A stretch of DNA of 32,000 nucleotides from an uncultured Erysipelotrichaceae bacterium. Its GTDB lineage: Bacteria > Bacillota_I > Bacilli_A > Erysipelotrichales > Erysipelotrichaceae. Positions 1 through 32,000 of the stretch are shown here, piece by piece. Position 1 is the first letter of the stretch. Each line of letters starts with the position of its first letter. Below the pieces are notes generated by a model. It did not search any database, had not been told where the DNA came from, and was given only the letters and a program-made list of their open reading frames with translations. A program made the position numbers and the translations under genes. Location: the NCBI GenBank assembly GCA_964401865.1, contig CAYNZZ010000010.1:13316-45315 (forward strand), given 5' to 3'.

Positions 1-989
1 CATCCGATCCTAAACAATACACTAAATTATCGAAAGAACAAGCATCAATTAAGGGTGCTTTTGATGCTTATCAAGATTATAAAAAATTAACCAGTGCTTT
101 AAATGATGCTAAAGAAATGCTTAATGATGAAGATGAAGAAATCAAAGCTATGGCTGAAGCGGAAGTAGCGGAGTTAGAAGCTAAGGTTGAAGAAATTGAA
201 AAACATATTGAAGTATTGCTGATTCCAAAAGACCCTGAAGATGCTTATGATTGCATCGTTGAAATCAGAGGAGCTGCCGGTGGCGATGAAGGAAACATTT
301 TTGCCGGTGATTTATATCGTATGTATTCATACTATGCTGAAAGTCTTGGATATAAGATACAAGTTATGGAATCTTCTGAATCAGAAGCAGGTGGATACAC
401 ACTTATTTCTTTCTTAGTTAAAGGACAAGATGCTTATCGCCATTTCAAATTTGAAAGTGGTGCTCATCGTGTGCAAAGAGTTCCAAAGACTGAAACGCAA
501 GGAAGAATACATACTTCAACAGCAACTGTACTAGTGCTTCCGGATATTGAAGAAGCAGATATTGAAATTCCTGATTCAGATTTAACAATTGAAACTCATC
601 GTTCTTCAGGCGCTGGCGGACAGCATATCAATAAGACTGATAGTGCGGTTAGAATTACTCATATTCCTACTGGAATTAGTGTAAACTGTCAAGATGGAAG
701 AAGCCAAATGGCTAACCGTGAAACAGCTTTAAAGATTATTCGTGCTCGTGTCTATGAAGAAATGGCTAGACAGAAGGCTGAAAAAGAAGGGGCAATCAGA
801 AAATCTAAGATTGGAACGGGGGATAGATCAGAAAAAATCAGAACGTACAACTATCCGCAAAATCGTGTTTCCGATCATCGCATCGGTTTGACAATTACAC
901 AGCTTGATAGAATCATCGAGGGAAAACTTGATGATATTATTAATGCACTATTGGCCAATGATGAAAAAGAGAAATTATTAAATGAGTAG
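1..989 (+). CDS. prfA: Peptide chain release factor 1 (5' end cut by window edge)
   Basis: The frame of ORF 117..989 stays open to the window start; upstream codons read [26 protein letters not shown]. It has the GGQ motif ([11 protein letters not shown]) and an RF1-type PxT motif ([14 protein letters not shown]). Confidence 0.95.
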
Positions 990-1827
990 TTATAACGATC
1001 TATTACATCAATATAAAAAAGATTTTGAAAAGAAAGATATTCCTCTTTCGACTATCAAAGCTTTTTTATTTGAACTTTGTAGTGAAAAAGAAGTAGATTT
1101 ATATACCAACTTAGATTTAAAGACTGATGAAGAAATAGAGAAGGCTTTTCATTCGGGAATCAGTAAAATCCTTGAAGGAATGCCAATGAATTATGTATTG
1201 GGTTATTGCTGGTTCTATGGTTATAAATTAAAGGTCAATGATGATGTGCTTATTCCAAGATATGAAACTGAAGAATTGGTACTCCAAATCTTAAAACGCA
1301 TCGATAGATTTGAAAGAAAAGATTTGGTTTTAGCTGATATCGGTACAGGCTCAGGAGCGATAGCGATAAGCTTGAAAAAAGAAGAGCCTGAACTCAATGT
1401 ATATGCTAGTGACATATCTTTAAAAGCCATTGAAGTCGCTAAAGAAAATGCTAAGAGTTTAGATGCTGATATCACATTTTTAAGCGGTGATATGCTAAAA
1501 CCATTGATTGAAAAAGGTATTAAATTAGATATTTTGGTATCTAATCCACCATATATTCCAAGCGATGAAGTCATGGAACATTCAGTTGTTGATTTTGAAC
1601 CACATGTTGCACTATTCGGTGGAAAAGACGGATTGAAGTTTTATGAGTCGATTATTAATGATGCTCCTAAGGTTTTAAATCCCGGTGCATTTATGGCTTT
1701 TGAAATTGGATATAATCAAAAAGAAGTTTTGACTGATTTATTTAAAAATGCCTTTAAAAATAGTAAAGTAGAAGTCATTAAAGATATAAATGGCAAAGAT
1801 AGAATGTTATTTGTTAAAATGAATTAG
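982..1827 (+). CDS. prmC: Release factor glutamine N5-methyltransferase (HemK/PrmC)
   Basis: It overlaps the prfA stop by 8 nt, the classic prfA-prmC pairing. It has a SAM-binding motif ([12 protein letters not shown]) and the NPPY catalytic motif (VSNPPYIP). Confidence 0.9.
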
Positions 1828-1898
1828 TTTTCACATTATTAACACAATAATCTGATTAAATATGAGTATAGATAATTTTTTCATTTTATACTCTACTT

Positions 1899-1930
1899 AA
1901 AAAGCTCGTTACTAAATGGGCTTTTTATTT
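1899..1930 (+). terminator. Candidate rho-independent terminator after prmC
   Basis: The stem aaaagctc / gggctttt has one G-U pair and a 10-nt loop, and is followed by a T-rich run. Confidence 0.4.
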
Positions 1931-1979
1931 TCATATAGACTGATTTGTTTTATAATATGAACATTGAGAGGTTAAAAAA

Positions 1980-2861
1980 ATGAGTGAATATATCGTTTCT
2001 TGCTGTTCAACAGTAGATATGGATTTAGAGTTCTTTGAAAAAAGAAATATACCTTTTATTCCATTTCATTTCAATATGGATGGTCAAGAATATCTTGATG
2101 ATTATGGTAAAAGCATAAGTATTGAAGACTTTTATAAAGCTATAGATAATGGTGCCGAACCTAATACATCACAAATCAGTATTTTTGAATATACTAATTT
2201 CTTTGAACCATATTTAAAAGAAGGTAAGAGCATTTTACATATGACGTTATCAAGTGGCATTAGCGGATCATATAATTCAGCAACTTTAGCAGCGAAAGAA
2301 TTGAATGAAAAGTATGAGGCCAAGGTTTGCGTTATCGATTCTCTATCGGCATCAAGTGGATTTGGTTTATTAGTCAGTCTTGCTGATGATAATTTAAAAA
2401 ATAGCATGTCATTTGAAGATAATTGCAGATATATTGAAGAAGAGAGACATAACATTCAACAATGGTTCTTTACTTCTAATTTGACACATTTAATTCGTGG
2501 AGGTCGTGTATCTAAAACCGCTGGTTTTGTCGGCACAGCTTTACATGTCTGCCCATTACTTCGCGTAACTTATGAGGGTAAACTTGAAACTTTTGAAAAG
2601 GTTCGTGGCAAGAAAAAAGTTATTAAGTCCATAGTTGATAAGATGGAAACCTTAGCTGATAATGGAACTGATTATGACGGTTACGTTTATATCTCTAATT
2701 CAGCTTGCTTAGAAGATGGCGAAGCATTAAAGGAAGAAATATTATCGCGTTTTCCTAAAGTTAAGAAAATCGGTATCTATTCAATAGGAACTGTTATCGG
2801 TTCACACACGGGTCCTGGTACGGTTGCGTTATTTTATAAAGGTGCAAAAAGAGTGAATTAA
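1980..2861 (+). CDS. DegV family fatty-acid-binding protein
   Basis: It shows the DegV pattern: TSQISIFEY, LSSGISGSYNSA, VIDSLSASSGFG, LIRGGRVSK, IGSHTGPGTVALF. A GAGAGG RBS lies 8 nt upstream. Confidence 0.8.
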   Translation: MSEYIVSCCSTVDMDLEFFEKRNIPFIPFHFNMDGQEYLDDYGKSISIEDFYKAIDNGAEPNTSQISIFEYTNFFEPYLKEGKSILHMTLSSGISGSYNSATLAAKELNEKYEAKVCVIDSLSASSGFGLLVSLADDNLKNSMSFEDNCRYIEEERHNIQQWFFTSNLTHLIRGGRVSKTAGFVGTALHVCPLLRVTYEGKLETFEKVRGKKKVIKSIVDKMETLADNGTDYDGYVYISNSACLEDGEALKEEILSRFPKVKKIGIYSIGTVIGSHTGPGTVALFYKGAKRVN

Positions 2862-2864
2862 AAA

Positions 2865-2918
2865 AGAGCTTGAAGCTAGTCAAATAGTTTATACTAAATG
2901 AACTTGCTTCAAGCTTTT
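2865..2918. terminator. Bidirectional terminator hairpin between convergent DegV and ATPase genes
   Basis: The inverted repeat agcttgaagc (2867-2876) / gcttcaagct (2906-2915) is flanked by A-run and T-run sequence. Confidence 0.5.
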
Positions 2919-5196
2919 AATATAATTTATCAATCTTTTCAGATAGTTTGCTAGAAATATTTAATCTTTTGAAAATGATATATAAAACTATTGATAGCAA
3001 TGATAGTGCAATGATTATCAAGGTGTGTTTGAAATCAAGCTCTAGTAAATAAAAGAAGTCTTTCTTGACTATATAAGCGATAAACATTCCAAAAATAGCG
3101 ATAATAATTAAAGACAGCCTAAGAATATTTAGCGGTTTAGAAATGTCGTATAAAACATAAATCAAAATGATGAAAGTAACGAAGACAATTATACTTTGAA
3201 AAAATAAAGGATTAATTAATTCATTATTTTTAGCTAATTCAATTATGACAATAGATGCCAAAATAGCTAGAGCACTAGGTATGGCTCTTGATAATACATT
3301 GGCTAAGAAATTGCCTTTTACAATACTTCGATCGGGTTCAAGCGAAAGAACAAAAGAAGGAAAGCCAATGCATAATGCAGAAATGAGCGTCAATTGAATA
3401 GGACTAAACGGATACTCTTTAAAAAAGAATATCGTCAACAACGATAATAAAATTGATAGAACAGTCTTAGACAGAAATAGAGTTGATGTCCTTTGAATAT
3501 TATTAATGACTCTTCTTCCTTCATCGACTATTTTATGCATATGTGAGAAATCATTATCCATTAATATTACATTAGCGATATTTTTAGCGCTTTCAGCACC
3601 ATCAAACATTGCAACAGAAAAGTCCGCTTCTTTTAAAGCCATAACATCGTTGACGCCATCACCAACCATACCTACGGTATTGCCATGACTCTTAAGTGTT
3701 TCGATCATTAATCGTTTTTGATCGGGATTTACACGTCCAAAGACATAGTGATCCAAAACTAATTGTTTCAAATCTTCGTCATTGGCTTTTGAACAATCTA
3801 CCAATAGGTCGGAATTTTTAAAATCGACTTTTTTCAAAATATTAGATACTGTGATGGGGTCGTCACCTGAAATAACCTTCAATTCAACATTTTGTTTTGA
3901 AAAGTAAGCTAAAGTTTCTTTAGCGTTTTTTCTAATTTCATCTTGAATGATAATAAGAGCGATAACCATCTTATTTTTACTTAACGCCAGTACACGATTA
4001 CCTAATTCAGCTTGGTCTTGTATTGTCTTTTCAATATTATTTTGAGGTTTTACATCTAAAAACTGATATGCACCTATTTCATATCTTATACCATTGCATT
4101 CCATTGCTGATTTCTTATTACTTGAAGAAAAGGTTTCGATCTTGGATGCTGGCATATCGCTATAATATTTGAAATAAGCCTTTAAAGCATTGGCAGTAGG
4201 GTTATCATCACCGATTTGTCTCATCATATTGGCGATGATATTTGAAATGTCGTCATTGCTGTAAGGCAAGACATCGACAACTTTTAAATTTCCATTTGTT
4301 ATGGTACCGGTTTTATCTAAACATAGGACATTACATCTAGCTAAAGTTTCTAAAGAATACATTTCTTGAACCAGAGTATTTTCTCTTGAAAGTTTTAATG
4401 CACCCAAAGTCAAAGAAACAGAAGTCAGCAATATCAAACCCTCAGGTATCATACCAACTAACGAAGCAACGGTCTGTAAAATCGACTCATCAAGTGGGAT
4501 GCCGGAGATATAGTATTGTTTTAAAAAGATGAGGATACCAATAGGAACAATAATCAATGAAACACTTTTTATAATGAAATCAAGCGCATCTTTCAATCTT
4601 GATGGTTGTCTTTTCTCTCTTTTGGCATTTTTTAGGATTTTGTTGATGTAATTGTCCTTGCCGACTCTTGTAATCTCCATTAGACAGGATCCGCTAGTGA
4701 TGAAACTACCGGCATACAGTTGATCATTTACTCTTTTTTCAATATGCTCAGATTCGCCGGTTAGTAAAGATTCATTTACTGTAACCTTGCCATCTTTGAT
4801 GACACCATCACTCAATATTTGGTCACCCAATTTCAATTTACATATGTCATTTATGACTAAATCATTGCCGTTTAGTTTGATTAGTTCATCGTTGCGGTAG
4901 GTATAGGCGTGTGGTTGTGATAACAATCTTAATTTATCTAATGTTTTTTTGGCCCTTAGTTCTTGAATAATACCAATGGTCGTATTGATGATTATTACAA
5001 TTATAAATAGAGCGTTACGATACTGACCAGTGATAAAGACCATTATGGCTAGTATGACATTGATTATATTAAAAAGAGTAAAGATGTTTGAACTGATGAT
5101 CTTTGAATTACTCTTGATTGTATAATCGGGATTGGTATTTACTTCACCATTTTGAATTCTTTTGAAAACTTCCTCATCACTTAGGCCGATTTTCAT
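2917..5196 (-). CDS. Cation-transporting P-type ATPase (HAD-IC family, substrate unknown)
   Basis: 759 aa with multiple TM segments. Motifs present: TGES, phosphorylation motif CLDKTGTITNG, hinge motif MVGDGVNDVMALKEAD. Confidence 0.85.
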   Translation of the reverse strand: MKIGLSDEEVFKRIQNGEVNTNPDYTIKSNSKIISSNIFTLFNIINVILAIMVFITGQYRNALFIIVIIINTTIGIIQELRAKKTLDKLRLLSQPHAYTYRNDELIKLNGNDLVINDICKLKLGDQILSDGVIKDGKVTVNESLLTGESEHIEKRVNDQLYAGSFITSGSCLMEITRVGKDNYINKILKNAKREKRQPSRLKDALDFIIKSVSLIIVPIGILIFLKQYYISGIPLDESILQTVASLVGMIPEGLILLTSVSLTLGALKLSRENTLVQEMYSLETLARCNVLCLDKTGTITNGNLKVVDVLPYSNDDISNIIANMMRQIGDDNPTANALKAYFKYYSDMPASKIETFSSSNKKSAMECNGIRYEIGAYQFLDVKPQNNIEKTIQDQAELGNRVLALSKNKMVIALIIIQDEIRKNAKETLAYFSKQNVELKVISGDDPITVSNILKKVDFKNSDLLVDCSKANDEDLKQLVLDHYVFGRVNPDQKRLMIETLKSHGNTVGMVGDGVNDVMALKEADFSVAMFDGAESAKNIANVILMDNDFSHMHKIVDEGRRVINNIQRTSTLFLSKTVLSILLSLLTIFFFKEYPFSPIQLTLISALCIGFPSFVLSLEPDRSIVKGNFLANVLSRAIPSALAILASIVIIELAKNNELINPLFFQSIIVFVTFIILIYVLYDISKPLNILRLSLIIIAIFGMFIAYIVKKDFFYLLELDFKHTLIIIALSLLSIVLYIIFKRLNISSKLSEKIDKLY

Positions 5197-5678
5197 ATCT
5201 TTTTCTCCATGTAGTAATCGTCCATAACATAGCCATTGCCGATTTCTTTTACAAAAGAGTCGATTATTTCAAAGCCCCAGTGTTTATAAATCTCGATAGT
5301 GTTGTAGTTATATTTATTTACGGTTAGACGAATACTCTTTAAATTGTTGCTCCTTGCATATTCAATGGCATCGTTAAGTAATGCTTTGGCAATACCTTTA
5401 CCTCTTTGAGTTTTTAAAACATATAATTTTGACAAGAAAAGATAATCATTTTCAATTTTGTATTCACTAAATGCGACATATTCATTTTCTTCTTCACATA
5501 ACTTAAATACGGTTCCTTGAGCAAGTTCTTCTTCGATGGCTTTCTTAGATAAGAAATTTTCAACCATGTATTCAGCTTGTTTAACACCGATTATATCTTT
5601 AAAGTGATCGATAAATATTTCTTTAGCAATTACTGCTGTATCATTTACTAAATCTTTTTCAACATTGATTAGTTTCAT
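5193..5678 (-). CDS. GNAT family N-acetyltransferase
   Basis: 161 aa with the acetyl-CoA binding motif TQRGKGIAKALL. There is a 4-nt overlap with the start of the downstream ATPase gene. Confidence 0.75.
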   Translation of the reverse strand: MKLINVEKDLVNDTAVIAKEIFIDHFKDIIGVKQAEYMVENFLSKKAIEEELAQGTVFKLCEEENEYVAFSEYKIENDYLFLSKLYVLKTQRGKGIAKALLNDAIEYARSNNLKSIRLTVNKYNYNTIEIYKHWGFEIIDSFVKEIGNGYVMDDYYMEKKI

Positions 5679-5757
5679 AATTATTCATCTCCTAATAAAT
5701 AATATTTTAGCATTATTTTTAACTTTGATATAGAATATATAGATAGAGGTGAATATT

Positions 5758-6858
5758 ATGGGTTTAACAGCAGGAATTGTTGGTTTGCCTAATGTGGGGA
5801 AATCAACTCTTTTTAACGCTATTACTAATAGTAAGGTAGAGGCAGCGAATTATCCGTTTGCCACAATAGAACCAAATGTAGGAATTGTTGAAGTTAAAGA
5901 TGAAAGATTAACTAATTTAAGTAAATTATTTGAGCCAGAACGAACAATTTATACGACATTTGAATTCACAGATATTGCCGGACTTGTAAAAGGAGCCAGC
6001 AATGGTGAAGGTTTAGGAAATAAGTTTCTAGCTAATATTCGAGATGTTGATGCAATTTGCCATGTTGTGAGATGTTTCGAAGATAATTCAATCACTCATG
6101 TTTATAATCGCATCGATCCACTTGACGATGTAGAGATAATCAATATGGAATTAATCATGGCCGATTTAACAACTTTAGAAAACAGAGTTAATAAAATAGC
6201 TAAGAAAGCTCAGACTAATGATAGTGAAGCAAAAGCTGAAATGAAGATATTAGAAAAGATTATGACATGTCTAAAAGAGGGCAAGCTCATATCTAGCCTT
6301 GAATTCTCCAAAGAGGAAACAGCTTATATGAAGGCTTATCAGTTTTTGACTTCAAAGCCTGTTATTTATATTGCGAATATTAAAGAAGAAGAAATCAATG
6401 ATCCAACTGTGAACGAAAACTATAATAAGTTAAAGAAATATGCCGATGAAAACAAAGCAGAAGTTGTAGCCATTTCTGCTAAGATCGAAGAAGATTTATC
6501 AGATATGGAAAAGGAAGAAAAATTGGCTTTCTTAAATGATTTGGGCATTAATAGATCGGGTCTTGACGAACTTATTTTGAAAGCTTATAAGACGCTGGGT
6601 TTAAATACTTTCTTTACTGTTGGTAAAGATGAATGTCGCGGCTGGACTTTTAAAGACGGTATGACTGCTCCAGAGTGTGCTGGCGTAATTCATAGCGATT
6701 TTCAAAAAGGTTTCATCAAAGCAGAAGTATTTACATATGAAGATATGATGGAATATCAAAGTGAAGTAAAACTAAAAGAAGCAGGGAAGTTACGTCTTGA
6801 AGGTAAAGACTATATCGCTAAAGATGGTGATATAATGCACTTTAGATTTAATGTTTAA
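5758..6858 (+). CDS. ychF: Redox-regulated ATPase YchF (Obg-family GTPase)
   Basis: The N-terminus [21 protein letters not shown] carries a P-loop and the protein has a C-terminal TGS-like end. I prefer the ATG at 5758 (AGAGG RBS 8 nt upstream) over the GTG at 5749 in the ORF track. Confidence 0.9.
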
Positions 6859-6860
6859 AA

Positions 6861-8045
6861 ATGAAAAGATATTTAGTGGCTGTATCAGGAGGGCCAGACT
6901 CAATGGCTCTTTTGGATACACTAAGAGTAAGAGGATATAATCTTGTAATAGCTCATGTCAATTACAATAAAAGAGATAGCGCTTTAAGAGATATGCTCAT
7001 TGTTAATGAATATGCAAGGAGATATTCGATACCTTTGGTTATTAAAAATGCATTTTCAAAAGATGTGTATGGTAATTTCCAAAACTGGGCTCGTGATTTT
7101 AGATATCATTTTTTTAAAGAAATCTATGATAAATATCATTGTGATGCACTGCTGATAGCTCATCAGGAAGATGATTTAATCGAGACCTATCTCATGCAGA
7201 AAGAAAAAAACCTAAGACCGCATTATTACGGATTAAAAAAAGATAGTTCTTTATATGGTATGATTATTTCACGACCATTATTGAATGTTAAAAGGTCAAC
7301 GATTTTAAGGTATCTAAAAATAAAAAAAATAACATATGGGATTGATGAAAGCAATTTGACTAATGATTATCGTCGTAATCAATTGAGACACGAGATTGTT
7401 GAAAAGATGGATGACGAAAAGAGAAATGAGATATTAAGTGAAATTACATCGCTAAATTATCAATTACTAAAAAAAGAAGAATTGATAAAAAAGACTTTTC
7501 AAGGAGTAAAAAAAATAAGTATTCAAGATTTTTTAAAGTTTGAAGATCAAAAAGGACTTTTGAGATATCTCTTGTACAGTAATTTGAGCGATAAACATCT
7601 TAATAATTTGATTAGAATTATTAAGGATGGCAAGTCATTTGAAGTTAAAATAAAAGATAAATATTTTGTGAAAGAATATGGTTATATCGAAAGTTATGAT
7701 TGTGTAAAATCATATCATTTTAGTTATGATAAATTATGTTATACAAAAGAAAAGTATTTCGCTTTTGTTGATAAAGGTACAAACAAGCAGGCTTTGAGCT
7801 TGTCAAAAGATGATTTTCCTATTACGGTTCGCAATTTTGAAAATGGCGACAAAATAAAAATGCGATATGGAACTAAGAAGGTATCACGTTTTTTTATCGA
7901 CAACAAGATTCCTAGCAAATACCGTAAGATTTGGCCGGTTGTTGTCAACAAGAATCATGAGATAATATTCGTTCCACAAATAGGTGCTAATATCAATCAT
8001 TATTGTACAAATAGCGATTTATTTGTGGTAGAATCTTTATATTAA
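6861..8045 (+). CDS. tilS: tRNA(Ile)-lysidine synthase
   Basis: It has the PP-loop motif VAVSGGPDSMAL and sits in the tilS-hpt-ftsH order conserved in Bacillota. Confidence 0.9.
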   Translation: MKRYLVAVSGGPDSMALLDTLRVRGYNLVIAHVNYNKRDSALRDMLIVNEYARRYSIPLVIKNAFSKDVYGNFQNWARDFRYHFFKEIYDKYHCDALLIAHQEDDLIETYLMQKEKNLRPHYYGLKKDSSLYGMIISRPLLNVKRSTILRYLKIKKITYGIDESNLTNDYRRNQLRHEIVEKMDDEKRNEILSEITSLNYQLLKKEELIKKTFQGVKKISIQDFLKFEDQKGLLRYLLYSNLSDKHLNNLIRIIKDGKSFEVKIKDKYFVKEYGYIESYDCVKSYHFSYDKLCYTKEKYFAFVDKGTNKQALSLSKDDFPITVRNFENGDKIKMRYGTKKVSRFFIDNKIPSKYRKIWPVVVNKNHEIIFVPQIGANINHYCTNSDLFVVESLY

Positions 8046-8061
8046 GGGGGTAAGTCTTATA

Positions 8062-8607
8062 ATGCATACAGATATTGAATCAATATTGTTTAGTGAAGAA
8101 GAAATAAGAACTAAATCAATGGAACTAGCTTCGAAGATTAATGAAGATTTTCAAGGCAAAAAACCAATAGTGGTTGGCTTGTTGAAGGGATCGGTTCCAT
8201 TTATGGCTGAACTTATGAAACATATCACATTAGACATCGAAATTGATTTTATGGATGTATCGAGTTATAGCGGTACAGAATCTGTAGGTGATGTAAGAAT
8301 AAATAAAGATCTTGATTCTTCTGTTAGGGGAATAGATGTCATCTTAGTAGAAGATATTGTTGATACTGGAAAGACTTTGGCTAAAGTACGCGAATTAATG
8401 TATCAAAAGGGCGCAAGCAATGTCAAAATCGTATCACTTTTAGATAAACCCGATAGAAGACTCATAGATATACAAGCTGATTATGTTGGATTTGAAATCC
8501 CTAATGAGTTTGTAGTTGGATATGGTCTTGATTATGACCAAAAATATCGTAATTTACCATATATTGGTATCTTGAAAAAAGGAGTATATGAAAATGCAAA
8601 ATCCTAA
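8062..8607 (+). CDS. hpt: Hypoxanthine-guanine phosphoribosyltransferase
   Basis: It has the PRPP-binding motif VILVEDIVDTGKTL. An AGGGGG RBS lies upstream. Confidence 0.9.
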   Translation: MHTDIESILFSEEEIRTKSMELASKINEDFQGKKPIVVGLLKGSVPFMAELMKHITLDIEIDFMDVSSYSGTESVGDVRINKDLDSSVRGIDVILVEDIVDTGKTLAKVRELMYQKGASNVKIVSLLDKPDRRLIDIQADYVGFEIPNEFVVGYGLDYDQKYRNLPYIGILKKGVYENAKS

Positions 8608-10510
8608 TAATAAGAATAGATTTATATTTAGCATTCCATATTTAATTGTGCTTATATTTATCGTTTCTATGTTTTTCTCTAATCCTTTGTCAAACCGTAG
8701 TGTTACTCTAGGATATTCAGAATTCATGGATGCCTTAACTAGCGATAGAATTGAGGCGGCTAATGTATCTGTTGACTACAACACAATTAGTATCAATGGT
8801 GTGTTCAAAGATGAAAAAGGAACTAGTTATGAATTCATTTCAACTATTCTAAATACCGAGAATCAATCCGAAGAATTGATGAAACACTTGAATAATATTT
8901 CTTCAGTAAATATTATTGATGCTAATCAATCTAATATTTGGATTGAAGTTCTAGGGAGTGTAATTCCACTTATATTCTTTGGCTTCTTAGCTTTCTTTAT
9001 GTTCAGCAAGATGAGCGGTGGCGGTGCAAATAAACAAGCCTTTGATTTCTCTAAATCTAAAGCTCGTCTTGAAAGCGACATTAAAGTTAGATTTTCTGAT
9101 GTTGCCGGTGCTGATGAAGAAAAAGAAGAAATGGCTGAGATTATCGAATACTTAAAGACACCCAGAAAGTTCGCTAAAATGGGCGCAAGAATCCCTAAGG
9201 GTATTTTGATGGTTGGTTCACCAGGTACTGGTAAGACATTGTTAGCAAAAGCGGTTGCAGGTGAGGCTAATGTTCCTTTCTATTCTATTTCCGGTTCTGA
9301 CTTCGTTGAAATGTTTGTCGGTGTCGGTGCAAGTAGAGTTAGAGATATGTTTAAAACGGCTAAACAAACTGCTCCTTGTATGATTTTCATTGATGAAATT
9401 GATGCTGTAGGTCGTCAACGTGGCGCTGGTATGGGCGGTGGTCATGATGAGCGTGAGCAAACTCTTAACCAGTTGTTAGTTGAAATGGATGGTATGTCAG
9501 ATAATAGCGGTATCGTAGTTATTGCAGCTACTAACCGTCCAGATGTTCTAGATCCTGCACTATTAAGACCTGGTCGTTTTGATAGACAAATCACTGTATC
9601 TTTACCAGATTTGAAAGGTAGAGAAGCCATTTTGAAAGTACATGCCAGAAATAAGAAAATCGCTGACGATGTAAACTTAGAGGCTCTTGCAAGAAGAACT
9701 CCTGGGTTCTCTGGCGCTGATTTGGAAAATGTACTCAATGAAGCTGCTATTTTAACGGTTAGAGAGAATAAAGAAGTTATTTCAACTGAACAAATCGATG
9801 AAGCTATTGATAGAGTAATGATGGGACCAGCCAAGAAGTCTCGTACCTATGATGATAAAACTAAAAAATTGGTTGCTTATCATGAAGCTGGACACGCCAT
9901 TGTTGGTCTAAATTTAAAAGATGGCGCTATCGTCCAAAAAGTTACTATCATTCCACGTGGCAATGCTGGTGGATATAACTTGATTACACCAAGAAAAGAA
10001 AGAATTTTGAATACTCGTAAAGAGTTACTTGACACTATTACTTCTTATATGGGTGGAAGATGTGCTGAAGAAATATTCTTTGATGATATTTCAACTGGTG
10101 CTTCTAGTGATATCCAACAAGCTACAAGAATTGCTAAAGACATGGTTACGACATATGGTATGTCTGATTTGGGGCCTGTTCAATACGATAATGGTTCTCA
10201 ATCGGTATTCTTAGGTCGTGATTACAATTCTCCAAGCAATGCTTCAAGTCAAATTGCTTATGAGATTGATATAGAAGTTAGAAAAATAATTGATCATTGT
10301 CATGATTTTGCAACTAAGATTATTGAAGAACATCGTGATGATTTGATTAAAATTGCCGAGGCGTTGATGACCAATGAAACATTGACTGCTGAAGAGATTC
10401 AAGATGTTTTAGATGGCAAACTAGTAATTCGCGATAATAAACTTGTATCAGTTAATGAAGATGTTGTTATTGACATCAATACAGACGAAAATGATAATGA
10501 AGCCGAATAA
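8588..10510 (+). CDS. ftsH: ATP-dependent zinc metalloprotease FtsH
   Basis: Two N-terminal TM segments, AAA Walker A GSPGTGKT, Walker [10 protein letters not shown]-like ([11 protein letters not shown]), and zinc motif HEAGHA. The alternative start ATG at 8594 has better spacing to the GGAG RBS. Confidence 0.95.
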
Positions 10511-10523
10511 TACTCGGCTTTTA
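10500..10523 (+). terminator. Terminator/attenuator hairpin overlapping the ftsH stop
   Basis: The stem aagccga / tcggctt has a 7-nt loop and is followed by tttt. Confidence 0.55.
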
Positions 10524-10542
10524 AAATGAAAAGAGGTCTTTT

Positions 10543-11421
10543 ATGAATAAAATATTAAAAGCTACTGCTAATAATGGCACAATCAGAATATATCTATGCG
10601 ATATTAAAGAAGCGGTAGAAAAAGCCAGACTAACACATGATTTATACCCCACATCTCTTGCAAGCATGGGTAGAGTGATGGCGATTACGGTCATTATGGC
10701 TTCGATGCTAAAAGGCGAAGAAGAAAGCATCACTACAACTATAAATGGTGGTGGTCCAATTGGCACAATCATGGTAAATGCTAAGTCAAATGGCGATATC
10801 AAAGGTTTTGTAGGTGACAACAAAATATATTTAAAATATAACGATAGTGGCAAATTGGCAGTCGGTGTAGCAGTTGGTAAAGATGGCTATCTTAAAGTAA
10901 CTAAGGATTTGGCTTTAAAACAGAATTTTACAAGTCAAGTTGAGTTACAGAGCGGTGAGATTGGCGATGATTTTGCATATTATTTCGCTCTTTCTGAGCA
11001 AATTCCTTCTTTGGTATCGGTTGGTGTATTGGTTGATACAGATTATTCATGTAAATCTGCCGGTGCGATGTTAATTGAATTAATGCCGGGTCACACAGAA
11101 GAAGATATTTTAAAGGCAGAAGAAGTTCAAAAGAAATTAAAGCCTATTTCTGAGTTGCTATCAAGTGGTCTTAACCTTCAAGATATTTTGAAGATGTATT
11201 TTGAAGACGCTGAAATATTAGAGATGACTACTTGTGATTATCATTGTGATTGCAATCGCGATCGCTTTATTGGCGGTTTGTTTACACTTCCTATTGATGA
11301 GTTAAAGGAATTAGCTAAGGAAGATATTACTGTTAAATGTGAATTTTGTAATAAAGAATATACTTTCAAAAAAGATGAACTTAAAAATTGGGTAGATTAT
11401 GTTCAAAGTCAAAAATCTTGA
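10543..11421 (+). CDS. hslO: Hsp33 redox-regulated chaperonin
   Basis: Length and sequence pattern match Hsp33. The C-terminal zinc centre is present: CDYHCDC ... CEFCNK. Confidence 0.9.
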   Translation: MNKILKATANNGTIRIYLCDIKEAVEKARLTHDLYPTSLASMGRVMAITVIMASMLKGEEESITTTINGGGPIGTIMVNAKSNGDIKGFVGDNKIYLKYNDSGKLAVGVAVGKDGYLKVTKDLALKQNFTSQVELQSGEIGDDFAYYFALSEQIPSLVSVGVLVDTDYSCKSAGAMLIELMPGHTEEDILKAEEVQKKLKPISELLSSGLNLQDILKMYFEDAEILEMTTCDYHCDCNRDRFIGGLFTLPIDELKELAKEDITVKCEFCNKEYTFKKDELKNWVDYVQSQKS

Positions 11422-12397
11422 TATAAGAAATCCAGTAGTTATTGCACCAATGGCAGGCATTTCTAATGCAGCTTTCAGACAACTGGCATTTGAAAACGGA
11501 GCTGGCTTAGTATACACTGAAATGGTATCGGATAAAGCTATCTTTTATAACAATAAGAAAACAATTAATATGGCAGAGGTTGATAATTCTTTTCATCCGG
11601 TTAGCTTGCAGATATTTGGCAGCAGTGTTGAAACGATGGTTTATGCTGCTAAATATGTTGATGAAAAAACTAATGCTGACATTGTAGATATAAATATGGG
11701 CTGTCCAGTAAATAAAGTAGTTAAAACTGGAGCAGGAAGTGCATTGTTACTGAATCCCAAAAAAGCAATTGAGATCGCTAAAGAAGTGGTGAAATCGTGC
11801 AAAAAACCAGTAAGCGTCAAGATGCGTGTTGGTTATTATAATGATGGTTTTGATTATCTAGACTTTGCCCAAAAATTAGAAGCCACAGGTATATCGTTAT
11901 TGGCTGTGCATGGAAGAACAAGAAGCCAAATGTATGAAGGAAAAGCCGATTGGTCAAAGATAAAAACTATCAAGGAACATCTTAAAATTCCAGTTATTGG
12001 TAACGGCGATATTAAAACCGTTGATGATTTTATAAGATGTAAGGACTATTCTAAAGTCGATGGAGTAATGATAGGTCGTGGTGTGGTAGGTAATCCTTTT
12101 CTGATTAAAGAGATAAATAATTATTTAGCAGGAAAGAATAATTATGAAGTAATATATCAGGAACGATTTGATATGTGTCTAAAACACTTTGAAAAATTAA
12201 TCGCTTTATATGGAGAAAAACTGGCTACATCACAAATGCGTGGTTTAGCACCTCATTATCTTACTGGTTTAGTTCAAAGTGCGATGTATAGAGGAAAATG
12301 TAATTCCATAAGTTCATATGACGATTTAAAAATGATACTTGATGAATATACGCTTTTTTTGCAAAATGATTGTCAAGTACATAATAATGTATTATAA
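11399..12397 (+). CDS. dusB: tRNA-dihydrouridine synthase
   Basis: Dus family pattern: VIAPMAGISNAAFR, DINMGCPVNKV, HGRTRSQMY, GNGDI. It overlaps the hslO end by 23 nt. Confidence 0.85.
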   Translation: MFKVKNLDIRNPVVIAPMAGISNAAFRQLAFENGAGLVYTEMVSDKAIFYNNKKTINMAEVDNSFHPVSLQIFGSSVETMVYAAKYVDEKTNADIVDINMGCPVNKVVKTGAGSALLLNPKKAIEIAKEVVKSCKKPVSVKMRVGYYNDGFDYLDFAQKLEATGISLLAVHGRTRSQMYEGKADWSKIKTIKEHLKIPVIGNGDIKTVDDFIRCKDYSKVDGVMIGRGVVGNPFLIKEINNYLAGKNNYEVIYQERFDMCLKHFEKLIALYGEKLATSQMRGLAPHYLTGLVQSAMYRGKCNSISSYDDLKMILDEYTLFLQNDCQVHNNVL

Positions 12398-12409
12398 TTA
12401 CGAAGCTAT

Positions 12410-12556
12410 AAAACCTTATCAAGAGCGGTGGAGGGAATAGGCCCAAAGAAACCCGGCAACCTGTTTAGCAAGGTGCTAAATCCTACAGATTTATTCTGGA
12501 AGATGAGGAAATAAATTTTGTTTATTTGCCTCTTCTTTGTGAAGAGGTTTTATATT
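12410..12556 (+). promoter_or_regulatory. SAM-I (S-box) riboswitch with terminator expression platform, leader of metK
   Basis: The aptamer core is cttatcaagagcggtggagggaataggcccaaagaaacccggcaacc...aaggtgctaaatcc...gaagatgagg. It is followed by the terminator cctcttc-tttgt-gaagagg plus a T-run (12528-12556). Confidence 0.9.
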
Positions 12557-12576
12557 ATTAGGAGGGAAAGAAAGAC

Positions 12577-13725
12577 ATGAAAACAATTTTTACTTCAGAA
12601 TCCGTTACTAAAGGTCATCCTGATAAAATATGTGACCAAGTATCAGATGCTATTTTAGATGCGATTATTGCCCAAGATCCTCACGCTCATGTTGCGTGTG
12701 AAACAGTTGCTTCAAAAAACATATTAATTATTACTGGCGAGATATCGACTAATGCAAATATTGATGTTGAAAAGATTGCTAGAGAAACTGTAAAAGAAAT
12801 TGGTTATACAAGAAAAGAGTGGGGTTTCAAATATGATGAAATCGATGTTGAAATCAGACTGAGCAAGCAATCTAGTGACATCAATCAAGGAGTATGCTTA
12901 AATGACGAGGAAATCGGTGCTGGCGACCAAGGCATGATGTTTGGCTACGCATGTGATGAGACTGATAATTATATGCCTTTATCGTTTGAACTAGCTTCAA
13001 AACTTGCTAAGAAATTAGATGAAGTTAGAGAAAATAAAACATTAGATTATTTGGGACCTGACGGTAAATCGCAAGTGAGTATCGAATATGAAAATGGCAA
13101 GATAAATAGAATAGATACTATCGTTGTGTCTAATCAACATTTAGACAGCGTTGATATTGAAACAGTTAGAAAAGACATTAAGAAATATGTCATTGACGAA
13201 ACGATCGACCAATCATTGATCGATGAAAATACTAAGATTTTAATCAATCCGACTGGTAGATTTGTAATTGGTGGACCTATTGGTGATGTTGGCTTAACCG
13301 GAAGAAAAATCATTGTGGATACATATGGTGGTTATGCTCCTCACGGTGGCGGCGCTTTCTCAGGAAAGGATCCTAGTAAAGTCGATAGAAGTGCAGCTTA
13401 TTATGCTAGATACATAGCTAAACATTTGGTAGCTGCTAAACTATGTGACAAAGCGATGATTCAAGCTTCCTATGCAATCGGTGTTCCATCTCCGGTGTCA
13501 CTGTATGTTGAATGCTACGGAACAAATCATACAGCGATGGAAAACATTTATGCAGCTATTAACGATTGTTTTGATTTAAGTGTTAAAAATTTAATTGATG
13601 AACTAGGACTTCAAAGACCAATTTATAAAAACTTAGCAAGTTATGGCCATATGGGTAGAGAAGATTTAAATTCTCCTTTTGAAAAACTTGATAAACTTGA
13701 AAAAGTTAAGACTTATCTAAAATAA
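12577..13725 (+). CDS. metK: S-adenosylmethionine synthetase
   Basis: Motifs present: FTSESVTKGHPDKICDQVSDAILDA, GAGDQGMMFGYA, GGGAFSGKDPSKVDRSAAY. A GGAGGG RBS lies upstream. Confidence 0.95.
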   Translation: MKTIFTSESVTKGHPDKICDQVSDAILDAIIAQDPHAHVACETVASKNILIITGEISTNANIDVEKIARETVKEIGYTRKEWGFKYDEIDVEIRLSKQSSDINQGVCLNDEEIGAGDQGMMFGYACDETDNYMPLSFELASKLAKKLDEVRENKTLDYLGPDGKSQVSIEYENGKINRIDTIVVSNQHLDSVDIETVRKDIKKYVIDETIDQSLIDENTKILINPTGRFVIGGPIGDVGLTGRKIIVDTYGGYAPHGGGAFSGKDPSKVDRSAAYYARYIAKHLVAAKLCDKAMIQASYAIGVPSPVSLYVECYGTNHTAMENIYAAINDCFDLSVKNLIDELGLQRPIYKNLASYGHMGREDLNSPFEKLDKLEKVKTYLK

Positions 13726-13801
13726 TTAATACTATTAATTTGCTCAATATTTCTGCCTTTATTTGTTTCATAGCTTAAAAATTGTTATTATTTAGAAGAA
13801 T

Positions 13802-14554
13802 ATGTTATTAACGGTTGATATAGGAAATACAAATATAAAATTAGGTATATATGATGGCGATAAAAAAATAGCCTTTAAACGCTTTGAAACAAGTAGTGAT
13901 AATCAGAAATTTTACTATGAGGAATTATTAAGAGAAAATAATCTTTTCGGTGAGATTGATGATGCGATAATATCGTGTGTAGTTCCACAATTAAAAGAAG
14001 AGAATATTAAAATCATTAATTCTTTAATCAATGGCGAATGTATTATTGTTGACCATCTAATCGATAGTGGAATTGTTGTCGATACTGATAATCCAGAGGA
14101 AGTTGGAAGTGATCTCATTACAATGTGTTCTTACGCATACCATATGACAAATGATGCGGTTATTGTTTTATCTTTCGGCACTGCTAATGTCTTATGTTAT
14201 GTAGATGATAATGCTTGTTTCAAGTATTGTATAATTGCACCAGGGATGTTATTACAAGTAAATTCTCTGTTTTCAAATGCGGCAAAACTTCCGAACTTTC
14301 AATTGGATAAACAAAATTCATGCTTAGTCAATGACACAATAAAAGCGATGAACGTTGGTGTAATAGATGGAACGGTTGGTTCGTTTAATTATCTTATTTC
14401 AAAGATGAAAAAAGAATTAGGCAGAAAAGAAATCAAAATAATTGCATCTGGAGGATTGGGGAAGTATGTTGTTACAGATTTAGGGATAAGCGTATATAAT
14501 CCCGATCTTGTCAGCGATGGACTACGTTATTTATACAATAGATGTAAGAAATGA
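13802..14554 (+). CDS. coaX: Type III pantothenate kinase
   Basis: N-terminal LLTVDIGNTNIKLG of the ASKHA fold. Length is about 250 aa. Confidence 0.85.
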   Translation: MLLTVDIGNTNIKLGIYDGDKKIAFKRFETSSDNQKFYYEELLRENNLFGEIDDAIISCVVPQLKEENIKIINSLINGECIIVDHLIDSGIVVDTDNPEEVGSDLITMCSYAYHMTNDAVIVLSFGTANVLCYVDDNACFKYCIIAPGMLLQVNSLFSNAAKLPNFQLDKQNSCLVNDTIKAMNVGVIDGTVGSFNYLISKMKKELGRKEIKIIASGGLGKYVVTDLGISVYNPDLVSDGLRYLYNRCKK

Positions 14555-14579
14555 TGTTTGTAGAAAGATGGATATAAGT

Positions 14580-15137
14580 ATGAATAAAATTATATTAGCC
14601 AGTGGATCGCCAAGAAGGAAAGAACTTATCGAAACACTAAAGATTCCTTTTTCGGTTATTGTCAGTGATATAGATGAGAGTATTGATGAAAATGCTAATT
14701 TAGTAGATGAAATTGAGAAATTATCTTATAAAAAAGCCTTAGCCGTATTTAAAGATCATAAGGATGCGGTTGTGATTGGAGCTGATACCATTGTTGTACA
14801 TAACAATGAAGTATTAGGTAAACCTAAAACCGAAGAAAATGCGATTAAAATGTTAAATAAAATTCAAGGTGATTGGCATGAAGTGATAACTGCGGTTTCA
14901 ATCATTTCTGTTAAACAAAGTGAAACGTTTTCGGTAGTTTCAAGAGTTCACTTTTATCCAATGGATGACGAAGAAATAAAACTATATGTCAATTCTAAAG
15001 AACCATTAGATAAAGCCGGAGCATACGCCATTCAAGGAGAAGGAAGTCGCTATATAAAAGAAATTAAAGGCGATTATTATTCAATTATGGGTTTGCCAAT
15101 TAGCGAACTTTATCGTAGAATTAAAAAGTACCTATAA
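14580..15137 (+). CDS. maf: Maf-like nucleoside triphosphate pyrophosphatase
   Basis: Motifs present: MNKIILASGSPRRKELI, GADTIVV, GKPKTEENA, DKAGAYAIQG. The ORF-track start at 14508 overlaps coaX, so an ATG at 14568 or 14580 is more likely. Confidence 0.85.
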   Translation: MNKIILASGSPRRKELIETLKIPFSVIVSDIDESIDENANLVDEIEKLSYKKALAVFKDHKDAVVIGADTIVVHNNEVLGKPKTEENAIKMLNKIQGDWHEVITAVSIISVKQSETFSVVSRVHFYPMDDEEIKLYVNSKEPLDKAGAYAIQGEGSRYIKEIKGDYYSIMGLPISELYRRIKKYL

Positions 15138-15146
15138 GGTACTTAT

Positions 15147-15220
15147 GCCGATATGGTATAATGGTAACACAAATCCATGGTAAGGATTAGCTCTCAGTTC
15201 AATTCTGGGTATCGGCACCA
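15147..15220 (+). tRNA. tRNA-Thr (anticodon GGU), CCA encoded
   Basis: Folded by hand. Acceptor gccgata/tatcggc; anticodon stem aatcc/ggatt with loop atGGTaa; T-arm ctcag-ttcaatt-ctggg; 3' ACCA. It lies 9 nt after the maf stop. Confidence 0.85.
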
Positions 15221-15230
15221 TATTACACAC

Positions 15231-15256
15231 TAAGCCTTTAATAAGGGCTTTTTTAA
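15231..15256 (+). terminator. Rho-independent terminator after tRNA-Thr
   Basis: The stem aagcctt / aagggctt has one bulge and is followed by tttttt. Confidence 0.55.
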
Positions 15257-15404
15257 TAGTCAAATCATCATTGGAAAGATTTTGAAAAAAAATATAAAAA
15301 TAAAGAGATTATTAATAAATCGACAGATTATTTAAAACGTTTTGTTTGAAATAAATGTCATCCTTAATAAGATATAAATAAAGAAAGAGAGGAAGGCATT
15401 TATT

Positions 15405-15758
15405 ATGAATACAGATAAAATCTATGCAGAGCATATTGCCAATGAATATTCTGCAAAAAAAGAATCAAAAGTAGTGGCACTAAAAAAACTAGATAGAAAG
15501 GCAAAATTACCGGCTGATATATTTGTTTATACTAACGGAATAATTATGAGTTTAATCTTGGGTGTTGGAATGTGTCTATCAATGAACGTTATAGGAAACG
15601 GAAGATTCACTACTTTAGGAATTATTATAGGCGTTTTTGGAATAATTGGTATAACTACAAATTACTTTTCATACAGAAAGATTTTAGCATATTCAAAAGC
15701 AAAATATGCGTCTGATATAATTAGACTTGCAAATGAAATTTCAGAATGTAATAAATAA
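15405..15758 (+). CDS. Small membrane protein, unknown function
   Basis: 117 aa with a charged N-terminal helix and two predicted TM segments (IIMSLILGVGMCLSM, LGIIIGVFGIIGI). A strong AGAGGAAGG RBS lies upstream. Confidence 0.6.
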   Translation: MNTDKIYAEHIANEYSAKKESKVVALKKLDRKAKLPADIFVYTNGIIMSLILGVGMCLSMNVIGNGRFTTLGIIIGVFGIIGITTNYFSYRKILAYSKAKYASDIIRLANEISECNK

Positions 15759-15780
15759 AGATGGGAAGTGGCAGTATTAA

Positions 15781-15990
15781 ATGAACAAAAATGAAAGTAA
15801 GTATTTTAGTACTGCTTTTCTTTTCGATGAAGCGTTGATTTATTTGTTGGAAAAGAAAGAGCTCGAATATATTACTGTAAAAGAGATTTGTGATAAAGCT
15901 GGAGTGAATGGGTCAACTTTTTATTTGCATTATGAATCAATAAAAGATATAAGTAAAATTATTAGTAAGTGCATTAAAAATAATGATTAA
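15781..15990 (+). pseudogene. Truncated TetR-family regulator (N-terminal HTH only, 69 aa)
   Basis: ITVKEICDKAGVNGSTFYLHYESIKD matches the TetR_N HTH. The ORF stops about 120 aa short of a normal TetR, and a convergent gene ends 14 bp downstream. Confidence 0.55.
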
Positions 15991-16004
15991 ATTAAATATT
16001 TTAC

Positions 16005-16412
16005 TTAATTGTTCTTAACGGAATTGTATATAAAATAAACTGATAAAATCATTGAGATTATTATTGAAATTGCAAGATATAAAAGCGGATCATTTAAAGA
16101 ATTGAATAGGAAATTAAATATGGCATTTTGTTTAGTATAAAACACAAAGAAATTCAATACATATAGGCATGGGATAACGGCGTTATATATGAGCACAATT
16201 ACTCCGCCTAGCAATTTAGAAATTTTATCTTTTGAACATATTTTTTCATAGGCATATACCGAGATTGGAGTACAGATAATTAAATATAATATCGTAAGCA
16301 ATTTGCTAATCGGTTCGTTGTGCAGACTGATTAGAACGATACCATTGCTAACTAACCAAGAAATTAAACAAATAGCTAATAATGATAGTGTAGATCGAAT
16401 AAAATTTTTCAT
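16005..16412 (-). CDS. Integral membrane protein, unknown function
   Basis: 135 aa with about four hydrophobic segments and an AGGAGA RBS upstream. I recognise no motif. Confidence 0.5.
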   Translation of the reverse strand: MKNFIRSTLSLLAICLISWLVSNGIVLISLHNEPISKLLTILYLIICTPISVYAYEKICSKDKISKLLGGVIVLIYNAVIPCLYVLNFFVFYTKQNAIFNFLFNSLNDPLLYLAISIIISMILSVYFIYNSVKNN

Positions 16413-16539
16413 ATGTCATGTCTCCTAATTTTAATAATTATCAATTAAAACAATAAATTGTCATATTTTGTTCGTTTAATATAATTGTACTATTATTGTG
16501 GAATTTTTAAATGAAAACATTTAAAAAAATCTATTTGAT

Positions 16540-16569
16540 ATTGATTTTATTGCATCAGTATTGTACAAT
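16540..16569 (+). promoter_or_regulatory. Candidate sigma-70 promoter for tRNA-Leu
   Basis: TTGATT (-35), an 18-nt spacer, then TACAAT (-10). The tRNA 5' end lies about 12 nt downstream. Confidence 0.5.
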
Positions 16570-16580
16570 AATAAAGCAAT

Positions 16581-16663
16581 CCGGGCGTGGCGGAATTGGC
16601 AGACGCACCAGACTTAGAATCTGGCGGGTGACCGTGGGGGTTCAAGTCCCTTCGCCCGGACCA
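16581..16663 (+). tRNA. tRNA-Leu (anticodon UAG), CCA encoded
   Basis: Folded by hand. Acceptor ccgggcg/cgcccgg; D-arm gcg-gaattggcaga-cgc; anticodon stem ccaga/tctgg with loop ctTAGaa; long variable arm cgg-gtga-ccg; T-arm ggggg-ttcaagt-ccctt. Confidence 0.9.
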
Positions 16664-16679
16664 TATAGTTTAAAGAAGG

Positions 16680-16701
16680 TCCTTATTTAAGGATTTTTTT
16701 A
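16680..16701 (+). terminator. Weak terminator after tRNA-Leu
   Basis: The stem tcctt / aagga has a 4-nt loop and is followed by an 8-T run. Confidence 0.45.
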
Positions 16702-16717
16702 TTAATTTTTTCATTAT

Positions 16718-16763
16718 AAAATAGTCCGACGATAAGAAGATATCTCTTTGCCGGACTATTTTT
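16718..16763. terminator. Long-loop hairpin, possible bidirectional terminator
   Basis: A 10-bp perfect inverted repeat aaatagtccg / cggactattt with a 23-nt loop. T-runs flank it on both strands. Confidence 0.4.
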
Positions 16764-16835
16764 GTAATGAGTATTCAATAAATTATTCTTGAAGATATCT
16801 AATGTAATTAAAACAATTATTAATTAAATAGATGC

Positions 16836-17135
16836 TTATTTTCTTATAAAATTCAAATCTGATTGTGGAATGCCTTTATCATCGAGAATGTATCGTTCTA
16901 CTTTCATATGCAAATCATACTTTTCTCTAAGCTTAATTATTTCATTCATTATTGGTGAATCATGATGCTTGTCAATTGAAGATTGATCTTGCCAACTATC
17001 AATTAATAAAACTGTATTTCGTCATCCATAGGAAAGAAATATTCATATCTAAGATTTCCTTCTTTGTTTCAAATAGAATCAACAATACCGCTTGAAATCA
17101 TTTCTTCAGCAAATTTTCTTGCATTGTTATTTATA
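16836..17135 (-). pseudogene. Antibiotic-biosynthesis-monooxygenase (ABM) family pseudogene
   Basis: The minus-strand translation reads ARKFAEEMISSGIVDSI*NKEGNLRYEYFFPMDDE then, after a frameshift, TVLLIDSWQDQSSIDKHHDSPIMNEIIKLREKYDLHMKVERYIL. There is an in-frame TGA at 17069-17071, a 1-nt frameshift in an A-run near 17016-17020, and no start codon. Confidence 0.6.
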
Positions 17136-17235
17136 ACAATTATAGAATCAAAAGCAGATTAAAAGGCTTAACACCTATGGAATATAGGAATCAAGCCTTA
17201 ATTGGTTCTTGTCCAAATAACTGGGTTCAGTTCAA
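17129..17235 (+). mobile_element. Remnant of an IS3-family transposase C-terminus and terminal inverted repeat
   Basis: The plus-strand translation YNNYRIKSRLKGLTPMEYRNQAL matches the conserved end of IS3/IS150 OrfB (YNxxRxxxxLxGLSPxxYR). It is followed by tgtccaaataactgggttcagttca, which resembles an IS3-type terminal repeat. No upstream transposase body is present. The left boundary overlaps the ABM remnant and is ambiguous. Confidence 0.4.
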
Positions 17236-17245
17236 CCTGAATTCT

Positions 17246-18157
17246 TTATTTTGCCCACAAATCAAATGGATATAATCCTTGGTCTTTGTATTCTTGGATT
17301 TTTGCGACAACTTTTGGTTTATCTTCACGATAAGTAACACCAAACCAAGAATCATTACTAGTCAATACTTTAACTTTACACTTATTCTCTTTGATTAAGT
17401 CACCAACATTATTTGGAAGAAGAGCTTCATACTTCAAAGGATTAGCGTTTACGCCATCTGCAAATTGGCTTTTAAATACCTCCATCATCTTATTCATGAT
17501 ATCAGGATTGAAACCCCAGAAATTCATTGATACTACTGTATCGTTATCGACTTCAAATTCTTTGCCGTCTTCTTCAACATACGCATGATCATTAATTTTT
17601 TTGATTTTCATTACTTCTTTAATATCAGTTAAGTTATTGTTTTCATCAGTGTTACAGAATCCTCTTGTAACAGTACCATTATCTGATAAAGTGTTGTACA
17701 ATTTGTAACCAACCATGCAGTAATTGCTATCGCTGACCCCATCTTTTAAATACTCGATAATTTTATTGAACGCATCTTTACCATAAAAGTCATCGGCATT
17801 ACAGATTACAAACGGATCATCTTTTAAAATATTGCGGCAAGCTAATAAAGCATGAGTGGTACCCCAAGGTTTTTCTCTTCCTTCAGGAATTTCTACTCCC
17901 TCCGGGATATCGTGCAAGTCTTGATATGCATATTCAACCTCAATAAATGGTCTGATTTTTGAAGTTAAATGCTCTTCAAAAGCGCTTTCGTGCTCCTTGC
18001 GAATGATTAAGACAAGCTTTTTAAATCCAGCTTGAATAGCATCGTAAATAGTGAAATCAATAATTGTTTCGCCATTATTTCCGACGGTGTCTATTTGTTT
18101 TAGACCACCATATCGTGAGCCCATACCAGCGGCCAGTATAACTAAAGTAGGTTTCAT
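17246..18157 (-). CDS. Sugar-phosphate nucleotidyltransferase family protein
   Basis: The N-terminal LVILAAGMGSRYGGLKQ is a nucleotidyltransferase G-rich loop. KPWGTTHAL and the CNADDFYG pattern are also present. 303 aa. Confidence 0.7.
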   Translation of the reverse strand: MKPTLVILAAGMGSRYGGLKQIDTVGNNGETIIDFTIYDAIQAGFKKLVLIIRKEHESAFEEHLTSKIRPFIEVEYAYQDLHDIPEGVEIPEGREKPWGTTHALLACRNILKDDPFVICNADDFYGKDAFNKIIEYLKDGVSDSNYCMVGYKLYNTLSDNGTVTRGFCNTDENNNLTDIKEVMKIKKINDHAYVEEDGKEFEVDNDTVVSMNFWGFNPDIMNKMMEVFKSQFADGVNANPLKYEALLPNNVGDLIKENKCKVKVLTSNDSWFGVTYREDKPKVVAKIQEYKDQGLYPFDLWAK

Positions 18158-18242
18158 TATTATTTCTCCCTTATAACTCTACATTTATAGTATATTATAG
18201 ATTATATATAAAAGAAATAATAAAAATAAGTAAAATAATAAA

Positions 18243-18271
18243 TTGACAAAATGTACTAATAAGTACAAAAT
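18243..18271 (+). promoter_or_regulatory. Candidate promoter with embedded palindromic operator for the ABC operon
   Basis: TTGACA (18243-18248), a 17-nt spacer containing the perfect palindrome TGTACTaataAGTACA (18252-18267), then CAAAAT as a weak -10. A GGAGG RBS sits at 18286-18290. Confidence 0.45.
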
Positions 18272-18298
18272 AGGAGTAGATATTTGGAGGATAACTAG

Positions 18299-19021
18299 AT
18301 GATTACTTTAAAAAATGTATCTAAATCTTATCGTAAAGGTATTAAATCGGTTGACGATATATCTCTTGAGATTAAAGATGGTGAAATATTCGGATTTTTA
18401 GGGCCTAATGGTGCTGGTAAAACAACCACAATTCGTATGATGACCGGAATATTAGCTCCTGATGAAGGAAGCATTCTTTTTGATGGTTTGGACATTGAAA
18501 AAGATTCTTTTTTAGCTAAAAAAGAGTTTGGATTCGTTCCTGATTCACCAGATTTATTCTTGAACTTAAAAGCTATTGAATATTTGAATTTCTGTGCTGA
18601 TATATATGGTGTCAAAGATAGACAAGAAAAAATTGAAAAACTGACTAAGAAATTTGAAATATACGACAGTTTAAACAATCAGATTCAAAGTTTTTCACAT
18701 GGTATGCGCCAGAAAGTCGTTATATGTGGAGCGTTGCTTCATAATCCAAAAAACTGGATATTGGATGAGCCGATGACCGGACTTGATCCCAAGTCTTCTT
18801 ATGATTTAAAAGAGATGATGCGTGCTCATGCTCAAAATGGAAATTGCGTCTTCTTTTCTACTCATGTACTAGATGTTGCCGAGAAAATATGTGACCGTGT
18901 TGGCATCATCAATAAAGGTAAATTATTATTTGTCGGCACACTAAATGAAATGCGTGAACATTTTAAAGAAGAAGGAACGCTAGAACAAATATTCTTGGAG
19001 ATGACCGAAAATGTTGAATAG
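18299..19021 (+). CDS. ABC transporter ATP-binding protein
   Basis: Walker A GPNGAGKTT, signature-like FSHGMRQKV, Walker B WILDEPMTGLD, H-loop STHVL. Confidence 0.9.
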   Translation: MITLKNVSKSYRKGIKSVDDISLEIKDGEIFGFLGPNGAGKTTTIRMMTGILAPDEGSILFDGLDIEKDSFLAKKEFGFVPDSPDLFLNLKAIEYLNFCADIYGVKDRQEKIEKLTKKFEIYDSLNNQIQSFSHGMRQKVVICGALLHNPKNWILDEPMTGLDPKSSYDLKEMMRAHAQNGNCVFFSTHVLDVAEKICDRVGIINKGKLLFVGTLNEMREHFKEEGTLEQIFLEMTENVE

Positions 19022-20675
19022 AGTAATCGCTTTAACTAAGCTATATATCAAAAATTCGATGTTTTCTACCTTGAAGACCAACAATGGTAAAAAGGGTAAA
19101 CGCATAGGCTTCTTTATCTTATATTGCTTTTTGTTTCTGTATCTAGGTGCGATAGCAGGTTTTCTTTCCTATAGCATAATTGACATTTTAAAGCCTATTA
19201 AGCAGACAGCAGTATTTATTAGTATGATACTAACTGCCAATTTGTTTATGACTTTTATTGAAACTATTATTTCAAGCATGAATATTCTTTATTTCACTAA
19301 GGATAATGAGCATATACTTCCTTTGCCAGTTAAGGCGGCGGAAATTGTGTCATCAAAGATAAATTGCTTATTGATTTACTCGTATATCAGTGAATTATTT
19401 TTAGGAATTGTGCCTTTTGTCGTATATGGTGTAATGACTAATGCGTCTATTCGTTTTTATATATTTTCATTTATCATATTAATTATTTTGCCAATCTTCC
19501 CGGTTATATTAGCCTCTTTATTGGTGATGATACTCATGAGTTTTACCAAAGCAGTTAAGAATAAGTCTCTTTTACAGGTGCTCGGTATTATTTTAGTAAT
19601 GGTATTTAGTTTTTCGATTTCATTTTTTGCCAATAACAGTGAATTAGAAGAAGCTCAAATTTTGGCGATGTTGTTCAAGGCTAATGGTCTGGTTGATATG
19701 TTTAGAGGCTTCTTTCCAACCTTGGGTTTAGCTATTGACGCTTTATGTAAGACTAAGTTTATTGATTCTTTTATTGCGCTTGTGCTTTTGCTTGCCAGCA
19801 ACATTGCGATATATTTGGCTTTTATTTTGCTTAGTCAAAAATTATATTTCAAAGGGGTTGTTGGAACATTATTTTCTTCAAGTGGTAGTACAAATAAGAA
19901 ACTCAACACTAAGAAAGCCTATAAATCAAGTGGTGTGGCTATGTCTTATATCGCCAAAGAGTTCAAAACTTTATTTCGTAATGCAACTTTTTTAACTCAA
20001 TGTGTTTTGCCATCGGTATTAGTTCCTGTCTTAATATCGGTTGTTAGCTATTTTTCGTTTGCTAACGGATTAGAGAAGGGCGGAGCCAGTATGAATATGA
20101 TATATTCAGTTATTCAAAGCCCCGAAAGTGCAACAATAGTTTTTGTGGTAGTTAATTCGATAGCTTCGTTTTATGCGATGTATTGTTACACTGGAATAAC
20201 AGCTATTTCAAGAGATGGACAAAGTGCATTATTTATGAAATATATTCCGCTTTCTTTTGCATGGCAATGTATTTATAAAGCAGTTCCTAACTTTGTTTTC
20301 TTATTATTTAGTGAAATATTTGTGATCGCTTTATGTATTTTGATGAAAGTTCCAATGATGATAGTTATTTTGTCTTTGATTATGTATGTTTTATTTGCGA
20401 TTATTCATAGTTTAATATCAGTTTATTTAGATTTGAGAAAACCTAAATTGACTTGGGCTAATGAATATCAAGTCGTTAAAAACAATATGCGTATTTTATG
20501 GATTTCGGCAGTTGCATTAGCTAATATGCTAGTTGGTCTATTGCCTCTATTTATTAGTAGTGTTCCAGTTTATTACATAGCTGGTGTGTATATTATTGCC
20601 TATGCTATTATCGTTATTTTAATGATCAGTCATTTATTTAAGAAAGACCTCGCTCTTAGTGTTAAAATAATGTAG
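19011..20675 (+). CDS. Polytopic membrane protein, putative ABC exporter permease
   Basis: 554 aa with at least 10 hydrophobic segments. An 11-nt overlap with the upstream ATPase gene implies translational coupling. Confidence 0.65.
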   Translation: MLNRVIALTKLYIKNSMFSTLKTNNGKKGKRIGFFILYCFLFLYLGAIAGFLSYSIIDILKPIKQTAVFISMILTANLFMTFIETIISSMNILYFTKDNEHILPLPVKAAEIVSSKINCLLIYSYISELFLGIVPFVVYGVMTNASIRFYIFSFIILIILPIFPVILASLLVMILMSFTKAVKNKSLLQVLGIILVMVFSFSISFFANNSELEEAQILAMLFKANGLVDMFRGFFPTLGLAIDALCKTKFIDSFIALVLLLASNIAIYLAFILLSQKLYFKGVVGTLFSSSGSTNKKLNTKKAYKSSGVAMSYIAKEFKTLFRNATFLTQCVLPSVLVPVLISVVSYFSFANGLEKGGASMNMIYSVIQSPESATIVFVVVNSIASFYAMYCYTGITAISRDGQSALFMKYIPLSFAWQCIYKAVPNFVFLLFSEIFVIALCILMKVPMMIVILSLIMYVLFAIIHSLISVYLDLRKPKLTWANEYQVVKNNMRILWISAVALANMLVGLLPLFISSVPVYYIAGVYIIAYAIIVILMISHLFKKDLALSVKIM

Positions 20676-20689
20676 CGAAGGTTATTGAT

Positions 20690-21544
20690 ATGCTTAAAAA
20701 AGGTGAAATACTATTATTCTTTACAGCTTTAATTTGGGGAACTGCTTTTATATTTCAAAGCATTTCCGCTGAATTAATAGGTCCATTTTTGTTTAATGGT
20801 TCTCGTTTCTTGTTGGGTGGTTTGGTTATACTGCCATTAGCGCTTAAAAAAGATCCTAACAATGATAGAAACAAGATGATACGCTGTGGTTTGATTTTAG
20901 GGCTTGTGATGTTTATTGCTCCTAATTTTCAACAGTTTGCGATGTCTAATACCAGTGCTGGTAAAGCGGGTTTTATGACTTCTCTTTACATTATCTTAGT
21001 TCCGATTTTATCGTTTATATTTTTGAAAAAGCGAATTTCTAAAAAGGTTTTTATCTCGTTAATAATAGCTCTAGTGGGATTGTATTTGTTATGTGGAGCA
21101 ACATTAGATTTAAGAGTGAGTGATATTTCTTTGATTTTGTGCGCATTCTTCTTTGCGGTTCAGATTATTGTGGTTGAATACTATGTCAAATGGGTAAATC
21201 CAATTAAAATGTCATGTATCCAATATCTGATAGCTGGTGGATTATCTTTAATTTGTGCTTTATTCTTTGAACAGTTTGATATGAATAATTATGTGTTGGC
21301 AATACCTTCTATTATTTATACCGGTGTGTTCTCCACTGCTATTGCCTATACTTTACAAATTATTGGCCAGAAGAATGTTGATGCAACTATTGCTTCAATT
21401 ATCATGTCTTTAGAATCGACAATAGCAGCTTTGACAGGATTTATCTTTTTACACCAAAGCTTGAGTTTATATGAGTTGTTGGGTTGTGTTTTGATGTTCT
21501 GTGCAGTAATACTTTCACAACTTCCATCAAAGATAAAGGAGTAG
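20690..21544 (+). CDS. EamA/DMT family transporter
   Basis: 284 aa with a duplicated 5-TM pattern. The start WGTAFIFQ is typical of EamA domains. Confidence 0.75.
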   Translation: MLKKGEILLFFTALIWGTAFIFQSISAELIGPFLFNGSRFLLGGLVILPLALKKDPNNDRNKMIRCGLILGLVMFIAPNFQQFAMSNTSAGKAGFMTSLYIILVPILSFIFLKKRISKKVFISLIIALVGLYLLCGATLDLRVSDISLILCAFFFAVQIIVVEYYVKWVNPIKMSCIQYLIAGGLSLICALFFEQFDMNNYVLAIPSIIYTGVFSTAIAYTLQIIGQKNVDATIASIIMSLESTIAALTGFIFLHQSLSLYELLGCVLMFCAVILSQLPSKIKE

Positions 21545-21547
21545 AAA

Positions 21548-21817
21548 ATGTTTGAAGAAGAGAGAAAGGTTATCAACGAAATTGATGAAGAAATAAAAAA
21601 TCTATTTTTAAAAAGACAAGAAACAGTTTTAAAAATAGCTAAAATCAAATATGCTAATAATTTAGCGATATTCGATGCTAAACGCGAAGAAGATATGAAA
21701 AAGCGTTTGACTAATGATTTGAATGAAGAAGACAAAAAATACTATTTGTCATTATTAGATAAAATCTTAGAATTATCTAAGAGCTACCAGAAAGAAAAGA
21801 TTGATGAAATGAAATAA
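21548..21817 (+). CDS. AroQ-class chorismate mutase (small, standalone)
   Basis: 89 aa, all-helical. It shows the INEIDEEIKNLFLKRQETVLKIAKIK ... DAKREEDM pattern of the CM_2 domain. Confidence 0.65.
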   Translation: MFEEERKVINEIDEEIKNLFLKRQETVLKIAKIKYANNLAIFDAKREEDMKKRLTNDLNEEDKKYYLSLLDKILELSKSYQKEKIDEMK

Positions 21818-21839
21818 ATGCGAGGATAACCTCGCATTT
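21816..21839. terminator. Bidirectional terminator between chorismate mutase and csoR
   Basis: A perfect 10-bp stem aaatgcgagg / cctcgcattt with loop ataa. Confidence 0.7.
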
Positions 21840-22095
21840 ATATTTGCTTTTCCAAAGCTTTAATAATTTCATCGACTTTTGAATCATCACCTTCAATGAT
21901 GGCGTTCTTGACGCATTCATCAATATGTGTTTTAAGAATTTGGTTATTAGCCTTTTTTAGTAGTGCTCTAGTAGCCATGAGTTGATCAGAAATGTCAAGA
22001 CAATATCTATCGTCATCAATCATCTTTAATATGCCTTCAAGCTGTCCGATAGCTATTTTGATATATTTCTTTTCTTTTGTACGATCTTTACTCAT
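21838..22095 (-). CDS. csoR: Copper-sensing transcriptional repressor CsoR
   Basis: 85 aa, CsoR/RcnR family. The C-H-C ligand pattern is present: Cys in DRYCLDI, then His and Cys in THIDEC. The start overlaps the copA stop by 8 nt (ATGAGTAA). Confidence 0.85.
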   Translation of the reverse strand: MSKDRTKEKKYIKIAIGQLEGILKMIDDDRYCLDISDQLMATRALLKKANNQILKTHIDECVKNAIIEGDDSKVDEIIKALEKQI

Positions 22096-24454
22096 TGATA
22101 ATTTCTACCACTTGATATCCAGCTTCGGTTATTGCTTGAGTGATTAGCTCATCGCTTATATCAGTATTTTTAATGAAAGCTTTTTTGGCTTCGAGAGACA
22201 CTTCGACATCGAGATTTAATTTTTCTAAAGCATCTTTGACATGTTTTTGGCAATGTTGACACATCATTCCTTCGATTTTTACAGTTTTATTCATGTGTTG
22301 TACTCCTTTCTTTTTTGTGTTTTTAATTCTGAGAGCATTACTTAAGACGAATATTGATGAAATGGACATAGCGAAGGCTCCTATCATAGGATTTAAAGCT
22401 AAACCGAATGAATCATAGAAAAGACCGGCAGCTACTGGGATAAAAATTGCGTTATAGAACAAGGCCCAGAATAGATTTTCTCTAATGATCTTCATTGTTT
22501 TTTTAGATATTTCAATGAGATATGCAATGTCACTTAAATCATTTTTAATAAGTATAACATCGCTTGTCGCATAGGCTATATCACTGCCTGAAGAAATACC
22601 AAACGATACATCAGCACTACTTAGAGCAATGGCATCATTAATGCCATCGCCAACCATAGCGGTTACACCATCTTTTTTCTTTTCTTCAACAATCTGATAT
22701 TTATTCTCTGGCTTAATTTCAGCAACAAATTCATCTATGCCGACTAATTGCGCAATTTTTGCAGCGGTAATCTTGTTATCACCTGTGCACATTGTAACAT
22801 TTATATTCTTTTCTTTTAACTGTGAAATTGCTTCTTTTGAAGTATTTTTTATTACATCTGCAAGATATACAACACCAATTAATTCATTATTTTTAGCTAC
22901 AAGTATAAATGACCAGTTATTATCAATGGCTAAATTTACGATTTCATCTTTTACTTTTATATTATTTGTTTCCATCCATTTATGGTTACCGGCAAAGTAA
23001 TAATCTTGATCATTTTTGGCTTTAATTCCTCTGCCGCTTATTTCACTAAATTCATCGAATAATATGCTGCCATCGGGATATTTTTGAATAATGGCTTTAG
23101 CAATGGGGTGATTGGATTTTGATTCTAAAGAGGATATGATATCATGAAAATCGCTGCAATATGCAATTTCTTTTACGATTTGAACTTTATTTTCAGTGAT
23201 GGTTCCGGTCTTGTCTAAAACGATATTTTTTATTTTGTATGCTAATTCTAAGATACTTGGATTTTTAATTAAGATACCATTTTTAGCACTTAGGCCAGTT
23301 GCGACCATAATGGCGCTGGGTGTTGCAAGGCCTAGTGCACAAGGACAGGAAATAACAAGAACACTAAGAGCGAAGTTTAAAGACAGTTCAAGATTTTTAC
23401 TTGTGGTAAACCATATCACAAAAGTAGCTAAAGAAATAATTAAGACACTGGGTACAAAAAATGATGACACTCTATCGGCGAAACGTTCGATGGGAATTTT
23501 TTTAAGTGTTGCCTCTTTTGTAAGCTCAATTATGTTGTTCAAAATTGAATCACTACTAGAAGAAGTTACCTTGACTTCAATAGAGCCATTTAGATTGATG
23601 GTTCCGCCAATGACGGTGCTATTAATATTTTTTTCTATTGGTAAAGATTCGCCAGTTATCATTGATTCATCCACTAAAGAAGTTCCTTTAATAATTATTC
23701 CGTCTTGTGGGATGCTTTCGCCAGCTTTTACTAGCATAATATCGCCTACTAGTACATCATCGATAGGAACGATAACTTCTTTTCCGTCTTTGAAAATTGT
23801 AGCTTGCATAGGTCTAAGCGTTGCGAGTGCTCTAATACTTTGTGTGGTTTTCTTTTTGTTTTCACCCTCGATATATTTCCCGATCGAAACAATAATCAGT
23901 ATCATTGCACCGGTTTCAAAATATAAGTGAAATGAATTGTCGCCATTAAATATTTTGACAGTAGCCCATAGAGAATAAACGAATGAGACCGATGTTGATA
24001 TAGCTACAAGAGCATCCATATTAGGATTTAAATGCAAGAGTGATTGGATGCCGCTTTTAAAATACTTGATATTGAGAATATAGATAAAAACGGTAAGAAT
24101 CAGTTCGATTAATGCAACAGTGAATGGATCATGTATAAATGTTGGAAGACGAAGCATGTGCCCCATTGAAAAATACATCAGTACAAACATTAGGATAATA
24201 GAAATTATGAATTTAATTTTATGATAATCAACTTTATTTATTTTTCTATTTATTATTAGTTCATATCCAAGTTCTTCAACATTTTTTGCCAGTTCTTGTT
24301 CAGATAGTTGCTGTTCATTATATTCAATTGCCATCTCGTTTTCTAATAAATTGATTTTGCACTCGTTTACAGCATCTAATTTACCAATATTCTTTTCGAT
24401 GGTGTTTTTACATATCGCGCAAGACATTCCTTTTACTTCATATGTTTTCTTCAT
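22088..24454 (-). CDS. copA: Copper-translocating P1B-type ATPase CopA with N- and C-terminal HMA domains
   Basis: N-terminal HMA GMSCAICKNTIEK, TGES, CPC motif (ISCPCALGLATP), DKTGTIT, GDGINDA. The last 68 aa form a second HMA domain (MNKTVKIEGMMCQHCQKHV). Confidence 0.95.
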   Translation of the reverse strand: MKKTYEVKGMSCAICKNTIEKNIGKLDAVNECKINLLENEMAIEYNEQQLSEQELAKNVEELGYELIINRKINKVDYHKIKFIISIILMFVLMYFSMGHMLRLPTFIHDPFTVALIELILTVFIYILNIKYFKSGIQSLLHLNPNMDALVAISTSVSFVYSLWATVKIFNGDNSFHLYFETGAMILIIVSIGKYIEGENKKKTTQSIRALATLRPMQATIFKDGKEVIVPIDDVLVGDIMLVKAGESIPQDGIIIKGTSLVDESMITGESLPIEKNINSTVIGGTINLNGSIEVKVTSSSSDSILNNIIELTKEATLKKIPIERFADRVSSFFVPSVLIISLATFVIWFTTSKNLELSLNFALSVLVISCPCALGLATPSAIMVATGLSAKNGILIKNPSILELAYKIKNIVLDKTGTITENKVQIVKEIAYCSDFHDIISSLESKSNHPIAKAIIQKYPDGSILFDEFSEISGRGIKAKNDQDYYFAGNHKWMETNNIKVKDEIVNLAIDNNWSFILVAKNNELIGVVYLADVIKNTSKEAISQLKEKNINVTMCTGDNKITAAKIAQLVGIDEFVAEIKPENKYQIVEEKKKDGVTAMVGDGINDAIALSSADVSFGISSGSDIAYATSDVILIKNDLSDIAYLIEISKKTMKIIRENLFWALFYNAIFIPVAAGLFYDSFGLALNPMIGAFAMSISSIFVLSNALRIKNTKKKGVQHMNKTVKIEGMMCQHCQKHVKDALEKLNLDVEVSLEAKKAFIKNTDISDELITQAITEAGYQVVEIINE

Positions 24455-24466
24455 GCTTATTTCTCC

Positions 24467-24483
24467 ATACCCCTATAGGGTAT
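24467..24483 (-). promoter_or_regulatory. CsoR-type operator upstream of copA
   Basis: The near-palindrome ATACCCCTATAGGGTAT sits immediately upstream of the copA RBS (GGAGAA, 24461-24466 on the minus strand). It matches the ATACCC-N-GGGTAT style operators of CsoR regulons. Confidence 0.75.
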
Positions 24484-24541
24484 TTATAATTTATCACAAT
24501 ATGTAATTACAATCAACTAATTTGATTTATAATATTCTTAT

Positions 24542-25843
24542 ATGAAATTAGTAATTAAAAAATACGGAATTAACGGTGAAGGTATTGGGTATGATAAAAA
24601 GATTCCGATTTTTGTGAAGGGCGCTTTGAAAGACGAAGAAGTAGAAGTCAAAATTATTCAAGACTACAAAAAATATAAGATAGCAAAACTGATAAATATA
24701 TATAAGTACAGCAAGGCGAGAGTTAAGGCTAAATGCCCGTATTATGAAAAATGCGGAGCTTGCAGTTTGTTGCATGCATCATATGATGAACAGATTATTT
24801 ATAAGAAGAATACACTCGAAGAGTCTTTACTTAAATATGCGGGTATAGAAGAAAATATTGAGGTTGTTAGAAGTCCTGAACAGTTCAATTATCGAAATAG
24901 TTTTAAATTGCCGGTTAAAGAGGTTAACGGAAAACTTTGTGCCGGATTATATAGCGAAGATTCCAATAGATTTTTAAGAATCGAAAAATGCTTAAATCAT
25001 GATGTATTACTAAACAAAAATCTTAAACAAGTTCTGAATGTTTTAAACAAATATCATATAAAAGCTTATGACAACAAGTCTAAAAGTGGTATTAGATACA
25101 TTACACTTAGAACGATAGATGGAAATTGTGCGTTATGTCTTGTTACAGGTAATGACAAAATAGAAAAAAGCATCGTTGATGAATTGGTTAAGATAAAAGG
25201 AATATCTTCGATTTATCAATCTATTAATATTTCAAAAAGTCAAGAGATATACGGTAATCAAATGATCCATTTGGCACTTAAAAAGAAAATGCCTTTTATG
25301 TTTGATGGACTAAAGATGGAAGTTTCGATTAGATCTTTTATGCAACTTAATACTTTGGCAGCTAATAATATGTATAACTATGTTTCAAACTTAGTTAAGT
25401 TTAATAACGAGCTGATAATTGAAGCGTATTCAGGATTGGGGTTGATGTCTTTTTTGTTGCGCGAAAAAGCCAGAAAGATTGTTGGAATCGAGATTATTAC
25501 TGATGCAGTAAATAACGCCAATAAAAACGCTAAAAATAATGATGTAAATAATTTAGAGTTTATAGCCGGTGATTGTGCAGATATTTTATATCATAAATAT
25601 AGAAACAGCAGTATTGATTATTTAATTGTTGATCCACCAAGAACGGGATTAGATGACAAAATGCTTAATTGTTTAATGAAAGCTAAGATTGATAATATTA
25701 TTTATATTTCGTGCAATCCATCAACATTGAGCAAGGATTTATCCGTTTTAAATGGTAGGTATAAAATTAATTCTATTAAAGCATTTGACTTATTTCCAAA
25801 TACTCAACATGTTGAAAGCGTTGTTTTTTTACGTAGATATTAA
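24542..25843 (+). CDS. RumA/TrmA-family 23S rRNA (uracil-5)-methyltransferase
   Basis: N-terminal TRAM-like region, Fe-S cysteine cluster (CPYYEKCGACSLLH), SAM-binding region (EAYSGLGLMS), DPPRTG, and C-terminal FDLFPNTQHVESVVFL. Confidence 0.85.
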   Translation: MKLVIKKYGINGEGIGYDKKIPIFVKGALKDEEVEVKIIQDYKKYKIAKLINIYKYSKARVKAKCPYYEKCGACSLLHASYDEQIIYKKNTLEESLLKYAGIEENIEVVRSPEQFNYRNSFKLPVKEVNGKLCAGLYSEDSNRFLRIEKCLNHDVLLNKNLKQVLNVLNKYHIKAYDNKSKSGIRYITLRTIDGNCALCLVTGNDKIEKSIVDELVKIKGISSIYQSINISKSQEIYGNQMIHLALKKKMPFMFDGLKMEVSIRSFMQLNTLAANNMYNYVSNLVKFNNELIIEAYSGLGLMSFLLREKARKIVGIEIITDAVNNANKNAKNNDVNNLEFIAGDCADILYHKYRNSSIDYLIVDPPRTGLDDKMLNCLMKAKIDNIIYISCNPSTLSKDLSVLNGRYKINSIKAFDLFPNTQHVESVVFLRRY

Positions 25844-25854
25844 TAGTAAATATT

Positions 25855-25886
25855 TGTTAATAAAAACGACACGTCTATGATATAAA
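25855..25886 (+). promoter_or_regulatory. Candidate promoter of the WYL-cas operon (extended -10)
   Basis: TGaTATAAA (25878-25886) fits an extended -10 element. A TTGTTA at 25855-25860 is 20 nt away, too far to serve as a good -35. This is the only intergenic space upstream of the four coupled genes. Confidence 0.3.
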
Positions 25887-25922
25887 CTTTCTTATAACTT
25901 GATAATAATTTATACTTATTGT

Positions 25923-26891
25923 ATGGGAAGTAGTAACAAGAAAATAATGATTGTTCAATTCATTAAATTGATGAAAAAGTATACTGATTATGATCATCGC
26001 TTATCAATTAAAGAAATAATCAATTTATATAAAGAAGAATATGATGATACTATTTGTAGGCAAGCTATATCAAATTATATTAAAGAACTTGATGAAATAG
26101 GTATAGAAATATTATGCTCTAAATCAAAATATTATTACTCAGATGATAATAGAGATTTAATTGATGCAGAAGTTGAATTATTATGTCACTCTGTAATGTC
26201 TAGCTATGTAATTCCTTTATCATATTCTGAAGATTTAATTAAGAAATTAAAACAAACTCAAAGTATCAAATATATTGCTGAAAATAAGAATTTAGATTTT
26301 AATATCTCTAATATTGACAAAAGAGAAAATAAAGAACTATTTTTAAATTTTGAAACTATATCAAAGGCTATTGATGATAATGTATATATTTCTTTTGACT
26401 ATTTTCGATATAATGCTGATAAAAAACTATGTAAGAATAGAAGTGATTCATATAAGACATTACCGATAAGAACTGTATCGATGCAAAACAAATTCTACTT
26501 AATCACATATAATGAAAAATATAATAGTTTTACTCATTATAGAATTGATAAAATAGGTAATGTTAAGATATTAGAAAAGGCTTCAAAAGTTATTGAAATT
26601 GATCCATATGAGTATACTAAAAATAGATTATATATGTATGGCGGAGATATCGAAACATTTGAATTGTTTGCTGATGAATATATTTTAGATGAAATAATTG
26701 ATTTATTTGGTAAAGAAGTCAAAATAAATAAAAAAGATAACCATTATGTGGTTGAGGTTAAGACAACTAAAGAAGCGATTATATTCTTTGCATGTCAATA
26801 TATCAAACATGTGACAGTAATAAAACCAAATAATATCAAAGAAGAAATAATTGACATTCTTAAAAATAAATTAGATGAATACGTAGATTAA
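25923..26891 (+). CDS. wHTH-WYL-domain transcriptional regulator (BrxR/CapW-like architecture)
   Basis: N-terminal winged HTH (LSIKEIINLYKEEYDDTICRQAISNYIKELDEIGIEI). Central WYL domain (VYISFDYFRYN...KFYLITYNEKYNSFTHYRIDKIGNVKILE). C-terminal extension of about 90 aa. The start is ambiguous: TTG 25899, ATG 25923 or ATG 25947. The stop lies 11 nt before the cas9 ATG. Confidence 0.8.
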   Translation: MGSSNKKIMIVQFIKLMKKYTDYDHRLSIKEIINLYKEEYDDTICRQAISNYIKELDEIGIEILCSKSKYYYSDDNRDLIDAEVELLCHSVMSSYVIPLSYSEDLIKKLKQTQSIKYIAENKNLDFNISNIDKRENKELFLNFETISKAIDDNVYISFDYFRYNADKKLCKNRSDSYKTLPIRTVSMQNKFYLITYNEKYNSFTHYRIDKIGNVKILEKASKVIEIDPYEYTKNRLYMYGGDIETFELFADEYILDEIIDLFGKEVKINKKDNHYVVEVKTTKEAIIFFACQYIKHVTVIKPNNIKEEIIDILKNKLDEYVD

Positions 26892-26902
26892 GGAGAAAGT
26901 TT

Positions 26903-29900
26903 ATGGAAAACAAAAAATATGTTTTGGGATTAGACTTAGGAGTAGCATCTATTGGTTGGGGTTGCGTTACACTAGATGATAATGATATTCCAAATGGAAT
27001 ATTAGATCATGGTGTTGTAACGTTTAAATCATTAGATAACGATAAAGGACAACTTTATAATCAGACAAGAAGAGAAAAGAGAAGTCAGAGAAGAGTAATT
27101 AGAAGACGCAAAGAAAGAATTAGAAGGATTAAGAATTTATTGCTTAATACTTTTGATATGAAAGAAAAAGAATATAATGATCTCTTCCATGCTGAAGGAG
27201 TTTGTCAAGATAATGATATATTGAATTTAAATATTAAAGGACTAAGTGAAGAATTATCTAAGGAACAGCTTATTCGAGTTTTGATTAATTATGCTAAAAA
27301 TAGAGGGTTTAAATCAAATAGAAAAATAAATAGCGATAATGAAAAAGGCAAAATGAAAAAAGCTATCAACAATATAACTGAAGTTAAGAATAAATATAAT
27401 TGTACTATTTCAAAAGCTATCTTGATTTATCAACAAGAGAATAATTTAGATGTTCGCCATAATACTGGAGAGAATTATAATTATGGATTTGAAAGAAATG
27501 ATATTAGAGAAGAAATAGAATTATTATTAGATAAACAAATTGAGTTTGGATTAATCGATGATAATTTTAAAAATAAATATTTAGATATTTGGTCTAGTCA
27601 AAGAGATTTTTCTGAAGGACCAGCAACTGGTCCATATGTAGTACGTTGGGATAAAATGGTAGGAATGTGTAAATTTAGAACTAATGAAAGAAGAATTTCA
27701 AAAGCATGCCCATCATTTGAATTTTTTGCATTAGTGCAAAAGCTACATAATATCACTTATTATGTAATAGATGAGAATAAGGAAATAATTAAAGATAGCA
27801 AAGGTAAAAAAGCGGAGAAGTTTTCTTTAACTAAAGAAGAAATCAATTATTTATTTGAAAAGGCAAAGAAAAGTGATATTAAATATAACGATATTATTGA
27901 ACTTGTAAAGAAAAACCGTCCTGAAAATTATGATATTAGAATCGTGGATATGCCGTCTATCACAAAAAAGAAGTTCAATGACTTGGTAAAAGAATATTAC
28001 AAAGAGAATGATATTAAAGATAGAAAACTGAATGACGATGAATATGCAGAAATAAAATCAAAAGCTTATGAAGAAAGTAAGAAAATCATAGTTTTTGAAT
28101 TAAAGATGTATAAAGAATTCAAAAAACAATTGAAAAAATTGAACAAATCAGAAAAGATTGAAGATATTGAATTTTTAGATTACTCTGCGACAATTTTATC
28201 TTATGCTCAAACAGATGCGAAAATTGATGAATTAGTTAATAGTGAAGAATATGTAGATAGATTAAATAACGAAGAAAAAGAACTAATTAAGAAATTAGAA
28301 ATCAAGACCAAGGGCACTGGAAATCTTTGTTTATCGTTGACTAAGGATTTATTAGATTGTATGTTGGATGGATATAATTATAATGAGGCAATGAAAGAAT
28401 TAGGCTATGATCATTCAGATACAGGTCATAAAGAATTTAAAAATGGTTTCCCAACTGTTCAAGAGATTGAAAGTACTTATGACACTCGATTAACTAATCC
28501 AAATGTTAAACATACTTTAGTCTATTTAAGAAGATTATATAATACATTAAATAAAAAATATGGCGAACCATATAGAGTTCATATTGAATTAGCTAGAGAC
28601 ATATCTAAAAGTTATACCGATAGATTAGAAATTAGAAGAAATCAATTAGATAATTATTCAAGTCGACAAAGTGCAAAGCTTGAAATGTTTGAAGAATTGG
28701 GTTTATCTGATATTGAAAATAGAAAGTATCCAAGCTTTAGCAATGATGATATTTTAAAATTTAGATTATGGGAAGAACAGAAACATATTTGTCCATATTC
28801 TGGAAGAGAAATTAGTCGAAATGAACTATTAACAAGCATGGATTTACATGTTGATCACATCTTACCATTCTCAAGATCATTTGATGATAGCTATACAAAT
28901 AAAGTATTAGTATATGTTAAGGCTAATGAAGATAAAGGTAACAAGACGCCATATGAATGGTTCGGGAAAGATAAAGCTAGATGGAATGCATTCAAAGATA
29001 GAATTAGAGATAATAAGAATTATAGTGAGAAAAAGATCAATAATCTATTAAATGAAGATGAAGTTACATTTGATGAATTTTCATCTAGAAGTTTAAATGC
29101 AACTACATATATGAGCAAATTAGCATTAAATATCTTTAAAGATTTGCTTAATAAAGAAGATGGAGATGATCGTGTACTTGCGTTTAAAGGTGGTGCCACA
29201 TCATTCTTAAGAAAATATTATCGATTAAATAATTGTATTCATTCGTTTGCTTCTAAAAATTACCGAAATACCGATATTGTATATATTATCGATGAAGATA
29301 ATGTTGTAAGTACTTATAAGAATAATGAAGTATCATTTACAATTAGTGCCTTAGATAAATATGGAAATGTATTAGAATATGAATTCAAACTTAAAAATGA
29401 TTCAAAAAAACCATTAACAGGCGAAGATAAAGATAATTATGATTTAATAAAATATCATTCAAGCGAATTGAAAGAATATTTTATAGATAATATCTGTGGT
29501 AAAGACATAAATAAGATTGATGATTTTAGATTGCTTTCTTATATGAAGGAAGATGAAAATAATAAGATTTTAGTCGCTTTTGCATTTGATGCATTAAATA
29601 AATTAAAAGCAAAACTTATTGAGAAGAATAGAAATAATAATCTTCATCATGAAGTTGATGCCTTATTGGTAGCAACAATGACTAGAAGTATGCAAATGAA
29701 AATTACTAAGTTTACTAAATTGATTAGATCGAATAAGTTTACCGATCCCGATACTGGTGAGCATTATGACAACATTGATGCGTTGACTAATAAATACAAT
29801 ATTGATACAGCAATCAAAGATAAAAGATATTATATGCCTCAACCATATGATCATTTCGTTGATGAACTCATAATAAGGGTATTTGAAAGAGATGAAAAAG

Positions 29901-30727
29901 TTTTAAATGAAAAGTTAACTAATCTTTTAGGATATCAAACAAATGCAAAAGTAAAATATCCGTCATTCCAAGCAGATAAAAAAGTTTCTGGCGCATTACA
30001 TGAAGAAACCATATTCGGTAGAAGAAAATTATACGGCAAAGATGTAATGGTTCTTAGAAAATCTGTCTTTGATATCAAAGAAAAAGATCTTAAAAATATT
30101 TATGATGGCGATGGTGGTCAAGCTCCAGTTAAACAAGCATTAATAGAATGGTTTAAGTTGACAGAAAAAGATCGTAAAGAACAACGATATCCTATTCATC
30201 CAAAAACTGGACAGTATATTAAAAAAATCAAGATGATTGGTGATGATATTAATAAAATGGTTAGAATTTCTAAAGATGATGAATCTAAAGGTTACGCAGG
30301 TATTGGAAAAGTAGCTAGAATTCAAATCTATAAAAAAGAAGATGATGATAAACTATACTATGTTCAATTATCAACAATTCAATATATGAAGAGAAAGAAT
30401 AATGATTTTGATTTTACTATTACTGTTTGGTGGGGGCAAGGCAATTCTAAAGAATACTTATTATATAGCGAGCTTGAGAATAAAGGCTATAAACTATATT
30501 TAGAATTATATCCTGGACAAATCATTTATATTGGAGACGAATTTGGTGGTAATCTTGTGAAGACGATCGGTTTTACAAGCGGACAATTCAAAATAGGTTC
30601 TGTGATCGGTGATGGAATAGATTTAATCGAAAATAAAATCCAAAACAAAATTAAACCTGAATATTATTTAACAGCTCCTAAAAAAATAAGTATTGGTAAC
30701 ATAGATATATTAGGTTATGTCTTATAG
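26903..30727 (+). CDS. cas9: Type II CRISPR-associated endonuclease Cas9 (1274 aa)
   Basis: RuvC-I YVLGLDLGVASIGWG (D11). Arg-rich bridge helix RREKRSQRRVIRRRKERIRRIKNLL. RuvC-II VHIELARD (E562). HNH VDHILPFSRSFDDSYTNKVLV...NKGNKTPYEW (H652, N666). RuvC-III NLHHEVDALLVA (H916, D919). An AGGAG RBS lies upstream. Confidence 0.95.
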   Translation: MENKKYVLGLDLGVASIGWGCVTLDDNDIPNGILDHGVVTFKSLDNDKGQLYNQTRREKRSQRRVIRRRKERIRRIKNLLLNTFDMKEKEYNDLFHAEGVCQDNDILNLNIKGLSEELSKEQLIRVLINYAKNRGFKSNRKINSDNEKGKMKKAINNITEVKNKYNCTISKAILIYQQENNLDVRHNTGENYNYGFERNDIREEIELLLDKQIEFGLIDDNFKNKYLDIWSSQRDFSEGPATGPYVVRWDKMVGMCKFRTNERRISKACPSFEFFALVQKLHNITYYVIDENKEIIKDSKGKKAEKFSLTKEEINYLFEKAKKSDIKYNDIIELVKKNRPENYDIRIVDMPSITKKKFNDLVKEYYKENDIKDRKLNDDEYAEIKSKAYEESKKIIVFELKMYKEFKKQLKKLNKSEKIEDIEFLDYSATILSYAQTDAKIDELVNSEEYVDRLNNEEKELIKKLEIKTKGTGNLCLSLTKDLLDCMLDGYNYNEAMKELGYDHSDTGHKEFKNGFPTVQEIESTYDTRLTNPNVKHTLVYLRRLYNTLNKKYGEPYRVHIELARDISKSYTDRLEIRRNQLDNYSSRQSAKLEMFEELGLSDIENRKYPSFSNDDILKFRLWEEQKHICPYSGREISRNELLTSMDLHVDHILPFSRSFDDSYTNKVLVYVKANEDKGNKTPYEWFGKDKARWNAFKDRIRDNKNYSEKKINNLLNEDEVTFDEFSSRSLNATTYMSKLALNIFKDLLNKEDGDDRVLAFKGGATSFLRKYYRLNNCIHSFASKNYRNTDIVYIIDEDNVVSTYKNNEVSFTISALDKYGNVLEYEFKLKNDSKKPLTGEDKDNYDLIKYHSSELKEYFIDNICGKDINKIDDFRLLSYMKEDENNKILVAFAFDALNKLKAKLIEKNRNNNLHHEVDALLVATMTRSMQMKITKFTKLIRSNKFTDPDTGEHYDNIDALTNKYNIDTAIKDKRYYMPQPYDHFVDELIIRVFERDEKVLNEKLTNLLGYQTNAKVKYPSFQADKKVSGALHEETIFGRRKLYGKDVMVLRKSVFDIKEKDLKNIYDGDGGQAPVKQALIEWFKLTEKDRKEQRYPIHPKTGQYIKKIKMIGDDINKMVRISKDDESKGYAGIGKVARIQIYKKEDDDKLYYVQLSTIQYMKRKNNDFDFTITVWWGQGNSKEYLLYSELENKGYKLYLELYPGQIIYIGDEFGGNLVKTIGFTSGQFKIGSVIGDGIDLIENKIQNKIKPEYYLTAPKKISIGNIDILGYVL

Positions 30728-31634
30728 ACAAATATTGATTCAAAAGAAATGCCATTTGTCTATAGAAAATAGTAATATCAAAATCAAAAGAGACGATATT
30801 GTAAATAGTATACCTTCAGAAGATGTAGCTATAATTGTAGTAGATTGTATAGATATAACATTTAGCGCCCCATTCTTTAATGAATGTTCAAAGGAAGGTA
30901 TTGTTGTGTTGATATGCGGAAATAAGCATTATCCAGTTATGCAAGCTTTACCTATCAATTCACATTATAGACTATATGATATTTTATTGATGCAGGTTAA
31001 ACAGTCCAATTATTTCAAAGAAACAGTAACTGAACAATTATTGAAAGCTAAATTAGCGAATCAAAAGAAAGTATTGGAATTAATTGGCGCAGATGCAGAT
31101 AAAATAGAAATGTTCAATACATATATTGGTGAAATAACGGGTCATGATGATATCAATAGAGAAGGTACTGCCGCAAAAGTTTTCTTTAATGCATTATATG
31201 AGCAAGAATATACTAGATTTGAATCAGATCCAATTAATGCAGTTCAAAATTATGGGTATGCAATATTAAGCTCAAGTATTTCAAGAAGTCTTAGCTTATT
31301 AGGTTTTAATTTATGTATAGGTGTAAATCATGAGGGCCATACTAATCCATTTAATCTAACATACGATATGATTGAACCATTTAGAGCCATAGTTGATTAT
31401 TATATTTACGAAATGAGAAATACACTAACTGATGAATTAAATGTACAGACAAAAAAAGAATTGGTTAATCTATTGAATATTAAAGTTAAAGTAAACGGAG
31501 TTTTATATACAGTACAATACGCCATTGATTTATTATGTAAATCATATTTAAGAATGCTTGAATATGGAAAAGATGAATTAGATTTACCAGAAATAGTTAA
31601 AACGGATTTTTTAAAAGAAAATGAGTTCATATAG
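30717..31634 (+). CDS. cas1: CRISPR-associated integrase Cas1 (type II)
   Basis: The sequence NREGTAAKVFFNALY...INAVQNYGYAILSS...GVNHEGHTNPFNLTYDMIEPFR closely parallels type II Cas1 with the catalytic Glu/His/Glu intact. It overlaps cas9 by 11 nt. Confidence 0.9.
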   Translation: MSYRQILIQKKCHLSIENSNIKIKRDDIVNSIPSEDVAIIVVDCIDITFSAPFFNECSKEGIVVLICGNKHYPVMQALPINSHYRLYDILLMQVKQSNYFKETVTEQLLKAKLANQKKVLELIGADADKIEMFNTYIGEITGHDDINREGTAAKVFFNALYEQEYTRFESDPINAVQNYGYAILSSSISRSLSLLGFNLCIGVNHEGHTNPFNLTYDMIEPFRAIVDYYIYEMRNTLTDELNVQTKKELVNLLNIKVKVNGVLYTVQYAIDLLCKSYLRMLEYGKDELDLPEIVKTDFLKENEFI

Positions 31635-31953
31635 AGAAATGAGAATGTTTGTCATATTCGATTTACCTACTCTTACTAAAGACGATAGGAAGGTATATAG
31701 CAAATTTAGAGATAATATTCTAGAAGACGGTTTTATTATGATTCAATATTCTGTATATTCAAGATATTGTAGAAATGATACGGAATATTTAAAAATATTA
31801 CGAAGAATAAAAAACTATGCGCCTAGGGATACTGGGAATATAAGAATATTTAAAGTTACAGAAAAACAATATGAAAATATGACAGTATTTTCAAACTGTA
31901 TAAAGTCAGATGAGAAGCTTTTATCTACTAGTCCTCTAGTAGTAATAGATTAG
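31621..31953 (+). CDS. cas2: CRISPR-associated endoribonuclease Cas2 (type II)
   Basis: MSSYREMRMFVIFDLPTLTKDDRKVYSKFRDNILEDGFIMIQYSVYSRY parallels the start of type II Cas2 proteins. It overlaps cas1 by 14 nt. Confidence 0.9.
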   Translation: MSSYREMRMFVIFDLPTLTKDDRKVYSKFRDNILEDGFIMIQYSVYSRYCRNDTEYLKILRRIKNYAPRDTGNIRIFKVTEKQYENMTVFSNCIKSDEKLLSTSPLVVID

Positions 31954-32000
31954 AATTAATGATAGAATATGGTTATCCGTAACGAGTTAATTATGAAATT

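Follow-up and report, generated by a model that had tools for sequence, protein, structure and literature searches.

The window, a 32,000-nt stretch of DNA from an uncultured Erysipelotrichaceae bacterium, contains a cas9-cas1-cas2 operon that is headed by a gene for a wHTH-WYL-WCX protein. This protein is probably a dimeric, autoregulated transcription factor that controls wyl-cas9-cas1-cas2, most likely as a repressor released by a nucleic-acid-derived ligand. The domain architecture of the protein, the packing of the operon, the recurrent linkage to Cas9 and a conserved palindrome upstream of the WYL genes are matters of direct observation. The locus is a type II-A CRISPR-Cas locus, with cas9, cas1 and cas2 in the window and csn2, the array and the tracrRNA outside it. 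A WYL gene at the head of a cas9 operon adds a further case to a class of defence regulators that is already known, and is not a new kind of system. Consistent with the first-pass annotation, which knew of no characterised WYL partner of a Cas9 system, the literature searched yielded no type II system with a characterised or described WYL partner.

Operon organization

The four genes are encoded on the same strand (Table 1). The WYL stop codon is separated from the cas9 ATG by 11 nt, with GGAG at 26892–26895 inside this gap, while cas9 and cas1 overlap by 11 nt and cas1 and cas2 by 14 nt. No terminator-like sites were found in 25700–27200, and no strong plus-strand promoter was found within the WYL gene. 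Since the WYL-cas9 gap measures only 11 nt, a separate cas9 promoter cannot fit in it. The short gap, the overlaps and the absence of terminator-like sites bear out the tight, co-directional packing that had been claimed for these genes. In relatives, the WYL gene and cas9 are separated by 1 nt in locus L079 and by 47 nt, including a hairpin, in L001, and they overlap by 11 nt in L033.

The sole intergenic space upstream of the WYL gene is 25844–25922, and a Shine-Dalgarno sequence is absent in front of this gene. The 5′ neighbour of the operon is a TRAM/tRNA-U5-methyltransferase-like gene (24542–25843); as this gene has no terminator, read-through from it may also feed the wyl-cas9 operon.

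Table 1. Features of the WYL-cas9 locus (window positions)
Feature	Position	Strand	Details
Operator-like element	25853–25872	.	left half-site TGTTAA 25855–25860; right half degenerate, CGACAC 25867–25872 instead of TTAACA
Putative operon promoter	25854–25886	+	−35-like TTGTTA 25854–25859, 16 nt spacer, TATGAT 25876–25881; 9/12 consensus match only
WYL gene (wHTH-WYL-WCX protein, 322 aa)	25923–26891	+	ATG 25923, stop TAA 26889–26891
WYL-cas9 junction	26890–26902	+	Shine-Dalgarno AAGGAG 26890–26895, overlapping the WYL stop codon, 7 nt before the cas9 ATG
cas9, 1274 aa, HNH and RuvC-III domains	26903–30727	+	TIGR01865 5e-150
cas1, type II Cas1, 305 aa	30717–31634	+	TIGR03639 2.5e-67
cas2, 110 aa	31621–31953	+	TIGR01573 2e-21
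Start of CRISPR leader	31960–32000	+	extended −10 TGATAGAAT at 31960–31968

Domain architecture and fold of the WYL protein

The WYL protein is laid out as a wHTH (residues ~1–72), a helical linker (~81–151), a WYL beta-barrel (~154–219, FYLIT...HYRIDKI) and a WCX domain (~243–321). Residues 143–215 match Pfam WYL (PF13280) at 1.3e-9, with 38.3 bits against a gathering cutoff of 21.8, and the PADLOC profile "WYL, CAS associated_signaling" matches the protein at 1.1e-18. The HTH is weak at the sequence level (HTH_11, E 0.038, below cutoff). An AlphaFold model (pLDDT 77.7) predicts the wHTH, linker, beta-barrel and C-terminal domain, with the wHTH formed by three helices and a beta-hairpin at residues 6–72 (pLDDT 83–93) and the WCX as an alpha/beta domain at residues 243–321 (pLDDT ~86–91). 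All 32 of the 32 Foldseek matches in the PDB at E≤1e-3 are WYL transcription factors, including PafBC (1.7e-12), DriD (1.6e-9), CapW (1.3e-7), WYL1 (6oaw, 5e-7) and BrxR (5e-6); the alignments to PafBC, DriD, CapW and BrxR are full-length. The DriD C-domain profile also matches (2.7e-6), and the HMM alignment reaches residue 314. Profile searches agree with structure prediction and fold search, and, as judged from these, the wHTH/WYL/WCX assignment made in the first-pass annotation and membership of the protein in the transcription-factor superfamily of BrxR, CapW, DriD and PafBC are confirmed.

The FYL...HYRID motif is conserved across the WYL family. The WYL ORF of the window is intact and all family-invariant residues are present. 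CapW, DriD and PafBC bind ssDNA via the WYL domain (PMC11662680, PMC9186387, PMC11804915). The family-invariant Y192, Y206 and R207 align with the ssDNA-contacting Tyr192, Trp206 and Arg207 of DriD, whereas Arg178 and Arg204 of DriD align with Tyr and Thr, leaving both unmatched. In the RWHVR motif of CapW and BrxR, two ssDNA-contacting arginines flank the WYL-equivalent strand (PMC11662680). This motif was not found in the WYL family alignment, which has (K/R)FYLI instead, with the second arginine missing. Given the absence of RWHVR and the unmatched DriD arginines, the ligand of the WYL protein is uncertain.

Operator candidate and putative promoter

WYL genes of this family are preceded by an 18-bp palindrome, TGTTAA-N6-TTAACA. 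The pattern GTTAA-N6-TTAAC occurs seven times in 821 kb of fetched loci. Six of these copies precede the start of a WYL gene by 71–109 nt, and a −10-like hexamer comes a few nt after each of the six. The palindrome is present upstream of the WYL genes in six of seven lineages (intact in L001, L033, L034, L036, L078 and L079), the window having one half-site only, and it was not found in the four WYL-less Cas9 loci L074–L077. The transcription-factor role in control of the cas9 operon that had been proposed for the WYL protein is thus supported by a conserved palindromic operator candidate.

The left half-site of the window sits within the 14-mer TTTGTTAATAAAAA (25853–25866), at a −35-like position. 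The right half is destroyed both in the window and in its twin L035, a contig 99% identical to the window, and binding of the WYL protein at the remaining half-site may be weak or follow different rules. An alignment of the window with L079 gives GTTAATAAAA followed by GTTAAC versus ACGACA, and 3′ of the operator L079 carries a GAT(A)ATATAAA(T/C) element homologous to that of the window. L035 carries a second copy of the half-operator 14-mer at 7300, on the upstream side of its tracrRNA. An alternative −10 for the putative operon promoter is the extended −10 TGaTATAAA at 25878–25886. Promoter calls are weak in such AT-rich DNA, with 21 found versus 13.6 expected.

Linkage of WYL homologues to Cas9

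Close homologues of the WYL protein (35–52% identity) adjoin three different Cas9 subfamilies, and at least five independent lineages have a WYL homologue flanking Cas9. The WYL gene is directly upstream of and co-directional with cas9 in L001, L033 and L079, besides the window and L035, and it is divergent from HIRAN-cas9-cas1-cas2 in L041–45 and L047. The flanking genes differ among these loci (trmA-like, pheST, a tRNA), and none of the subclades of the WYL tree lacks Cas9-linked members. Three Bacteroidaceae MAGs also have a distant WYL gene in front of cas9. On comparative sequence grounds, the WYL-Cas9 adjacency is not accidental.

Four of the closest Cas9 relatives (54–36% identity; L074–L077) have no WYL gene, indicating that the WYL gene is dispensable. 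Synteny with related cas9 genes, the check proposed in the first-pass annotation, is upheld: it recurs across lineages and Cas9 subfamilies, though it is patchy among the nearest relatives. Members of the WYL subfamily with the same palindrome also head non-Cas cargo, with an HD hydrolase and a DUF262/GmrSD-like gene in L078, an unknown gene in L036 and none in L034. The wider WYL family comprises 2324 representatives at E≤1e-30, and most of its distant members are not close to cas genes.

Comparison with known WYL systems

The repressors BrxR and CapW recognise inverted repeats within the promoters of the defence operons beside them (PMC9122601), and the characterised WYL factors beside defence operons (BrxR, CapW, Sll7009 and the V. 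cholerae WYL proteins) are all repressors (PMC9122601, PMC11662680, PMC4012209, PMC13622015). Similar to the WYL protein, BrxR and CapW have three domains, a gene that directly precedes a defence operon or diverges from it, and an inverted repeat in the promoter region, which for the WYL protein is a candidate operator. In contrast, they share only ~9–13% identity with it in fold alignments, rank behind PafBC and DriD, carry RWHVR where this family has (K/R)FYLI, and have unlike operator sequences. The BrxR-type family occurs with varied defence cargo, CRISPR-Cas in general included (PMC9122601, PMC11662680); type II-A Cas9 operon cargo is unreported in the BrxR survey, whose examined CRISPR matches are type I/V-related markers.

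DriD (Caulobacter) and PafBC (Actinobacteria) are the best structural matches, and no other PDB entries match significantly by sequence. They share with the WYL protein a length of ~320–330 aa, a binding site (a candidate one for the WYL protein) at −35 and the conserved residues at 192, 206 and 207. They differ in being activators, with DNA-damage regulons and no adjacent defence operon, and in the arginines noted above; furthermore, PafBC is a heterodimer or fusion. Sll7009 of Synechocystis, likened here by description and without sequence comparison, is also a WYL regulator tied to a CRISPR-Cas locus, having a negative effect on a type I-D locus (PMC4012209), but it controls a class 1 system and is not the first gene of an effector operon. 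The gene for WYL1 (RspWYL1) lies beside a class 2 effector (Cas13d, type VI-D). WYL1 differs in that it stimulates its effector and binds ssRNA, as summed up in PMC9122601, and no promoter-binding role is known for it. In contrast to WYL1, the wHTH, operator candidate and variable cargo found here point to transcription control. A related task is reportedly performed in S. pyogenes by tracr-L, said to have been described by Workman in 2021 (cited in PMC13622015), with which the cas9 operon is autoregulated by an RNA-guided Cas9 repressor. Both tracr-L and, if the proposal is right, the WYL protein would keep a type II-A operon (cas9-cas1-cas2-csn2 for tracr-L) low until needed; in tracr-L, the repressor is RNA-guided Cas9 and not a protein transcription factor.

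Proposed function

A wyl-cas9-cas1-cas2 transcript would begin with the WYL gene. A WYL dimer would bind the operator overlapping the −35/spacer of the only promoter, which precedes the WYL gene, and would thus determine how strongly the regulator, Cas9 and the adaptation proteins are expressed. In the resting state the operon would most likely be repressed. A ligand in the WYL/WCX pocket, most probably ssDNA arising from phage infection, DNA damage or the processing of cleaved DNA, would release repression, and defence and spacer uptake would thereby be boosted on demand. We infer DNA binding at the operator, and likewise the direction of regulation and the ligand.

It is possible, if somewhat unlikely, that the protein acts in the manner of DriD and PafBC, binding ssDNA and recruiting RNA polymerase from the −35 of a promoter without a good −35 element, so that the Cas9 operon and its regulator are switched on by DNA damage or infection. 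In both fold and sequence matches PafBC and DriD rank above CapW and BrxR, which fits activation, as do the conserved ssDNA-contact positions (Y192, aromatic 206, R207) and the poor −35-like hexamer in the operators of L033, L036, L078 and L079. The left half-site is, however, a reasonable −35 (TTGTTA) in the window, L001 and L034; as it doubles as the −35 there, WYL occupancy should compete with sigma. The repressor activity of the characterised defence-linked factors argues against activation as well, and the regulator-first, co-directional layout resembles BrxR-BREX. In DriD sites, which also overlap the −35, the spacing to the −10 is fixed (PMC13004042). The same geometry is seen here and is compatible with activation, but it does not separate activation from repression.

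Two other explanations place the protein outside transcription control of cas9. The adjacency could be without regulatory meaning, a mobile, self-contained regulator cassette having landed upstream of a cas9 gene that uses its own signals, or the regulator being defunct via its degenerate operator. The destroyed operator half in this lineage, the patchy distribution among Cas9 relatives and the size of the family, with most of its distant members away from cas genes, are in keeping with this idea, but it is quite improbable: the 11-nt gap is too short for a cas9 promoter, the WYL gene lacks a strong plus-strand promoter or terminator, the ORF keeps its invariant residues, the half-operator 14-mer is kept twice in the locus, and the linkage recurs with different flanks and Cas9 subfamilies. 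A direct accessory role, which the first-pass annotation had also raised, is highly improbable. Such a factor would attach to Cas9, to crRNA/tracrRNA or to the target nucleic acid and thereby alter cleavage or the acquisition of spacers, as WYL1 stimulates Cas13d (PMC5935466); the WYL1 structure is among the fold matches, the stop/start arrangement hints at roughly coupled synthesis with Cas9, and the linkage spans three Cas9 subfamilies. Against it are the wHTH and the conserved palindrome upstream of the WYL gene, the non-Cas or missing cargo behind the same palindrome (L078, L036; L034), the close Cas9 orthologues without a WYL gene, and the divergent arrangement in L041–47, which is typical of regulators.

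With the WYL protein taken as a ligand-responsive transcription factor, a type II-specific feedback loop can be put forward as an unlikely extension, in which Cas9 cleavage and helicase-nuclease resection would yield ssDNA, through which the WYL protein would raise cas9-cas1-cas2. Transcription of the tracrRNA/csn2 region might be raised too, via a further operator-like site that precedes the tracrRNA (L001 17420; L035 7300). With such a loop, infection would prime a burst of both interference and spacer acquisition, and the WYL subfamily on three Cas9 subfamilies would be a dedicated Cas9-control module and not a generic defence-island regulator.

CRISPR array, tracrRNA and Csn2

At the place equivalent to the leader start of the window, L001 has TGATATAAT, then a hairpin and then the first repeat. 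L035 carries two 36-nt repeats from 6261, equal to window position 32028, and the L001 array has 21 copies of 36-nt repeats. The order beyond the window end, taken from L035, is array, Csn2-like gene, tracrRNA. An Rfam search of the window itself gave no matches. The tracrRNA of L035 is well-formed, with nexus and terminator hairpins (z −5.7), and the repeat/tracrRNA anti-repeat duplexes of the L035 and L001 loci have energies of −42.5 and −40.5 kcal/mol. The earlier suggestion that the WYL gene takes the place of the tracrRNA does not apply, since in L035 the tracrRNA comes after the array and the Csn2-like gene, outside the window. The Csn2-like gene of L035 (6448–7401) encodes a 317-aa P-loop protein matching PADLOC Csn2 (PDLC01597) at 3.8e-15; Csn2 matches elsewhere are 1.3e-17 (L001), 3e-26 (L075) and 2e-116 (L077). 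A Csn2-like gene 3′ of the array is an unusual order.

Organization of the WYL-cas9 locus

The layout of the locus was taken from the raw sequence of the window and from its ORFs in all six frames, and the features are collected in the table below. Both sources agree with the first-pass annotation, which had described wyl, cas9, cas1 and cas2 as co-directional genes with overlaps of 11 and 14 nt, and profile searches back each of the four protein assignments. The operon-like packing of wyl and cas9 is likewise upheld, as the junction is 11 nt long and a scan across 25700-27200 found no terminator-like site. This includes the spacer after the upstream methyltransferase gene (25844-25922), so read-through into the WYL-cas9 operon is possible in the window, unlike the related loci L001, L033 and L034, in which clear hairpin terminators precede the operator candidate. 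The ATG at 25923 agrees with the N-termini of homologues, and no Shine-Dalgarno sequence for the WYL gene was found at this ATG.

Features of the WYL-cas9 locus, domains of the WYL protein and comparison loci
Feature	Location	Description or evidence
tRNA-U5-methyltransferase-like gene with TRAM domain	end 25843	Pfam
Spacer upstream of WYL gene	25844-25922	79 nt
WYL ORF	ATG 25923, stop TAA 26889-26891
AAGGAG	26890-26895	overlaps WYL stop; 7 nt 5' of cas9 ATG
cas9	ATG 26903, end 30727	TIGR01865 5e-150
cas1 (type II)	30717-31634	11-nt overlap with cas9; TIGR03639 2.5e-67
cas2	31621-31953	14-nt overlap with cas1; TIGR01573 2e-21
CRISPR leader	31960-31968 (extended -10)	extended -10 TGATAGAAT, then GC-rich hairpin; continued in L035
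36-nt repeats, L035		GTTACGGAGTCCTGAAGTATTGATTTAGTGATTAAC
Csn2-like P-loop protein, L035		317 aa, intact Walker A; PADLOC Csn2 3.8e-15
Csn2-like P-loop protein, L001		323 aa, intact Walker A; PADLOC Csn2 1.3e-17
tracrRNA, L035	promoter TATAAT 7368-7373 (+)	anti-repeat, nexus-like hairpin, terminator
Winged helix-turn-helix	about residues 6-72	AlphaFold model
Helical linker, poorly defined	residues 81-151	AlphaFold model
Beta-barrel with FYL...HYRIDKI signature	residues 154-219	AlphaFold model
Alpha/beta C-terminal domain	residues 243-321	AlphaFold model
L035, 99%-identical contig		same WYL-cas9 locus
L001, Erysipelotrichaceae MAG		WYL, 47 nt, cas9 (Cas9 50% identity), cas1, cas2, 21-repeat array
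L033		WYL overlaps 1332-aa Cas9 from different subfamily; then cas1, cas2
L079		cas9 begins 1 nt past WYL stop; locus adjoins tRNA gene
L041-45, L047 (human gut metagenomes)		WYL divergent from operon of HIRAN protein, Cas9, cas1, cas2

Several other features of this DNA were recorded. The 3' part of the WYL gene holds, on the minus strand at 26806-26778, a sigma-70-like promoter close to consensus (TTGATA-17-TATAAT, 11/12) from which antisense RNA would be made; in such AT-rich DNA it could be a chance match. The near-identical contig L035 follows the window from 25814 rightward and diverges sharply leftward (window 25768-25813 versus L035 1-46), the point of divergence being the last codons of the methyltransferase gene; it resembles the border of an island or of a recombination event. 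The GC content is 24-29% in the cas region and 30-35% in the flank. A SAM riboswitch (12413-12509; Rfam RF00162, 78.6 bits) and two tRNA genes (15147-15217, 16581-16660) are ordinary chromosomal features unrelated to the WYL-cas9 finding.

The WYL protein and its family

The wHTH/WYL/WCX assignment made in the first pass is borne out by profiles and by structure. The WYL domain matches PF13280 (1.3e-9, above the Pfam cutoff), and the PADLOC model 'WYL, CAS associated_signaling' matches the protein at 1.1e-18. An AlphaFold model built from a 12-member family alignment has a mean pLDDT of 77.7, and all 32 of its Foldseek matches in the PDB at E<=1e-3 are wHTH-WYL-WCX proteins. For this predicted model the E-values are 1.7e-12 for PafBC, 1.6e-9 for DriD, 1.3e-7 for CapW, 5e-7 for WYL1 (6oaw) and 5e-6 for BrxR; the sequence profile of the protein finds only the C-terminal half of DriD (2.7e-6) and PafC. 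The RWHVR motif that defines CapW and BrxR is missing from the family, which places it in a separate cluster inside the wHTH-WYL-WCX superfamily. Of the residues through which DriD contacts ssDNA (PMC9186387), Tyr192, Trp206 and Arg207 correspond to Y192, Y206 and R207, which are invariant in the family, and Arg178 and Arg204 are unmatched.

A word-indexed search returned 14 matches, as a small WYL family dedicated to Cas9 might give, and this idea was rejected when an exhaustive HMMER search found 2324 cluster representatives at E<=1e-30. The protein thus belongs to a large family (members of about 325 aa) and is not rare, and the claim of a link to Cas9 is limited to the WYL subfamily at >=35% identity. 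A phage or plasmid origin of the gene was also rejected, as the WYL alignment picked up no relatives among the viral contigs scanned. In one family member, P0010 (526 aa), the WCX domain is followed by about 200 additional residues at the C-terminus with a CPWC motif, which is perhaps thioredoxin-like.

Linkage of WYL genes to cas9

The adjacency was examined from both sides, through the neighbours of WYL homologues and through the DNA upstream of Cas9 relatives. The expectation of synteny in related cas9 loci held in part. It stands for L035, L001, L033, L079, L041-45 and L047, and it fails for the four closest Cas9 relatives with enough flank, none of which has a WYL gene upstream (P0016, 54%; P0023, 43%; P0028, 39%; P0040, 36%). 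The WYL gene is therefore a dispensable extra that recurs in type II loci, a distribution that is expected for a regulator and not for a core component. In a neighbour-joining tree of the close WYL family each subclade has a Cas9-linked member, and no cas genes were found near WYL homologues at 25-31% identity. The housekeeping flanks vary by locus (trmA-like, pheST, tRNA), indicating that the WYL-cas block moves as a unit. Distant WYL genes (about 300 aa, Pfam about 5e-15) in three Bacteroidaceae MAGs (L012 1116-2027, L031 8998-9882, L032 5102-6013) are co-directional with a 1223-aa Cas9 and about 115-120 nt 5' of it, and constitute an independent instance of the linkage in another phylum.

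The cargo is not always Cas9. In L034 the WYL gene stands alone between rplA and rplJ, and tblastn found no Cas9 remnant in the ORF-less gap of 1 kb that follows it, while in L036 it precedes an unidentified gene. A member of the subfamily in L078 (1215-3376), with a perfect TGTTAA-N6-TTAACA, heads a 143-aa RelA/SpoT-type HD hydrolase and a DUF262/GmrSD-like defence protein (PADLOC Orf5/HEC-06/SspE-like, 3e-32), an arrangement indicating that the regulator-plus-operator cassette is modular.

The Cas9 proteins of the divergent gut loci are compact (1096 or 1194 aa). Their operons are headed by a HIRAN gene of about 100 aa (L041 6331-6636, minus strand, Pfam 3.9e-10; L047 6552-6854, minus strand, 5.5e-8). 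HIRAN domains bind 3' DNA ends, and we know of no description of a HIRAN-domain gene in a Cas9 operon.

A candidate operator upstream of WYL genes

Comparison of the DNA 5' of WYL genes yielded an 18-bp palindrome, TGTTAA-N6-TTAACA. Across all fetched loci (821 kb) its core, GTTAA-N6-TTAAC, occurs only seven times, and six of these copies are located 71-109 nt 5' of WYL start codons (L001, L033, L034, L036, L078 and L079), with a -10-like hexamer no more than a few nucleotides after each; the four WYL-less Cas9 loci contain no copy of the core. The palindrome accompanies the WYL gene even with cargo other than Cas9 (L078, L036, L034), which argues for a candidate operator belonging to the regulator itself.

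A search of the window allowing up to 2 mismatches did not find the full palindrome, and its left half alone is present. This half-site, TGTTAA at 25855-25860, is intact and overlaps a -35-like TTGTTA, while the right half reads CGACAC. Alignment of the window (GTTAATAAAAGTTAAC) with L079 (GTTAATAAAAACGACA) indicates that the right-half change is a substitution in a homologous promoter; the two share the -10 region GAT(A)ATATAAA. A possible further half-site, inverted, at 25931-25939 was set aside as too weak. Promoter consensus scans barely exceed shuffles in the AT-rich DNA of the window; several -10-like hexamers are present with none confidently preferred, and one of them, TATACT at 25911-25916, is placed as for a leaderless transcript from the ATG.

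Proposed role in the control of cas9

The WYL protein would act as a first-cistron, autoregulated transcription factor that responds to a ligand and determines how strongly the downstream defence operon is expressed, most likely with repression lifted by ssDNA. As a whole, this transcription-factor model is judged reasonably probable. Five observations are as expected of a BrxR-like arrangement: the wHTH-WYL-WCX protein is the first cistron, its 11-nt junction with cas9 is too short to hold a cas9 promoter, no terminator was found, the family palindrome overlies the -35/spacer region of the single putative promoter 5' of the operon, and the regulator with its candidate operator also precedes other defence genes. 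Relief of repression by ssDNA is favoured by analogy, as BrxR and CapW repress via inverted repeats in the promoters of their own defence operons, CapW is released by ssDNA arising on DNA damage (PMC9122601, PMC11662680), and restricted phage infection is a natural cue for such de-repression (2026 preprint, PMC13622015).

The main rival is activation in the manner of DriD and PafBC, which we consider rather unlikely even though these proteins are the closest structures. DriD too binds over the -35 position, and position alone therefore cannot settle the direction of regulation. That the adjacency of the WYL gene and cas9 is meaningless is improbable: the operator is half-destroyed in the window lineage, as such a reading would have it, but the linkage recurs and the junctions are tight. 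Direct partnership with the effector, as for WYL1 and Cas13d, is the least credible reading and very improbable, given the operator candidate upstream of WYL genes, the varying cargo and the Cas9 sister loci that have no WYL gene.

That WYL regulators stand beside defence systems, among them CRISPR-Cas, is well established and is not a new principle. Such regulators for CRISPR-Cas were predicted by Makarova et al. in 2014 (PMC4012209), Sll7009 represses a type I-D locus, BrxR homologues co-localise with CRISPR-Cas in 21 of 210 cases (PMC9122601), and a 2026 survey counts 13,508 defence-adjacent WYL proteins in 47 clusters, mostly uncharacterised (PMC13622015). A literature search found no type II/Cas9 locus for which a WYL gene is described or characterised, although the tables of large surveys may include cases. 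What is new here is an uncharacterised WYL cluster with a Cas9 operon as cargo, together with a defined operator candidate.

To our knowledge, little is known of the control of Cas9 levels in native hosts, and the main characterised control is reportedly the RNA-based self-repression by long tracrRNA in S. pyogenes. If the transcription-factor model is true, a ligand-sensing protein switch in the cas9-cas1-cas2 operon would be a second, signal-dependent control of Cas9, and the defence-associated WYL regulators of BREX, CBASS and type I CRISPR would be extended to class 2 type II systems. The operator candidate and the natural variants make the idea directly testable: the operator candidate is complete in L001 and L079 and halved in the window locus, the layout is divergent in L041-47, and the sister loci L074-77 have no WYL gene. 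Additionally, a small ssDNA-responsive regulator/operator pair could serve inducible Cas9 expression. The value of the finding lies in this testability and in its bearing on Cas9 expression control in nature, the principle itself being unsurprising.

Array, Csn2-like gene and tracrRNA

The end of cas2 is 47 nt from the end of the window, in which no CRISPR array was found; the array begins about 28 nt beyond it. The gene order is alike in L035 and L001, with cas2, leader, array, Csn2-like gene and tracrRNA on the same strand (array-to-tracrRNA region: L035 6261-7495, window-equivalent about 32028-33262; L001 15170-17640). This order is that of a type II-A variant with the array between cas2 and csn2 and the tracrRNA at the far end; Csn2 normally precedes the array. 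Rfam gave no tracrRNA match in the window. The idea that a tracrRNA precedes cas9 or the WYL gene was rejected, as in both L035 and L001 the duplex scan puts the anti-repeat only 3' of the Csn2-like gene, with an anti-repeat/repeat duplex of -42.5 kcal/mol in L035. The earlier suggestion that the WYL gene occupies the tracrRNA position consequently loses its meaning.

The seventh copy of the palindrome is located in L001 at 17420-17437 (AGTTAATGTTTATTAACA), where it falls within the 3'-terminal part of the Csn2-like ORF, some 100 nt 5' of the tracrRNA. In the homologous codons of L035 (7300-7313) the window's own 14-mer TTTGTTAATAAAAA recurs, where about 0.003 matches are expected from composition. 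These second operator-like sites lie about 70-100 nt 5' of the tracrRNA promoter and may put the tracrRNA under the WYL regulator. The codons concerned specify the motif F-[IV]-N-[RK], which is conserved, and part of the similarity may thus be coding constraint, leaving the case for a second operator suggestive only.

The GC-rich leader hairpin abuts the first repeat (window 31975-32000 with L035 6208-6262; L001 15130-15172). The window-type leader also has GTTAAT-N6-ATTAAC, an operator-like palindrome with a spacing 2 bp too long. A short leader segment complementary to the repeat start (window type, TCCGTAAC; L001, TCCGTAC) co-varies with the repeat starts GTTACGGA and GTACGGA, respectively.
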